Source of the DNA: Myxococcota bacterium | Lineage (GTDB): Bacteria; Myxococcota_A; SURF-8 | Assembly: GCA_963674735.2 (NCBI GenBank) | Contig: CAXXQS010000001.1 | Coordinates: 448,001-512,000 of the forward strand | DNA length: 64,000 bases | Direction: 5' to 3' | In this document: positions 1-64,000 of the stretch, one piece after another | Layout: the number at the start of each line of letters is the position of its first letter | Numbering within the stretch: position 1 is the stretch's first letter | Notes under the pieces: model-generated | The model's database searches: none | What the model was told of the DNA's origin: nothing | What the model saw: the letters and a program-made list of their open reading frames with translations, nothing else | Position numbers and translations under genes: made by a program

Positions 1-984
1 CGCTTCGATGCCGTCGTTTTGGCAATCGAGTTCCGAGTCGGGAGCCTCGCAAGCGCTGCGCAGATGAAGCAGGCTGTCGTAGCCGGTCGTGGTGAAGCCT
101 GCCCGCATGGGTTCGTCAAGCGTGATTTCGTATATGTGTTCCGGGCCGCTGTTGTACGGGCTGGCGCAGGAGCCGGATACGGCGTCGACCGAGAGCCGGG
201 TGTCGCCCTGGATCGTTTGCGATTCCGGAGTTAAAACGGCGGGCCAGGCGCAGGTTTGTCCGGCCATGGCGGGATCGGGGACGCACTGGTCGGCGTCCAA
301 CTCGTAGCCGAGATCGCAGTCGCAGCGCCAGTCGCCCGGTCCCAGGGGTACGCAGATCCGCCGGTGTTCCTCAGGGCAGGCGTTGTCATCGCAGGGATCA
401 TCGATGCAGAGGCCTTGTGACGCAACGAAAACCTGTCCGTTTTCGCAAAGGGCATCGATGCTCAGGGTGAAGGCTCCCGCCGCTTGTCGGTTGCCATCTA
501 CGAAAAGATAATAGGTTCCTTCCGGTAATTCGGTCTCCAGGCGTGAGCCGTTGAAGCCGAAACCATCGTCCTGACAGGCGATTTCCGACTGTGCATCCTG
601 GCAGTCTGCACGCAGATAAAGCACGGTGTCGAATCCCGAAGCGCGAAAAACAAACCGGACTGGTCCCGTCAAAGTGAAGGTGTAGACAATTTCCGAATCG
701 CTGCCGGTTTGGCAACTGCCCATGTGTTCATGGGCAAAACCGGTCGTGTCGGCTTCGAGCGGCGTTTGTCCGAGATCGAGAGGAAAGGGGTTGACGCAGG
801 TGCCATCGGGAGCAGGTTGCGTGTCCCCATCGGTGGCAGGATCGAGGTCGCCGTCGGCGGGGCTGTCACGCTCGGTGGGGTTGTCTATATCGCCATCGGA
901 AAAGTGGGGTCCACGATCCGTGCAGGCCGGTAGAAACAGCAGGGCCAACAAGGTCGGCAGCCACCATCGGGGCCGGTGTTTCAT
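1..984 (-). CDS. Lipoprotein with DGD linker, PPC-like and EGF-like Cys-rich modules (runs off window edge; paralog of the 1860-4442 N-terminal half)
   Basis: Not in the ORF track because it has no stop in the window. Manual translation from ATG at 984 (AAGGA upstream): MKHRPRWWLPTLLALLFLPAC-TDRGPHFSDGD...ADGD...TDGD...GFDTVLYLRADC...EIACQDDG...GTYYLFVDG...DDPC...CDCDLGY...GPEHIY...GYDSLLHLRSAC. Open to position 1. Confidence 0.85.
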   Translation of the reverse strand, partial: MKHRPRWWLPTLLALLFLPACTDRGPHFSDGDIDNPTERDSPADGDLDPATDGDTQPAPDGTCVNPFPLDLGQTPLEADTTGFAHEHMGSCQTGSDSEIVYTFTLTGPVRFVFRASGFDTVLYLRADCQDAQSEIACQDDGFGFNGSRLETELPEGTYYLFVDGNRQAAGAFTLSIDALCENGQVFVASQGLCIDDPCDDNACPEEHRRICVPLGPGDWRCDCDLGYELDADQCVPDPAMAGQTCAWPAVLTPESQTIQGDTRLSVDAVSGSCASPYNSGPEHIYEITLDEPMRAGFTTTGYDSLLHLRSACEAPDSELDCQNDGIEA

Positions 985-1241
985 TCCCCGATCCTTTTTG
1001 TCTCTTTGTGTCGTCCACATTGGGTAATCTTAACCGATTTTTCGGATCGTCTCCATAAGCTTTGTCGCGTTTAGAAGATTATCTTTCGACATCCTTCATT
1101 CTTCCCCAAAACCGGAGAATCGTTTCGAGCCGGAAACAAAATCGCGCAAAGCGCGTATTGAGCGCAAAGCCACTTTCTCAAATCGACTGAAAAGCGCTAC
1201 GGTAAATTGATGGATAAACCGAATGGAAAGGTGGAAGGATA

Positions 1242-2015
1242 ATGGAAAAAGTCAAAGTGGTTGGGTTGGCGGGGCGTGCAAAGGTAAATACCTCTTTTCG
1301 TTTTCACGACAGCGCTTGGGGTCGCTATGCACGATCAGCTTCGTGCCGGAGAAGAAGGACCGAGCGACGATGCAAACAGGAGGAAAAACGCGACATACCG
1401 GCAGATATCCTGGATGAGCTGCGGCAGTTTTTCTCGGACGAGGAGGGTGGCTGTCGCTTTTCTCCTTCACAATTACGCCGCCTTGCTCGGCAGGGCTTGG
1501 ACCTTCTCAGCATGGATTTTCAGACGGATGGATTTTGGACTGATGTGGATCGATTTCCGGAAAGGGTTTCGTTGTATCGCTACGCCTGGGTTTTGCGGGC
1601 TTGCGAGTTCGGCTACGAAATTCTGATTACGGCTGTTTTAGCCGCCTTGGAGGATATGCCGGAAAGAGCGGTCGATGTGCATCGGACCGTTCGGATTCTG
1701 GAGGCTTGTGCGGAGGTGTGCAGCAGACAATGCGCGGATTTGATGTATGAAGTGGGCGAGAGCGATTGTCGATGGGGTGGGAATGACGGGCTCGTTGCCG
1801 GAGGTGAAAAAGGAAGTCGATCCTCCCCCGGCACAAGCCGAGGGAGGGACCGATTGGAATTAGTTGGTAAAGGCAAGCAGGAAGTCGTCCCAGGTTGTGT
1901 GGTTGCTCCACACTGCGGCCGCCTGGATGTACTGGGTGTCGACGCTGCTGCTGTTGGACGGGAAGTAGATCGACAAGCCCGTGGCATTCGGATGCGACGA
2001 TTGGTTGAGGCTTAG
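1242..2015 (+). CDS. Hypothetical protein (uncertain; 3' end overlaps the convergent clostripain gene)
   Basis: 257-aa ORF with GGAAGGA upstream and a helical-looking core. The last ~52 codons are antisense to 1860-4442. Confidence 0.4.
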   Translation: MEKVKVVGLAGRAKVNTSFRFHDSAWGRYARSASCRRRRTERRCKQEEKRDIPADILDELRQFFSDEEGGCRFSPSQLRRLARQGLDLLSMDFQTDGFWTDVDRFPERVSLYRYAWVLRACEFGYEILITAVLAALEDMPERAVDVHRTVRILEACAEVCSRQCADLMYEVGESDCRWGGNDGLVAGGEKGSRSSPGTSRGRDRLELVGKGKQEVVPGCVVAPHCGRLDVLGVDAAAVGREVDRQARGIRMRRLVEA

Positions 2016-4442
2016 GATGACGGTGTCGTTCAATTGCGCGGTCAAAGCTTGTGCTGCGGAGACCACTGTCGCCGGAGCGCCGTCCAATGCGGCCAGGAGT
2101 TCGGCGAAATGACCGAGATCGCGGAATTCATCGTAGTAATACAACTGCTGTGTTTGGTCGCGGATCGTCTCGACCTGGCTGAAAATTTGCGGGTTGGCGA
2201 TCAGGGCGTTGGCCAGAGCGGAAAGGCGCGTGGAAAGATCGGGCAATTCGGCCAGATCGACAGCGGCCAGCGTCGAGTTTTCCGAGTTGTAGTCGTGATA
2301 GCTTTGTACGATGTTGATGGCCAGCGTTTCGGCTTCCATGGCGGGGTTGGCTACAAGCGGGGGCAGAAAATCATCGTACGACCAGCCGTGGACGGGTTCC
2401 GTTTCCTGGCTTGCGACAAAGACCTCGGCATAGGGCTGGGTCGCTTCGGCCACCTCCCACATCCCCATCAGGCAGGCATCGAAACCGACGAAGTCGAGCT
2501 TTTTGCCCAATGCCGCCTGGATGCGGTTCAGAGCGCGAGCATAATCGCCGTTCGACACGGAAATCTCGGGGTTGCTGGCTCCATGGTCGTCGTTGGAGAA
2601 GCCCTTGAACAAGGGATGTTCAAGGGGCTGGGACGATCTTTCCCAACCGGCACCATGATTCCACAGGACCAGCGCATGATGGCGTGCCGGGTACTCCGCA
2701 GCCGCCCATTCTCCAAACTCGGCCAGTGTATTCCAATCGGACATGTCCACTTCGCCGAGATTCTCGATCAACGTGGAGCCGCCCTGGGTGACGTACAAAT
2801 AACGTCCATCGCCGTTGTCTTGCGAGTAGCTGTCGAACAGGGTGACGATCGAGACGTTGGCGGTCGAACCGGCCTCGCCCATTTCGGCCAAGTCGTCGTA
2901 TCCATCGTCTTCCAGGTTGTTGTCGGCGTTCAGGAAAACGAAGAAGGCCCACTCGGCGGCCGAGGTATCTTCAATGCAGATTCCGCCGGGGGTTTGCTCG
3001 ACGAAGCCGACGTTGCAGGAGCAGGAAAAACTGCCGGGCAGGTTTATTTCACAGCGATTGCGCCCTGCCGTGTTGCAGGGGTTGGGATCGCAGGGATCAT
3101 CGACGCAACTGCTGTTGTAAGGCAGGGTTCCCGCCGGGCAGACGCACTCGTAACTTGACCAGTCAATCGCCGCTTCGCATTCCGGCAAGCCGGGGCACGG
3201 GTCGGCGGCGCAGGGATCGGAACGGGAGAGGGTATCCAATGTGTAGGTTCCCGGATCGCTGTAGCTGTCTGCGAAAAGGTAGTACGTTCCGGCGTTGAGG
3301 AAACCCGACAGCGCTGAACCGTGGTCTTCGAGGGCGTCGTCGTTGCAGGCGATTTCCGTGTTTACATCCGTGCAAGTGCTGCGCATGTGCAGAACGGAAT
3401 CGAATCCGGACATCTCGAAGCGCAGGTATCGGCGTTCGGCCAGCGTGAAGGTGTAGATGCGGTCGGGGCCTTCGCTCGACCAGGATAAACAGCTTCCGTT
3501 GCCGGAATTCGCTGCGCCCGAGGTGGACCCGCTGACGTTTCCTTCCCCAAGAGCGAGCGGAATCGGGTCGCTGCAATCCGTGCCCGTGGCCACGTGTTCC
3601 AACACGCATTGTCCCTCTTCCATCACATAGCCGCTGTCGCAGTCGCAGCTGAAACTGCTGGGAAGCTCGGGAATACAGGTGGTTTGAAGCGGCGTGGTGC
3701 AGGGGTTGGGGTAACAGGGATCGGGGACGCAGTCGCCGGTGGATGGGTCGGAAACCTCACCTTGGCTGCAAACGATTTCGATTTCGAGAGAATAGGCTCC
3801 GGCATTTTGTCCGAAACCGTCGACAAACAGGAAGTAGCTCCCCGCTTGAAGCTCGACATCGAGATAAGCGGCGTGTTCACCGCCGTCGTCGTCGTCGCAG
3901 TCGATTTCCGTGGCGATCTGTTCGCAGGAACTGCGCAGGTACATCACGGTATCGAAACCATTGGCGCGTAGCTTCAAGTGAGTCGGTTCCGCGAGCGTCA
4001 ATTGATAGACGCGCTCTTCGCTGGTGTCGGCCTGGCAGGAACCCTCATAGTCGTTACCTGCATTGTTTGTATTACCTGAAATCGCTCCGGGCTTGGCTTC
4101 CAAAGGCAGGGGATCGTTGCAGGACCGACCTTCCGGGGGCGTATCGCCGTCCGTGGGATCGTCACCGTCAGTGGGCGTGTCACCGTCCGTGGGATCGTCG
4201 CCGTCCGTAGGGATATCGCCGTCCGTGGGATCGTCGCCGTCTGTGGGACTATCGCCGTCCGTAGGATCGTCCCCATCGGGCATGGGTAGCCAGATGTCGA
4301 AGTCGTTGTCCTGGTCTCCGTCACCGGATTCATCGGGATCCGGGTCGTCTTGATCGTCTGATGAATTGGATTCCGTTCCGAGGCAGGCTGTCAGGGAAAC
4401 CGTAATCAGTAACAAGATGAAAAACAAGGTGTGACGTAACAT
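1860..4442 (-). CDS. Lipoprotein: PTDGD repeats + 2 PPC-like + EGF-like modules + C-terminal clostripain (peptidase C11) domain
   Basis: Lipobox SLTAC. C11 motifs FLNADNNLE, LWNHGAGW (catalytic His), GFDACLMG (catalytic Cys), VASQETEP. Start at ATG 4442 after AAAGGA. Confidence 0.85.
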   Translation of the reverse strand: MLRHTLFFILLLITVSLTACLGTESNSSDDQDDPDPDESGDGDQDNDFDIWLPMPDGDDPTDGDSPTDGDDPTDGDIPTDGDDPTDGDTPTDGDDPTDGDTPPEGRSCNDPLPLEAKPGAISGNTNNAGNDYEGSCQADTSEERVYQLTLAEPTHLKLRANGFDTVMYLRSSCEQIATEIDCDDDDGGEHAAYLDVELQAGSYFLFVDGFGQNAGAYSLEIEIVCSQGEVSDPSTGDCVPDPCYPNPCTTPLQTTCIPELPSSFSCDCDSGYVMEEGQCVLEHVATGTDCSDPIPLALGEGNVSGSTSGAANSGNGSCLSWSSEGPDRIYTFTLAERRYLRFEMSGFDSVLHMRSTCTDVNTEIACNDDALEDHGSALSGFLNAGTYYLFADSYSDPGTYTLDTLSRSDPCAADPCPGLPECEAAIDWSSYECVCPAGTLPYNSSCVDDPCDPNPCNTAGRNRCEINLPGSFSCSCNVGFVEQTPGGICIEDTSAAEWAFFVFLNADNNLEDDGYDDLAEMGEAGSTANVSIVTLFDSYSQDNGDGRYLYVTQGGSTLIENLGEVDMSDWNTLAEFGEWAAAEYPARHHALVLWNHGAGWERSSQPLEHPLFKGFSNDDHGASNPEISVSNGDYARALNRIQAALGKKLDFVGFDACLMGMWEVAEATQPYAEVFVASQETEPVHGWSYDDFLPPLVANPAMEAETLAINIVQSYHDYNSENSTLAAVDLAELPDLSTRLSALANALIANPQIFSQVETIRDQTQQLYYYDEFRDLGHFAELLAALDGAPATVVSAAQALTAQLNDTVILSLNQSSHPNATGLSIYFPSNSSSVDTQYIQAAAVWSNHTTWDDFLLAFTN
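4140..4281 (-). repeat. 18-bp coding tandem repeat (PTDGD[D/T/S/I]) x7
   Basis: Units such as atcgtcgccgtccgtggg recur on the + strand. Confidence 0.9.
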
Positions 4443-4631
4443 GGCCGGGGATCCTTTCATATCACATTGAGCATGGGCGGAGTCGGTTGGATGTCACCGT
4501 GCAATGGACGTGCGCAAACGGATCGGATTCCGCTCTCACGCAGTGGAACAATTCTGACGCGAAATGATACACCATCGAAGTCGATTGGGAAAGTCCAAAG
4601 AGCGAGAAAATCGTCAGCTTCGGGTTGGTGC

Positions 4632-5279
4632 TCAAGGTGTTTGGTTTCTTAGTATTCTGATGTTTAGTAGGGTTTTATCGGCTTCATCTTGCTGATCTTC
4701 TTCGACGAAAATCTGCAGCGCGGCTTCCAGATAACGGAGAGCTTTCGGGGTGTCGTGCATCTCGGCAGACACGATTCCCAAGTTCGCTTGGTCGCGGGCA
4801 TGTCCGAGACGGTCTTGGCCCTCCAGATGCAAGGTCGAAGCCCGCTGAAAACAGTGAGTTGCCGCTTCCAGGTTTCGGGTTCGCAGATAGATTGCGCCCA
4901 TGTTGCCGAAATCATGGGCTTCGGCTCGTGAATCTCCCTTTTCCATATGGATAAGAGATAGCAGATTCGCAATCTTGAGAGCGGGCGAAAACCGCGCTTG
5001 TTTCATCAGGAATTCCACCCAGTTTTCGAGAACTTGGCTCTGCACGCTCTCGGACAAAACGGGGTTGCTGGTCAGACATGCGTGGCTCACCGTGCAGAAT
5101 GGGGACGGCTTGCAGGCGGAAAGAATTTCGTCAACGGTGAAACCGGTCATGTCCGATACACTGTGAACGTCTATGCCGTCGTTTCCGAAGCCGACCGCGG
5201 CGAGCCAGGCAAGCGCCGCAAGAGAATCGGGACTTTCGTTGTTCTGATTCACGTCCAAAACAGGCATGTTTTCTCTCAT
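4632..5279 (-). CDS. Tetratricopeptide repeat protein
   Basis: TPR-like helices: EAHDFGNMGAIY...A..CFQRA, ARDQANLGIV...ALRYLEAALQIF. Confidence 0.75.
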   Translation of the reverse strand: MRENMPVLDVNQNNESPDSLAALAWLAAVGFGNDGIDVHSVSDMTGFTVDEILSACKPSPFCTVSHACLTSNPVLSESVQSQVLENWVEFLMKQARFSPALKIANLLSLIHMEKGDSRAEAHDFGNMGAIYLRTRNLEAATHCFQRASTLHLEGQDRLGHARDQANLGIVSAEMHDTPKALRYLEAALQIFVEEDQQDEADKTLLNIRILRNQTP

Positions 5280-5476
5280 TCACTTGGCAAAGCGACCCAC
5301 TCGGCGCATCGATTGTGTTTTCTCGTGCGGTCGCTGTCAACTATATACGGCATTCCGTTCGCATTCTTCAGTCATTATGCCTTTTCCTTTTCGGGAGGCA
5401 GCGGAAAAAAGCGTTGTGGTCCTTGGTTTTACGTGGTTTTCAAGTTAGGATACGAGCAACGGAATGGAGTTCCATT

Positions 5477-6760
5477 GTGACTGCAGAGAAAAACGTCGTT
5501 ATCTTAAGACCTTCTCCTCATATCGGTCGCTATTGGGGGGGGAGCGGCGTGGCGCCGTTTCCGCTTTGGTCGGCCTATGCGGCCGCCACTTTGCGAAAAA
5601 AGGGGTGGTCGCCGATTTTGATCGATAGCTGGGCGAAACCGGTTCGTCCGATGGACATTCGTGACACCATCCGGGCGAAGTCGCGCGACATGGTCGTGAT
5701 CGAAGCCGATTTCTTCAATCTTTTGCAAATGGGGCGCTTGATTCGCTATCTGCGTCTCAATTTCGGCAATCATTGCAAACTGATCGCCATCGGACCGTCA
5801 ATCGGTGCTCGTAGCGACGCCTTGCTGCAGCCGGTCGGTGGATTCGACGCGGCGGTAACGGGGATTCCCGGGACGTCTTTGGCCGATCTTTGCGAGTGTA
5901 TTAATAAAGGCGAACGATTCGAGGAATCTCGGGGCGTCTGCTGGTATGAACCCCTGACGGGCCTTGCTCAATACGGCGGCGATTTCTCGGGTGATGAGGG
6001 AGACGGCATTCAACCGGCCGAGATGCATCGGGAGCTTTCGCGGATGGTTTATGGCCCGGCGGCTTCTAACATGGGTTTGAGCTTGGGAATGCCTTGTGGG
6101 ACGATCCGCCGGGATTGGTGGTCCAACCATCGCCCGGAACAGCTTGCTCGGCTGGCGACCGATTTGGTTCAACGTTATCGGCTGCGGATGCTGGAATGGG
6201 CTGATAAGGAATTCTTGGACGATCCGGCGTACACACACGGGCTGCTGACCGTCTTGGCGGGTCAGCCGGAGAAATTTCCGTGGTTGGCGTACACCCGGAG
6301 CGCGTCCGTTGAGGCTGCGACCATAGATCTCTTGCGTAAGGCGGGTTGTCGAGCTTTGCAAATCAACCTTCCGAGTGAACCGGACATGGCGACTCCGGAT
6401 AGGCTCGCAGGACTGAGTGAAATGATTTCACTTTTGGGTGATCGCGGGATTCTGTCGTTTATCGGGTGGCCGGTGAGCGGAGATGCGAAATGCGACATTC
6501 AGCCAGGCGAGCTTTTTAAAGCGGTCATCCCTTTCATGAAACAAGGGGCTTTGGTCGATTTTCAGCCTAAAGACATCGATTCCATTGCTCCTGCCTGGGA
6601 CTTGCAGCGCAGAGCGACCTTGACCTTTTTGAAAGGGCAAATCGTATCGCGTCGTAGCGAGGTATTTAAAGATCTCGGTGGGGTTGATGGAATGAAACGG
6701 CAACTTCGCCGTTTGCTGGTACCACTGGACGGATTTCCGCCGATTTTTCCCATGTGGTGA
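5477..6760 (+). CDS. B12-binding/radical SAM-like protein lacking the CxxxCxxC motif
   Basis: N-terminal PLWSAYAAATLRKKG..ILID resembles a B12-binding domain. Downstream WADKEF and W...TRS...LLRKAGC resemble the class B radical SAM barrel. GTG start at 5477 after GGAG. Confidence 0.65.
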   Translation: MTAEKNVVILRPSPHIGRYWGGSGVAPFPLWSAYAAATLRKKGWSPILIDSWAKPVRPMDIRDTIRAKSRDMVVIEADFFNLLQMGRLIRYLRLNFGNHCKLIAIGPSIGARSDALLQPVGGFDAAVTGIPGTSLADLCECINKGERFEESRGVCWYEPLTGLAQYGGDFSGDEGDGIQPAEMHRELSRMVYGPAASNMGLSLGMPCGTIRRDWWSNHRPEQLARLATDLVQRYRLRMLEWADKEFLDDPAYTHGLLTVLAGQPEKFPWLAYTRSASVEAATIDLLRKAGCRALQINLPSEPDMATPDRLAGLSEMISLLGDRGILSFIGWPVSGDAKCDIQPGELFKAVIPFMKQGALVDFQPKDIDSIAPAWDLQRRATLTFLKGQIVSRRSEVFKDLGGVDGMKRQLRRLLVPLDGFPPIFPMW

Positions 6761-6775
6761 TCAAGTCAGGATGCG

Positions 6776-8581
6776 TCAGGGCTGGCGCGCCAGCTTCTTT
6801 TGCTTGTCGGCATAGCGCGCGATACCGGCTGCGATACCTTTCGCGAGTGTTTCCTGATATTTTTCGCTTCTAAGCCGCTTTTCTTCGGTGGGATTCGAAA
6901 TAAACGAGGCTTCCACCAGGACCGCTGGCATGCGGGCATAAAGCAGGACGTGGAATAGAGCCCGTCGAACACCACGATCCACGGTGTCCTTGTAAAGACG
7001 AGTCGCTCGTTTCACCATGGATTTCTGAATCAAATCCGCCAGCATGATGGAATCCGCCACGTTGACGTTCATGGAAAGATCGGAAAGGATGAATTCCAGG
7101 TCGGAAACCTGTTTGCCGAGTTGCTGGTTTTCGCGAGTGGCCAGACGTTCGGAATACCGATCGGTAGAGTTATTCAGGTAAAAGGTCTCAATTCCTCGGT
7201 GCTTACGCTTTCTATTCGCGTTGCAATGAATCGAAACAAACAGATCGGCGTTGCGTTCATTGGCAATGTCGGTTCGATCGAACAGGGGCAGGTAGGTGTC
7301 GTCTTTGCGTGTCAAGACCACCTGAATCCCGTATTCCTTTTCGAGTATTCGCTTGAGTCGTTTGGAAAGCTTGAGAACGATGTCTTTTTCACGGGTTCCA
7401 CTTGCTCCACGTGCACCGTCGTCATCGCCTCCATGACCCGGATCGATCACCACCAGCTTGACGTCCCGGCTACTGGTGGAACGGGTTTGGGACGGAATGA
7501 GGTTGGCGATGGGATCGCTTGAGGAATCGGTTTGACGAGCGTCTACAGGGGCGGTAGCGCCTTTTATTTCGACGTTGTTGAATGTGATCGTTGCGGATGG
7601 AGGAGACATGCCGTTTGTGAAATGAAATTTTCCTGCGCCGGGAGTCGTTTCGAAAACGATGCGGACCACGTTGTCCTGGTATTGTCCGAGTCGTACACGC
7701 GCGATTCTCGCGTCGTCGACCGCCACTTCGGTGGGGACGCCCGGGTCCAGTTTCGTTTCGCTGAAGTCGAAATAGACGCGTCGCGGCGAACCGTTCGTTG
7801 CTGGAATGCTTCCGTAAGACATGGAACCGAAACGGGAGAGAACCATTTTCAGCTGAGTGGACTCAGTGGTGGTTTTGACCTGAACCGTCTTGACACGGAC
7901 GACATCACTGGAAGGTTGGATCAACTTGCCACTGGACGACGCCAGATCCGCTTCTGTCGGGTGGGGTGAATTTGCCTTTGCTGTTCGCTTGGTCATCTCT
8001 TTGTGGGGGAGCGGCCACTGCCCCCCGAGTTCCAGCAGCAATTTCTTGCTTTTCGCATGCATGTCGCCTTTGGGGAAGCGTTCCAAAGCGCGTGTCAGCA
8101 GCTCTTTCGCACGGTTTTTTTCTCCAAGCTTAACCGACATCGTCGCGGCCCAGTAAAGGCCATCGTCCGCCAAACGGGTATCTCCGCAGCGGGCGGAGAG
8201 CTTTTCGAAAGCCTGGATCGCGGCGCGCCGATCTTTGTCGGCATAAGAAATCAGGCTTAGATCCATATACAAGTTTCCGATATTGTACAAGGAATCGCAG
8301 GTTCGGCGGTGATTGGGGTGGCGTTTGACAATTCGCTCGAAGCGCGAGATGACCGAAAACCATTTATCCCGGTATTTATGCAGGTTTGGATGTTTCTCAA
8401 AGCGGGTCAGAGCGGCTTTCGCGGTTTCATATTCCTGGTCCGCTCCAGCCCAGGCCATCTTCAAACTGAAAGGATTTGCCAGCAGCCAAATCAGGATCAA
8501 CAACCAACCGGTCATGCGTGTGTATTTCATGAGCAGCAACGAACTTCCACCCTTTTTGTCGGCATTTTCAATTTCATCCAC
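6776..8581 (-). CDS. amiC: N-acetylmuramoyl-L-alanine amidase (TPR + AMIN + Amidase_3)
   Basis: VVIDPGHGG, EKDIVL, LFVSIHCNA, AVLVEASFISN. AMIN-like VRLGQY..NVVRIVFE. Confidence 0.85.
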   Translation of the reverse strand: MDEIENADKKGGSSLLLMKYTRMTGWLLILIWLLANPFSLKMAWAGADQEYETAKAALTRFEKHPNLHKYRDKWFSVISRFERIVKRHPNHRRTCDSLYNIGNLYMDLSLISYADKDRRAAIQAFEKLSARCGDTRLADDGLYWAATMSVKLGEKNRAKELLTRALERFPKGDMHAKSKKLLLELGGQWPLPHKEMTKRTAKANSPHPTEADLASSSGKLIQPSSDVVRVKTVQVKTTTESTQLKMVLSRFGSMSYGSIPATNGSPRRVYFDFSETKLDPGVPTEVAVDDARIARVRLGQYQDNVVRIVFETTPGAGKFHFTNGMSPPSATITFNNVEIKGATAPVDARQTDSSSDPIANLIPSQTRSTSSRDVKLVVIDPGHGGDDDGARGASGTREKDIVLKLSKRLKRILEKEYGIQVVLTRKDDTYLPLFDRTDIANERNADLFVSIHCNANRKRKHRGIETFYLNNSTDRYSERLATRENQQLGKQVSDLEFILSDLSMNVNVADSIMLADLIQKSMVKRATRLYKDTVDRGVRRALFHVLLYARMPAVLVEASFISNPTEEKRLRSEKYQETLAKGIAAGIARYADKQKKLARQP

Positions 8582-8687
8582 TCAGTGTATCCTATCATAC
8601 AATGAGTATAAAAATCAACACGTTATATGGCTTACCAAGCGAAATGTCAAGAGCGGTAGCATGGAATCGGCCGGGAGAGATAAGGGG

Positions 8688-9749
8688 TTACAACACCAAT
8701 GATCCGAGGCATTTCCACTGAAATGAAAGATTCAACCGGCTTTTATTGGCGACGTCAAATGCATGTCCGTCGTTGAAAGAAAAGCGTTGGCGTTGCAAAC
8801 GGGATTTATCCCCCATGAGTATTCGCACGCATTGAGCTACCGACTCAGCCAGGGAGCCGGGGTGATAACCGCCTTCCAAAAAAAAGACGATCCGCCCATC
8901 GCAAACGCGATCCGCGACCTCGACCAGCATGTCGGCGATTTGCGTGATGGCGCTTGTGGACACATCCATTCCACCGATGGGGTCCAGTTGATGAATATCG
9001 AAGCCTGCCGATACCAGGATGAAATCAGGCTGGTATTCTTCCACGATGGGGATGACCATGTATTCGTAAAGCGGCAGATATTCGGTGTCTCCCAAACCGG
9101 CGGGGAGGGGAATATTCACCGTGAAACCGGCCCCGAGTCCGTTCCCGATTTCCTTCGCCTTGCCGGTTCCGGGGAAGTAGGGATACTGATGGGTGGAGCA
9201 ATAGAGAATATCCGGCCGGTCGTAGAACGAGGCTTGTGTCCCGTTCCCATGATGCACATCGAAATCGACGATGGCAATTTTTTTGGGACGTCGGTGCCGA
9301 ACCAGATACTCGGCGGTAATCGCAATGTTGTTGAACAGGCAGAAGCCCATGGTCCGGTCGTAGAGGGCGTGGTGCCCCGGCGGACGGCTCAGCAGGAAGC
9401 CGTTGTCGATTTGACCGTCGAGGACGGCTTGAGCAAGCGCAATACCCGAACCGGCGGCATTCGCGGCGGCTTCGAAGCTTTTTTCGGTGGCCCATGTGTC
9501 GGGATCGAACGAAACGAAGGGCCAGCCCGCAGACGACGCGATTCGTTCGTAGTGAAGTTTCATATGATTGAGGTAGATATCTTCTTCGGTGGCTTGGCGG
9601 ATCGGAATGCGTGTGACTTTTTCGAACAAGCCCTCGGCTTCGAGCTCCTGATAGACCGCGACCAGGCGTGCGGGACTTTCAGGATGGCCATTGGGATCAC
9701 GGAGGTGTTCGATAAACAGAGGATCCCACACGAGGCCGGTTCGCTTCAT
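8688..9749 (-). CDS. Histone deacetylase family protein
   Basis: HPESPARL, RPPGHHA, GFCLFNN, DFDVHHGNGT, SAGFD, LEGGY. Confidence 0.95.
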   Translation of the reverse strand: MKRTGLVWDPLFIEHLRDPNGHPESPARLVAVYQELEAEGLFEKVTRIPIRQATEEDIYLNHMKLHYERIASSAGWPFVSFDPDTWATEKSFEAAANAAGSGIALAQAVLDGQIDNGFLLSRPPGHHALYDRTMGFCLFNNIAITAEYLVRHRRPKKIAIVDFDVHHGNGTQASFYDRPDILYCSTHQYPYFPGTGKAKEIGNGLGAGFTVNIPLPAGLGDTEYLPLYEYMVIPIVEEYQPDFILVSAGFDIHQLDPIGGMDVSTSAITQIADMLVEVADRVCDGRIVFFLEGGYHPGSLAESVAQCVRILMGDKSRLQRQRFSFNDGHAFDVANKSRLNLSFQWKCLGSLVL

Positions 9750-9857
9750 CGCATGTCTTTCGAGTGCTTAGGATTTATCACCATCCCCTATAGGAATACG
9801 ATACGGCGAGGAATACGGAGAGTCAAGGGAATTTCACCGTGTTTACACATGGGGTAC

Positions 9858-9885
9858 AAAAAAAGCGCCGGGAATGCCGGCGCTT
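9858..9885 (-). terminator. Intrinsic terminator after pnp
   Basis: aagcgccgg-gaatg-ccggcgctt hairpin followed by a U-run on the minus strand. Confidence 0.8.
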
Positions 9886-9908
9886 CATAAAAGACTAGAA
9901 TTATTCGA

Positions 9909-12092
9909 TTAACGACGATTTCTGGGTCCGCCGCCCCTGCGGTTGTCGCGGGATCCGCCGCGTGAGGGACCGCGATCGTCGCGGGTGCGTTCGCGCTCGA
10001 CGTAGCCTTCCGGTTTGGGTTGAAGGGCTTTCATGGAAAGGCGCATTTTGCCACCGCGCTCCATGTCGACCAGTTTGACTTCGATGATGTCGCCCTCGTT
10101 CATCGTCCCTTCCATACGCTCGGTGCGCGTCCAGGCGACTTCGGAGATATGCAGCAAGCCCTCGATACCGGGGATGATTTCCACAAAAGCACCGAAATCG
10201 GTGATGCGTTTCACTTTACCCGAGTAGACTTTGCCGATTTCCGGCTCTTCGGTCAGGCCCTTGATGATTTCCATCGCGGCTTCGCAATCCTTCAAATTGG
10301 AGGACGCGATCGTGACGAGACCGTCATCGGCCACATCGATTTTGCAACCGGTTTGTTCCACGATTTCACGAATGGTTTTGCCGCCGGCGCCAATGACGTC
10401 ACGGATCCGGTCGACCGAAATCTGCATCGAGACGATGTGCGGGGCGTAATCGGAATATTCCTTGCGCGGCTCCGGCAGGTGTTCGAGCATTTTGCCCAGA
10501 ATGTGCAACCGGCCTTCTTTGGCCTGGGAAAGCGCGTCGGACAGAACTTCGCGGGTGGTGCCGTCGATCTTGAGATCCATCTGCAGAGCCGTGATACCAT
10601 CGGCGGTACCGCAGACTTTGAAGTCCATGTCGCCGAGGTGATCTTCGTCGCCGAGGATGTCGCTCAGGATCCGGAGCGTGTCGCCTTCCTTCATCAAGCC
10701 CATGGCGATACCCGCCACCGGTTTGCGCAGCGGAACGCCCGCGTCCATCATCGCCAGGCAACCGCCGCAGACGGTGGCCATGGACGAGGAGCCGTTCGAT
10801 TCCAAAATGTCGGAAACGATCCGGACCACATAAGGAAATTCAGGGCTGTCAATGGGAACCATCGTTTTGAGGGCGCGATAGGCCAGGTTTCCGTGACCGA
10901 TTTCGCGGCGGCCGGGGGAACCGAGGCGCTTGACTTCGCCGACCGAGAACGGCGGGAAGTTGTAATGCAGCAGGAACTTCAGGGTGCGGTCGCCCAGGAT
11001 GTCGTCGAGACGCTGGCTATCTCCGCTGGTACCGAGAGTCACGGTGCACATGGCCATGGTTTCACCGCGGGTGAACAGGGCGCTGCCGTGGACGCGCGGA
11101 AGCAGGCTGGATTCGATGGTGATGGGGCGTACTTCGTTCCAATCACGGTAATCGATGCGGCGGCCGTCTTTGATGTAGAGGCTACGAACGTAGTGATATT
11201 TCACTTCTTCAAGGGCTTTGCCGATAAACGCCTTTTCTTCGTCCGGTAGATCGGCCAGGCTTTCTTTTACGGCTTTCTTGGTTTCGCCGACCACGGCGTA
11301 ACGTTCGAGCTTGGTTTTGATCTGGTAAGCTTTTTCGAAACCCGGCATGGCCAGTTCACGGACCTTGGCCAGCAGATTCTCGGGGATCTCGACTTTGTTG
11401 ACTTCCCACTTGGGCTTGCCGACGCTTTCACGCAGTTTGAGCTGCATTTCGATGACCGGCTGGACCCACTCGAAGCCCTTCATCAGCGCTTCGATCATTT
11501 CCTCTTCGCTGGCTTCCAGAGCTTCACCTTCCACCATCACGATGGCGTCGGAAGAGGCCGCCATGAAGATGTCCAGTTTGGAATTCTCCATCACCACCGG
11601 TGACGGGTTGCAGATGTACTCGCCGTCGACCAGACCGACCCGGACGCCCGCGATCGGACGCTCGAAGGGGATGTCCGAGGTGACCAGGGCGGCGGAGGCG
11701 CCGATCATGGCCATGAGATCGGTTTCGTTTTCCATGTCGGCGCAGAAGACGGTGGCGATAACCTGGGTTTCAGCCTTGAACCCTTCGGGGAACAACGGCC
11801 GGATGGGGCGATCGATCATGCGGGAAATCAACACTTCGCGGGCTTGCGGGCGCGATTCGCGTTTGATGTAGCCGCCGGGGAAACGGCCGACGCTGAACAT
11901 TTTTTCGAAGTAATCGACGGTCAGGGGGAAGAAGTCGATGCCTTCGCGCTCTTTTCCGCTGGAGCAGGCCGTAACCAAAACGCGGCTGTCACCGTATTCG
12001 ACCCAGGCGGTTCCATTGGCTTGTTTGGCGAGGCGACCCATCTCAATCGTGAATGGACGACCACCGAAATCTACGGTTTCACGTACTGTCAT
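9909..12092 (-). CDS. pnp: Polyribonucleotide nucleotidyltransferase (PNPase)
   Basis: FFPLTVDY, RREIGHG, ESNGSSSMA, DMDFKV; KH and S1 domains. Confidence 0.98.
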   Translation of the reverse strand: MTVRETVDFGGRPFTIEMGRLAKQANGTAWVEYGDSRVLVTACSSGKEREGIDFFPLTVDYFEKMFSVGRFPGGYIKRESRPQAREVLISRMIDRPIRPLFPEGFKAETQVIATVFCADMENETDLMAMIGASAALVTSDIPFERPIAGVRVGLVDGEYICNPSPVVMENSKLDIFMAASSDAIVMVEGEALEASEEEMIEALMKGFEWVQPVIEMQLKLRESVGKPKWEVNKVEIPENLLAKVRELAMPGFEKAYQIKTKLERYAVVGETKKAVKESLADLPDEEKAFIGKALEEVKYHYVRSLYIKDGRRIDYRDWNEVRPITIESSLLPRVHGSALFTRGETMAMCTVTLGTSGDSQRLDDILGDRTLKFLLHYNFPPFSVGEVKRLGSPGRREIGHGNLAYRALKTMVPIDSPEFPYVVRIVSDILESNGSSSMATVCGGCLAMMDAGVPLRKPVAGIAMGLMKEGDTLRILSDILGDEDHLGDMDFKVCGTADGITALQMDLKIDGTTREVLSDALSQAKEGRLHILGKMLEHLPEPRKEYSDYAPHIVSMQISVDRIRDVIGAGGKTIREIVEQTGCKIDVADDGLVTIASSNLKDCEAAMEIIKGLTEEPEIGKVYSGKVKRITDFGAFVEIIPGIEGLLHISEVAWTRTERMEGTMNEGDIIEVKLVDMERGGKMRLSMKALQPKPEGYVERERTRDDRGPSRGGSRDNRRGGGPRNRR

Positions 12093-12155
12093 TATTTTTC
12101 CTGTATTCTGTTAACGTGTTGTTAACGTTATTGCGAATGTGGCATTTGGAGACGC

Positions 12156-12182
12156 AAAAACGGCGTGCCGTGAAGCACGCCG
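12156..12182 (-). terminator. Hairpin/terminator between rpsO and pnp
   Basis: cggcgtgc-cgtgaa-gcacgccg stem followed by UUUUU on the minus strand. Confidence 0.7.
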
Positions 12183-12192
12183 CCCATGCTAC

Positions 12193-12462
12193 CTATTTGC
12201 GGATCCCAAGCTCGCCGATGATTTTGCGATAGCGCTCGACGTCTTTGGACTTGACATAGTCCAGCAGACGGCGTCGCTGGCCGACCAGCTTTAGCAGGCC
12301 GCGGCGGGAATGATGATCTTTGTGATGAATCTTGAAATGCTCGGTGAGTTGCTGAATCCGAGTCGTCAGGAGGGCGATCTGCACTTCTGGCGAACCGGTG
12401 TCGGAATCGTGTGTGCGGTGCTTCGACACGATATCCAGTTTTTCTTCAAACGATAAGGCCAT
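12193..12462 (-). CDS. rpsO: 30S ribosomal protein S15
   Basis: [24 protein letters not shown]; 89 aa from ATG 12462 with AGGAG upstream. Confidence 0.98.
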
Positions 12463-12570
12463 CTTAAACTCCTGTGCTTTCAACACCTTTTCTTTTATCC
12501 CTTGCTCTAAGGCTGGAATTGTATAGCGGACTTGCCAAGTAATGTCAATGGAATTTTCGCCGACCAAATG

Positions 12571-13545
12571 TTACGAACTCGGCGGGGTCGGTTCTGCGAT
12601 TCCGCGCAAAACCCGAAGCGCCTCCGTATCGGCGGGAAGTGCGGACCAATCTTCGGCTGGATGCAGGGCTTCCATCAGGGCCATCAGACGTCCTTGTGGA
12701 TCGAGAACCCGCCAGGTTGTGGCCTCCGCATTTGATCCGGTGAACGCCTGCGCCGCCGGACCTGCCAGCAGCGGATGACCGTGGCGGATGCGTTTTTCCG
12801 ACTTCTCGTCTACCTGAAGCATTGGAATATCAAGAGCTTCCGATTCCAGCGCGAGCATCCGGGCGAAGGCTTCGGCATCGTCGGAATCCAACAGCGCATC
12901 GAGTGGCAGGCTTTCCGATAGGGAAAAGGGGCCATGTGCGAGACGCATGAGCGATTGCATGTGACCGCCGCAGCCGAGTTTATCCCCGAGGTCTTTGCAG
13001 AGGCTGCGGACATAGAAACCTTTACTGACGCTCATGTTCAAGCGGAGGCAGGTTTCGTCGATGCTTTCCAGATTCAGTTCGTAAACGTCGACATTTACGG
13101 CTTTTCTTTCGATCACCTCGCCCTGGCGCGCCAGTTTGTAGAGCGGTTGGCCGTCGCGTTTTTTGGCCGAATACATCGGGGGCACCTGAAGAATGGATCC
13201 GCGAAACGACTCCAATGCGCGATGGATCTCCGCTTCGTTGCAGGTGACCGGCTGCTCGCTTGTGATTTCGCCTTCCCGATCATAGGTGTCGGTGGTGACA
13301 CCCAGACGGCATTCCGTGCGGTAGGATTTGCCGCGATCCGACAAGTAGCCCGCCAGTTTGGTGGCTTCATTTACCGCGATGGGAAGGACTCCGGTGGCGA
13401 GCGGGTCGAGCGTTCCGGCGTGGCCCACTTTTTTCAAACGAAAGCGTCGTTTGATTTTAGCCACAACGTGAGCGGATGTCAGCCCGGCGGGCTTGTCGAC
13501 GATCCAGAAACCGTTTGGCGTATCGCGCCCTTTTCGACGGCTCAC
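12571..13545 (-). CDS. truB: tRNA pseudouridine(55) synthase
   Basis: VDKPAGLTS, KVGHAGTLDPLATGVL, PPMYSA, SKGFYVRSL. GTG start overlaps the upstream stop, with GAGGAG RBS. Confidence 0.95.
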   Translation of the reverse strand: MSRRKGRDTPNGFWIVDKPAGLTSAHVVAKIKRRFRLKKVGHAGTLDPLATGVLPIAVNEATKLAGYLSDRGKSYRTECRLGVTTDTYDREGEITSEQPVTCNEAEIHRALESFRGSILQVPPMYSAKKRDGQPLYKLARQGEVIERKAVNVDVYELNLESIDETCLRLNMSVSKGFYVRSLCKDLGDKLGCGGHMQSLMRLAHGPFSLSESLPLDALLDSDDAEAFARMLALESEALDIPMLQVDEKSEKRIRHGHPLLAGPAAQAFTGSNAEATTWRVLDPQGRLMALMEALHPAEDWSALPADTEALRVLRGIAEPTPPSS

Positions 13546-14174
13546 CACAACTCCTCGATGCGCCAATGCCCATTTTCGTTCAACATTTTCACGGTTTGGC
13601 GACCGTCCTCGCCATAGGTCAACTCGGCGTGGTTTCGATCTATCCGAAAGGGTTGGCAGGCATGCGCGCTTAGCGCTCCGGCCCAATCGATGAGGCTTTC
13701 CGTGAAGCTTTCGGGCCAGGGTGCGTCCGCTATTTCCAGGTTTTGCGGGGCCAAGCGGCGTAAGGCCGTAAAATTGTTTGTCTCGATCAAGTGAAGAGCG
13801 AGAAGCAGGGTCGCTTCCGGGCTGCGATCGTGATACGGGCCGATGGTGGAACACTGCATGCGCCAGCCGTTGCTTTGCTCGACCATTAGGTATTGGTTGT
13901 TACCGATGGAAACCGTGGCGGAGGCATGGGTTTCTTGTCCGCGACGGCCTTCACCGGTTAGATTCACCTGCTTTCGGACCAGGGCATTGTCGATGAACGA
14001 GCTGTCGGTTGAGCATTGGCTGTCTTCCAGCAGGGCGCAGATTGCATGGGCATCGCCGCTGCGCACGGCTTGGTTGTATTTTTGCGCCAGCGCACTTGGA
14101 CCGGTGGCACACCCGCACAGGACAAGAACGAGCAAAACGAGGCATCCTATGAACAAACGGCAAAAGCCCGTCAT
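13542..14174 (-). CDS. Hypothetical lipoprotein
   Basis: Lipobox LCGC. Stop/start overlaps with psd and truB. Confidence 0.7.
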   Translation of the reverse strand: MTGFCRLFIGCLVLLVLVLCGCATGPSALAQKYNQAVRSGDAHAICALLEDSQCSTDSSFIDNALVRKQVNLTGEGRRGQETHASATVSIGNNQYLMVEQSNGWRMQCSTIGPYHDRSPEATLLLALHLIETNNFTALRRLAPQNLEIADAPWPESFTESLIDWAGALSAHACQPFRIDRNHAELTYGEDGRQTVKMLNENGHWRIEELW

Positions 14175-15013
14175 GTCAAATCTCCGATCCGTTGACCCAT
14201 CTTGACGGGCTGGTCGAAGCCGTTCGGATCGAGGGTGACCATCTCGGGGCTGAACAGCATCACGACGGTCGAGCCCAGATGGAAAACCCCCAATTCATTG
14301 CCTTTGTTGACGGGGATGACCTCGAAGTATTCTTTCTTCGATTCCTTGTGGGCGGAAAATCGCGCGCGTTGCGGGTCGTAGGATTGGGTGATCCGGGCGA
14401 CGCAGGTTGCGCCCACCATAACCACGGCCACTTTTCCGCGATCGGTTTTCATGTAAACGATCAGGCGTTCGTTACGCGAAAACAGGTGATCGATGCTGTG
14501 TGTGGCGGCTGGATTGACGGGGTAGACGGTTCCGGGGACGTAATGAAATCCGGTAACCTGGCCATCGCAGGGAAAGTGCACCCGATGATAATTACCCGGA
14601 CTCAAATAGACGGTTGAATAAGCGCCTCCTGTAAAAGCTTCCGCTTTGTGCGGGGACGCCAGCAAGTCGGCGGCACTGTATTTTTTCCCTTTGATTTGTT
14701 CCAGATCGAGATTTTCAATCAAGCCGGAACGGCCCAAAACACCGTCGGCGGGACTGATCAGAGCCCGGGAATTCGGATCGATGGGGCGGGTACCCGGTTT
14801 CATGTGACGCGTGAAAAACTCATCGAAACTCCGGAATCCGTCTTCGGGAACGACGGCTTCGGAAAGGTCGATACCGAAATGCTCGACATAAGCCGAAATG
14901 ACGGATTGCAGCAGTGCTTGGGGCGGGCGACGGTCTGCGCACCAGCCCATCAAACGGCTAAGCGTTTGCTTCGGAAGCAGATTCAGCCAAAGCCTCGTGG
15001 TTGTTTCACCCAT
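14171..15013 (-). CDS. psd: Phosphatidylserine decarboxylase proenzyme
   Basis: FFTR, SPADG, YLSPGNYHRVH, NER, and the LGST autocleavage motif. Confidence 0.95.
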   Translation of the reverse strand: MGETTTRLWLNLLPKQTLSRLMGWCADRRPPQALLQSVISAYVEHFGIDLSEAVVPEDGFRSFDEFFTRHMKPGTRPIDPNSRALISPADGVLGRSGLIENLDLEQIKGKKYSAADLLASPHKAEAFTGGAYSTVYLSPGNYHRVHFPCDGQVTGFHYVPGTVYPVNPAATHSIDHLFSRNERLIVYMKTDRGKVAVVMVGATCVARITQSYDPQRARFSAHKESKKEYFEVIPVNKGNELGVFHLGSTVVMLFSPEMVTLDPNGFDQPVKMGQRIGDLT

Positions 15014-15157
15014 TATATATGCCTATCGCAAGCGGTTTTCATGGGACCGCACATTAGAAACCCCCTGCAGGGTTGTCAAGTTTTATCCACTGAAACGATC
15101 GGACGGTTTCTTTCGACCCTGCATTAGAACCCATGTTGTGACCGTTCAAATCCATTC

Positions 15158-16300
15158 TCAGTCCTCGGATTCATTTTCCGTTTCCGAGTCGCTTTCACCG
15201 ACCTCTTCCCATTCGCCTTCCACCCACGCTTCGGTGTCGAGTTCAGAGGGGGGCTCGGCCTCGAATTCCAGGTCGCTGTCTTCTACCGCTTCAGTTTCGA
15301 CCTCGATATCCATATCCATTTCCGGCCTATCCAGGTCGCCGTCTTCTTCCGCTTCAGTTTCGACCTCGATATCCATATCCATTTCCGGCCTATCCAGGTC
15401 GCCGTCTTCTTCCGCTTCGTCGTCCGTATCGCCATCGACGATGACACCGGTGACATCCAACTCAAAGGCGCCCCGCGCGGCTTCTGCGTCGGCGGAGTAG
15501 CCGGAATCGACGACCAGGAAGTAGACCCGGCTTTCCTGCGAGGAAAAGCTCATGGATTCCGCCCGGCAGTCGTTGGGCTGGCACTCCCAGCGACGGTCGG
15601 AGCCTGCGAGGCAGATGGCACGATCGGAGCATTCCGCCGCCAGTGTCAGTGCCGGATCGTAACCGACTGTCTGTGGTGTCAAAGTGGCGGTGATCCGCGA
15701 ACCTGCAGGAAGATCGATGGAAAAAATCCGGTCGGGCCCCATCAGACTCCATTCGAAGCAGGAATCCGTTACGTCGAAACGGTTGGTCGTGCGGGTGGTG
15801 TCGGTGGTGATGTTGAAGGGCAGGGTTGTGATCGTGATATCCGCCGCACATTGGGTGGGGGAGGTTTCGCAGAGGCAGACTTCGGCGTTCCGTTCGGCAT
15901 CGAACGCACAGCCTAAGGTCGTGGCGTAACCCTGAAAATTGCAGATCGATTCGCAGGAGTCCAGGTGGAAACGACCGGCCTTGCAGGAACAGAGATTGTT
16001 TTCGAAGCAGGCGTCCGGATCGTCGCCTGTGCAGGATCCTTCGCAGTCAAAAGGCGAATATTCGATTTCGGTATCCGAATCGATGGCTTCATCTTCGGTT
16101 TCCCGGTCCCCATCGGAAGGAAAGAAGCCATCTCCATCCGGGAGCGTTTCCGCTTCGCTATCGACGTTATCTCCATCGATCAGCGAGATGTCGCCGTCGG
16201 CGGTCGTGTCGGAGGAGGAATTACTGCAGCCGATGAGGCACGCAAACGCCGCAAACAGAAGGACGCAGAGCAACAAGCGGTAGGGGGTGTGGGTGTTCAT
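15158..16300 (-). CDS. Acidic DGD-linker lipoprotein with Cys-rich and PPC-like domain
   Basis: Lipobox LIGC; DGD motifs; GPDRIF...YDPAL...YFLVVDSG...GAFEL; acidic tail. Confidence 0.8.
   Translation of the reverse strand: MNTHTPYRLLLCVLLFAAFACLIGCSNSSSDTTADGDISLIDGDNVDSEAETLPDGDGFFPSDGDRETEDEAIDSDTEIEYSPFDCEGSCTGDDPDACFENNLCSCKAGRFHLDSCESICNFQGYATTLGCAFDAERNAEVCLCETSPTQCAADITITTLPFNITTDTTRTTNRFDVTDSCFEWSLMGPDRIFSIDLPAGSRITATLTPQTVGYDPALTLAAECSDRAICLAGSDRRWECQPNDCRAESMSFSSQESRVYFLVVDSGYSADAEAARGAFELDVTGVIVDGDTDDEAEEDGDLDRPEMDMDIEVETEAEEDGDLDRPEMDMDIEVETEAVEDSDLEFEAEPPSELDTEAWVEGEWEEVGESDSETENESED
15286..15418 (-). repeat. Perfect 63-bp tandem duplication (EAEEDGDLDRPEMDMDIEVET x2)
   Basis: 15286-15348 is identical to 15349-15411. 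Confidence 0.9.
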
Positions 16301-17376
16301 GGCTTGTCCATCTTGTGAAGGGCTTCTTCCGACAAGGCGAAGTGGTCGGTCATGCCGGAGAGATAGTCGCACAAGTCGAGATAGCCTTCACGGTCGTTCG
16401 GATCGAGTTTTCGGCGCTCGGCCTCCATCTTGAAAAGGCCTTGCAACAATTCCGCGCCGCGTAGCGTTTCTTGTTTCAAACTGGCATCCAGATACATGTT
16501 CTTTCGCAGAAAAGCGGCCAATTCGCCGTAAAGGGGTCGCATTTCGTCCGAAAGTCCTATCGCGTGTATGACTGCATTGCGGCTGGCCTGCGGACCTCCG
16601 GCCTGTTCGACCTTTTCTTTGGTATGGGTGATGGCATCGGCGACCAGCGTTGAAACGAGGTTGCGGACGCAAACGCTAATTGCGATACGCGGGTCTTCGA
16701 CTTGTGTCGGTAAACAACGCTTCACCAGTGTCAGCGGGAGTGCATGCAGGTCTGCGATGCTCAGATCGTGATAGCGTGCGTAGTCGTCGAAATCGGTGGC
16801 GGTGTAAGCCAGATCATCCGCCAGGTGGGCGACCGCCGCTTCTGCACTATCGAAGCGGGAAAGATCGTCAAAACGGTACAACTCGCGGAGGTAGGTTCGT
16901 GCGGCTGCGCCTTTGGCCAAACCGACCAGAGTTTCGAAGGTCAGGTTCAGGCCGGGGAAGCGGTCGGATTTGATCTCGTTGAAGATGACGATCCGCAGAT
17001 TTTGAAAGTTGTGATCGAAGCCGCCGTAGTTCTCCATCAAACCGTCCAGGATATCTTCGCCCTGATGGCCGAAGGGAGGATGTCCCAGGTCGTGAGCCAG
17101 AGCAATCGCTTCGGCCAATTCACTGTTCAGATGCAACTGAGAAGCCGTCACCCGTGCGATCTGCGCCGTCTCGAGGGTATGGGTCAGACGGTTTCGGTAG
17201 TGGTCACCTTCATATGGCGAGAAAACCTGCGTTTTGAAGGCCAGTCGACGAAAGGCTTTGCTGTAAAGAATCCGTCCGATATCACGCTGAAAATCGGACC
17301 GATAGGGATCCGGCTCTGTCGGATAGCGACGCCCTTGCGACTCACGAACGGCATAATCGGCTAGTACATATGGCAA
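16297..17376 (-). CDS. dgt: Deoxyguanosinetriphosphate triphosphohydrolase (HD family)
   Basis: RSDFQRD, FRRLAFKTQVF, RNRLTHTLE, AHDLGHPPFGH, ADDLAY, SGMTD. Confidence 0.92.
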   Translation of the reverse strand: MPYVLADYAVRESQGRRYPTEPDPYRSDFQRDIGRILYSKAFRRLAFKTQVFSPYEGDHYRNRLTHTLETAQIARVTASQLHLNSELAEAIALAHDLGHPPFGHQGEDILDGLMENYGGFDHNFQNLRIVIFNEIKSDRFPGLNLTFETLVGLAKGAAARTYLRELYRFDDLSRFDSAEAAVAHLADDLAYTATDFDDYARYHDLSIADLHALPLTLVKRCLPTQVEDPRIAISVCVRNLVSTLVADAITHTKEKVEQAGGPQASRNAVIHAIGLSDEMRPLYGELAAFLRKNMYLDASLKQETLRGAELLQGLFKMEAERRKLDPNDREGYLDLCDYLSGMTDHFALSEEALHKMDKP

Positions 17377-17377
17377 T

Positions 17378-19021
17378 TTAAGGTTTTCCTTTGCCTTTTA
17401 AGAACGTCCAGGTCAAACCGGATGACCCGGTCAAGAATAAAGCCAAAGCGAGAACGCCCGCAAGGCCGAAATGGTCGTGATTGCTCACCAGGCCCAGGCC
17501 GATTACACCGCCGACCGTCAGAATGGCGGAGGTGATACGCCAGCTTTCCTGGGTGACGCGGTTGAGCAGGATCGGATCCCGCAGGCGGGCATCCACCACC
17601 AGACCGCCGGATTCGGCGCGGCTCAGGATGCTCTGCAACTGGCTGGGCAGGTCGCGTCCCAGATCGGCCATATCGCGCAGGGTACCGACCAGATCGACCA
17701 GCAGTCGTTCCGGCTTGTAGCGTTCGATAACGATGGTACGGGCAAATTCCGATGCGGCATCGATAACGTCGAAATCCGGATCGAGATCGCGACCCATCCC
17801 GTCGAGGGTGATGATGGCTTTGAACAGCAGGAGCAGTTCTTGGGGAAGTTGCAGGCGGTGGCGTCGTGCGACATTCCCCAGTTCGAGGAGCAGTTCGGCC
17901 GAGTTGATTTGCTTGAGCGACAACCCCATCAAGGGTTCGAGTACCTGCTGCAGATCGCGGGCCAGGCGCACGCTTGAAATATCGGCCGAGCGAACGCCGC
18001 CGAATCGTGTGTAAGTGCGTGCCACACCTTCGAAATCGCGCCTTACCAACGAGATGAACAAGCTGGCGCTGGTTTCGATCATGCGGTCATCCAGGCGTCC
18101 GGCGATGCCGAAATCGATCAACCCGATGGTTTCTTCTTCGAGAACGAGGATGTTGCCGCCATGAATATCTCCGTGGAAAAAGCCGTCGATGAAGACCATT
18201 TTCATGAAGGTCTGCACGCCGACATTGGCCAGCTTTTTCAAATCCCAACCCGTTTGACGCAGGCGTTCCTGGTCGCGCAGGGGAATGCCGTCCAGAAAGC
18301 CCATGATCAAAACGCGTTTCCCGGTGAAGGCCCAGTGCACCTGCGGAATAACGACGTGGGGATCGTCTTTGAAGTTGCGGTGGAATTGCTCGATGTTTTG
18401 CGCTTCCCGGATGAAGTCCAGTTCGAAACGGGTGACGCTGGCGAATTCCTCCACGATCGCCGTGGGTTGCACGACGGCGAGCGCGCTGACATAGCGTTCG
18501 ATCAAGTTGGCCAGGGCGAACAGAATGGACAGGTCGGTTTCGATGATCTGCTCGATTCCCGGACGTCGAACTTTGACCACCACCTGCGAGCCGTCGTGCA
18601 AAGTCGCCCGATGGGCTTGCGCAATGGACGCGGCCCCGAGAGGATCGGGATCCAGCGAGGCGAAGACTTCGTCCAGAGGAATATCGAGCTCTTTGGTGAT
18701 TTGACGATGCACGGCGTCAAGCGGGATCGGCTTGACCTGATCTTGGAGTTTGCGGAATTCCAGCACGAATTCGCTTGGAATCAGGTCGGGTCTGACCGAC
18801 AACATCTGGCCGAGCTTGATGAACGTGGGTCCCAGTTCCTCAAACGCCATGCGCAAGCGAACGGCGGGTGAGCGGTTGGTGCGGTTGGAATCCGAATGTT
18901 GGAAGGGGATCAGACGGTCCAGGCCGATATCGTTTAGAATATTCTGAAAGCCGTAACTGGCGAAGATCGTCCCGATCTGTTGCAGCCGTTTGATGTTTTT
19001 AAAGGTCTGATTTATTTTCAT
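17378..19021 (-). CDS. AarF/ABC1/UbiB family kinase
   Basis: LGPTFIKLGQ, AASIAQ.H, VVVKV.RP, FFHGDIHGGN, IDFG; C-terminal TM helices. Confidence 0.92.
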   Translation of the reverse strand: MKINQTFKNIKRLQQIGTIFASYGFQNILNDIGLDRLIPFQHSDSNRTNRSPAVRLRMAFEELGPTFIKLGQMLSVRPDLIPSEFVLEFRKLQDQVKPIPLDAVHRQITKELDIPLDEVFASLDPDPLGAASIAQAHRATLHDGSQVVVKVRRPGIEQIIETDLSILFALANLIERYVSALAVVQPTAIVEEFASVTRFELDFIREAQNIEQFHRNFKDDPHVVIPQVHWAFTGKRVLIMGFLDGIPLRDQERLRQTGWDLKKLANVGVQTFMKMVFIDGFFHGDIHGGNILVLEEETIGLIDFGIAGRLDDRMIETSASLFISLVRRDFEGVARTYTRFGGVRSADISSVRLARDLQQVLEPLMGLSLKQINSAELLLELGNVARRHRLQLPQELLLLFKAIITLDGMGRDLDPDFDVIDAASEFARTIVIERYKPERLLVDLVGTLRDMADLGRDLPSQLQSILSRAESGGLVVDARLRDPILLNRVTQESWRITSAILTVGGVIGLGLVSNHDHFGLAGVLALALFLTGSSGLTWTFLKGKGKP

Positions 19022-19230
19022 TGTTTTTTCCAATCAGAACAAGGTTTGTCATTCTATCATGTCTATTCATCCTCTCCAACAGGCTTTTCTCTTTTTCCCT
19101 ATGAAATCAGTTACCTATAACAGACCAGTTAGAAAATCCTTCCCAAAGTTCTTTTTTCGTTGGAAAAATGCAAGATGATATTCTCCGCCGCAACCAATTA
19201 CTGTTGGACTTTTACGATGAGGCAATTCGC

Positions 19231-19259
19231 TTGACACATACAAAAAACCAAATTATTAT
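19231..19259 (+). promoter_or_regulatory. Sigma70-type promoter for the 19343 lipoprotein
   Basis: TTGACA-17 bp-TATTAT. Confidence 0.6.
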
Positions 19260-19342
19260 AAATGTTTATTGCGGTTTTCGATTCCAATTCTTCGAATGCT
19301 CGGATTCGCAAAACGGCGATTGGTAGACCCGAGGAGGTAGCA

Positions 19343-21289
19343 ATGAAATTGAAGCAGTTATGGATGAGCACGATTTTATTGGCTGGTATCGTGTTGCTGA
19401 TCAGCGCCTGTGGAAGCAGCGCGGATCCCTCCGAAGACGGAGACAGCTCCTGTGATCCGGCTTGTGAGTTCGGGTACACCTGCTACGATGGTAAATGTGT
19501 ATATTTCGAGCCGACCGATGGCGATACGCCGACCGATGGCGATACGCCAACCGATGGCGACACACCGACCGATGGCGATAACCCGACCGATGGCGATGAT
19601 CCCGATGGCGATGATCCCGACGGTGATGATCCCGACGGCGATATCCCCACCGATGGCGATTACGACTATGCCGAACCGGATCTGGAATTCGATTACGAAC
19701 TTGTCGCCTGTGACAGTAATCCCGGTTTGAGCTATCCTTCGCTGGTGGCGCGACCCAATCAAGCCGACTTCGGAGCCGTTCCCATCGGAGAATCCAAGGT
19801 GGTCGAGTTGGTTCTGTGCAATGCGGGTGGCCAGGATCTGACGATTTCGGGACTCCAGTTTACAATGGACACGAGCCCGGAATTCTACAAGTATCACGGG
19901 GCTTTGAATGATAGCTCCTACAATCCGATTCCCAGTGGTTATGCCATGGTGGTCTTTTTGGTCTACGTACCCGTCAATGCCCAGGCGGATACCGGTACGT
20001 TGAAAGTCTTGTCCGATGACCCGAATACACCGTCGGTGGAGATTCCCTTGGTTTCATCGGTGAAACCGACTCCGATCATCGAAGCCACCCCGCATGTCAT
20101 GCAGTTCGCCGGTGCCCAGTCCAGCCAGACGATTACCAAAGTGGTGGAATTGAAAAACGTCGGAAACGCCTCTACCGCCATTCTTGATCTTTCGGTTGTC
20201 GGGGGAGCATCTTCTCCTTACCAGGTTCTGGAGGTCACCAAGGGCGGCCAGGGATCGGCTTCGAATGCGCCGTGGTCGCTCGCGCAGGATGAGTTCGTTC
20301 ATGCGACGGTTGCCATGACCATGGGAGATTCGGGAGTGGATGACGAGTTGGTCGCCACCTGGACCACGGACAGCGGTAATCGGGAGACGCGTGTTACGTT
20401 GACCACCGGTGGCATGGCCATCTGCGCCGTTCCGGTGGCCGAGCCGGATCAAACCGTGCGTCCGCTCGATACCGTGTATCTCGATGGAACGCATTCATAC
20501 GATGACAACGGCATCATCACCGAGTACAAATGGGAATGGGAAACCAAGCCGGTGGATGCTTATCGCGCCATCATCAAAGATTCCAGCGGAGACAGCATTC
20601 AGGGAGTCTGGACCACGGAAGCCAACCCGAATTTCTATGCGGAATTGGCCGGTACCTACGTGGTGCGCCTGACGGTCAAAGACGAGGAAGATGAAGACTG
20701 TACGGGATTGAACAGCGATACGGTGACCATTGTTGCCGTGCCGGACGAAACCATTCACGTGCAGTTGATGTGGTCGACAGCAGGGAACGATCACGATCTG
20801 CATCTGATCAAGCCGGGCGGTTATCACTCACGGGATTGTTCAAGTGCGAATAACCAAACGGATTGTTGTTGGCAGAACTGTGACACGGATCATGGGGCGA
20901 ACCCGAGTTGCCCGGCGCGCGGATGTCCCGGACCGTCCAATGCACCCGATTGGGGACAGACCGGTAGCCGGGATGACGACCCGACCCTTGACATCGATGA
21001 TGTTCCCATGCGGGGACCGGAAAACATCAACTTGTCTCTGCCGGAGCTGGGCGACTACCGGATCAGTGTCGAAAACTATTCCGGTGGCACCAACGTTACC
21101 GTAACCGTGCGCATCTGGATCTTCGGTACTTTACAGGGTACGTTCCGTTACGGGCCTCCCGCGACGGCCGGATTCGCGTCCGGAAATCACTGGAACGTCT
21201 GTCTGGTGCGAGTTGAGTCGGCTTCCAACATCTACATCGTTCCCCAGGAACAAGATCCCGACTTCGGTACGGTGCAGCCGTCCAATTAA
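19343..21289 (+). CDS. DGD-repeat lipoprotein with Ig-like (ASH/choice-of-anchor D-like), PKD-like and YfaP-like C-terminal domains
   Basis: GAGGAGG RBS; lipobox ISAC; PTDGD/PDGDD repeats; DFGAVPIG..LCNAG; LDGTHSYDDNG..YKW; QLMW..ND.DLHL...LDIDD...GPENIN. Confidence 0.85.
   Translation: MKLKQLWMSTILLAGIVLLISACGSSADPSEDGDSSCDPACEFGYTCYDGKCVYFEPTDGDTPTDGDTPTDGDTPTDGDNPTDGDDPDGDDPDGDDPDGDIPTDGDYDYAEPDLEFDYELVACDSNPGLSYPSLVARPNQADFGAVPIGESKVVELVLCNAGGQDLTISGLQFTMDTSPEFYKYHGALNDSSYNPIPSGYAMVVFLVYVPVNAQADTGTLKVLSDDPNTPSVEIPLVSSVKPTPIIEATPHVMQFAGAQSSQTITKVVELKNVGNASTAILDLSVVGGASSPYQVLEVTKGGQGSASNAPWSLAQDEFVHATVAMTMGDSGVDDELVATWTTDSGNRETRVTLTTGGMAICAVPVAEPDQTVRPLDTVYLDGTHSYDDNGIITEYKWEWETKPVDAYRAIIKDSSGDSIQGVWTTEANPNFYAELAGTYVVRLTVKDEEDEDCTGLNSDTVTIVAVPDETIHVQLMWSTAGNDHDLHLIKPGGYHSRDCSSANNQTDCCWQNCDTDHGANPSCPARGCPGPSNAPDWGQTGSRDDDPTLDIDDVPMRGPENINLSLPELGDYRISVENYSGGTNVTVTVRIWIFGTLQGTFRYGPPATAGFASGNHWNVCLVRVESASNIYIVPQEQDPDFGTVQPSN
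19511..19660 (+). repeat. Coding PTDGD(T/N/D) 18-bp and PDGDD 15-bp repeats
   Basis: Repeated ccgaccgatggcgat / cccgatggcgatgat units. Confidence 0.85.
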
Positions 21290-21314
21290 GCTCCTGAAAA
21301 TCAGGTCACTCATG

Positions 21315-21341
21315 CGGCTCGCCTTTGGGCGGGCCGTTTTT
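21315..21341 (+). terminator. Intrinsic terminator
   Basis: cggctcgcc-tttg-ggcgggccg-ttttt. Confidence 0.75.
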
Positions 21342-21368
21342 CGTTGTACGTATTGCGGATACCGAGGC

Positions 21369-22661
21369 TTAGCCCGACGTCCAGTCGGCCAGTCTTTCCA
21401 CCGCCTCGACCGTGTTGCCGCACCATTTAGTGACGAAAGAAGCTGGAAGCGGCTGATCGAGCGGGATGGTTTCGCTGGCGGCCAGAGCTTCCGCTCCGTT
21501 GAAATTGACGAATGCCAGACGGGCTGTGAGTTCGCTTGGTGGGCGCTGAAAGTCGGCCCCCGGTAGAATGGCGACGCCGGTATCGTTCAACAGGTGGTGG
21601 CACAGATCGGCACTGTCGGTGATTCCACGTTTGGAAAGCTTTTCCGCAAGTGGCGTGAAATCGGGAAAAAGGTAGAAGGCTCCATCGGGCTTATGGCAGC
21701 GAATTCCGGCTTGCGTGAGAATTTCCGTTAAACAGGTGGCTAACGCGTCGAGGATACGCCGGATGTGCCAGAGATAGCGTTCGATTCGCAAGCCACCCTG
21801 AAACGCTTTGACGGCCGCATATTGAATCGGAGCCGAAACGGAGGTGTAGGTTTCGCTGGCTACCGCCGAAATCGCTTCCAACAGATAACTCAGGTTTGGA
21901 GGAAAAGAGAAGGTGCCGAGCCGCCAGCCGCCTGCCCCGCACCATTTGGACAAGCCGGAACTGATAATCGTGCGTTCCGGGTAATAGCGGGCGATCGAGA
22001 TGTGTTCACCCTTGTAATGAAGCTGGCCGTAGATCTCGTCCGATAGCACAATCACTTCGTATTTGCGGGCGACCTCGGCGATGGCCTGTAGCTCTTCCGG
22101 TTTGAAGGTTCCACCATCCGGATTGGACGGGTAGTTCAAAACCAGCAGGCGCGGGCGATAGGTGTCCTGTTCGCTCTCGAAGGTCTCGTCCAATTGCTCC
22201 GGCAAGGTACGCCAGCGGGTATCGAAGCTTGTTGGAAAGGTCTGGACGCTCCGACCGATGATGCGGGCCTGCGGCACATACGAAACCCAACAGGGAGTAG
22301 GGATGTAGATTTCACCGTAGAAAACCAACTGGAGCAGAAACATCAGCTCTTTCGATCCCGGTCCGATGAGGGTGTGCTGGGGTTGGACGTTCAGTCCGTC
22401 TTTTTGTCTGTGAAAGTGTGCGACCGCTCCGCGCAGTTCCCGTAAGCCTTCGACCGGCAGGTAGTCTTTTTCGTGGGCGTGCTCCTTCAAGGAATCCACC
22501 ACCGGCGGCGGAACCGGGAAGGGAGATTGTCCGAGGCCGAGGCGGTAGACGCGGCGGCCTTGGCTCTGAAGCGTTCTGGATTGTTCGTTGATAAAGAGGG
22601 TTGGAGATTTGTTCAACCCGCGAATACTCATGTTCAGGCTGACTCGACCGTTCAACGCCAT
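21369..22661 (-). CDS. Aminotransferase class I/II (aspartate aminotransferase-like)
   Basis: GPGSKE, PCWVSY, NYPSNPDG, SDEIY, SGLSKW..AGGWRLG (PLP lysine). Confidence 0.93.
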   Translation of the reverse strand: MALNGRVSLNMSIRGLNKSPTLFINEQSRTLQSQGRRVYRLGLGQSPFPVPPPVVDSLKEHAHEKDYLPVEGLRELRGAVAHFHRQKDGLNVQPQHTLIGPGSKELMFLLQLVFYGEIYIPTPCWVSYVPQARIIGRSVQTFPTSFDTRWRTLPEQLDETFESEQDTYRPRLLVLNYPSNPDGGTFKPEELQAIAEVARKYEVIVLSDEIYGQLHYKGEHISIARYYPERTIISSGLSKWCGAGGWRLGTFSFPPNLSYLLEAISAVASETYTSVSAPIQYAAVKAFQGGLRIERYLWHIRRILDALATCLTEILTQAGIRCHKPDGAFYLFPDFTPLAEKLSKRGITDSADLCHHLLNDTGVAILPGADFQRPPSELTARLAFVNFNGAEALAASETIPLDQPLPASFVTKWCGNTVEAVERLADWTSG

Positions 22662-22770
22662 ATTTACCTCCACGAAAGGGGGCAGAGTCGCGGACGAGAA
22701 GATCCATAAGCATAATCTTGTAGAATTATAGCATGGTTAGAGACGAGATAAAACCGGAAATGACAGGCTC

Positions 22771-24126
22771 TTACAGGCAGTCGTCCATCAGAACTTCCCA
22801 TATCTCAAGTCCTGTACGGCCGTTGCAGTGGTAGCATTGAGCCGTCCCGATGAAGAAGCGGTCGCCATAGACCGACATGGCCGGGAAACCGTAGTTGTCA
22901 GCGTTGTTGATACCGGGCCCGGCCCAGCGCTCTTCGGGGCCGATCATTTCAGCGAAATCGAGTCCGTTCGTGGATAAAAACACGCTGCTACCTTCTCCGA
23001 AGGCATCGAGCAGGCTGCCGGTATTGAAGGTGCCCAGGAAAAGATAGCGGTCGGCGTGAGCGAAGGTCCAACCATAGGCCAGGCGGCTGTTGCCGAATCC
23101 ATCCTCGCCCAGTTGTTCGATGTTGATGCCGTCGTCGGTGGTGAAAATGCCGAATCCGCTCAGAACGTTACTGGTGACCATCAGCATGCTGCGGTCGTAG
23201 GTGGTCATGGCGCTGATGCCGTTGTGGCCCAAGGGGAAAGATTGGTAGTCGCCGATACCCAGGATACGGGTAAAGGTTTCACCGGTAAAACGGTAGAGCT
23301 CCGGTCCCGAGGCGCTGGTCGTGCCGACGAAAATGAAGCCCTTGTAAGGCGTCATGGCGCTGATGCTGTAGTTGGTCGGGTTTTCGAGGCCGCCACTGCC
23401 TTTCAGCTGCACTTGTCGTTCTTTTATGCGGTAGACTTCTCCGCCGCTCGACCGGTTCTCGGTGCCGACGAACAGCGCTTCGCTATAGGCGACAGCCGAT
23501 TTAATGACGGTGTTGTCGGGATTGCCCAAGCCGTTGCGGGAAGCCGCCGTCCAGTTCTCGCCGTTTTTCGTCATCCATACTTCCGCGCCTGTATTGAAGT
23601 TGGCGGTACCGGCGTAGAGAATGTCGTCAACGACGGTGAGAGTGGTGATGGCCACGTTGGCCGGACGTTCGAAACCGTTGTCGATCACCTGTTCCCAGGC
23701 TTCACCATCGTAAGCCCAGATTTCGGCTCCTTCCGAATAACTGGGGTCGAGCGACAGAAAACTTCCGCCCTCGCCGTTGAACGTGCCCACGTACAGCCGT
23801 CCGTTGAACTCGGCCATGGCGTAAGCATACATATTCAGCGGGTCGCCAAAGCCGTTTTCAGACACTTTCCGCAGGCATTGCAGGGTGGCATCCCCATCCG
23901 TGGGGTCATCCCCATCCAGGGGGTTGTCGCCGTCGGCGGGTACATCCCCGTCAAGTGGGCTGTCGCTGTCTCCGTCGCTGGCGGTTTCCGTGTCGCCATC
24001 GAGGCTGGCATCCGATTTCGGATCGGTATCGGCGTATTCGTAGAGGGATGCAGGGGTATCGTTGCAGGCCGCGAGCGCAAAACCCAGCCAAATCAACACA
24101 CATGCAAAGCAAACGACCTGTTTCAT
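22771..24126 (-). CDS. DGD-linker lipoprotein with beta-propeller-like repeats
   Basis: Lipobox LAAC; xDGD repeats; about 7 repeats of G(F/L)G/E..N...M..(F/Y)...L(Y/F)VGT...G.E(I/V)W. Confidence 0.8.
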   Translation of the reverse strand: MKQVVCFACVLIWLGFALAACNDTPASLYEYADTDPKSDASLDGDTETASDGDSDSPLDGDVPADGDNPLDGDDPTDGDATLQCLRKVSENGFGDPLNMYAYAMAEFNGRLYVGTFNGEGGSFLSLDPSYSEGAEIWAYDGEAWEQVIDNGFERPANVAITTLTVVDDILYAGTANFNTGAEVWMTKNGENWTAASRNGLGNPDNTVIKSAVAYSEALFVGTENRSSGGEVYRIKERQVQLKGSGGLENPTNYSISAMTPYKGFIFVGTTSASGPELYRFTGETFTRILGIGDYQSFPLGHNGISAMTTYDRSMLMVTSNVLSGFGIFTTDDGINIEQLGEDGFGNSRLAYGWTFAHADRYLFLGTFNTGSLLDAFGEGSSVFLSTNGLDFAEMIGPEERWAGPGINNADNYGFPAMSVYGDRFFIGTAQCYHCNGRTGLEIWEVLMDDCL

Positions 24127-24228
24127 CACGCAAATCCCTTTCATCGGCTGATCGCTCCCAGAATAGAAAGGGGAGCGTAGAAAGTCAAGCGATAGCCAAA
24201 CCGAAGCGTGATTCTTTCTCCCGGAATA

Positions 24229-24386
24229 ATGCGTAGCGTTAGATAATCCAGTGTGCACCGAATCAATATGTTTACTGTGGATGCTATGCGTTAACTTCTC
24301 AATATACTGAAATAAGAAATAAATACTACAAATTATTGCACTGCGCTAAAAATATGCTTGACAATGACAATGCGCTGCGTTATTTT
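24229..24386 (+). promoter_or_regulatory. Sigma70 promoter with four TGC-N3-GCGYTA boxes (PhaR-like operators)
   Basis: Boxes at 24229, 24281, 24336 and 24370; TTGACA(24358)-17 bp-TATTTT(24381). Confidence 0.55.
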
Positions 24387-24439
24387 CGTTTTAAAGAAAA
24401 TGCGGGGAGACGGTGGCAGACATTCAAGGAGAGATAACC

Positions 24440-24808
24440 ATGACCATCAGTGAACTTTCCCAGACGGTGGAAAAGCGGGCGAAGGCCGTTATCAAAGATG
24501 TAGAAGACGGATTCAAGAAAATCGAAGATAAAGCTCAGCCGCGCTGGCAAGAGGTGCAGGAACGCATCGAAAAGACCTTCGATACGGACAAGCTCGCCGA
24601 AGTTACCCGTTACAATGAATTCAAAGAGAAAGTGGCCGAGCAGCGCAAGCAACTTCAAGAGCGTGGATCGAACTGGGTGGAGGAACAGTATTCCAACCTG
24701 CTCGAACGGCTCGGCATCGCCACGCGGGACGAACTCGAAGTTTTGCGCCGGAAGCTGTCTACCTTGCAGCGCAAGCTCAATGACGTGAAGAAAAGCGTCG
24801 CCAACTAA
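24440..24808 (+). CDS. Phasin-like (PhaF/PhaI-type) polyhydroxyalkanoate granule-associated coiled-coil protein
   Basis: AAGGAG RBS; coiled coil ending LERLGIATRDELEVLRRKLSTL. Confidence 0.65.
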   Translation: MTISELSQTVEKRAKAVIKDVEDGFKKIEDKAQPRWQEVQERIEKTFDTDKLAEVTRYNEFKEKVAEQRKQLQERGSNWVEEQYSNLLERLGIATRDELEVLRRKLSTLQRKLNDVKKSVAN

Positions 24809-24940
24809 ACGCGAGAGATGGTTCCGGATTACCTTGTGTGGGTCGAGGTTTACCGGGTTTTGATCCCTTTTCCTTTGGGGGAACGAGGGGCGTCGCGGGG
24901 GGAAAAGGATTGACAAAGGGCGCTCCGATCGGTTAAGAAT

Positions 24941-25077
24941 GGACTCTGGAAAGGGTGATCCGAGAGCTTATTCAGCGATGGATGCCCTCGGTCGTTAGCC
25001 TACAGCTAATTGAAATTGTTGCCTTTTCCAACTTTCCTCCCTTCTGGGGTGCTTTGCCGGGCGCCCCAGATTTTTTT
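24941..25077 (+). ncRNA. Candidate small RNA or leader RNA upstream of trmJ
   Basis: TTGACA at 24910; 12-bp closing stem 24947-58/25019-30; two inner hairpins; C-rich linker; GC-rich terminator 25043-70 + T7. Confidence 0.5.
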
Positions 25078-25107
25078 ATAACCTACGGGTAGTACTAGGG
25101 TATCGAT

Positions 25108-25869
25108 ATGTCGGCCGACCTACTCAAGAATATCGCCATCGTTCTCGTTGAACCTCTCGTTCCCGCCAATATCGGGGCCGCCTGTCGGGCCATGAAAAAC
25201 ATGGGGTTGCACGACCTGCGGCTGGTGCATCCTCCCTTGGATCGTAAAAAAGAAGCGCATAAGCTGGCCCATGGCGCAACGGATGTCCTGGAGTCGGCTC
25301 GACGAGTTTTCGAGCTGGACGAGGCCATCAACGATGTGAACTTCCTGGTCGGGACCACCGCCCGTCTGGGGGGCTGGCGAACGGATGTCACTCAACCACG
25401 TGAAATCGCGCCCCGGCTTTGCGATATCGCTCGCCAGAACAAGGTCGCGATCTTGTTCGGTTCGGAGGACCGTGGGCTTTCGAATGAAACAATCGCCTGT
25501 TGCCAGGCTCTACTTCATATCCCGACCAGCCGCGAACATACTTCCTTGAATCTGGCTCAGGCGGTGTTGCTGGTCGGCTACGAGCTGATGATATCCCAGT
25601 TTCCGGCCGATGCCCGCTCGCCCAAACTGGCGAGCATCAAGCATGTCGAAGCCATGTTTGAGGATCTCAGCCAGGTTCTTCAGATGATCGACTTTCTCAA
25701 ACCGGGAAATCCCGATTATTGGATGCTTGCCTTGCGCCGGTTGTTGGGACGCACCGGCCTGACGCAAAGCGATATCAATCTCTTCCGCGGTATCTGTCGC
25801 CAGGTTCGTTGGGTGCATTCCTTGGTTCCATCCAGAAATGTTCAGCCCGACGATTCCGAAGTGGCTTGA
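25108..25869 (+). CDS. trmJ: tRNA (cytidine/uridine-2'-O)-methyltransferase TrmJ/LasT family
   Basis: NIGAACRAMKNMG, GTTAR, FGSEDRGLSN, SLNLAQAV. Confidence 0.9.
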   Translation: MSADLLKNIAIVLVEPLVPANIGAACRAMKNMGLHDLRLVHPPLDRKKEAHKLAHGATDVLESARRVFELDEAINDVNFLVGTTARLGGWRTDVTQPREIAPRLCDIARQNKVAILFGSEDRGLSNETIACCQALLHIPTSREHTSLNLAQAVLLVGYELMISQFPADARSPKLASIKHVEAMFEDLSQVLQMIDFLKPGNPDYWMLALRRLLGRTGLTQSDINLFRGICRQVRWVHSLVPSRNVQPDDSEVA

Positions 25870-25982
25870 GCCGGACAAACACGCCCGTGTTTGCACCGAA
25901 CCGTCAAGTTTGTTTGACACCTACTCGGTGCGTCTATTCTAGGAACATTAGTTATAACAGTGTGTTGGATGGCAATTGAAGT

Positions 25983-25998
25983 TGGCATTCATCTTGCG
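25983..25998 (+). promoter_or_regulatory. Possible sigma54 promoter for 26059
   Basis: TGGCAT-N5-TTGCG with correct GG-N10-GC spacing, about 60 bp before the ATG. Confidence 0.4.
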
Positions 25999-26058
25999 AA
26001 TCGTTGAACGTATACGGAACGTCAATTCCAAACGAGATGAAAAAGGAGCCTAAAAGTC

Positions 26059-26997
26059 ATGCAAAACAGTATTCGATTTCTGATGTTGATGGCGATTATG
26101 ATTTGGCCTATGGCCGCGCAAGCGGAAACACTGACCTGCGAAGACGGCTCGGGGGATTGCGAGATCGATGCGCAAGGCGCGACCTGTGATTGCGCGGATG
26201 GCAGTTCGGTTGCCATGGAAATGGTCGGTGAAGGATCGGAAATGGACGTAACCGAGGCGATGTGTCTTGAGATCCTGCTCGAAGCCTGTGGCGGTCGTGA
26301 AATTACCGGTGAATGTGATTCCGATAAAGGGGCCTGTGTGGTGTATTCGGACGGTTCGTCGTTCTGCGAATGTGCGGATGGCAGCGGCGCGGGATCAGGC
26401 GAGTCGAGTGAGGGTAGTGAAGGTGGCGAAGACCCCGTTTACCCCACCGACCCGGATGATGATGCGGCCACCGAAGCCCCGCGAGCGCGTGTTTGGCTGG
26501 ATGAGGCCTTGACTTGTGACATGGTGTTGGCCGATGCCTGTCCGAACGATCCGCCCAATCCCGCCGATGAATGCACGACGCAAGCGCTGACGGTGTGCAA
26601 CAGCCTGGGCGACTGGATGGCCGAATGCTACGAGCAAACCGTCTGGGCCTACATGATCGTGGAATGTTGTAACGAATTCGAGGAATCCGCTGAAGTGATC
26701 AACGATATTTGGTCCTGCTTGGATGGAAAAAGCTGCGTAGATGGCGCGGAGGCCTGTTTCGAGGAAATCGGCGAAGCGGAGGACGCACTTTACGGAGGCG
26801 ACCGCCAGAGCGGCGATGCCAACGATGATAGCTTGGATGGCGTGAAAGGTGAAGAGTCGGACGATGACGACGAGGACGACAAGTCCTCGGGGAGTGGTTC
26901 GGACGACGAAATCAATTGCGCTAACACCGGCGCTCCGGCGAGCCTGCTGCTGTTGTTGACTTTGCTGGCGCTGGCATGGCGTCGCCGCCAAGCCTGA
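26059..26997 (+). CDS. Secreted Cys-rich protein with MYXO-CTERM-like C-terminal sorting signal (paralog A)
   Basis: Signal peptide AQA; many Cys; acidic linker; INCANTG..SLLLLLTLLALAWRRR tail. Confidence 0.8.
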   Translation: MQNSIRFLMLMAIMIWPMAAQAETLTCEDGSGDCEIDAQGATCDCADGSSVAMEMVGEGSEMDVTEAMCLEILLEACGGREITGECDSDKGACVVYSDGSSFCECADGSGAGSGESSEGSEGGEDPVYPTDPDDDAATEAPRARVWLDEALTCDMVLADACPNDPPNPADECTTQALTVCNSLGDWMAECYEQTVWAYMIVECCNEFEESAEVINDIWSCLDGKSCVDGAEACFEEIGEAEDALYGGDRQSGDANDDSLDGVKGEESDDDDEDDKSSGSGSDDEINCANTGAPASLLLLLTLLALAWRRRQA

Positions 26998-27015
26998 TTC
27001 CACAACCAGTCAATG

Positions 27016-27043
27016 AAAAGCGGGGTTTTTGCCCCGCTTTTTC
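27016..27043. terminator. Bidirectional terminator
   Basis: aaaagcgggg-ttttt-gccccgcttttt between convergent genes. Confidence 0.75.
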
Positions 27044-27044
27044 T

Positions 27045-27878
27045 TTATGCGTGTTCGGTTTTCGCCTTGCGTTTGCGCCACCAGCGGCGTAGTGCGCCCA
27101 AGGCCAGCAACCAGGGGATGGCGGCGACGATGACGGTGATCAGAGCGCCAAGCGATCCGGCGATAACAAAGCCGAGATCGCGCAGGTCTTGCATCAGCGG
27201 TCCGTACCAACTGCGGGCATCGACATCGCGTGAGCCGGAAACGAACAGGTGAAGCGTAAAAACGGCGTAGCGAACCTGCCGTTTCAGGTTCTCCGCCCGG
27301 CCGCTCAATTCTTCGATGCGTTGACGCGCCGCGGCCAGTTCGCGTTCGGCCTCGATGATATCGGCAATCGTGCCGGTCTGGTCGCGCAGGATGGCCAGGA
27401 TGCGCGCCTCCAACTGCTTGGCGTTACGCAGGCGGGCGTCCAGATCCGATACACGATCCGTGGCATCGTCGGCTTGCTCCGACAACTCGTAAATTTTGCC
27501 CAACTCACGGAAGCGCGTCAGGGCATCGTTGTAGCGCTCGACGGGAATTTTCACGATCAGCGTGCCCGAGTCTGCCCCGCTGTTTTCCCGACGCTGCTCG
27601 TTACGGGCGACGAATCCACCCAATTCCGTCGTTGCGGTGCGCACGGAGGCCTGCGCCGCTTTGAAATCATCCACTTTGATCGATAGGCGTGCGCGCCGGA
27701 TCACGTGGCGCTCGCTCTGTTGCCGGGGTTCCCCTTCGGCGGATATGCCGCGTCCGTCGTTTGGACCTTGCGCGAAGAAACGGGCATCCAGGTCATGTTC
27801 GGGTTGCGCGACGTTGTCGCAGCCGATTCCCAACAGGAGCGTCAGAATTGAAACCAGACAGATCAACGCGTTTCGCAT
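27045..27878 (-). CDS. DUF4349 domain lipoprotein
   Basis: Lipobox GIGC; VIRRARLSIKV, GGFV, KIPVE, DATDR..DLDARL, IE.ERELA; C-terminal TM + RRWWRK. Confidence 0.85.
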   Translation of the reverse strand: MRNALICLVSILTLLLGIGCDNVAQPEHDLDARFFAQGPNDGRGISAEGEPRQQSERHVIRRARLSIKVDDFKAAQASVRTATTELGGFVARNEQRRENSGADSGTLIVKIPVERYNDALTRFRELGKIYELSEQADDATDRVSDLDARLRNAKQLEARILAILRDQTGTIADIIEAERELAAARQRIEELSGRAENLKRQVRYAVFTLHLFVSGSRDVDARSWYGPLMQDLRDLGFVIAGSLGALITVIVAAIPWLLALGALRRWWRKRKAKTEHA

Positions 27879-27970
27879 GAAGGCCTCCTTCGGTTTGAAA
27901 GGTGTAACCAACATAACACAAGACGCCGCCGAGGGGGAATGGCGAAACGATTGTTTCGAAATTGTGGCGG

Positions 27971-28618
27971 CTAGATGAACTTAGGCCAACCTAGGAGGAA
28001 ATCCCACACCCAACTGGCCGGGATGAAAAGAATGGATAGAGCCCCGGAAAAAAGTAGGAAAATCAGTAGGATGAAGCCATAGCGTTCGATGTTTGCCAGA
28101 ACTTTTCCATAGCTGTCGGGCAGGATTCCGGCCAGGATGCGGCCGCCGTCGAGCGGTGGAATGGGTAGCAGGTTGAAAAAAGCCAGGATGACGTTGAGAC
28201 GGATGAAAATCGTGAAGAGGAAATCCAGCGTGCGGTCGTAGTAGCCGACTACGTGAATCATGAATGCCATCAACAGCGACCCGAGGACGGCCAGCACGAT
28301 GTTGGATGCCGGTCCCGCAGCCGCAACCAGCAGCATGCTGGTTTTCATGCGCAGCCGCCGGGTGAAATTGATGGGATTGACCGGCACCGGCTTGGCCCAG
28401 CCGAAAATAAATCCGCCGAAAATAAAGCCGATCAGGGGAAGGAAAACGGTCCCGATCGGATCGACATGGGGAAGGGGGTTGAGCGTAAGTCGTCCCATGT
28501 TTTTGGCGGTGGAGTCGTTCAACATGAAAGCCGCACGGGCATGACTGTATTCGTGCACCGTCAGAGACAGGATCATCGGGATGAGTAGTGCAATGGCTTG
28601 TAAAAACTCGTTTGACAT
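27971..28618 (-). CDS. Site-2 protease family protein (peptidase M50)
   Basis: HEYSH, GRLTLNP, GWAKPVP, AGPASN, NLLPIPPLDG. Confidence 0.95.
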   Translation of the reverse strand: MSNEFLQAIALLIPMILSLTVHEYSHARAAFMLNDSTAKNMGRLTLNPLPHVDPIGTVFLPLIGFIFGGFIFGWAKPVPVNPINFTRRLRMKTSMLLVAAAGPASNIVLAVLGSLLMAFMIHVVGYYDRTLDFLFTIFIRLNVILAFFNLLPIPPLDGGRILAGILPDSYGKVLANIERYGFILLIFLLFSGALSILFIPASWVWDFLLGWPKFI

Positions 28619-28790
28619 CGAACCTCCACTCGTCATGAGGTCTTCTTTTAACAAAATTGCCGGGTACTGTCAACGAAACCCGCCGTTTGAGGTAGGAGGT
28701 GAAAAACGCCTGTTTTCATCCATTTTCACGATGAAGTCCGTTGCCGGGCATGATAAACTGGAATCCTTAACCACGATCAGGAGCGTGGCC

Positions 28791-29723
28791 ATGCGGTGGA
28801 CCTGTTTCATGTTCGTTATCGTGTATGTGACCGTCTTACCCGGTTTGGCCGGGGCTCTCGAATGCTCGAACGATCTCGGATCTTGCGAACTGACCGAGTC
28901 GGACTATCGTTGCGAGTGTACCGGCGGTTGGCTGTTCTACGGTGAATGGCCTCCCGGCGCACCGCCGACGGAGGCGGACTGCCTTCAGGGGCTGGACGGA
29001 TTTTGCGCCGGATTCGACGTGCTGGAACGCTGCGAGGATGATCGCGGTTACTGCGAGGTCTATGTCGGCGGCTGGTCGTGCTTGTGCGCCCAGGAAAATC
29101 TCGACGACTCGCAGACCGACACCTTGCGTCACGCCGCGCGAACCGTTCTGACTTCGCACGACGGAACGATGGCCCTCGATGATGGGATTGAGACCTGCGA
29201 GCAACTCATGAATCGCGAGTGTCCGGAGCCGCCTCCGGTCCCCGAAGATGTCTGCCAGGCGGATGATTTGAGTTTCTGCGAAGAACTGGTGGACTGGGTC
29301 GGGGTTTGCGAAGAGGAGGATGCCTACACCTACGAATACTTGTTGTGTTGTATGATGACCGAAATCGAGCCTGAGCACATGGATGCCTATTGGGAGTGCT
29401 TGCAGGAATTCGGTTGTGACGATTATACGGACGAGTGTTCGGCAGTGGCGGACAGCCCGGTCGATGGAGACGATTCCGGAACGCCGTGGCCCTACAATCC
29501 ACCTGTATCCGACGGCGATGATTCGGTGCCGGATGGCAGTGGTTCGGTGGATGATCGGCTTCTGGTCGACGATTCGGCTTCATCCGATTCACAGCAAGGG
29601 CCGGAACCGGCAACCGGCTGTCGGTCTTTCGGCTCAGGAGCGAGTTGGATATTGCTGGTGGCGGTCGCTTTGCTTGGGATTACCCGGCGTTATCGCCGCC
29701 GTCGAACCGTTCGATTTTATTGA
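28791..29723 (+). CDS. Secreted Cys-rich protein with MYXO-CTERM-like C-terminal sorting signal (paralog B)
   Basis: AGGAG RBS; signal peptide; Cys spacing matches 26059; tail GCRSFGSGASWILLVAVALLGITRRYRRRR. Confidence 0.8.
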   Translation: MRWTCFMFVIVYVTVLPGLAGALECSNDLGSCELTESDYRCECTGGWLFYGEWPPGAPPTEADCLQGLDGFCAGFDVLERCEDDRGYCEVYVGGWSCLCAQENLDDSQTDTLRHAARTVLTSHDGTMALDDGIETCEQLMNRECPEPPPVPEDVCQADDLSFCEELVDWVGVCEEEDAYTYEYLLCCMMTEIEPEHMDAYWECLQEFGCDDYTDECSAVADSPVDGDDSGTPWPYNPPVSDGDDSVPDGSGSVDDRLLVDDSASSDSQQGPEPATGCRSFGSGASWILLVAVALLGITRRYRRRRTVRFY

Positions 29724-29737
29724 GGGTCGGTGTCGAT

Positions 29738-29914
29738 ATGGGCATGTGCGGCATCAAACAGAATATGACTCCCTTTATCGAGCCGGATCAAGAACCGGAC
29801 GATTTCAAAAGTCCCGCTGAACCTGAAAACCCGCAACCTCGCAAAGAAAAATCGTGGTTGAGGCGTATGCTGAAAGCCATCACGAACCGTAATAAGGAGC
29901 CCCATGAACGCTGA
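29738..29914 (+). CDS. Small hypothetical protein (58 aa)
   Basis: Fills the gap between paralog B and the thioesterase; GAGG upstream; stop overlaps the next start. Confidence 0.4.
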   Translation: MGMCGIKQNMTPFIEPDQEPDDFKSPAEPENPQPRKEKSWLRRMLKAITNRNKEPHER

Positions 29915-30332
29915 AAGACCCCCTCGATTCGTTCCGAAAATTCCCCCGCCTTGCTTCGATTTCCTCCGTGCCGAGTTGCTCTCTGCCGAGAACGGCGTGG
30001 CGCGGGTCCGTTTTTCTCCAAGCGAAGCCATGGAAAACCCCTATGGCTTGATCCAAGGCGGGATATTGGCGGGTATGTTGGATAACATCATCGGTCCGGC
30101 AGTGGTGTCCGCCGTTCCGCAGCGCCAGACGACCACCGTTCAGATGTCGGTCAACTATCATGCGCCGGCACGCCCCGGAGAGACGCTGCTGGGGCGGGCG
30201 GAGGTGGTGCGCTATGGCCGTACCCAGGCATACATCGAGTCCCGTTTGGAACGCGAGTCCGATGGCGCGTTGCTGGTCAGTGCGACCGCCGTCAACCTAT
30301 TCTTGAACGAAGTGGAACCCCGAAAACCGTGA
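29904..30332 (+). CDS. PaaI family thioesterase
   Basis: NPYGLIQGGILAGMLD hotdog-fold motif. Confidence 0.9.
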   Translation: MNAERPPRFVPKIPPPCFDFLRAELLSAENGVARVRFSPSEAMENPYGLIQGGILAGMLDNIIGPAVVSAVPQRQTTTVQMSVNYHAPARPGETLLGRAEVVRYGRTQAYIESRLERESDGALLVSATAVNLFLNEVEPRKP

Positions 30333-30356
30333 GTGGACCGGGAGGCTCTTTCGGCT

Positions 30357-30920
30357 CTACCGTTCGAAGCGCTTCATCAGCCGGGCTTCTTTGAGAATCG
30401 CCTCGATGAAGGGTTGTTTTCGGTTGGTGTATTCTTCACGGTCCTGGCCGTGGTTTTGGGCGAGATCGCGCTTGAGATCGGCATAGGCCTTGGCGACCAG
30501 CGGATTTGAACATAGGTAATCTCGGAAGAGCAGGTGAGAGGTCCAGAACTCGCTATCGCTTTGAACCACATGAAGGTGTGCGGCTCGTTTTCCCTGCGTT
30601 TGTTTGATCAGAAAACGTCGTTCGGGCAACTCCCGTTCATATTCGGGGATGTATAAGTAATCGGCATTTTGGAGTTTGTGGGTCAAGTTGTCGGCTTCTG
30701 CCATTCCCGAAACACCGATCATGATGTCGAGGATCGGTTTGGCGGGCATGTGGGGGATCGCGGTCGAGCCGATGTGTTCGATGGTTTGGATGCTGTTTCC
30801 ACCGATGTCTTTGATCGTACGCGCCTCTTGGCTAAATGCTCCTGGCCAATTCGGGTCCGGGTCGGCCAGTTCGATCGGAGCGTTGAGCAAAGACGAGTCT
30901 TGGATCGCTTGAGCCTTCAC
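30357..30920 (-). CDS. GrpB/UPF0157 family protein
   Basis: IEHIGSTAIP..AKPILDI, HLH, FRDYL, YADLK, YT..K. Confidence 0.92.
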   Translation of the reverse strand: MKAQAIQDSSLLNAPIELADPDPNWPGAFSQEARTIKDIGGNSIQTIEHIGSTAIPHMPAKPILDIMIGVSGMAEADNLTHKLQNADYLYIPEYERELPERRFLIKQTQGKRAAHLHVVQSDSEFWTSHLLFRDYLCSNPLVAKAYADLKRDLAQNHGQDREEYTNRKQPFIEAILKEARLMKRFER

Positions 30921-31366
30921 GTCGATGTCTCCTTTTGCTCGATCAGGCGTTGCAGATGAATGGCGTGTTGGTTTTCCTGCTCGGACAATTGCTCGAAAAA
31001 CGTTTTCACCTCGCCCTGCAGTTGGTCGGCCATGGCGCTGTAAAACAATTGAGCGTGCTGTTCGGCTTCCAGAGCTAAAAGCAACGCATCCGGGTAGCGA
31101 ATATCATCGGCATATTCCCAGAGCGGGGAGGCTTCCACGAGCTGAATCTGCCCTTTCGGTTGTTCTGAAAGAGTCTGGATTTCCAAACGCTTTTCGATCC
31201 GCTGGATGCTTTCAGCGTGTTGGCGTTCGCTCTCCGCCATTTTGATGAAAAAATTCTGAACCCGTTCATCTTCCGTGCATGTCACAAGGTAGTCGTAAAA
31301 GCGAGCGGCTTCCAACTCGGATTCGATCGCATTCCTTACCGCCTGCTGTAAAGACAACGTCATCAT
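30917..31366 (-). CDS. Ferritin-like/rubrerythrin-family di-iron protein
   Basis: Two repeats of AI..E......Y and E..H. Confidence 0.85.
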   Translation of the reverse strand: MMTLSLQQAVRNAIESELEAARFYDYLVTCTEDERVQNFFIKMAESERQHAESIQRIEKRLEIQTLSEQPKGQIQLVEASPLWEYADDIRYPDALLLALEAEQHAQLFYSAMADQLQGEVKTFFEQLSEQENQHAIHLQRLIEQKETST

Positions 31367-31698
31367 CTTTGGTTCCCCACCTTGTTTCTCTAATCGGCTT
31401 TCCCTATATGTGATGATAACGGTCCTGTCATGGCCTGTCTAGTAAAAAAATATAAGAATGGAAATATTAGAAGGGTGCCTGGAGAGGGCGGAGGAATTAT
31501 ATGTGTAATTATATAAATAGGGTGTCGTCGTCCAAGGCGATGGACTTAAAACCGGACGCGCAGCACGTCTCGAAGGATACGGCCTCAAGTGGAGCGGTTC
31601 CGCGCCCTTAACGATAAAGGACGTATCGGGAAGGGGTTGACTTTCCCCTCCAATGTGTTACCAAACTGCAGTAGGGCCAAACATTGATCGAGGTCAGA

Positions 31699-31962
31699 AT
31701 GAAATCCCATTTTTCGGATCCGATGCACATCCGCTTTCAGCTCCGTCGTTTCTGTCTGGTGCTGGTTTGTGTTGCTTGTCTTCTCCTGTCGAGTTGCAAG
31801 CCGGATCCGCCGCAGCCGGACGCGCCGCCCGCCACACCAGCGAAAGCCGTTATGCCCGAAAACATCGGCGATCCGATAAAGACGCTTGAACAGGCGAAAC
31901 AGGTCGAGCAGTTGTTGAATCAGGCGGCCAAGGATCGGGGCGCAGGTGTGATGAACGAGTAG
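31699..31962 (+). CDS. Small hypothetical lipoprotein
   Basis: Lipobox LSSC and Pro-rich linker; start may be 31723. Confidence 0.6.
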   Translation: MKSHFSDPMHIRFQLRRFCLVLVCVACLLLSSCKPDPPQPDAPPATPAKAVMPENIGDPIKTLEQAKQVEQLLNQAAKDRGAGVMNE

Positions 31963-32026
31963 CCGGTCGAATGCGGTAAAAGACGCGAGAGACGATCTTT
32001 ATATCGTTCTGATATCGGACGTATTT

Positions 32027-32425
32027 TCAGCTACTTCCCCACTTGGTGAGTTCCACGATCAGGAAATAAAGCATGCCGCCGCCCAGCGCGAACAGGTTGA
32101 GTGTAGCCAGTTTCGCTTGGCCGATATGTGTGTGTATGGCTTGGGAAAGTTTTGGAAGTCTTGCCACAGCGTAGCCGATAAAGAACCCGGCAAAACCGTT
32201 TAGCAGCAGTCCGAAATAGCCCATCTTGATGGCGTCGGGGGGAGGCGAAAAGGTGAAACGGGTTTCGACCGGCAGGTAGATCGGCTTGGGCGCGCCCAGC
32301 CAGTCGGACAAGGTATAGACGAGCAGAAAACCGAAAAGTCCGGTCAACAGGGCGGTGTGATGCCGGTTGTCGGGTGGGGGCGTTTGGTTTGCGGGGGGTG
32401 GCGAATCGGCTTGTTTCGGGGACAT
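32027..32425 (-). CDS. Hypothetical membrane protein
   Basis: About 3 hydrophobic segments. Confidence 0.7.
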   Translation of the reverse strand: MSPKQADSPPPANQTPPPDNRHHTALLTGLFGFLLVYTLSDWLGAPKPIYLPVETRFTFSPPPDAIKMGYFGLLLNGFAGFFIGYAVARLPKLSQAIHTHIGQAKLATLNLFALGGGMLYFLIVELTKWGSS

Positions 32426-32438
32426 CGATTTCTCTTTC

Positions 32439-32891
32439 TCAAATGGATCTCAAGCTGACCAAAGCCAACCCGGTGACTGCTGCGAACCAGACGATCAGCA
32501 TGAGCGCAACACCCGCGAGGTGGTAGAAGCGGTGAAAGGATTGGGGGGCTCGGATATCGATACGGCGGCTGGCCGGATAGTACCAGAGCAAAAGAGCCAG
32601 TCCCAGCGCCAACCAGTGTTCCTTCACTTCAAAGAAGCCGGTTGCCAGCGGGATGGATGAATCGAAGTAAGCGGCGCGAACCGCGACGCGGAAGATGGGG
32701 TAGATAGTCACCCCGCCGATGAACGCGATCCAATACAGCCAGAAAAGCACGGCGGCATACCGTTTTTGCAAAACCGGTCGGCGAAAATCGCCGAAAAGGT
32801 GATAGAGAGCCAGGATTCCATTATGCGTGGCGACCCCCAACAGGGTGAGGGAGCAAATAGCGTGCGCGATCAGCAGGACTTTGACAAACAT
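32439..32891 (-). CDS. Hypothetical 4-TM membrane protein
   Basis: Four hydrophobic helices with His in or near the TMs; GGAG RBS. Confidence 0.75.
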   Translation of the reverse strand: MFVKVLLIAHAICSLTLLGVATHNGILALYHLFGDFRRPVLQKRYAAVLFWLYWIAFIGGVTIYPIFRVAVRAAYFDSSIPLATGFFEVKEHWLALGLALLLWYYPASRRIDIRAPQSFHRFYHLAGVALMLIVWFAAVTGLALVSLRSI

Positions 32892-33025
32892 ACGAACTCC
32901 CGGTTGGCGGATGGGCGACGAGTCACAGGACTGTAAAATCAGCCGGGAAAAATGTCAAGCTTCCGCTGTCGTCTCTCAGGGCGATTCAATTCTGATTGAG
33001 TCTCGAATAATCTTCGATTGATTAT

Positions 33026-33101
33026 GGGTGGCACGGGCTAAACCGTCAGGTTTGCCCGTGAAAACAGCATGGGCAAGCCAAAGACTTGGCCCATGGCACC
33101 C
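33026..33101. repeat. Inverted doublet of REP-like palindromes (REPIN-like)
   Basis: gggtggcacgggctaaacc-gtca-ggtttgcccgtg and the inverted copy gggtgccatgggccaagtctttggcttgcccatg. Confidence 0.6.
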
Positions 33102-33156
33102 CGTAAACCGAATTATCGTGGGTGGAAAACGGTGAAAAGCTTAGAATTGAAACGCC

Positions 33157-34023
33157 CTATGTCGTCTCTGCCGGAGCGAATTGGATCTCCCGCCCGACCT
33201 CGATGGTTTCGTAGTTGTCACCGAAGAATTCTTCGAAAACGTGCATGGCTTCGTCGGTCGAATCGTGTCCCGACAGCGCCAGCCGTTCAACGCCGCGTCG
33301 GCGCATCGTTTCCGCGCCGTGCCGGGCGTCGCTTAAGGTCAAGCTGGGGAAGGGCCGCGGGCCGATACCGAAGTACTTTTGCAAGGGAATCCCCAGCAGG
33401 TGCAGGCGGGAGCCGTTGACCGGATAATGCAACCCGCCCACGACGGTCGCCGGGGGTTCTCCACAGTATGCCTCAACCTGGTCGAGGATTGCCGGGATAC
33501 CCGGATGTCCGCATCCGACCATGGCCACCGGACCGCTGCCGATCGGTTTGGCCACCAGGATCATTTCCGCGCAATTGCCCATCAGCCATAATTTGCGTGT
33601 CAGCGGTGGCAAAGCCCAGAGTCCGGGGATGATTTCGGTCGGCTCGGTCACCACGACGGTTTCGCGGGTCGGAGACCGAAAGGGCTGTGGAGTGAAGACA
33701 CGCCAGTTCGGTTCTTGGGTCGGTTGTGAGGAAAGGCGGTAGGACTGTTGTTTCTGAGCTTTGAGGCCGCCGACGTGATCCAGATGATGATGCGAGATAA
33801 CCAACGCGTCGATTTCGGAGAGCGGTACGTCGAGAGCGGTCATATTGCGCAACAGCGGCGAGGGATGCTCACGGCGGCGATTCAATCCGAGATCGAAGAG
33901 CGCCTGTTTGCCGTTTACCCGGATCAGGTAGGAAACACCGGCTTCGCCGCACAGATCGGGGCGTGCCGTATGCCAGTCGATCAGGGGGAGAATGGAGAAT
34001 GATTCGAGTTCGGTCAGATGCAT
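33157..34023 (-). CDS. MBL-fold metallo-hydrolase
   Basis: LFDLG, SHHHLDHVGG, GCGHPG, GGLH, GHDS. Confidence 0.88.
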   Translation of the reverse strand: MHLTELESFSILPLIDWHTARPDLCGEAGVSYLIRVNGKQALFDLGLNRRREHPSPLLRNMTALDVPLSEIDALVISHHHLDHVGGLKAQKQQSYRLSSQPTQEPNWRVFTPQPFRSPTRETVVVTEPTEIIPGLWALPPLTRKLWLMGNCAEMILVAKPIGSGPVAMVGCGHPGIPAILDQVEAYCGEPPATVVGGLHYPVNGSRLHLLGIPLQKYFGIGPRPFPSLTLSDARHGAETMRRRGVERLALSGHDSTDEAMHVFEEFFGDNYETIEVGREIQFAPAETT

Positions 34024-34116
34024 ATCATCCTCGATTCGCGTTGGTCGGCCAAACGCTACTTGAGTCGCGGCAAAAGCTCGTGGATCGTCTGCGCTTGCTC
34101 ACCGGACAAGCCGCGA

Positions 34117-35046
34117 TCAGTCGGCTTTTTCATCGGCCGGACAAAGTGAGGATGGAAACGCGCCGTGCGTGTAGAAGTGTTCGAGCAATCGATCCTTTTC
34201 TTCAAACCGGTCCGTGATCCAACGCGCCAGAGCTTCGCTCTCCTGGGGTAATTCTTCCATGGCGAAGCGACGGACGTGCAAGTGGGTTTTGTGCACGTAA
34301 CCTTTGATCCACTGCCAGAGTGTCGGAACGCCGTCTACGTAAGCGATCGTGACATCATACACGGCTTCCGCCCGTTCGCGCAGGCTTTCGATGGTGACGA
34401 CAAAGCCTTTGGTGCGTGGAATCAAGACATGTTGGAGCGGCTTGAGCCCGATTTTCTTGGCGAAGGCCTGGCTGCGGGTGATCTTCTCCGGCTTGACACG
34501 GGTGCCTTCGGCGAAGTTGATGACCCAGAACGGCATGCGATATTTCAACAGCGTTTCAAAGGTTCGGTGGATTTTTTTTCGGTCGGTGGTCCAGTCGCGC
34601 TTGATGAACAGGCTGTCCAAAAAGAGCAATCCCCAGCCGACTCCGGGGAAATATTTAATGATATCTTTGACATACCATTTCATGTCGCCGAGCCGTTTTT
34701 TGGCCCAGGCGAGGTTGAACAAAACCGGGATGTCGGCCATTTGCTGATGATTCAGAATCACCACGGCGTTTTCCTCTTCCGGGACAACGTCGCCGCTGAA
34801 CTGAACCTGGGAACCATTGATGTGCTTGGCATAGAGCGTACAAGCGCCCCACCAGCAGTTGGCCATGAAGCGGTTGATTTTTCTGAATCCTCGACCCGAA
34901 AAAGGGCGTGCGACCAACGATAGCGTTTGTGCGACGTTAGCCATGATCAGCGTGGAAAAGAATAATCCGGTGGTGATGGAACCGCGACAGAGTCCCACAA
35001 AACGTGCCCAGGCACTACCGGGTTCGGGCAGGGGAGGTAGGGGCAT
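34117..35046 (-). CDS. Lysophospholipid acyltransferase (PlsC superfamily, LCLAT1/YihG-like)
   Basis: NHQQMAD (HX4D), LFIKRDW, FAEGTR, LIPRTKGF, VYDVTIAY. Confidence 0.9.
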   Translation of the reverse strand: MPLPPLPEPGSAWARFVGLCRGSITTGLFFSTLIMANVAQTLSLVARPFSGRGFRKINRFMANCWWGACTLYAKHINGSQVQFSGDVVPEEENAVVILNHQQMADIPVLFNLAWAKKRLGDMKWYVKDIIKYFPGVGWGLLFLDSLFIKRDWTTDRKKIHRTFETLLKYRMPFWVINFAEGTRVKPEKITRSQAFAKKIGLKPLQHVLIPRTKGFVVTIESLRERAEAVYDVTIAYVDGVPTLWQWIKGYVHKTHLHVRRFAMEELPQESEALARWITDRFEEKDRLLEHFYTHGAFPSSLCPADEKAD

Positions 35047-35344
35047 AATGACGATACTCCTCGATTATCGATCTGCGTTCTTCGCGACTGCAATTGTCTT
35101 TCGTTTCGACCTAAGAAAGTTGAAAATAAACCGAAAACCGGGGTCTGTCAACGAAACAAAACGGAAAGTCGGGAGCGGTTGTTTGGCCGATAATCGCCCT
35201 TTGCCGAGTTGGGTTGGCTCTCTTTGCGTTTACACCGCGTGGTTTCTTTATATGTTGAGTCGTCATTTTGTCGGGTTACAATATAATGTTTTGCGGAAAA
35301 AGATCGTTTCGCTGGCATTTGAATGAAGAATTGATAAAAAAAGA

Positions 35345-35372
35345 TTGACAAATACCATTAAATAGATAATGT
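35345..35372 (+). promoter_or_regulatory. Sigma70-type promoter of the MATE leader
   Basis: TTGACA at 35345; TAATGT at 16-bp spacing in an AT-rich context. Confidence 0.5.
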
Positions 35373-35420
35373 AGTCGATGTTATTCAAGGGCATTGTTCC
35401 CGATAGATGGAGAGTGTTAG

Positions 35421-35483
35421 ATGAACTCTTGCAAATTCCAAATCCCGACCGTTGATGGAGGGAAAGGTATGAGTATGCTCTAG
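35421..35483 (+). CDS. Putative leader peptide (uORF) MNSCKFQIPTVDGGKGMSML
   Basis: GGAGAG 6 nt upstream; internal GGAGG ahead of in-frame ATG 35469 (MSML); stop about 20 nt before a terminator. Confidence 0.45.
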   Translation: MNSCKFQIPTVDGGKGMSML

Positions 35484-35504
35484 CGCTTGACGAATATTGA
35501 CTCT

Positions 35505-35540
35505 AAAAGGCCGGTTCGCTAGCGCGAATCGGCCTTTTTT
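35505..35540 (+). terminator. Intrinsic terminator (attenuator) upstream of the MATE gene
   Basis: aaaaggccggttcgc-tagc-gcgaatcggcctttttt. Confidence 0.8.
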
Positions 35541-35594
35541 ATTGTCTTCGCACCGGTTTCGGACGGAGACAGATGCTTGATAGCGGAGTTTGAG

Positions 35595-36944
35595 ATGTTG
35601 GTAAAAGGTGGAAAACGGGAGGTGGCGCAGTTGGCCTGGCCCATGGCGGTGGGCATGCTGTCGTACACGTTGATGGGAGTGGTGGATACCCTGTTTATGG
35701 GTTATGTCGGAACGAACGCCCAGGCCGGGGTCGGCTTGGCCACCACATTTTTCTTTTTGTTCCTGGCTTTTTTCGGCGGAATCGTTCAAGGCGCGCAGAG
35801 CTTGGTTGCGGCTGCCGATGGCGCGCAGGATAACCGACGGATTCGTTTGGCGGGCGGGGCCGGAGTCGTGTTGGGTGTCGTTTGCGGTGTCGTGGCTGTG
35901 CTGCTGTTGGCCGTGGGGTATCGGCCGCTTTTAGACTTGACCGTCTCCGATCCGCAGATCGCCGCGGCCACTTCGCGTTATCTGCAGATGCGCCTGGGCG
36001 GCCTTCCCTTCACGTTGGTCGGGATGGGGTTGGTGGGCGTCTTGCAAGGTCTTGGTGATACGCGGACGCGCATGTGGGTGAGCCTGATTGGAAACGGCGT
36101 CAATATCATGCTCGACTCGGTGCTGATATTCGGTTTCTATCCCATTCCCGAGATGGGGGAGGCGGGAGCCGGTCTGGCGACGGCCATCAGCGCGTTTGTG
36201 ATGGCCTCACTATATTTGATGCGTTACGTCGAGCGGTTGAAATGGCCGATCAGGCCTACACGCGAAGTGGTTCGCAGCGCAATCAAGTTGGGGATGCCCA
36301 TGGGTGCCATGCATGCCATGAGCGTTCTGGCGTTCGTCGTGATGAGCCTCATTCTCGCTCGGATCGGTGCGGTGCACCTGGCCGCCAGCGAGATTGTGCT
36401 GCATGTCATTTCCCTGAGTTTTCTGCCCGGATTCGGGATCAGTGAAGCGGGTGGGATTCTGGTGGGGCGTTATCTCGGGGCCGGGGAACCGCAGACGGCG
36501 GGTCGCGCGTTGAACTCAGCCCGGTTGCTGGCCATGATTCTCATGGGTGCCTGTGGCGTACTGTTCGCCGTGAAAGGCGATTGGATCGTGATGATGTTTA
36601 CGCGCGATCCCGAGGTGGTGGCATTGGCCGCGAACCTGATGCTGTATGCCGCCGTTTTCCAGGTGTGCGACGCCATCGCCATGGTGCATATCTGTGCCCT
36701 GCGTGGCGCCGGTGACACCACCTATACCATGTGGGTGACATCGTTGTGCGCCTGGGTGTTCACGGTGCCTTGCGCCTGGTTTTTCGGCATGCATGCCGGA
36801 TGGGGCGCGCCGGGGGCCTACTTGGGATTGACGCTCGAAATCATCGTCTTGTCCTTCGTCACTTACTGGCGCGTTCGTCGAATCGGACAGGGAACGCTCG
36901 GGAGGCTCGATTTGCTTCTCGGTGAAAAAGAACCGGTCGTGTAA
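35595..36944 (+). CDS. MATE family efflux transporter
   Basis: LAWPM..GM, VVDTLFMG, QGLGDT, GAGLAT, LRGAGDT; about 12 TMs. Confidence 0.95.
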   Translation: MLVKGGKREVAQLAWPMAVGMLSYTLMGVVDTLFMGYVGTNAQAGVGLATTFFFLFLAFFGGIVQGAQSLVAAADGAQDNRRIRLAGGAGVVLGVVCGVVAVLLLAVGYRPLLDLTVSDPQIAAATSRYLQMRLGGLPFTLVGMGLVGVLQGLGDTRTRMWVSLIGNGVNIMLDSVLIFGFYPIPEMGEAGAGLATAISAFVMASLYLMRYVERLKWPIRPTREVVRSAIKLGMPMGAMHAMSVLAFVVMSLILARIGAVHLAASEIVLHVISLSFLPGFGISEAGGILVGRYLGAGEPQTAGRALNSARLLAMILMGACGVLFAVKGDWIVMMFTRDPEVVALAANLMLYAAVFQVCDAIAMVHICALRGAGDTTYTMWVTSLCAWVFTVPCAWFFGMHAGWGAPGAYLGLTLEIIVLSFVTYWRVRRIGQGTLGRLDLLLGEKEPVV

Positions 36945-37102
36945 CCCGGCGGATGATCCATGGAAAAAGCCATGGGTCGTCCGCCGTGCTTCGGCGGGTT
37001 GCTTTTTGCTGGCCTCGAAGCGATAGACCGCGCTAAGATTACCCGGCTTATATGATTTGGTTTGATGGGTCAGGCGATGCGGATTCGATAGGTGAAGACG
37101 AC

Positions 37103-38272
37103 ATGCAGATCTCGGCGATTACCACCTATTTTCTCAGTGGAACGGGCAACACCCGGCGCGTGGCGTCCTGGATGGCCGATGAAGCCGTGCGGGACGGAGT
37201 TCGAACAACGTTGGTTCCCATCGACAAGGTTCGTCCGCAGGATTGGCAAGCGCAAGCCACAGGTCGCGACCATTTGTTGCTTTTAGCCGCTCCCACCCAT
37301 GGTTTCACGACGCCTTGGGTCATGCTGCTGTTCGCACTGGCGCTTCCACGGGGACACGGGATGTCGGCGGCGGTTGTCGCCACACGCGCCGGAATGCGCT
37401 GGGGCTGGTTCGAGCCGATGGGAGTGGCGGGGAGCAATCCTTTCTTGTTGGCGTTGATTTTGTGGGTGAAGGGTTACCGCGTAAGGGGCGTTTTACCGGT
37501 CAATATGCCGTCGAACTGGTTGTCGCTGCACTGGGGCTTGCATCCCCGCAATATCGCGCGTTGCCTGTCCGTCAACGAACCGAAAACACGGCACTTTATG
37601 CGACGTTTACTTCAGGGAAAACGGACCTGGCTGACGGTCAGCAACCTGCTTGAGTTTTTCTTTGCCGTCGTCCTGTCGCCGGTATCGGCCCTGTATCTGA
37701 TTATCGGACGACGCTGGCTTGCCAAGCTGTTTTTCGCCAACTCCGATTGCATCGGTTGCGGTCTTTGCGCACGGACTTGCCCGGTCGGCGCGATTCGCAT
37801 GCTGGGACCGGAGAACAAGCGACGACCGTATTGGCGGTTGCATTGCGAGTCGTGTATGCGCTGCATGGCGTACTGTCCGCAGCAAGCTGTCGAGGCGGGG
37901 CATTCCTGGGCGTTGATTTCCTGGTATGGGATCGGCGCGCCCGTTGCGGCCTTTGCGGTTCCGTTTGTTTTGGCCTCCATTCCCGGTTTGGATCGGCTGA
38001 ATCTGCCGCTGCTTGTTTCGGCGCTTGAGATGTTGTTTTTCATTCCCCTGCTGGTGCTGGCATATTGGGGATTGCACTATTTGATCGCAATTCCTTTTTT
38101 CAATCGCCTGTTTACCTGGACCACCCTGACGCACTGGTGGCGACGTTATCAGGAACCGACCACTCGCCTGACCGAGTTGACGCGCATCTCGGAGCGGCTG
38201 CCGGACAGCCGTGTTTCGGAAGAACCCGGCGGCATTCGTTCGGCACCTGTATTGCTCTCTAAGAAAGAATAA
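37103..38272 (+). CDS. EFR1-type flavodoxin/ferredoxin protein with TM segments
   Basis: YFLSGTGNT, APTHGF, NMPSNW; CIGCGLCARTCP and CESCMRCMAYCP 4Fe-4S motifs. Confidence 0.88.
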   Translation: MQISAITTYFLSGTGNTRRVASWMADEAVRDGVRTTLVPIDKVRPQDWQAQATGRDHLLLLAAPTHGFTTPWVMLLFALALPRGHGMSAAVVATRAGMRWGWFEPMGVAGSNPFLLALILWVKGYRVRGVLPVNMPSNWLSLHWGLHPRNIARCLSVNEPKTRHFMRRLLQGKRTWLTVSNLLEFFFAVVLSPVSALYLIIGRRWLAKLFFANSDCIGCGLCARTCPVGAIRMLGPENKRRPYWRLHCESCMRCMAYCPQQAVEAGHSWALISWYGIGAPVAAFAVPFVLASIPGLDRLNLPLLVSALEMLFFIPLLVLAYWGLHYLIAIPFFNRLFTWTTLTHWWRRYQEPTTRLTELTRISERLPDSRVSEEPGGIRSAPVLLSKKE

Positions 38273-38420
38273 ATAACGAGATAAGTATTATGCGTATGTA
38301 ATGTAAAGATCTGTAAAAACAAGGGAATATAACGATTGTGTAAATTAAATCGTTCTCTACGGAGAAATTAATGGTGAAAAAATACTTGCCTTGGCGAAAG
38401 GGTTCTGGCAGACTGGATTC

Positions 38421-39266
38421 ATGAAACGGACGGCACTGGACATCTATCAATATACCGACTATCGCGACTATCTAAAGGATCGTCTGGCCGAACTGAAAGC
38501 ACAGGACCGAAAGTATTCGCTCCGCTTTCTGGCCAAGAAGCTGGGGTTGTCGTCCAACAGCCATCTCAAGATGGTTATGGATGGCGATCACAACCTCTCG
38601 CTCGAACTCGGGCGCAAGCTGGCCGATTTTCTGAATCTGCGCAAGCAGGAAACCGATTTCTTCCTGATTTTGGTCCGGTATTGCCAGGCTAAAACGACCC
38701 GCGATAAAACCGAGGCCCTGGAGGATCTGCGCCGGGTGTCCCAGTTTGTCAAGATCCATCGGCTGGCTCTGGATCAGTTCGACTATTACAACGACCCGTT
38801 GACCCTGGTGTTGCGCGAGATGGTGGTGTTGCCCGGTTTCCAGGAAGATCCGGCTTGGATTGCCCAATATCTGCCGTTCAAAGCGACTGCCAAAGAGGTG
38901 AGAGAAGCGATTGACAAACTGTTGCGCCAGGGTTTGCTTGTGCGTAACGGAAACGGACGGCTGAAAGTCACCGAATCGCACATCACCACCGGGGATGGAT
39001 TTGGGGCCGTTACGTTGAAGGGATATTATCAAAACGCCTTCAACGGGGCGCTCGAAGCGCTCGATCTTTCCAGTGACAAACGCCACTTGGGCGGAATGTC
39101 GATGGCTGTTTCGGAAGAAACCTATGAAAAGATTGTGGATCATTTCAAGGATTTTCTCAATACGGTTCGAGCGGAAGTGGATGCGGATCACCAGCCGCGT
39201 CGGGTTTACCAGCTGGTGATGGGATGTTTCCCTTTGACAAAAGAAGTATTGCCCAACGGTGAATGA
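38421..39266 (+). CDS. TIGR02147-like protein (N-terminal HTH + DUF4423-like domain)
   Basis: IYQYTDYRDYLKD...YSLRFLAKKLGLSS.SHL..V..G..NLS; E..FF..LV; LRE; WIA; C-terminal VYQL....FPLT. Confidence 0.85.
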   Translation: MKRTALDIYQYTDYRDYLKDRLAELKAQDRKYSLRFLAKKLGLSSNSHLKMVMDGDHNLSLELGRKLADFLNLRKQETDFFLILVRYCQAKTTRDKTEALEDLRRVSQFVKIHRLALDQFDYYNDPLTLVLREMVVLPGFQEDPAWIAQYLPFKATAKEVREAIDKLLRQGLLVRNGNGRLKVTESHITTGDGFGAVTLKGYYQNAFNGALEALDLSSDKRHLGGMSMAVSEETYEKIVDHFKDFLNTVRAEVDADHQPRRVYQLVMGCFPLTKEVLPNGE

Positions 39267-39318
39267 ACCGTTACAATCAGCTAGAGTGTCTGCAAGTACG
39301 AGCAGGAGAGGTGGTATC

Positions 39319-39471
39319 ATGAAATTGAAGATGTGGATTCTGGGAGCGGCGATTCTTGTCTTGTCGGGTGTGGCTTCGGTTGGTTGGATGTCTGTGGCCA
39401 CCGGCAACGATATCTGCACGCTTTCCAGCAACACCTCCACCGTCGGCAATCCGATTATCCGCCAAGGTTGA
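39319..39471 (+). CDS. 50-aa exported peptide ending TSTVGNPIIRQG
   Basis: AGGAGAGGT RBS; MKLK + hydrophobic stretch, then a short polar tail; 52 bp after the TIGR02147-like gene. Confidence 0.65.
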   Translation: MKLKMWILGAAILVLSGVASVGWMSVATGNDICTLSSNTSTVGNPIIRQG

Positions 39472-39838
39472 GCGATCGGGTTGCAACCCTCGGCCGTTTT
39501 GGCCCGGCCGACGTCGGTCGGCGGGCTTATTTCGGTGAGGATAGCAGGACGGTACCGATCAAAATTCAAACCATATTATAAATAATAAAAAATATGAAAT
39601 AACGGCGGGGCGGGGGGTTGTTTCAGGAATGTGAAACCGGCCGTTCGTGGTTTCAGGCCACGTCATGAAAGACTGACTGGCGTCTGGGCGGCGTGCGAAA
39701 GAGGTGGACGCTCCGCCCAATGTGTGGCATGACTAAGTCGTGCAGTTTTGTCAACCGGATCGACGGTTGAGGGTGAAAGAAGGAAACAGACGGTCGCCTT
39801 GTAAGCGACGAAAACCGATAGCATAAAGGAGCGGGAAA

Positions 39839-41944
39839 ATGAAACGGCAATGGCTGTTGATTTGGGGACTGTTGACTGTGTTGCTGGTTGCGTGTACGCC
39901 CAAGGCGGTCGTGAAAGATGATGCCTCGGTCGCGGACCAGACGCTCGCCGCCGTTCCCGCCGAAGCCGATGTTCCCTTGATCGAACGGGATATGTTTTTC
40001 GGTAATCCCGATATCGTGGGGGTGCGGTTGAGCCCCGATGGCCGCTGGATCAGCTATGTCGCGCCGCACGAAGGAGTCTTGAACGTTTGGGTCGCACCGG
40101 CCGGGAACATGGCGGCGGCCCGAGTGGTGACGAATGACAAAGGGCGTGGAATTACCAGCTATCACTGGGCTTTCAGCAATCGACATATTGTCTACCTGCA
40201 GGATCAGGGCGGCGATGAAAACTGGCAGATTTTCGGTGTGGATCTGCAGACGCGCCAATCGACCCTGTTTACCCCGGCCGATAAAGTGCAGGCGAACATC
40301 GTAAAGGTGAGCCACAAATTCCCTGAAGAGATTTTGATCGGGTTGAACGACCGCAATCCGCAATACCACGACATCTACCGCCTCAATATCGTCAGTGGCG
40401 AAAAAACGCTGGTGATCAAAAACGACGGCTTCGGCTCCTTCGTTTTCGACGACGATTACAAGCTGCGTTTTGCTGACCGGCCTACGCCCGAGGGTGGATT
40501 CGAGCTGCTTGAATACAAGGAGGACGGCACCTGGGCGTCGTACATGGACGTGAGCATGGAAGACGCATTCAGCACCAGCTTGATCGATTTGACGCCGGAT
40601 GGCCAGGGTGCGTACATGATCAGCAGTATCGGACGCAACACGGCGGCGCTGGTCGAGCTGACACTGGCGGACAAATCCATGCGTGTTCTGGCCGAAGATC
40701 CGAAGGCCGATGTCACCTCCGTGATGATTCACCCCGTTACTAAAAAAGTCGAGGGTGTGCGGGTGGAATTCGAGCGCAACGAGTGGACGTTCATGGATGA
40801 AGCGGTAAAGGCCGATTTCGAAACCTTGAAGGCCGTGCGCTCGGGCGATCTGTGGATCACCAGCCGCACGCTGGATGATCGCCGTTGGATAGCGGTCTTC
40901 GATCAGGATAACGGCCCGGTGTTGTTCTACCTCTATGACCGCGACCGTCGGAAGGCCGATTTCTTGTTCGCCCATCGCCCCAAGCTGCAGACGCTGCCGC
41001 TCACACATATGTATCCCACCGTTATCAAATCACGCGACGGTCTCGATCTGGTCGCCTATTACTCCCTGCCGGCCTGGGAAGACCATAACGGTGCTCCCGC
41101 GAAGCCGTTGCCCTTGGTTCTGGTCGTGCATGGCGGTCCCTGGTATCGCGACAGTTGGGGCTACGATCCCTTCCATCAGTGGATGAGCAATCGCGGGTTT
41201 GCCGTTCTCAGCGTCAACTTCCGCGGCTCCACCGGCTTCGGCAAAGATTTCGTCAATGCCGCCAATCGGGAATGGGGTGGCAAGATGCATGACGATCTGA
41301 TCGATGCGGTAGACTGGGCGGTGGCACAGAAGATCGCCGATCCCGAACGGGTCGCTATTTTCGGAGGCAGTTACGGAGGCTACGCCACCTTGGTGGGGAT
41401 GACGTTCACTCCCGAGCGTTTTGCCTGCGGGGTGGACCTGGTCGGACCGTCCAACCTGGTTACCTTCCTCAATGCAATTCCGCCATATTGGACGCCCTAT
41501 CTGGAGATGTTCACCAAGCGGGTGGGCGATCACCGCACCGACGACGGCCGTCAGTTCCTGATGTCCCGCTCTCCCATCACGTTTGTCGATAAAATCGCGC
41601 GTCCCTTGTTGATCGGGCAGGGGGCCAATGATCCGCGCGTGGTCAAGAACGAGTCGGACCAGTTGGCCAAGGCCATGCAGGAGCGTAACATTCCGGTAAC
41701 CTATGTCTTGTATCCGGATGAGGGGCACGGCTTCAAACGGCCGGAGAATCGGCAGTCGTTTTTCGCGATTACGGAAGTGTTCCTGGCGGATTGCCTGGGG
41801 GGACGTTCCGAGCCGATCGGCGCTTCTTTCCCGGGATCATCCATACAGGTGCCGGTCGGGGCGTCGTCCATTCCCGGTCTTCTGGAGGCATTGGAACCCC
41901 CGGCGGCGGTGAAAACCGAATCCGAGAATCCCGTTCAGCCATAA
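39839..41944 (+). CDS. S9 family (prolyl oligopeptidase/dipeptidyl aminopeptidase) lipoprotein
   Basis: Lipobox LVAC; HGGPW, NFRGSTGFG, GGSYGG, NDPRV, DEGHGF. Confidence 0.95.
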   Translation: MKRQWLLIWGLLTVLLVACTPKAVVKDDASVADQTLAAVPAEADVPLIERDMFFGNPDIVGVRLSPDGRWISYVAPHEGVLNVWVAPAGNMAAARVVTNDKGRGITSYHWAFSNRHIVYLQDQGGDENWQIFGVDLQTRQSTLFTPADKVQANIVKVSHKFPEEILIGLNDRNPQYHDIYRLNIVSGEKTLVIKNDGFGSFVFDDDYKLRFADRPTPEGGFELLEYKEDGTWASYMDVSMEDAFSTSLIDLTPDGQGAYMISSIGRNTAALVELTLADKSMRVLAEDPKADVTSVMIHPVTKKVEGVRVEFERNEWTFMDEAVKADFETLKAVRSGDLWITSRTLDDRRWIAVFDQDNGPVLFYLYDRDRRKADFLFAHRPKLQTLPLTHMYPTVIKSRDGLDLVAYYSLPAWEDHNGAPAKPLPLVLVVHGGPWYRDSWGYDPFHQWMSNRGFAVLSVNFRGSTGFGKDFVNAANREWGGKMHDDLIDAVDWAVAQKIADPERVAIFGGSYGGYATLVGMTFTPERFACGVDLVGPSNLVTFLNAIPPYWTPYLEMFTKRVGDHRTDDGRQFLMSRSPITFVDKIARPLLIGQGANDPRVVKNESDQLAKAMQERNIPVTYVLYPDEGHGFKRPENRQSFFAITEVFLADCLGGRSEPIGASFPGSSIQVPVGASSIPGLLEALEPPAAVKTESENPVQP

Positions 41945-41995
41945 TGATCCGAGGGGTTGTGCGACTTCTTTTTTAGGGTGAAAGCGGTAGACGAC

Positions 41996-42730
41996 ATGAA
42001 ACGACAGACGTCTTCTCTCGGACTGGCGACACGGGTTATCGCCTCCAATATCTGGCTGCTCAACGACGCACAAGGCCGCCGTTTTCTGATCGACAGTGGA
42101 CATGCCGCCGAACGGGGAAGCCTGAAGCGATCCTTGCGCAAAGCCGGAGTACGAACGCACGGTGATTTGCAGGCGGTGCTGCTCACCCATCGCCACAGCG
42201 ACCATGCCGGAAACGCCGCCTGGCTGCGAGACTACTTCGATTGCCCGGTTTTTTGTCATCCCAACGACGCCCCGGTTTTGTCGGGCTATGCCCCTGCGCC
42301 TCGGGTTTGGCGCGGCATCGGCAATCCCATCGATCATCTTTTCTGTTACATGGAGGATCACCACCCGGCGCGCTTGTGGGTGGACGATGTTTACGACGAA
42401 GGCCATTGGCGCTGGGGTTTCCACGTTTTCCCGGCCTTCGGCCATACGGAGGGATCGGTGCTGCTGTATCATGAACCCACGCAGGTTCTATTCACCGGGG
42501 ATGCGCTCCTGACCGGGATTCCGCCCATGCGGCGCTCGGAAGTCTTTCAACTCGCCTTCGCGCCCTACAGCATCGATCGTCCGCTCTGCCATCGTCTGAC
42601 CTTGGATCTGCTGGCCGATCCGCCGCCCCTGAATGGAATCGCGTCGGGGCACGGACCTTACGTGTTTGAGCGGATCGGTGAGAAACTGGCAGGTTTCGTT
42701 CAGGAACAACGTCAGGGCGTGCCTGCCTAG
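41996..42730 (+). CDS. MBL-fold metallo-hydrolase
   Basis: LIDSG, THRHSDHAG, GHTEGS, TGDA, SGHG. Confidence 0.9.
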   Translation: MKRQTSSLGLATRVIASNIWLLNDAQGRRFLIDSGHAAERGSLKRSLRKAGVRTHGDLQAVLLTHRHSDHAGNAAWLRDYFDCPVFCHPNDAPVLSGYAPAPRVWRGIGNPIDHLFCYMEDHHPARLWVDDVYDEGHWRWGFHVFPAFGHTEGSVLLYHEPTQVLFTGDALLTGIPPMRRSEVFQLAFAPYSIDRPLCHRLTLDLLADPPPLNGIASGHGPYVFERIGEKLAGFVQEQRQGVPA

Positions 42731-44745
42731 TCGGCCAATACGGCGCGGTCGCGGCCGTCGGCTTTGGCACGGTACAAGGCCCGGTCTGCGGCTCCGATCA
42801 ACGCCTCGTTTTCTTCGCCGTGGGTGGGATACACCGCGACACCGACGGAAATCGTCACAGTGCCAAGCGGGTCGCCGCTGAAACGCAGGTCGAGCTTGCG
42901 CATGCGTTCGCACAATTCGTTGGCGCGTTGAAGCGCCACCTCTTCAGGCGCCCCCGGCAAAATCAAGGTGAATTCCTCGCCGCCATAGCGGCAGGCGACG
43001 TCCTCGCGACGGATGAAGCTGTTGAGTACCAAGCCGAGTTGCTTGAGCACGTAGTCGCCTGCTTCGTGGCCATGGTTGTCGTTGAACAGCTTGAAGTGGT
43101 CGATATCGATCATGAACACGGCCATCGGTTTTTCTTTCCGGCGAGCGCGGCTGAGTTCGCGCTCCAGCGACTCTTCCAGGAAGCGTCGGTTGTAGAGGCC
43201 GGTCAAGGGATCGCGAATGGCCTGGATACGCAGGGCTTCACGTAAACGCAGGTTGGAAAGCGCTAGGCTGGTATGTTCGGCCATCAACGCCACCAGGCGC
43301 ACTTTCGATGGATCGAGGGGCATGCCCGCGTGAGATTTGAGGTGCAAAACGCCGAGCGTGCTGCCGTGGGCCATCATCGGCAGGCAGATGGTCGGCGCGT
43401 CCAGATTGTCGGGTAGGTGGCGACAAATGGCGTTCGATTTATCGGGGCCCATGCGATGGGGTTGGCCGCGGCGAATGGCCCAGCAATCGTTGGGAGCGAA
43501 CACGCGTTCCCCCGGCCAGTCGTCGCCCCAGGTGGCGATGTGCTCGAACAGGTTTTGACTGTTGTTGATGATCGACACGGCTCCCGTCTCCGACTTGAAC
43601 AGGAAAGTGGCGATGCGAGTGATGACCTCGCCCGCCTCTTTCATGCTGTCGCAGGCACCCAGTAGATTGTCGAGATCGTCGAGCAGGGTGATTTCCCGGT
43701 TGCGATCTTCGTAATTTTGCAGAAGTTTCTCGAATTCCTTTGAGAGCAAGCCGATTTCGTCTTTTCGTTTGAGAGCGAAGAATTCGCTTCCCGTTTCGCC
43801 TGCCTGGCGCGCCGTGATATAGCGCGTCAGCTGCGCCATGGGACGAATCAGGATGGATTGCAGAATCAAGACCAGGAGTCCGAACAGTCCGAGTATGACG
43901 CCAATCAAGAATAACAGTTGAATCGTGATATCGTTGTAAACAAGCTTGTGAATCACCCGTGGGATCGGCGCCCGAATGCTTAACCGGTTGCTGTTGATCG
44001 ACTTGATTGGCAGGTAAGCGGTCATGGTTTCCGCGTTGTCGAAGTCGGCCAGAATGCGCGGGTTTCCGGGCTCCCCGGGAGAAATTAGAGGTTTGGCCGT
44101 ATGGGGGATCGGTTGGAGCGTCAGTTCGAATGGCAAGGTGATGAAGCGGCTGATCAGTCCAAGAGCTTCGGTCGTCAGGACGCGGCCACCGATAATGGTG
44201 CCTTGGATGACGGGCTGAGGTCCGGTATTTTCCTCGAAGATAACATGGGCCGAGATCATCCAAACGGATTTACCGCTGATGTAGAATCCCGCTTTATTGA
44301 ATTGAGCCATATCGGAAAGCAGTAAAGGATGATCGGCGGGGATCTGATCTTGATTGAACTCGGTTTGGTTTTGTATTTCATCCCGCTTGAGATTCATCAG
44401 CCCGCCATGCAGGCGGCGGCCTTGCTTGTCGTAAATGGCCAGCAAATTCAAACCGGTATGGCTGAATTCATTCTGGAGAAGATTGGGGAGGTTGGAGGAC
44501 ACTGGTGACGTGTCATTGCGGTTCAGCAGTTGGTTTAAATGTAGAGCTGAAAACACCAGAGTGTTCAAGTGCTGCTGCTCATTGTCCAGTAGACTGTGGC
44601 AGCGTTCGATTTCAAGCTCCAACTCCCGTTTCTCGACGGCTTCAGTAAACTCATCCAGCATGTAAAAGCTGTAAAGCAACTCGACTGCAAAATAAGCGCT
44701 CCAGACAAAGGCGAGGGCTAAAAGAATTTTAGTGCGGATCATCAT
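42727..44745 (-). CDS. Membrane sensor diguanylate cyclase (CHASE4-like + HAMP + GAF + GGDEF)
   Basis: 2 TMs; RKDEIG HAMP; DPLTGLYNRR, DIDHFK, I-site RRED, GGEEF. Confidence 0.93.
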   Translation of the reverse strand: MMIRTKILLALAFVWSAYFAVELLYSFYMLDEFTEAVEKRELELEIERCHSLLDNEQQHLNTLVFSALHLNQLLNRNDTSPVSSNLPNLLQNEFSHTGLNLLAIYDKQGRRLHGGLMNLKRDEIQNQTEFNQDQIPADHPLLLSDMAQFNKAGFYISGKSVWMISAHVIFEENTGPQPVIQGTIIGGRVLTTEALGLISRFITLPFELTLQPIPHTAKPLISPGEPGNPRILADFDNAETMTAYLPIKSINSNRLSIRAPIPRVIHKLVYNDITIQLLFLIGVILGLFGLLVLILQSILIRPMAQLTRYITARQAGETGSEFFALKRKDEIGLLSKEFEKLLQNYEDRNREITLLDDLDNLLGACDSMKEAGEVITRIATFLFKSETGAVSIINNSQNLFEHIATWGDDWPGERVFAPNDCWAIRRGQPHRMGPDKSNAICRHLPDNLDAPTICLPMMAHGSTLGVLHLKSHAGMPLDPSKVRLVALMAEHTSLALSNLRLREALRIQAIRDPLTGLYNRRFLEESLERELSRARRKEKPMAVFMIDIDHFKLFNDNHGHEAGDYVLKQLGLVLNSFIRREDVACRYGGEEFTLILPGAPEEVALQRANELCERMRKLDLRFSGDPLGTVTISVGVAVYPTHGEENEALIGAADRALYRAKADGRDRAVLAD

Positions 44746-44977
44746 GATTGAGTCATTTCCCAATGCTGAGTGACAAAAACGTTGAAGCCGCTTGAATATA
44801 GGTGTAAATCTCACGGGTATCAAGCTTGAACCGAGAATCAAGCTCTGTTAGTATATTCGACAAGTTTTTTCGTAAGTTTACAAGCAATTGATAAATAGGA
44901 AATGCAACGTGTCCATTAATCGCGTGGCAGTGGGAGAGGCCGGGTCGCATCTGTTGATCGTGCGCAAGCGTCCGCTT

Positions 44978-47119
44978 ATGCCGGAAGCGCTAGATACTGC
45001 AGTGAAAACAATTACATATGATTCAGATCTCGACGCGTATCGCGTGCGACTCGCGCTGTTGGGGCAGGGTCTGGGTCTGGTGGCCGGTGGGGATGTGGCG
45101 ACGCTCTCCGAAAGCGGGGCGCGCTTGTCCGCCCTTGGTTTTCGCTGGGCCATTTCACCGCGTTCCGTGCCGCGTGCGCCTGTTATGGGGGTGCGCGGGT
45201 TCACGCTTGAGAAAGACCGCCTGTGCTTCGAAACCGCGACGGGTCCGATCGTGATGCCGAAGGGAGCGCGCGTTTTGGCCGTTTTAGGCGATCTCGGGGG
45301 GCGTCTGGTGGGGAAAGTTGCTCGCCAGGCGTCCATGCAATCGGCGCGGTCCGTTGCGGAGCAGGCCGGGCTGTCGGCGGCCGAAAAATACAAAACGATT
45401 TTCCAGGGCTTGCCGGTTGTGGATCTTTACATCCTGCCGAAGGGCTTTGCGGCACAACAGGCGGAAGCGGTGGGGCCGTTGCGTCTGCTGCCTGGAAAGT
45501 TTTCGCCTGATGGTCTGGGAGAAGCGAAAACGCCCAGCACCGTTCAGAATCTCGACCGCACCCTGCGCGCCGTGAAAGGTCTGGCCGGTTGGTTTCGCTT
45601 AGAGACGGATTTCGGCTTGTTCAGTCTTCCGGGTTGTGCGCTGGAGTCGGGGCGTGAACCGGCCGTGGTGCAGCGCAATCTGCGCGCTCTTCGCGAGTAT
45701 GGGCGTCACCTGCTGGCGATTTTGCAGCAGGGGTCGCAAAACGCCTCGGCCAAGACGCATACCGCAACTCAAACGGACGGCGCGAATCGAGCATCATCGC
45801 AAGCCCACTCACCCGGCGGATCTGAAGTGCAACCGGCAGCGGCGACGATTGCTACGGCGGCCGCGACTGCTACGGCTGGTATTGCGGCGCTGTCCGGGGC
45901 GGCGGTCGGAGTGGTTGCCGCTCCGCTTTCGGCTGGAAACGTTCCGCAAGCGTCGCCCGATAAGGCCGACGACTTGGGGCCGATGGAAACGGTCGAGCCC
46001 GAACGGGACGAAGCGGCGCTGCGCGAGGTGGGCGTCTTGCCGCCGCCTCCGGCTTTCGATGTCCAGGGTCATATCGTGCGCATCGGGGCCAAAACCATGC
46101 GGCTGACCGTTGGGTCGGCTTTCTTGGCGATTCTGATCGTCGGCGGGATTGTGGCGTTTGCGATCAGCGAACAGGTGCAGGCGTGGTTCTGGCTCTATGG
46201 CGTACAAAAGGGGATCGCCTTTTTCCTGGCGTCGGCGGGATGCTTTTATACGGCGTTTCGCTTCTTGTGGCTGAAGCGTTGGATGGATAACACCCCCACG
46301 TCGAAGATCCGGTCGCTGGCGATGGGGATGGTCGAGATCAAGGGCATGACCGAACGGGCGTACAACCTGATTTCGCCCATAACCATGGTCCCTTGCGTCT
46401 ATTACCGGCTGCGCAAGTATCGCCGTTCACGCAAGCACGGCCAGCAAACGATCGGCGGTTGGGATTTGATCGACGAGTACGATTGCGGACCGGTTCCCTT
46501 TTATCTGCGCGACGAAACGGGCAAGGTGACGGTGAACCCGGAGGGGGCGCGCGTGTCGCCGGCTCATACGGAAACGCGGGTTTACGGCGCCGATATGGGG
46601 CTTCCCTTCGGTTTGACGATCGGACGTGACGAAAAGGTGGTGGAGGAAATGATTCCCGAGGGCACGACCGCCTATGTTCTGGGTTCGGCTGCGCCCCGGA
46701 AATCGGAAGCGACCCCGTTGGCGCGGCGGGTGGCCGAGAAACTGCGCCTGTTGAAAAAGGACGAGGCCCGGCTGAAGCAGTATGACGTGAACGGTGATGG
46801 CCGCATCGATGAACACGAGTGGGATGCCGCTCGGCGGGGTATGGAAAAAGAGGCGCTGGAAGAGGCGTTGGCCGACGGAAAGGCCGCCACGAAACAGGAG
46901 GCGCAAGCCGTAATTCAACGCCCGGAACACACGCGCCTGCCTTTCGTCATTGCCGAATCGTCGGAGAAAAAGCTGACGACTCTTTACGGCATTTATAGCG
47001 GGTTGTTGTTTGTCGGCGCTCTGGTGACGGTGGCGGTGGGCGTTTTGCTTCTGACCGGGACGATCGGGGCCGAGTGGATCCCGGTGGAGTTGCGGGACAC
47101 GGCGGGAACGCGTTTGTGA
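44978..47119 (+). CDS. GIDE-like membrane protein with EF-hand, LemA-associated
   Basis: NTPTSKIRSLAMGMVEIKG, PCVYY, PFYLRDETG..VNPEGA; YDVNGDGRIDEHEW EF-hand; TMs. Start uncertain. Confidence 0.75.
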   Translation: MPEALDTAVKTITYDSDLDAYRVRLALLGQGLGLVAGGDVATLSESGARLSALGFRWAISPRSVPRAPVMGVRGFTLEKDRLCFETATGPIVMPKGARVLAVLGDLGGRLVGKVARQASMQSARSVAEQAGLSAAEKYKTIFQGLPVVDLYILPKGFAAQQAEAVGPLRLLPGKFSPDGLGEAKTPSTVQNLDRTLRAVKGLAGWFRLETDFGLFSLPGCALESGREPAVVQRNLRALREYGRHLLAILQQGSQNASAKTHTATQTDGANRASSQAHSPGGSEVQPAAATIATAAATATAGIAALSGAAVGVVAAPLSAGNVPQASPDKADDLGPMETVEPERDEAALREVGVLPPPPAFDVQGHIVRIGAKTMRLTVGSAFLAILIVGGIVAFAISEQVQAWFWLYGVQKGIAFFLASAGCFYTAFRFLWLKRWMDNTPTSKIRSLAMGMVEIKGMTERAYNLISPITMVPCVYYRLRKYRRSRKHGQQTIGGWDLIDEYDCGPVPFYLRDETGKVTVNPEGARVSPAHTETRVYGADMGLPFGLTIGRDEKVVEEMIPEGTTAYVLGSAAPRKSEATPLARRVAEKLRLLKKDEARLKQYDVNGDGRIDEHEWDAARRGMEKEALEEALADGKAATKQEAQAVIQRPEHTRLPFVIAESSEKKLTTLYGIYSGLLFVGALVTVAVGVLLLTGTIGAEWIPVELRDTAGTRL

Positions 47120-47144
47120 GTGGCGAAATGAAAGGATACCCGCG

Positions 47145-47714
47145 ATGATGGGTTTATGGATTGTGCTGGCGGTGTTGGGGCTTCTGTTTGTGGGCGTACT
47201 GGTTTACGCCGTCTTGATTTACAACGGTCTGGTGAGTTTGAAAAACAACATCGACAAAGCCTGGAGCAACATCGACGTCGTGCTGAAACAGCGTTTCGAT
47301 GAATTGCCCAAGCTGGTGAATGTGTGCAAGGGCTACATGCAGCACGAGCGGGCGACGCTCGAAGCGGTGGTCAAGGCGCGCAATCTTTCGATGCAGGTTT
47401 CGTCCGAAGGCGATGTCATGCGTTCGCAAAATGCGATCAGCCAGGCCTTGAAGTCGCTGTTCGCCGTTTCCGAAAACTATCCGAACCTCAAGGCCGATCA
47501 GTCCTTTCGGCAGCTTCAATCACGCATCAGCGAACTGGAGAACATCATCGCCGACCGGCGCGAGTTGTTCAACGAATCGGTTAACCTGTTCAACATTCGC
47601 ATCGAGCAGATTCCGGATGTGCTGATTGCGCGCCCGCTCAATTTCAATCGGCGGCAGCTCTGGCAGATCGATCCGGCGCAGCGAGCCGATCCCGGGATCG
47701 ATCTCGATCTGTAA
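47145..47714 (+). CDS. lemA: LemA family protein
   Basis: YNGLV..N..AWSNIDV.LKQR..ELP.LV, ENYPNLKA, LENIIADRR..FN. Confidence 0.95.
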   Translation: MMGLWIVLAVLGLLFVGVLVYAVLIYNGLVSLKNNIDKAWSNIDVVLKQRFDELPKLVNVCKGYMQHERATLEAVVKARNLSMQVSSEGDVMRSQNAISQALKSLFAVSENYPNLKADQSFRQLQSRISELENIIADRRELFNESVNLFNIRIEQIPDVLIARPLNFNRRQLWQIDPAQRADPGIDLDL

Positions 47715-47771
47715 GCGCGGGGTGTGTCGTTTTTCGGTTGCGGTCGCCGGTTCGATCGATACCTAAAAAGA

Positions 47772-47800
47772 AAAAGGACGGGTTCGACGCCCGTCCTTTT
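47772..47800. terminator. Bidirectional terminator
   Basis: aaaaggacggg-ttcgacg-cccgtcctttt between lemA and thrS. Confidence 0.8.
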
Positions 47801-47819
47801 GCGTTTGTGAGAGAATCAC

Positions 47820-49775
<1,956 letters not shown>

Positions 49776-49897
49776 GAAATCACTCCGTTATACAAGGTCC
49801 GCAGCGGACCGGTGTGCTTAAAACGAACCCTATCATTATCATGAGGGCGGGGTGTGGACAAGGGAAAAAGAAGGTTCTTGCACTCACGTCGCAGCGC

Positions 49898-51937
49898 TTA
49901 CGGCAGTTTCAGTTCGCCGAGATCGAGGGGCGTGTCGGTTTGCACGCGCAGACCTTTCATCTCCAGGCGGCGGCCGTCCGACGCGGTGAGGATGAGGGTG
50001 TAGATGCCGGGCGGAACCAGGGGGAAATGGAAGCCGTCCTCCACCAGTTCGGACGAAATGACGCCGATATAGGATAGTTCCACCTTGGTCAGACCGCCGG
50101 GGAAATCGGCACTCAGCCGACCCGAGACGGCGCTGCCGTCCCCGATAATCACGACCGGCGCGTCGGTTCCGCTGCTGCGGCCGTTCCAGCGGCCCATGCG
50201 ACCATCCTCCAGGGTGATCCACAGGGGGGGGAAATCCATCGTCATTTCACCGAAACGGTTTTCCCAGTGGCCGTCGCTATCGGGGCTGCGCCAGGACTGG
50301 CAGACGCCCCAGCAGTAGCGAAAATCGGTGATCAGGGTGCCGTCTTGTTCCGCAACCGTCCCCTGTGCGGGGAATTTGGAGGTGCGTGCAAAATCGGTTA
50401 GGACCAGTTTCAGGTCGCGGGCGGGAGCCTCCAGCTTGTTCAATGAACCATGTCGCTGTGGCTGATGGGTGAACGCGATGATCGAGTAAGTCTGTCCGGT
50501 GTGGGCACCCAGGGAGAAATGGCCGTCGGTTTCGGAGCGAGTCTCCCGAAATCCGCCCATCCCTTCTTGGTTGCCGCCGAGCGGTCGTAAAATAAGAGTC
50601 GCGCCTTCCACCGGATGCTCCTCGCTGTCCAATACCACTCCTTCGATGCGGCTGTCGTCGGCCGATTCGACCTGCACGATCAACGGTTCGTCCAAAGGAC
50701 AACGCGTTTTGACCCGCTGAAAACGCCGGTTGCCGTTGTCGTGATGGGTGACCAGCAGGGAAAAGTCACCGGGGTTGCGGTCGGTGAGCGTGAATCGTCC
50801 GTCGGCATCGGAGATGGCTCCGGCGAGTTGACCGCCGCCGCCCATGTTTTGCAGGACGACATTGGCCACCGGGTTGTCCTGCTCGTCGAGCACCCGGCCT
50901 TCCAGGCGGCATTCGGGCTGCATGACCACGACGACATCCGGGGGCGTGGCGGCGTTGACCGACAAGCTGCGGGAGGCGTAGCCGTCCTTGTAAAAGAAGA
51001 TGAGTTCGTTGGTGGTGGGTAAGCCGCGCAGGGTGAAACGTCCTTCGCCGTCGGTGAGAACGCGCAGCAGGTTTTGCGGGGATGGATTGCTTTCGCCGCG
51101 CGGATAGTCCTCCACCGCCACTCCGCTCAGGGGTTCGCCCTGGGTATCTTCCACCCGGCCCGTGAGCGTCCAATCGGCGGTAAGGGCGATATCGCCCAAC
51201 TCGGCGCTGCCGCCGTTGCAGCCGAAGGGGATTTCCTGGGGGGCGTGTCCGGTGGCTTTGACGTACAGCGACCCGCCGTTCATCAACCCGGTGGGGACTT
51301 CGAAACGGCCTTCGGAGTCGGTGAGAGCTGGGGAGAAATCCTCATAGCGATGCGGATGGACGTGAACGCCAGCGAGCGGCTGTCCGTTTGCGGCATCGAG
51401 CACGCGCCCCCGCGCCAGACAGGCGGGACTCAGCTCGACCAGCAGTTCCTGGTGGTCGTCGGGACCGAGTTGGAGGCGGGTGAAGGACTGCTCGGGAGGT
51501 TGTGCGAAGCGGTCGTGGGTGATCTGGTAGTAATAGGTGCCCGGCGGCAGTTGCAGATAGCGCGCGTTGCCGTCGGCGTCGGTCCAGGCGGGGGGCAATT
51601 CGATGGGGCCGTTGACGGTGATCTTCGCGCCTGTGACTGGCCGCTGCAGAACGCGGTCGATGACCAGAAAAGCCAGGGAGGCGTTCCAGTCGGGGCGCGG
51701 GGCCAGGGGACGGCTCGACACCCAGTCGAGACCGGCGGGCGAGGGCATGCCGACGGATCCGCTCGGGTCTTGTAACGCGGGCATGGATGGACGCAGGTCG
51801 CCGAGTTCACGGGTGTCGATTAGGGATGGTTTCGTGGATTCCGATTCGAGGGGAGGCGGCCAGAGGAACCACAGGACCAGTCCGCCGATGACAAACACCA
51901 GCAGGAACAGACTCATAAACAGTCGGCGCTGTGACAT
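49898..51937 (-). CDS. Membrane-anchored protein with carboxypeptidase regulatory-like domain repeats
   Basis: N-terminal TM; repeated GRVLD..G.P..G..V...TD.EGRF motifs. Confidence 0.85.
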   Translation of the reverse strand: MSQRRLFMSLFLLVFVIGGLVLWFLWPPPLESESTKPSLIDTRELGDLRPSMPALQDPSGSVGMPSPAGLDWVSSRPLAPRPDWNASLAFLVIDRVLQRPVTGAKITVNGPIELPPAWTDADGNARYLQLPPGTYYYQITHDRFAQPPEQSFTRLQLGPDDHQELLVELSPACLARGRVLDAANGQPLAGVHVHPHRYEDFSPALTDSEGRFEVPTGLMNGGSLYVKATGHAPQEIPFGCNGGSAELGDIALTADWTLTGRVEDTQGEPLSGVAVEDYPRGESNPSPQNLLRVLTDGEGRFTLRGLPTTNELIFFYKDGYASRSLSVNAATPPDVVVVMQPECRLEGRVLDEQDNPVANVVLQNMGGGGQLAGAISDADGRFTLTDRNPGDFSLLVTHHDNGNRRFQRVKTRCPLDEPLIVQVESADDSRIEGVVLDSEEHPVEGATLILRPLGGNQEGMGGFRETRSETDGHFSLGAHTGQTYSIIAFTHQPQRHGSLNKLEAPARDLKLVLTDFARTSKFPAQGTVAEQDGTLITDFRYCWGVCQSWRSPDSDGHWENRFGEMTMDFPPLWITLEDGRMGRWNGRSSGTDAPVVIIGDGSAVSGRLSADFPGGLTKVELSYIGVISSELVEDGFHFPLVPPGIYTLILTASDGRRLEMKGLRVQTDTPLDLGELKLP

Positions 51938-52050
51938 GCGGCAACGTCCTCCTTCACTTCCATCGGTACCGATCGATACCTATAGATACCATAAATAACC
52001 GTTGGTATTCGGAAAATATTTCCGGAATGGGAAGCAGAAGGGGAGGGTGC

Positions 52051-52971
52051 TCACGCGAAGCGGAAATGGCCTTCCTGGGTGTAGCCGTTTTCCAGGCCGA
52101 ATCGCTCCAGGGCGTCGAGGGCGTCGCGATATTCGGCTTCGGTGATGGCGCGGTCCATGCCGGGCGTCTCGGCGGCGATATGGGCCGGGAAATACTGGGC
52201 CATAAGTGAAATGCTCACTTGCGGGGAGAGGTCTTCGGCGATGAAGCGCAAAACCGCCGGTGTTCCGGCGCGTCCCTCGGGTAATACCAGGTGGCGGATG
52301 AGCAGGCCGCGCGTGGCGATGCCGTCGGCGTCCAGTTCGAGCGTTCCCACCTGGCGGAACATCTCCCGGACGGCAGCGGTGGCGCGTTGCCAGTACTGCG
52401 GAGCCTGGCTCAACTCGCGGGCGGGCTGTTCATCGGCGTATTTGATGTCGGGCAGGTAGATGTCCACGACCCCTTCGAGCAGCGCCAAAGTGGTGACGCG
52501 CTCGTAGGCGTTGGAGTTCCACACCACCGGCAGGGTCAAGCCGCTTTCGGCGGCCAGACGCAGGGCGCGTAGAATGGCGGCGCTGTAATGGGTGGGCGAA
52601 ACGAAGTTGATGTTATGTGCGCCGCGCTTCTGTAGGTCGAGCATCGCCTGCGCCAGTTCGCTCTCACTGACATCGCGGCCGTTGCCCAAGTGGCTGATGG
52701 GGTAATTTTGGCAAAATATGCAGCGTAGATTGCAGTGGGTGAGAAACACGGTGCCCGACCCGCCCGAGCCTGAAATCGGCGGTTCTTCGCCGTAGTGCAG
52801 GTTCATCGAGGAAATGCGCGGATGGCGCGGGGCGCGGCAGATGCCGAGGTCCACGGCGCGGTCCACCTCGCAGAGACGCGGACACAGGCGGCAAGGCGTT
52901 TCGAGCGCATCGATCCGGCTGATTTTGTCGTCCCATTGGCTGGGGGAGAGGCTCAGATAGCTAGCCGGCAT
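52051..52971 (-). CDS. pflX: Radical SAM protein, PflX-like
   Basis: CRLCPRLC, GEEPPISG..GSGTVF, CNLRCIFCQN, GAHNIN, DIYLPD.KY, IRHLVLP. Confidence 0.88.
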   Translation of the reverse strand: MPASYLSLSPSQWDDKISRIDALETPCRLCPRLCEVDRAVDLGICRAPRHPRISSMNLHYGEEPPISGSGGSGTVFLTHCNLRCIFCQNYPISHLGNGRDVSESELAQAMLDLQKRGAHNINFVSPTHYSAAILRALRLAAESGLTLPVVWNSNAYERVTTLALLEGVVDIYLPDIKYADEQPARELSQAPQYWQRATAAVREMFRQVGTLELDADGIATRGLLIRHLVLPEGRAGTPAVLRFIAEDLSPQVSISLMAQYFPAHIAAETPGMDRAITEAEYRDALDALERFGLENGYTQEGHFRFA

Positions 52972-53608
52972 GGAGGAATTCGACCTCGTCGTCGGTGTAG
53001 AATTTCATGGGATCGACGTGCGCGTAACGCTGGCACTTCATCCATACTTTCTGCAAGTCCATGAAATACGGGCGAAAATCTTCAATTCCGGCTTTGCGCA
53101 TGCGTTTCATCTGTTTTTTGAGAAATCCACGCGTTTCATCCGGGAACATCACGAAAGCCCGCATGAAATGCCATTGATCGTCGCGCATGACCAAACGCGC
53201 CTCGAACAGGCCGTTTTTGTTGAGTCCGGCCAGCGTGCGGCGTTCGGTGATTTCATACGTGGCATGATCGCGCAGATCGCGCAGGACCACCCGATGTTTT
53301 TTGGGTAGCAGGCGGCGGACTTCGAACAGGCCGTGGACCGGTTGGCACAGGGCATCGAGGGTTTCGAGATCTTCCGGCGATAATCCGTCGTTGAGCCGTC
53401 GATAATGATGGGCGGCCGAGGTGTCTTCGCCGAAGGGACGATCGAACACGAACCATTCCAGGAAGTTGGAAACCCGGTCCTCGTAGAAGGGGTCGTCGTC
53501 GTAGACTTCGCCGGTTTGCGAAAAGAAGTCCTGGCGCGCGCGGGTCAGCTCGTCGGGGTGGTGTTCATTGAAATAGCGGATGATGTCTTCGAAATGGCGT
53601 TGATACAC
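52961..53608 (-). CDS. Hypothetical protein
   Basis: 215-aa ORF whose stop overlaps the pflX-like start. Confidence 0.75.
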   Translation of the reverse strand: MYQRHFEDIIRYFNEHHPDELTRARQDFFSQTGEVYDDDPFYEDRVSNFLEWFVFDRPFGEDTSAAHHYRRLNDGLSPEDLETLDALCQPVHGLFEVRRLLPKKHRVVLRDLRDHATYEITERRTLAGLNKNGLFEARLVMRDDQWHFMRAFVMFPDETRGFLKKQMKRMRKAGIEDFRPYFMDLQKVWMKCQRYAHVDPMKFYTDDEVEFLHAG

Positions 53609-53671
53609 GATAGCCCTCGATGCTCGTTTTCGAGAGGGGATCTTATGTAAAGCCTACCCGAAATGCAAGCG

Positions 53672-53712
53672 AAAAGACAACCCCGCGATATAGTGAGTAG
53701 CGCGGGGTTGTT
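53672..53712 (-). terminator. Terminator after cheW
   Basis: gacaaccccgcg...cgcggggttgtt stem followed by UUUU on the minus strand. Confidence 0.7.
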
Positions 53713-53733
53713 TGATGCAGGACGAAGGGGTAT

Positions 53734-54282
53734 TTAACGCTTATCGGTTGTTTGCACCATCCGTGTGACTTCCGCCGCCGAAAGCACCTTGGCGATATTG
53801 AGCAAAAAGATCACTCGTTCGGCATGTTTACCGATGCCCAGGATAAATTCGGTGTCGATGGAAATGCCGCCGAAGGCGGGTGGCGGTTCGATGTTCTGAG
53901 GCTTGATGTCGAGCACTTCCAGCACTTCGTCGACCATGATCCCCATCGTGATGTCTTGTTCGCCTTGGGTGAATTGCACCACGATGATGACGGTCTGGTC
54001 GGTGGTTTCGGTGCGTTCGATTTCGAATTTCAACTTCAGGTCGATAACCGGAATCACTTTGCCGCGCAGGTTGATGACACCGCGGACAAAGGGCGCCACT
54101 CGCGGAACGCGCGTGACCTCCATCAACCCGATGATTTCGCGTACCGTTAGAATCTCGATGCCGTATTCTTCATCGGCGAGTTTGAAGGTCATGTATTTAC
54201 CCGCCAACTCCTTACCAAGCACTAGGCCGGACTCGTTTTCTTTTCCGCTCTCGTCGGGATTGATCTTCTGCTTTTCACTCAT
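53734..54282 (-). CDS. cheW: Chemotaxis protein CheW
   Basis: YMTF.LA.EEYGI.I..VREII, GVINLRGKVIPVIDL, G.MVD.V. Confidence 0.96.
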   Translation of the reverse strand: MSEKQKINPDESGKENESGLVLGKELAGKYMTFKLADEEYGIEILTVREIIGLMEVTRVPRVAPFVRGVINLRGKVIPVIDLKLKFEIERTETTDQTVIIVVQFTQGEQDITMGIMVDEVLEVLDIKPQNIEPPPAFGGISIDTEFILGIGKHAERVIFLLNIAKVLSAAEVTRMVQTTDKR

Positions 54283-54297
54283 GGAAACCTCCGGAAA

Positions 54298-57135
54298 TCA
54301 TGCTTCGTTTATCGGTTCGTCAGGGCTATTTTCTTTTTTAGACGGTGGCGGCGTTTGCGGAAGCGTCGAAGCGGCTGCCGTTTCGGCGAGGAACGTTTTG
54401 TCATCGATCAAGCTGCTGATCTCTTCGACATTGAGAATCAATCCGACGCGGCCGTCGGACAGGATCGCCGCACCGGATGCATACTTCATCGACTCCATGC
54501 CGGAACCGAGGCTTTTAATCACCACCTGCTGTTGGGTGACCACGTCATCGACCAGAATGCCGATGGTGCGTCCCACGCTTTCCACCAATACCACCAGGGC
54601 GTCGCTGGCGTCGCTTTTGGCGTCTGAAACGTTGAACAAGCGGTTAAGCCGCAACAAAGGATAGTTATCGCCGCGCACATTCACAAGCTCGCCTTTTCCG
54701 GTGAACGAATACAGCATGGACGGCTCGGGCTTGAGCGATTCGACGATGGATAGAGTGGGCAGGATGTAGGTTTCCGTCCCGCACTTCACCAGCATGCCGT
54801 CGATAATGGCCAAGGTCAGAGGCAGGACCATTTTGAAAACGGTTCCATGGCCGGGGGTGGAATCGATGGATACGCGCCCACGCATGGCTTCGATATTACG
54901 TCTGACCACATCCATTCCCACTCCGCGTCCGGAAATTTCGGTCACTTTTTCCGCCGTGGAGAAGCCGGGATGGAAAATCATGTTGTAGATTTCGGAATCC
55001 TTGAGCTTTTCGCCTTCTTTCATCAGACCTTGCTTCAGCGCTTTGGCCAGAATCCGATCGCGGCTGAGCCCGCGCCCGTCATCGGAAATTTCGATGACGA
55101 TGCTGCCGCCTTCGTGATACGCGGATAGCGAAACGGTACCGTTTTTCGGTTTGCCGGTCGCCTGACGTTCATCGGCATCTTCGATGCCATGATCGACGGC
55201 GTTGCGGATCATGTGAACGAGCGGATCGCCGATCTGTTCGGCCATGCTGCGGTCCATCTCGGTCCATTCTCCGTTTTGCACAAGGCTGATATTCTTATGG
55301 TTTTTTCGCGAAAGATCGCGGACCATGCGCGCCATTTTCTGGAACAGACCATGTACCGGGACCATGCGCATGCGCATGGCGACGCTTTGCAGGTCGCGGG
55401 TAATTTTGGTTAGTTGTCCCAACGAATTGCGCACGTGCGGGGAGGTCAACGAGACGATTTCGGGGGTATTGACCACCATCGATTCCACAATGGATAGCTC
55501 GCCGATCATCTCCACCAGGCTGTCCACGCGCTCCAGATCGACCTTGACGGTTTCACGGATTTTGGTTCCCTGGGTTTGGGAACGCAGGGCCTGGGCAACC
55601 TTTTTAGCCGAGACGGCTTTTTCCGCGACCAGTTCTTCACCCAGTCTACGGCCGCTTTGACGTTGACTTTCCAGGGCCTCCGCCAGTTTCTGTTCATCCA
55701 GGTCGCCTTCGTCCACCAGGATTTCACCCAGCTTTTTGGTGCGTTGGCTGTCGGGAAGTGTTTCTTCCGGCAGGGCTTCGCCCTTGATGGCTGCTTGCAG
55801 GCGTCGAATCAAATAGGGCAGGTTGTCCATGGATGCGATCGGCTGGCCGCTTTCGACGGCCGTCTTGACCGCGCCGAGCATGTTGCGCATCATTTCGGTC
55901 GCGTCGAAAACCAGATCCAGAACCGCGCCTGCGAGGGGCAGGTTGCCCTGGCGCACCAGGTTCATCATGGTTTCGGTGGTATGCGCCAGCGATTCGATCT
56001 GCTTGAGTTCGAGGAAGCCGGCCACGCCTTTGATGGTGTGGAAAACGCGGAAGAGGTTGTTGATCTTCTCATCGTCGGGACCGCTGTTTTCGATCTCCAT
56101 CAGCACCTGATCCGCATTGGACAGGCCTTCTTCGCTTTCCTGTAAAAATTCCCCCGCCATGGCGATGGTTTCGTCGTCGAAGGATTCCGGGCCGGGACGC
56201 GGCAGAACATAGTCGGCGTCCGGATCCGGTTCGTCGTCGTCGCCCCCGACTTCGATAAAGCGGGCGGGCTTGGGCTCGGGTTTCTCCACCGGTTTTTCTT
56301 CCGCCGGGGCGTTTTTTTTCGTTTGCGCCTTTTTGGTTTTGGCGGAAGCGGCTTTCTTGGCCTTTTTCTTGGGCTTGGACTTTTTCGTGTCTTGACTATC
56401 CGCCGCGTCCTGCTTGAGTTGCGCCATGAAATCGGCGGCGCTCTGTGCAGGTTGCAGACCATCGACATAGGCCAGTACCGCCTGGCCCACCCAGTCCGTC
56501 ATTTGCAGGAGGCGGTCGGCGGTTTGAGAGGGCGGCAGGTCGAGATCCATGAAATCTTCGATGGCGTGGCAGAGGTTTTCCATGTCTTCAAGACCCAGAA
56601 CGCCCGCTTCGCCTTTCATGGTGTGAATGACGCGCCGAATGGCTCCGGCTTTTTCGGTATCCCCTTTTTCGAGATCCAGGATGTCGGATTCCAGGTCTTC
56701 CAGCACGGCTTTCTGGTTGGAAAGAAAGTCGTTGAAGGTTGCTTGATCCACCCAATCGGGCAGAATAAAAGCTCCTTCCGCCGCCGCGGCCGCGGCCATT
56801 TCGGCGTTTTCGCCCTCCGCGTCCGGGATGTCCGCTTCTTCCTCGTCTTCGGAGGCCGGTTCGCGTTGAGCGTGCTGAATCTGGCTGAGCAGGCTGGAGA
56901 CGCGCTCGAAGTCGGCGGATGGATCTTTCGTGTCGTCCATCACGATGTTCTGAAGCAGTTTGGTGGCTTCGCGTGCCGGTTCTCCCAGGCTTTGAGCGAC
57001 CTCGGCGGGTAAGGCGTCGACGAACTGCTCGAACCCCATCATGAGTTGAGCGAGCGCCGGTTTGTCATCCACATCGGCCATGACCAGCGAGGATGCGAGA
57101 TCTTCAAGCAGGTCGAACGGGTTCGGTGTCCCCAT
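54298..57135 (-). CDS. cheA: Chemotaxis histidine kinase CheA with two Hpt domains and an MshEN-like segment
   Basis: HTMKG and FHTIKG; HMIRNAVDHGIE, DDGRG, GFSTA, SGRGVGMDVV, LPLTLAI; C-terminal CheW-like domain. Confidence 0.95.
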   Translation of the reverse strand: MGTPNPFDLLEDLASSLVMADVDDKPALAQLMMGFEQFVDALPAEVAQSLGEPAREATKLLQNIVMDDTKDPSADFERVSSLLSQIQHAQREPASEDEEEADIPDAEGENAEMAAAAAAEGAFILPDWVDQATFNDFLSNQKAVLEDLESDILDLEKGDTEKAGAIRRVIHTMKGEAGVLGLEDMENLCHAIEDFMDLDLPPSQTADRLLQMTDWVGQAVLAYVDGLQPAQSAADFMAQLKQDAADSQDTKKSKPKKKAKKAASAKTKKAQTKKNAPAEEKPVEKPEPKPARFIEVGGDDDEPDPDADYVLPRPGPESFDDETIAMAGEFLQESEEGLSNADQVLMEIENSGPDDEKINNLFRVFHTIKGVAGFLELKQIESLAHTTETMMNLVRQGNLPLAGAVLDLVFDATEMMRNMLGAVKTAVESGQPIASMDNLPYLIRRLQAAIKGEALPEETLPDSQRTKKLGEILVDEGDLDEQKLAEALESQRQSGRRLGEELVAEKAVSAKKVAQALRSQTQGTKIRETVKVDLERVDSLVEMIGELSIVESMVVNTPEIVSLTSPHVRNSLGQLTKITRDLQSVAMRMRMVPVHGLFQKMARMVRDLSRKNHKNISLVQNGEWTEMDRSMAEQIGDPLVHMIRNAVDHGIEDADERQATGKPKNGTVSLSAYHEGGSIVIEISDDGRGLSRDRILAKALKQGLMKEGEKLKDSEIYNMIFHPGFSTAEKVTEISGRGVGMDVVRRNIEAMRGRVSIDSTPGHGTVFKMVLPLTLAIIDGMLVKCGTETYILPTLSIVESLKPEPSMLYSFTGKGELVNVRGDNYPLLRLNRLFNVSDAKSDASDALVVLVESVGRTIGILVDDVVTQQQVVIKSLGSGMESMKYASGAAILSDGRVGLILNVEEISSLIDDKTFLAETAAASTLPQTPPPSKKENSPDEPINEA

Positions 57136-57221
57136 CTTCCATTCCCCTAAATGTAAATATCCGTTCCGATTTATAAGAAACGGTCGCGGCCCATACTAAC
57201 CGGGCCGGCGACCCTGACAAA

Positions 57222-57803
57222 CTAGTTATGCTGGTTTTTAATCCCTTTTGTCAAAAGCGTGTACGCGATGTCGAGCAATTCTTCGGGCTTGAACGGCTTG
57301 GCCAGCGCCTGATCGGCGCCCAAAGCCAACATGTCTTCGAGATCCTGCGGGAACCCACTGATCACCAGGATGCGGGCATCGTGCGTACGTGTATTTTTTC
57401 TAATCGCTTCAAGGACTTGGCGACCATCCGTGCCCGGCATCCGGGAGTCGAGGACCACCAGGTGCGGGGTCATGTTGCCCAGCATGATCAGGGCATCGTA
57501 GCCGTTGGTGCTGCTTTCAATGGCGACGTTGAGATCCGATCGTTGCAGTGTGCGGGTTACCAGCGTGACGATGCTCGGCTCGTCGTCTACGACCATCACA
57601 CGGTAGGCCTCGTCCAGCGATGATGTGTCGAGATTATGCGCCTTCATGAATTCAAGAAGGACGTCGTGATGGATGGTCCAGGTGCCGGTTATAGGATTTT
57701 GCTGCGCCGGGATCTTTCCATCAGCGAGGTAGCGGCGGGCTGTACGTGCCGGAATCCCAAGGAGATCGGCTACTTCGCCACTTGTGTAGGTCTTCTTTTG
57801 CAT
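57222..57803 (-). CDS. Response regulator with N-terminal excisionase/MerR-type HTH
   Basis: YTSGEVADLLGIPARTARRY..G.I; REC motifs VVDDE, LDSRMPG, KPF. Confidence 0.9.
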   Translation of the reverse strand: MQKKTYTSGEVADLLGIPARTARRYLADGKIPAQQNPITGTWTIHHDVLLEFMKAHNLDTSSLDEAYRVMVVDDEPSIVTLVTRTLQRSDLNVAIESSTNGYDALIMLGNMTPHLVVLDSRMPGTDGRQVLEAIRKNTRTHDARILVISGFPQDLEDMLALGADQALAKPFKPEELLDIAYTLLTKGIKNQHN

Positions 57804-58055
57804 GCTGGTTCCACCTCTTGGGTCTCACGTACACAGAGCTTGCGTTCGAGGTTGGATCGAACCGGCCAAAATATTACCGTTTGGCCGTTTGACCCTTTTT
57901 CCATTAAAACTATTCGGCATACCGACTTCGGATCTTGAGTGATTTCGATCTAAAAGCGGTTAGAATCCGGTGTGAGAGCAGAGGGGCTTTGAAAAACAGG
58001 ATGAATTGTGCTACATCCAAAGCAGGAGAGAACGCGCAACAGGCTGGAGGTGAAC

Positions 58056-58850
58056 GTGAAAAAGCGGGTACAGGTTGTGGAAAACCGTGAGCAGGTGCAA
58101 TACCACATCGAGCTGTCTCGGGCGTTGACCCAGGATGCCCGGGTGGCGATTATTCCCGGAGCGCCCGAACGCGCCGAGTTGATCGCGTCGCATCTTGACG
58201 CGCCGCGCAAGTTGGCCTCTCATCGCGGTTTGGATTCCTGGTTGGGCGAGTTGGCGGGTGAAAAAGTGTTGGTCACCAACACCGGCATGGGCGGTCCGAC
58301 CACCGAAATCGTGGTGCAGGAACTGGCCCAGTTGGGCGTCGAAACCTTTTTGCGCATCGGCACCACCGGCGCGATTCAGGAAGACATTCCGGTCGGGGCG
58401 CTGATCGTCAGCGAAGCCTCCATTCGCCTAGACGGTTCGTCGGATCACTATGCGCCGCCGCGTTATCCGGCGGTGGCGGACGTGGAATTCACCTTGCGGC
58501 TGCGCGAAGCGGCGGCCCAAACCGGTGCACAGTGTTTTTCGGGCATTACCGTGTCGTCGGCCACTTTTTACCCCGGCCAGGAACGTTACGATTCGGCCTC
58601 GGGCTACGTGCGCCAGGCCTTTCAGGGCTCGGTGGATGAGTGGCGCGCACTGGGAGCCTTGAATTTCGAGATGGAATCCGGCACGCTGTTCACGATGTGC
58701 CGCACTATGGGACTGCGGGCCGGTTGCATTTGCGCGGTCGTGGCCAACCGCACGCAGTCGGAAAAGGTGGTGCGCGAGGAAATCCGCCAGGCCGAGGAGC
58801 GCGCCACGGCGGCGGGACTCAAGGCCTTGGAGTTGCTGTTTCACAGCTGA
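58056..58850 (+). CDS. udp: Uridine phosphorylase
   Basis: QYHI, PG.PER, TGMGGP, RIGTTG, FYPGQER, NFEMES; GTG start after GGAGG. Confidence 0.93.
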   Translation: MKKRVQVVENREQVQYHIELSRALTQDARVAIIPGAPERAELIASHLDAPRKLASHRGLDSWLGELAGEKVLVTNTGMGGPTTEIVVQELAQLGVETFLRIGTTGAIQEDIPVGALIVSEASIRLDGSSDHYAPPRYPAVADVEFTLRLREAAAQTGAQCFSGITVSSATFYPGQERYDSASGYVRQAFQGSVDEWRALGALNFEMESGTLFTMCRTMGLRAGCICAVVANRTQSEKVVREEIRQAEERATAAGLKALELLFHS

Positions 58851-58875
58851 TATCAATTGATTAGCTGAGGGTGTC

Positions 58876-59235
58876 ATGTCGGTCGACGCAAGCTTTTCCA
58901 TTCGGAGCAGGGCCTTTTGGCTGTTTTGGCTTCTAGGCGGAATTCTTCTGTTTGCGGCCTGCATGGACCCCAACGAACTCGAAGCCGACGCGGTGTTGGT
59001 CGATTTTCGTATCACCCCCGCCGAGGCGGCCGCCGGAACGCAAAAAGACGTTCGCGCCCCGGACGGCAAGGTCTACACGCTCGTTGTCCCCAAGGGCGTG
59101 CGCGATCGAACCCCACTCAAACTGCCGCCCAAAGTGGCCGCAACCTATCCCTATCCTTTGTACTTCCGCGTGCGTGTTCTGCGGGCAGACCAGAACACCA
59201 CCGGGGATCTGTTGAATCGCAAGAAAGACAATTAG
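58876..59235 (+). CDS. Small lipoprotein with a DnaJ C-terminal-domain-like segment
   Basis: Lipobox FAAC; ITPAEAAAG.QKDVRAPDGK...VVPKGVRD..LKL...LYFRVRV. Confidence 0.6.
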   Translation: MSVDASFSIRSRAFWLFWLLGGILLFAACMDPNELEADAVLVDFRITPAEAAAGTQKDVRAPDGKVYTLVVPKGVRDRTPLKLPPKVAATYPYPLYFRVRVLRADQNTTGDLLNRKKDN

Positions 59236-60103
59236 GGCTTTTCCGCTTGGCGTCGCTTGGATGACGATTGCCGGCGAGGAGGTTTTTCGCGCATTGCGCT
59301 CGTTGCGCGGTTGGGTCGATTGACCATGGCTGCGCCGCAAGGACGATGCGGGAACTGCATTTGAGCTTCGGCGGGGCCGCTCGGCCAGCTCTCGCCCGGC
59401 GCGTTATTCGCTCGTTGCGCTCTTGGTCCGTTTTGCCGATCCCTTGAAATGACACAGAAATTCGGCGTACCGTTGTTTCCTCCGGATGCAATCATAGGGG
59501 AAAGCTAGGAATGCCCTAATATGTCACACATTCCGAGGCGCTTTCAAAGCAGAGGCCCGGATGGGAGGCGGGCGCAAATGCGTGTCGAGCGGTGGCCCGC
59601 TGCGTTTGTCCTTTAACGATGGGCTTTCACCGGATTTCGTTTCGGACGCGCTTGCGGCTGAGATGAATACAATAAGAGAAACGAGATGTAAATATAACTC
59701 AATGGATAGTATACTAAATATATTATAGTTATTGTAGATATTAGGCATACCTATTATGCAGTCGTAAGTGCTTGAAAATAAAGAGAAAGGGGCGAAACGT
59801 GAAAATGCCCCCGAGATACGCAGTGAAAACGGGACGAAATTCGGCAAAAACGAGGTGAAAGCAAGGAGATAGAAACTCCAGCGGGCCGTATTGGGGGCGA
59901 TTGGCTGCGAATTTCAGTTTTCGCGGCTTTCGGGTCACTATTAATCTTGCAATGACGGATACAATTTCTTAAAATGCATATAACGTAAATATAAGTTATG
60001 GTGACCGTCGCTTCACGACGTTTTTCGTCGGTGTTCGACGGTTGCCGAATGCTGGTGCCATCACTTAAAAACAGAGGTATTTCTCTGGTGAAAGGGGGTT
60101 GCG

Positions 60104-60925
60104 ATGACGCAATGGAAGACAGCCGCTTGGCCGGGAGTGAAAACCTTCAGTATCGGCGCCGTGGCCGGAGTTGCTCCCTTCCTTTTCATGTGCATCGTTC
60201 CCTGTTTGATACAGCCCGATCTAAAAAATCCGACGATTCCCACCCTGGCGCTGTGCCTGGCCGGTTTGCTCGTCGGGGCCATCACCATGATTCTGTTCGT
60301 TAAAGACGCGGCTATGGAAACGCCCAAACACACCAATAAAGATATATTCTTCTACGCGCTGGGCATTCCGGCCCTGTTGATCGGCATGATCAACAGTATC
60401 AGCAAGGATCTCGACCTGCAGAGTGAAAAGACCAAGGCTTCGGAAGTCATCAATGAGCAAGTGGCGGAGAAAACGACTGAAGGTGAAGCCAATCCGTTGG
60501 ATGCCAATGCGATTCTGGGGGGCGAGGCTTTCAATCTGCATGAATGGCTGGGCATCGGGACCGCCTATGCCGCCGGCGATGCGGATGAGATCAGCGAACC
60601 CGATTCGCGTCAGTCGACAAGGTCTAAGCTGATACGCCCTAAAATAAAGGTAAAATCGGATTACCGCTATCTCGTGTCGATTGCTCAGTTCGACAGTAAA
60701 AGCGATCCGGTTCTGCGCGAGAAATTGAAACAATATCTAGGGCAGACTTTCAATACGGCCAAGTATACGCCCCAAAACATCCAAGTTTACGAGATCGACG
60801 GCAAATACCACATCGTCTATTCCGAGCATTCAAAGTCCGAAGAAGCCGAAAAAGCCTATAAACTGCTGCGCATCAACGACCCGGACGTTTCGCCGCTGGT
60901 TTTAAAAGTGCCGATTAAGAAATGA
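60104..60925 (+). CDS. Hypothetical 3-TM protein with C-terminal SPOR-like domain
   Basis: Three hydrophobic segments; YLVSIAQF...YHIVY...EEAEKA..L. Confidence 0.65.
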   Translation: MTQWKTAAWPGVKTFSIGAVAGVAPFLFMCIVPCLIQPDLKNPTIPTLALCLAGLLVGAITMILFVKDAAMETPKHTNKDIFFYALGIPALLIGMINSISKDLDLQSEKTKASEVINEQVAEKTTEGEANPLDANAILGGEAFNLHEWLGIGTAYAAGDADEISEPDSRQSTRSKLIRPKIKVKSDYRYLVSIAQFDSKSDPVLREKLKQYLGQTFNTAKYTPQNIQVYEIDGKYHIVYSEHSKSEEAEKAYKLLRINDPDVSPLVLKVPIKK

Positions 60926-60988
60926 GTGGCGGCGGCGCTGTTTCGATTATAGAAAATTCACTCAAACGGTCGGAGTCATAAGTCAATT

Positions 60989-61468
60989 ATGTTGGATTAT
61001 CGAAAGTTTGATTCCCATCAGAAACTCAGCGTCTTGTTGAATTTGATCGGACAATTGTTCGACGAGGTAGGTCGTCTCAAAAAACTCAGATGGAATATCT
61101 GTGTTTTGGTTGTTTCCATGTTGTTGGGAATCGACACGTTTATCATAATGGGAAAAATCCCCTTGGAAAAGGTCCTAAGCTTGGCTGTCGTGCTGATTTC
61201 GTTGTTGATTTTCGTCTATGGTATGGTTTGTGTGCACATGGTGGAAAGAAAGCTTTGTGAAGAAATAAGCACTCTCAAAAAGTGTCGCCATATGCTTGGA
61301 CTGATGAGTGAAGGCGTTTATTGTGAGGAGTCGCTGATCAAGGGTGAATTCGAAAAACTCGAACATCTGCATCGCCGTAGGCTGTTCATGACGCTTGGTC
61401 TATACATGGCCATGGCCCTTTCTTTCTTGGCCAATATTGTTTTTGTCCTGTCACATGGCTCTCTTTGA
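60989..61468 (+). CDS. Hypothetical low-GC membrane protein (3 TM)
   Basis: GGAG RBS; helix-TM-TM-helix-TM pattern; AT-rich codons. Confidence 0.65.
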   Translation: MLDYRKFDSHQKLSVLLNLIGQLFDEVGRLKKLRWNICVLVVSMLLGIDTFIIMGKIPLEKVLSLAVVLISLLIFVYGMVCVHMVERKLCEEISTLKKCRHMLGLMSEGVYCEESLIKGEFEKLEHLHRRRLFMTLGLYMAMALSFLANIVFVLSHGSL

Positions 61469-61557
61469 TACAGACGAGTCGGGAAAATTCCTTTTTCTCA
61501 TCTCGTTCTGAACGGAGCGAGCCACGGATCGAGAACTCTGCCAGCCGTATCAAAACG

Positions 61558-61595
61558 AAAAAAAGCCGGAAACCGTTTGAAAACGGCCTCCGGCT
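61558..61595 (-). terminator. Intrinsic terminator
   Basis: agccgga..ccgttt/aaacgg..tccggct hairpin with a U7 run on the minus strand. Confidence 0.7.
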
Positions 61596-61621
61596 CTGTT
61601 GGGATGCGGATCAGGTGTCGG

Positions 61622-62533
61622 TTACGGGCAGTGGATCGTGATGGTGCAGCCGTAGCCCGTGAAGCTGCTTCCGTCCGTGAAAGACGGCGGGGTGTTGCCG
61701 TGCACGTTGTCTTCGCAATCCATGAAACAGTTGTTGTCGTCCCCGCAAATCGAGGCGCAATAAACCGAGAACCAGCCCGAGCATTGGGTGTCGTCGTCCC
61801 AACCGTCGCAGCCCTCACTGCTGAAGGTCGTTCCCGGCGGGGTGCCCGAACAATTGTTGCTGCTTTCGCAGAAGCAACCGCAAGTGGAAGGATCATCGCC
61901 ATCGGGATCATCGCCGTCGGGGTCGTCGCCGTCGGGATCGTCGCCGTCGGGATCGTCGCCGTCGGGATCGTCGCCATCGGGGTCGTCGCCGTCCGGGTCG
62001 TCGCCGTCGGGGTCGTCGCCGTCCGGGTCGTCGCCGTCGGGGTCGTCGCCGTCCGGGTCGTCGCAGTAGGTACAGGAAATACGTGCTTCGAAGTTGCCCT
62101 TGGCCCCGTTGCGGCCATCGACAACCAGGTAATACACGGCCGGATCGAGGCACATGGAAGCCTCTTTATCGCCATAAGCGAGCAGGGATGCGGCTTCGTC
62201 GCATTTACGTAAAATGAAATAATCCGCCTCGAAATCCGCGCTGATTTCCTCGATTTTCACAATGACGGGTTCGGCGTCATTTTGCGGGACTTCGTAAATG
62301 ATTTCGGGGCCCGACTCATCCCAACTCACGCCGCTGTAATTGTCGAGCGTGCTGTCCGTCAAGTCGCTCGTGGAACCGCTGACGACGTCGCCGCATTTCT
62401 TCTTGATCACCGTGCATTCGTTGGTGTCGTCGCCATCGGCATCATCGCCATCATCCGAACTCATGCACCCGAATGACAGGATCAGTATCAGTGTGCAAAG
62501 CGTCAACAGGCCCCCAAAGCATCGTTTGTTCAT
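61622..62533 (-). CDS. Lipoprotein with PPC-like domain, (PDGDD)11 linker and Cys-rich C-terminus
   Basis: GGAGG RBS; lipobox SFGC; SDDGDDADGDD; GPEIIY...YYLVVDG..G.KGNF. Confidence 0.85.
   Translation of the reverse strand: MNKRCFGGLLTLCTLILILSFGCMSSDDGDDADGDDTNECTVIKKKCGDVVSGSTSDLTDSTLDNYSGVSWDESGPEIIYEVPQNDAEPVIVKIEEISADFEADYFILRKCDEAASLLAYGDKEASMCLDPAVYYLVVDGRNGAKGNFEARISCTYCDDPDGDDPDGDDPDGDDPDGDDPDGDDPDGDDPDGDDPDGDDPDGDDPDGDDPDGDDPSTCGCFCESSNNCSGTPPGTTFSSEGCDGWDDDTQCSGWFSVYCASICGDDNNCFMDCEDNVHGNTPPSFTDGSSFTGYGCTITIHCP
61892..62062 (-). repeat. 15-bp tandem repeat x11 (PDGDD)
   Basis: Units (a/g)tc(a/g)tcgcc(a/g)tc(c/g)gg counted directly. Confidence 0.95.
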
Positions 62534-63094
62534 GATTGCCCTCCGATTGTCGTTTGTTTCCCCATCATTCAATCTCTCGATTGAAACCGAATTTACGACC
62601 GCCGGCGCCGAATCTCGGCACGCTTCGCACCCTATCGGGACGGTCGCTTACAAATCATAATTGTTGAATTCCCGTGATTATTATACGAAGAAAGTGCAGG
62701 GTGTCAATCTCCATCAAAAGCGTTTTGCGACGGGTTTCGATGCCGGAGCTTTCCCTTTAAGATTATTTTAGGAATCGCGTGTCGGCTCTTTCGAGGATGT
62801 CGACAGCCGCGCTCGGACAGTGCCGCATTTTATGTGGCGGACGCCCGATGATGTCAAGGCTGCTTAAGGAAAACACCGAGAACATCTTGACTGGCGGTCA
62901 TTGTATTCGTAGTTGAGGCGGGCGGAGACGTGACTTCGCGGTTGTCGTGTTCGGCTTGCATGTGATGCTGTTATTCTGTAGGTGTCTTGTTTCATCTGCT
63001 GGGGATCTACTCACTCGGGGGAAGATCATTTTTTCTTTCAGGTGATATCTCGATCACAGATAATGCGACTGGTATCCGGCGGTGTAGCCGGATT

Positions 63095-63970
63095 TTACGT
63101 TGTTGCCTTGGAACCCATTCGCGCCGGTAGAGCATTGGGATCACTGAGAAAAGCCAACAGATCAGTTGCAAATGCGTCGGGTGCATCGAGGTGGGGATAG
63201 TGCCCGCATTTCGTGTAGGTGGTGAGGGCGATATTCCCTGAGCGTTTGGCCATCTCTCGGCCATGGCGGATCGGGATGATAGGATCCTTCTCACCCCAAA
63301 ACAGGGCGACCGGCGGCATGTCGGCGATTTCTTCAGAGCGCTGGGAGGTCTGCATGTACTGGCCGAAGACGTTGATGACGCCCGCCAGCGTTCTCTGGAA
63401 GGCCATCTCCGTGCCGGGAATGCGACTCATTTCAATGAAGCGCTCCTGCTCGACCGGCTCCATGTTTCCGAACGTGCCGGAGATATATTTCAGAATACGC
63501 GGCATCACGTAACGAAGTGCATGCGGCGTGATCTTGGGGCCGAAGAACGGAAACGCCGCCAATCGCATCCCCAGCGCAACCCCTCGGCCCAGTCCCCCGG
63601 CCGACACCAGCGCCAGGCGGTCGGTCCGCTCCCGATGCTTGAGCAACATCCACTGTGCGACGCCACCGCCGTAAGAATGCCCGCAGACATGAGCCTTATC
63701 GACCCCAATGGCCGCCATCCAATCCGACACGATGTCAGCATTCCAATCCAGGGTGTAGGAGGCAGACGGACGGCCCGAATAGCCGTTACCCGGCAGATCG
63801 ACCATCAGGACCCGGTAATTCGGTGCCAGTAACGGAGCCACCCGCCGCCAGGTGCGGTGCGAGTCGAATAGCCCATGCAATAGCACCAGGGGCGGGCCGT
63901 CGCCCATCTCGCCCCACGCGATGGTGGTATCCTGCACGTGGGTTTCGTGTGGGTTTCCGATCATGTCCAT
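63095..63970 (-). CDS. Alpha/beta fold hydrolase
   Basis: LLHG, DLPGNGYS, GHSYGG nucleophile elbow, WGEKD, CGHYPH. Confidence 0.93.
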   Translation of the reverse strand: MDMIGNPHETHVQDTTIAWGEMGDGPPLVLLHGLFDSHRTWRRVAPLLAPNYRVLMVDLPGNGYSGRPSASYTLDWNADIVSDWMAAIGVDKAHVCGHSYGGGVAQWMLLKHRERTDRLALVSAGGLGRGVALGMRLAAFPFFGPKITPHALRYVMPRILKYISGTFGNMEPVEQERFIEMSRIPGTEMAFQRTLAGVINVFGQYMQTSQRSEEIADMPPVALFWGEKDPIIPIRHGREMAKRSGNIALTTYTKCGHYPHLDAPDAFATDLLAFLSDPNALPARMGSKATT

Positions 63971-64000
63971 GCAAAGGCTCCGTTCCCGGAAGGAATTAAG

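Follow-up and report, generated by a model that had tools for sequence, protein, structure and literature searches.

The locus lies in a window of 64,000 nucleotides from the genome of a Myxococcota bacterium (genome G000 in our set). It consists of two genes on the forward strand, a regulator gene and a short open reading frame (ORF) behind it, with the following features:

38331..38366, + strand: operator-like inverted repeats upstream of the promoter, read from the sequence
38386..38414, + strand: promoter-like elements TTGCCT (38386-38391) and CAGACT (38409-38414), assigned by position match to the clade
38421..39266, + strand: gene for a TIGR02147/DUF4423 regulator of 281 aa, from profile matches and an AF2 model
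39304..39311, + strand: Shine-Dalgarno site AGGAGAGG of the small ORF, read from the sequence, 7 nt before the ATG
39319..39471, + strand: gene for a tag-only mini-partner of 50 aa, from alignment to the minis of G006 and G009 and from tblastn
39501..39532, + strand: terminator-like hairpin (39501-39527) followed by TTATTT (39527-39532), from a pattern scan and RNA folding

The earlier note on this DNA had described the first gene as a TIGR02147-like helix-turn-helix (HTH) regulator, and a profile search bore out the family assignment. The match to NCBIfam TIGR02147 was full-length, residues 7-274 covering profile positions 3-271 of 272, and scored 206.2 bits (E 6.3e-61) against a cut-off of 50. 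Residues 111-272 matched Pfam DUF4423 with 102.3 bits (cut-off 30), and the match to Pfam HTH_3 (16.8 bits) was under its cut-off of 23. The ORF as listed spans 38391..39266 and starts at an upstream TTG; the ATG at 38421 agrees with the N-termini of 13 aligned homologues, which read MK(R/Q)T. The AF2 model of the protein (pLDDT 81.6) shows a predicted architecture of an Xre-like HTH, a helical linker and a winged helix: the N-terminal HTH region is all-helical, with helices at 14-70, and the C-terminal winged helix has strands at 173-175 and 181-183. The top Foldseek rows obtained with this model were MarR/SlyA-type winged helices and small Xre HTH proteins; among the latter, 2eby (probability 0.99) and 9k3w (probability 1.00) reached only E 0.3-0.5, and no PDB match was found at E < 0.001. 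A sequence search of the PDB gave E 0.34 at best. No TPR family was found in the regulator with Pfam or NCBIfam, and no TPR protein was among the Foldseek rows listed. PADLOC assigned no defence family to the regulator, the mini-partner or the peptidase gene further downstream. A 365-aa ORF antisense to the regulator gene (38472..39569) was taken as a non-gene, its matches in relatives mirroring the regulator gene on the opposite strand.

Upstream of the regulator gene the inverted repeat AACGATT-N10-AATCGTT (38331-38354) overlaps a second one, TTCTC-N4-GAGAA (38353-38366), and together they form a candidate binding site for the regulator. The best inverted repeat begins 79-87 nt before the ATG in 16 of 23 homologues of the main clade, and a repeat score of at least 7 was found at 12 of these 23 loci as compared to 6 % of shuffles. 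Such upstream palindromes are conserved in position and differ between paralogues. At the present locus the left half-site, CGTTCTCT, fits the clade consensus. Its right counterpart is degenerate, and the repeat stands 12 nt closer to the -35 box than in the clade pattern. The two promoter-like elements are separated by a 17-nt spacer and CAGACT ends 6 nt before the ATG. At 18 of the 23 main-clade loci TTG[CA]x lies upstream of the start codon at a distance of exactly 35-36 nt. The elements were not called by a consensus promoter scan, because the -10 box matches just three of six positions. Based on the spacing from promoter to ATG the regulator mRNA is probably leaderless, and no Shine-Dalgarno site can be read in the sequence before 38421.

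The stop codon of the regulator gene (39264-39266) and the ATG of the small ORF (39319) leave a gap of 52 nt, which contains the Shine-Dalgarno site. The product is MKLKMWILGAAILVLSGVASVGWMSVATGNDICTLSSNTSTVGNPIIRQG, with a tail ending in SSNTSTVGNPIIRQG. The gap, the strong ribosome binding site and the product of 50 aa were thus as the earlier note had given them. The protein has a basic N-terminus, MKLK, a hydrophobic segment at about residues 6-27, the nine-residue sequence SNTSTVGNP at residues 37-45, which is here called the tag, and then IIRQG and the stop, five residues after the tag. The tag lies about 17 residues past the hydrophobic segment, and the protein does not have a lipobox. 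It matched no Pfam or NCBIfam family and occurs once in the genome, the best match elsewhere having E 0.56. It does align with the 110-aa mini-partners of G006 and G009, the invariant positions including M1, K2, G43, N44, P45, R48 and G50, and tblastn of the G006 protein against this region gave E 0.002. These comparisons support the ORF as encoding a real, conserved protein that is predicted to be exported or membrane-anchored, its hydrophobic N-terminus being judged by eye. It stops after RQG, where the orthologues of G006 and G009 run 45 conserved residues further. No trace of a partner body was found downstream of the ORF by homology in any frame. Read-through or frameshifting into a longer protein was also rejected, as the in-frame extension past the TGA is 37 codons and no frame has partner homology. 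The genus consists of one genome, and the three DNA contig runs that contain the locus are identical to the window.

Directly after the ORF, RNA folding of 39469-39545 gave -36.9 kcal/mol (z -2.27), and 2 of 200 shuffles folded equally well. The U-tract after the hairpin is weak, and we infer from the sequence that the hairpin terminates the transcript. Together with 367 nt it separates the small ORF from an ORF at 39839-41944 that encodes a Peptidase_S9 protein of 701 aa (Pfam, 154 bits), the N-terminus of which (...LLVAC) resembles a lipobox. It had been suggested that this peptidase might trim or clear the peptide. The suggestion was rejected, since the peptidase gene appears to form a separate transcription unit and was found beside the regulator gene in none of five related loci (14-18 kb around each regulator). 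In the same five loci neighbours other than the partner were not conserved, and there was no linked permease or processing gene.

The earlier note had also said that such regulators often have large lipoproteins as downstream partners, with a T-x-T/V-G-N(P)-like motif just after the signal peptide; the rule holds in the form T/S-x-x-G-N-P. Expressed as the pattern G-[GST]-[ST]-x-x-G-N-[PA], the tag proved to be a general companion of the family. TIGR02147 matches, 41 in number, were found in all ten genomes of the class, and a tag-bearing exported protein, here called the partner, is encoded directly after 39 of the 40 genes with readable downstream DNA, this locus included. All six loci read in other genomes of the phylum showed the same pairing, as did 12 of 16 readable loci in MAGs of Myxococcota, Bdellovibrionota and Fibrobacteria; roughly 60 loci were read in all. 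A six-frame scan of the 5.26-Mb genome for the tag after a hydrophobic run gave seven matches, five of which are the genes directly downstream of its five TIGR02147 genes. The start of the partner gene often overlaps the stop of the regulator gene by 4 nt (offset -4).

Within the tag, G and N were invariant in 19 long partners, and its codons differ at third positions, with serine alternating between AGC and TCN. Selection therefore acts on the protein and not on a DNA site, and the idea that the motif is an operator in the DNA or an element of the RNA was rejected on the same grounds. An N-glycosylation sequon was rejected as well: N-x-S/T occurs in the mini-partner (NTS) and in some other proteins and is absent from most tags. 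In distant partners 4-15 residues separate the tag from the cysteine. At this distance, and at that of about 17 residues in the present mini-partner, the export signal would still be in the ribosome tunnel, and an arrest peptide of the SecM/MifM type was rejected by this geometry only. The tag occurs twice in the mini-partner of G005 and two to three times in three Bdellovibrionota partners, and all partners are predicted to carry it outside the cytoplasm.

Most partners are long lipoproteins, from 291 to over 1100 aa, and a [GAS]-C lipobox was present in 33 of 33 long partners as compared to none of seven mini-partners. The AF2 model of one long partner has a beta-sandwich at residues 40-235 (block means mostly 80-95), in which the tag forms the loop between the strands at 41-47 and 56-63. 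This sandwich, which follows right after the tag, is absent from the mini-partner. The partner body had no PDB fold match at E < 0.001, and in the ESM Atlas its best score was 0.88, below the lead level of 0.9, with a weak pointer to DUF4382. Among ten distant partners Pfam gave one DUF4382 and two CarboxypepD_reg matches, all sub-threshold, and neither Pfam nor NCBIfam matched the N-terminal domain of the four long partners of this genome. From one lineage to another the partners have different bodies after the tag, which is consistent with a portable tag. The mini-partners described below show that it is the nine-residue tag, not the lipoprotein body, that stays linked to the regulator.

The proposal that the partner is here reduced to an export signal plus the motif gained support from the relatives. 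Mini-partners of 50-110 aa make up seven of the 39 partners; their only invariant stretch is G-N-P, and the orthologous mini-partners of another family share GNPxxRQG, so that the reduced form recurs and is conserved across families. For the G006 and G009 mini-partners Ka/Ks was 0.22, for their tails 0.10 and for the regulator 0.07, showing purifying selection on the mini-partners of this sister lineage. In a regulator tree of 32 rows, which included six of the mini-partner loci, the mini state needs two changes, a result matched by none of 500 shuffles. The mini-partners sit in two clusters of the tree, with one further locus outside it, and the present regulator clusters with those of G006 and G009 (support 90/71). 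Several mini-partners have long hydrophobic segments with no obvious signal-peptidase site by eye.

The surroundings of the pair also differ from those in relatives. In G006, G009, G001 and G008 the regulator and mini-partner genes are followed by a gene for a signal-bearing protein of about 350 aa and then by one for a giant zincin-motif lipoprotein of 1600-1800 aa. The corresponding zincin cluster of G000 is located at C1:1298822-1305502, 819 kb from the pair. Upstream of it lies TGCTCTCTAAGATAGAGCA + TTTTCGCTTGCA + ATGAAAAGGTAG, which aligns with the promoter regions of clade regulators; the cluster has kept a clade-typical palindrome (C1:1305483-1305501), a promoter box and a relic of the ATGAAA start. 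The -35/-10 spacing of this relic is altered, and the promoter may therefore be dead and not a target in trans. In G003 the region upstream of the cluster contains an apparent true mini-partner relic (MTRSKRNDGNPERKRE...), which indicates that mini-partner genes do decay in this group.

The explanation we favour, and which we hold to be somewhat likelier right than wrong, is that the locus is a self-contained two-gene unit in which the mini-partner is a stripped-down partner that has kept the tag. The unit would comprise a leaderless promoter with its upstream palindrome, the TIGR02147 regulator, the exported or anchored protein of 50 aa and the terminator. The mini-partner would derive from the usual partner by loss of the lipobox and of the whole body, with the export/anchor segment and the tag retained, and the pair would have split from the zincin cluster in this genome. 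Three steps are envisaged. The regulator would bind the palindromes and control its own operon, as suggested by their conserved position and paralogue-specific sequence; it would probably also control the distant zincin cluster in trans, for which the matching palindrome speaks. The tag would work outside the cytoplasm as a handle recognised by an envelope component common to all partners. In that case the mini-partner would serve as a tag-only adaptor or as a competitor, its gene staying linked to that of the regulator.

This turns the pairing into a small object for experiments: the peptide can be synthesised, three of its residues are invariant, and there are two palindromes and one candidate target cluster to work with. 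A tag that proved to be a sorting handle or a signal would define a new envelope pathway, common to predatory bacteria and to those that degrade fibre. Should it be neither, the locus is still a clean case of an operon head, a regulator gene and a mini-partner gene, split from its structural genes.

Decay could give a similar picture. The partner gene may have been truncated after the regulator had left the structural genes, and the 50-codon ORF would then be non-functional, its start and motif kept by chance. It is unlikely, although the present mini-partner is the shortest of the seven and does not have the tail conserved in G006 and G009, its palindrome is degenerate, the pair lies apart from the zincin cluster, G003 holds what looks like a true relic and the three identical runs offer no variants for a selection test. 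Against it, the small gene has an intact start codon, Shine-Dalgarno site, hydrophobic segment and tag, with the hairpin directly behind it, and the same reduced architecture is found at seven loci, with the low Ka/Ks in one close pair. Simple truncation would moreover retain the lipobox, which is lost in all seven mini-partners, and no remnant of a partner body lies downstream. The earlier note had said that its idea would fail if the ORF were a truncated remnant of a longer lipoprotein. This is true insofar as the mini-partner appears to be an evolutionarily stripped-down partner, but the form is maintained, its lipobox is lost and no remnant of the body follows it. A more far-reaching explanation is that Myxococcota, Bdellovibrionota and Fibrobacterota have an undescribed envelope-to-DNA signalling module whose working part is the tag, the TIGR02147 regulator reading the state of its own tagged partner directly or via a shared envelope receptor. 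Mini-partners would be the minimal signalling element kept with the regulator when structural genes move, and may be released as a peptide cue. We regard this as quite unlikely.

Two further explanations place the tag in contact with the regulator itself. In secretion-coupled feedback the cytoplasmic regulator would recognise the N-terminus or tag of its partner before export and so report the state of export or of the envelope, the mini-partner being the minimal feedback form. The tag is found almost solely beside this regulator family, the frequent -4 nt overlap would make both proteins side by side, and where the operon has split, it is the regulator and not the structural genes that the mini-partner has stayed beside. 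Even so, feedback of this kind is very unlikely, as the regulator model has no recognisable peptide-binding module, and the 52-nt gap with its own Shine-Dalgarno site implies that coupling is not obligatory. Co-folding of regulator and mini-partner gave an ipSAE of 0.00 in two runs with no controls, which is evidence neither way. The earlier note had proposed that the motif itself may be the ligand, by analogy to RRNPP pairs: the mini-partner would be processed and released, and the tag peptide re-imported or sensed, to bind the regulator as a quorum-type signal. The gene order agrees with this, in that the gene after that of the HTH regulator encodes a small exported peptide in which a short motif is conserved, and the repeated tags in the G005 mini-partner and the three Bdellovibrionota partners resemble multi-copy peptide precursors. 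The analogy was nevertheless not upheld and is, to us, the least probable of all. Neither a TPR nor any other known peptide-sensing domain was found in the regulator, the tag is predicted outside the cytoplasm in every partner and opens a folded beta-sandwich in the long lipoproteins, and several mini-partners have no obvious signal-peptidase site by eye. No import or processing gene is linked, the partner alone being conserved among the neighbours, and the S9 peptidase is a separate, non-conserved unit.

The TIGR02147 ('Fsuc_second')/DUF4423 (PF14394) family is large and without known function. In the portions of the literature covered by our search, the sole mention of DUF4423 found was a table row for Bd3700 (PMC12546842), and TIGR02147, PF14394 or Fsuc_second were not mentioned. 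The present regulator is a full-length member with the usual exported, tag-bearing partner and an upstream palindrome. It departs from the usual pattern of the family in that the partner is a non-lipoprotein of anchor and tag, and in that a hairpin closes the pair off as a unit by itself, at a distance from the structural genes that it heads in relatives. With autoregulated transcription factors of the Xre and MarR types it has in common the predicted fold elements and a position-conserved palindrome upstream of its own gene, but the combination of the two domains and the obligatory exported partner are not theirs.

The RRNPP pairs PlcR-PapR, Rgg-SHP and PrgX are known from Gram-positive bacteria. 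The present pair has their gene arrangement, but it belongs to a Gram-negative lineage, its regulator is without their TPR peptide-binding domain, no import system is linked to it and its motif also serves as the first loop of large folded lipoproteins. The lipoprotein export signal (LES) of Bacteroidota surface lipoproteins is a short motif found close to the lipobox cysteine, on its C-terminal side, in many lipoproteins that are otherwise unrelated. The tag resembles it in its place behind the cysteine, but it is tied to one regulator family, follows the cysteine at a distance of 4 to about 50 residues and persists on proteins that are not lipoproteins.

The regulator gene of the window encodes a full-length member of the TIGR02147/DUF4423 family: its product scores 206.2 bits against TIGR02147 (cut-off 50) and covers positions 3-271 of the 272-position profile, the Pfam family DUF4423 falls on residues 111-272, and HTH_3 is matched below its cut-off. 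The family assignment of the earlier note was thus confirmed by the profile search, and its reading of the sequence (regulator, 52-nt gap, 50-aa ORF behind a ribosome-binding site) stands as written. The mechanical ORF opens at an upstream TTG (38391), and the ATG at 38421 agrees with the N-termini of 13 aligned homologues. The kind itself is known and still uncharacterised. In the searchable literature DUF4423 has one mention, a proteomics table row for Bd3700 in PMC12546842, and TIGR02147, PF14394 and Fsuc_second have none. The features of the region are as follows.

37052-38272, + strand: EFR1-family ferredoxin, 406 aa (97 bits, cut-off 75)
38331-38366, + strand: two overlapping inverted repeats (sequence reading)
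38386-38391, + strand: TTGCCT, a -35-type box (sequence reading)
38409-38414, + strand: CAGACT hexamer (sequence reading)
38421-39266, + strand: TIGR02147/DUF4423 regulator gene, 281 codons (NCBIfam and Pfam matches)
38472-39569, - strand: mechanical ORF, 365 aa, antisense to regulator and mini (ORF listing)
39319-39471, + strand: mini ORF, 50 codons from the ATG at 39319 (sequence reading)
39501-39527, + strand: hairpin followed by TTATTT, 30 nt after the mini stop (pattern scan and RNA fold)
39839-41944, + strand: Peptidase_S9 lipoprotein, 701 aa, lipobox-like N-terminus (family search)
42727-44841, - strand: ORF, 704 aa, with RYGGEEF in its C-terminal part (by eye in translation)

The 5.26-Mb genome of the window (G000) has five TIGR02147 genes. 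Each of the other four is followed by a same-strand lipoprotein of 393-1102 aa, in which the tag (GGSVDGNP, NGSTDGNP, GTTGEGNP or GSNDGGNA) lies about 25-50 residues behind the lipobox Cys. When the tag pattern, G-[GST]-[ST]-x-x-G-N-[PA], was sought behind a hydrophobic run in all six frames of this genome, 7 matches were obtained, 5 of which were exactly the five TIGR02147 neighbours. TIGR02147 is carried by all 10 genomes of the class (41 matches), and the downstream DNA could be read for 40 of these, one locus (L082) having just 63 bases left on its contig. At 39 of the 40 the next gene encodes an exported protein in which G-N-[PAT] stands behind a Gly/Ser/Thr-rich stretch; at the other (L017) the contig stops 193 codons into the lipoprotein gene. 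Beyond the class, the tag was found behind a signal at all 6 loci examined in four further genomes of the phylum and, by eye, at 12 of the 16 loci that could be read in MAGs titled Myxococcota, Bdellovibrionota, Fibrobacteria and others, a set that left out L045 (same contig as L014) and L062 (no downstream DNA). The T-x-T/V-G-N(P)-like motif that the earlier note gave for downstream lipoproteins is real and specific. Its codons vary freely at third positions and serine switches between AGC and TCN, which rules out a conserved DNA or RNA site and places the conservation on the protein.

The tag is also repeated within single partners. An 85-aa mini (L030, genome G005) has two copies, SSNEEGNPD and STEEGNPDD; among Bdellovibrionota MAGs, L056 has three STGGGN repeats, and L057 and L059 have two G-x-E-[VI]-G-N-[GA] repeats each. 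At L080 (G003:C4:1057000-1062300) two tandem paralogous tag-bearing lipoproteins, both with LGGGSTDGNPAIV, lie behind one regulator.

In the window the partner is reduced to a mini, a tag-bearing protein without a body. Its ATG lies 7 nt behind AGGAGAGG, and a basic start and a 22-residue hydrophobic segment precede the tail ATGNDICTLSSNTSTVGNPIIRQG. The product matched no family in Pfam or NCBIfam and no second copy was found in G000. The hairpin behind it folds at -36.9 kcal/mol (z -2.27). The reduction to export signal plus motif, as first proposed, recurs at 7 class loci, i.e. in 7 of the 39 class partners.

Minis of the class, by genome
G000 (window): 50 aa
G006: 110 aa
G009: 110 aa
G001: 82 aa
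G003: 82 aa
G005: 85 aa, two tags
G008: 67 aa

All seven consist of a hydrophobic N-terminus, the tag and then a charged tail or stop, without the hydrophobic strand of the long forms, and G-N-P is their sole invariant stretch. A [GAS]-C lipobox, present in 33 of 33 long partners, is found in 0 of 7 minis; had a lipoprotein gene simply been truncated, the lipobox would have been retained. In a maximum-likelihood tree of the regulators (32 rows, built without L071-L081, one partial row dropped) the six minis included form two clusters, implying at least 2 changes, and 0 of 500 label shuffles equalled this. The window regulator clusters with those of G006 and G009 (support 90/71), with a long-partner locus of G003 as sister, and its mini can be aligned with the G006 and G009 minis, including GNPxxRQG (tblastn E 0.002). 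Between these two minis Ka/Ks is 0.22 (tail 0.10), compared to 0.07 for the regulator. Minis recur and are maintained as a class.

Among the 19 long partners aligned over about 250 N-terminal residues, invariance is confined to the initiator Met, the Cys of the lipobox, the tag's G and N, and one Asp in a DxNxNGxLDxxE-like stretch. For the closest long partner, that of G003, the AF2 model shows residues 40-235 as a beta-sandwich (10-residue block means mostly 80-95), in which the tag is the loop between strands 41-47 and 56-63. This domain was named by none of Foldseek, Pfam/NCBIfam and the ESM Atlas (best score 0.88). The bodies behind the tag differ in more distant lineages: in ten partners Pfam gave one sub-threshold DUF4382, sub-threshold CarboxypepD_reg in two Fibrobacteria, and nothing in seven. 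The tag therefore appears to behave like a portable N-terminal element, not simply the best-kept part of one domain. The regulator and 393-aa partner of L037 (G006:C4:17751-21569) and L039 (G000:C1:1982437-1986255) are nearly identical (end branches 0.008 and 0.023, other paralogues 0.3-1 apart) in genomes placed in different families, which suggests recent horizontal transfer or else contigs mixed up in binning.

In G006, G009, G001 and G008 the regulator-mini pair is followed by a 350-aa signal-bearing protein with the stretch K-x-W-W-S/G-x-x-F-x-Y-x-x-x-H-N, preceded in G001 by a 198-aa protein. The next gene, read in G006 and G001 only, encodes a lipoprotein of 1830 or 1592 aa, in which a Met-zincin motif is the sole Pfam hint. 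The 350-aa protein is single-copy in all 10 class genomes; its gene adjoins the pair in those four, lies apart in G000, G003, G004 and G007, and stands at contig ends in G002 and G005, which were counted as neither.

G000:C1:1298822-1305502, - strand: zincin cluster of G000 (210-aa, 353-aa and 1584-aa proteins), 819 kb from the window locus, beside rpsB-tsf-pyrH
G000:C1:1305483-1305501 with flanks (L083:7400-7530), - strand: putative relic operon head with clade-type palindrome, TTTTCGCTTGCA box and ATGAAAAGGTAG (promoter alignment)

Immediately upstream of the G000 cluster lie, in order, TGCTCTCTAAGATAGAGCA, TTTTCGCTTGCA and ATGAAAAGGTAG. Three regulators of the window regulator's clade, those of G003, G006 and G009, have promoter regions that match this segment column by column in an alignment; their palindromes are CGCTCTCT..AGAGCG, TGCTCTCT..AGAGAGCA and TGCTCTTT..CAGAGCG, respectively. 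We infer from this alignment that the pair once headed the G000 cluster, as in G006 and G009, and was removed or moved, leaving operator, -35 box and a three-codon stub. In G003 (L084, C4:635001-639200) a mechanical ORF (2384-3448) upstream of the 350-aa gene opens with MTRSKRNDGNPERKRE and resembles the tag and tail of the G001 mini (GNPDRKRE) but lacks that mini's hydrophobic start. This ORF is a possible stub of a decayed mini. The mini class in Myxococcota with its lipobox loss, its link to the 350-aa/zincin cluster and the putative relic tying the orphan pair to that cluster are new.

Among 23 main-clade loci, TTG[CA]x stands exactly 35-36 nt before the start codon in 18, and a CAnACT-like hexamer ends 6-7 nt before it. 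As no Shine-Dalgarno site is present before the main-clade regulator starts, this spacing implies leaderless regulator mRNAs. The best inverted repeat opens 79-87 nt before the ATG at 16 of the 23, scores at least 7 at 12 (compared to 6% of shuffles), and varies by paralogue (CGTTCAC/GTGAACG, TGATCAC/GTGATCA, GTGAAAAC/GTTTTCAC and others). The window palindrome has the clade-type left half-site intact, a degenerate right half and 12 nt shorter spacing to the -35 box. The AF2 model of the regulator (pLDDT 81.6) shows a helical protein that starts with an HTH region and has a winged helix at its C-terminal end; Foldseek gave nothing at E < 0.001, the matches listed being winged helices of the MarR/SlyA type and small HTH proteins of the Xre type. 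Since a paralogue-specific palindrome precedes a protein with two HTH parts, the regulator fits a predicted autoregulated DNA-binding factor.

We favour, with somewhat better than even confidence, a model in which a leaderless, probably self-controlled operon would produce the regulator together with a tag-only mini-partner. The palindrome in front of this operon would be the regulator's target and, in trans, probably also the one at the zincin cluster; the tag would serve, outside the cytoplasm, as a handle shared by every partner of the TIGR02147 family, the mini being a body-less version still tied to the regulator. That the window mini is instead a decaying leftover seems unlikely to us. 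Its genus is represented by one genome, and three DNA runs have the locus identical. The earlier note had allowed for a remnant of a longer lipoprotein; the lipobox loss in 7 of 7 minis and the Ka/Ks of the G006/G009 pair speak against this, and no similarity to a partner body was found downstream in any frame, so the window mini is no fresh pseudogene fragment but the shortest member of a maintained class.

Feedback by the regulator touching its not-yet-exported partner is improbable in our judgement, as it requires a contact supported by no result. The same holds for the RRNPP-like peptide signal of the earlier note, which we consider slightly less probable still. RRNPP regulators are defined by a TPR domain, and neither this nor any other peptide-binding module was seen in the window regulator in the family searches, the AF2 model or the Foldseek matches listed; because the defining domain is absent, it is not an RRNPP regulator.

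The S9 peptidase, once suggested to process the peptide, is a separate unit without conserved link to the regulator. When 23 window ORF products of at least 150 aa (30-48 kb) were compared with five related loci, each of 14-18 kb, the sole matches were the regulator and its opposite-strand mirror ORF; none of the other genes compared co-travels with the regulator there, the peptidase was found at 0 of 5, and its link is therefore without comparative support. The hairpin at 39501-39527 also intervenes. The best NCBIfam matches of the peptidase, Dpp5 and lasso-peptide isopeptidase, fall far short of their cut-offs. The antisense 365-aa ORF is most likely no gene, because what tblastn matches to it in relatives is the regulator gene, read on the opposite strand. 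The EFR1-family ferredoxin combines a 4Fe-4S dicluster region with a C-terminal half that is hydrophobic, and ends 148 nt before the regulator across an AT-rich spacer. The RYGGEEF of the 704-aa ORF is, by eye, a GGDEF-type diguanylate cyclase signature.
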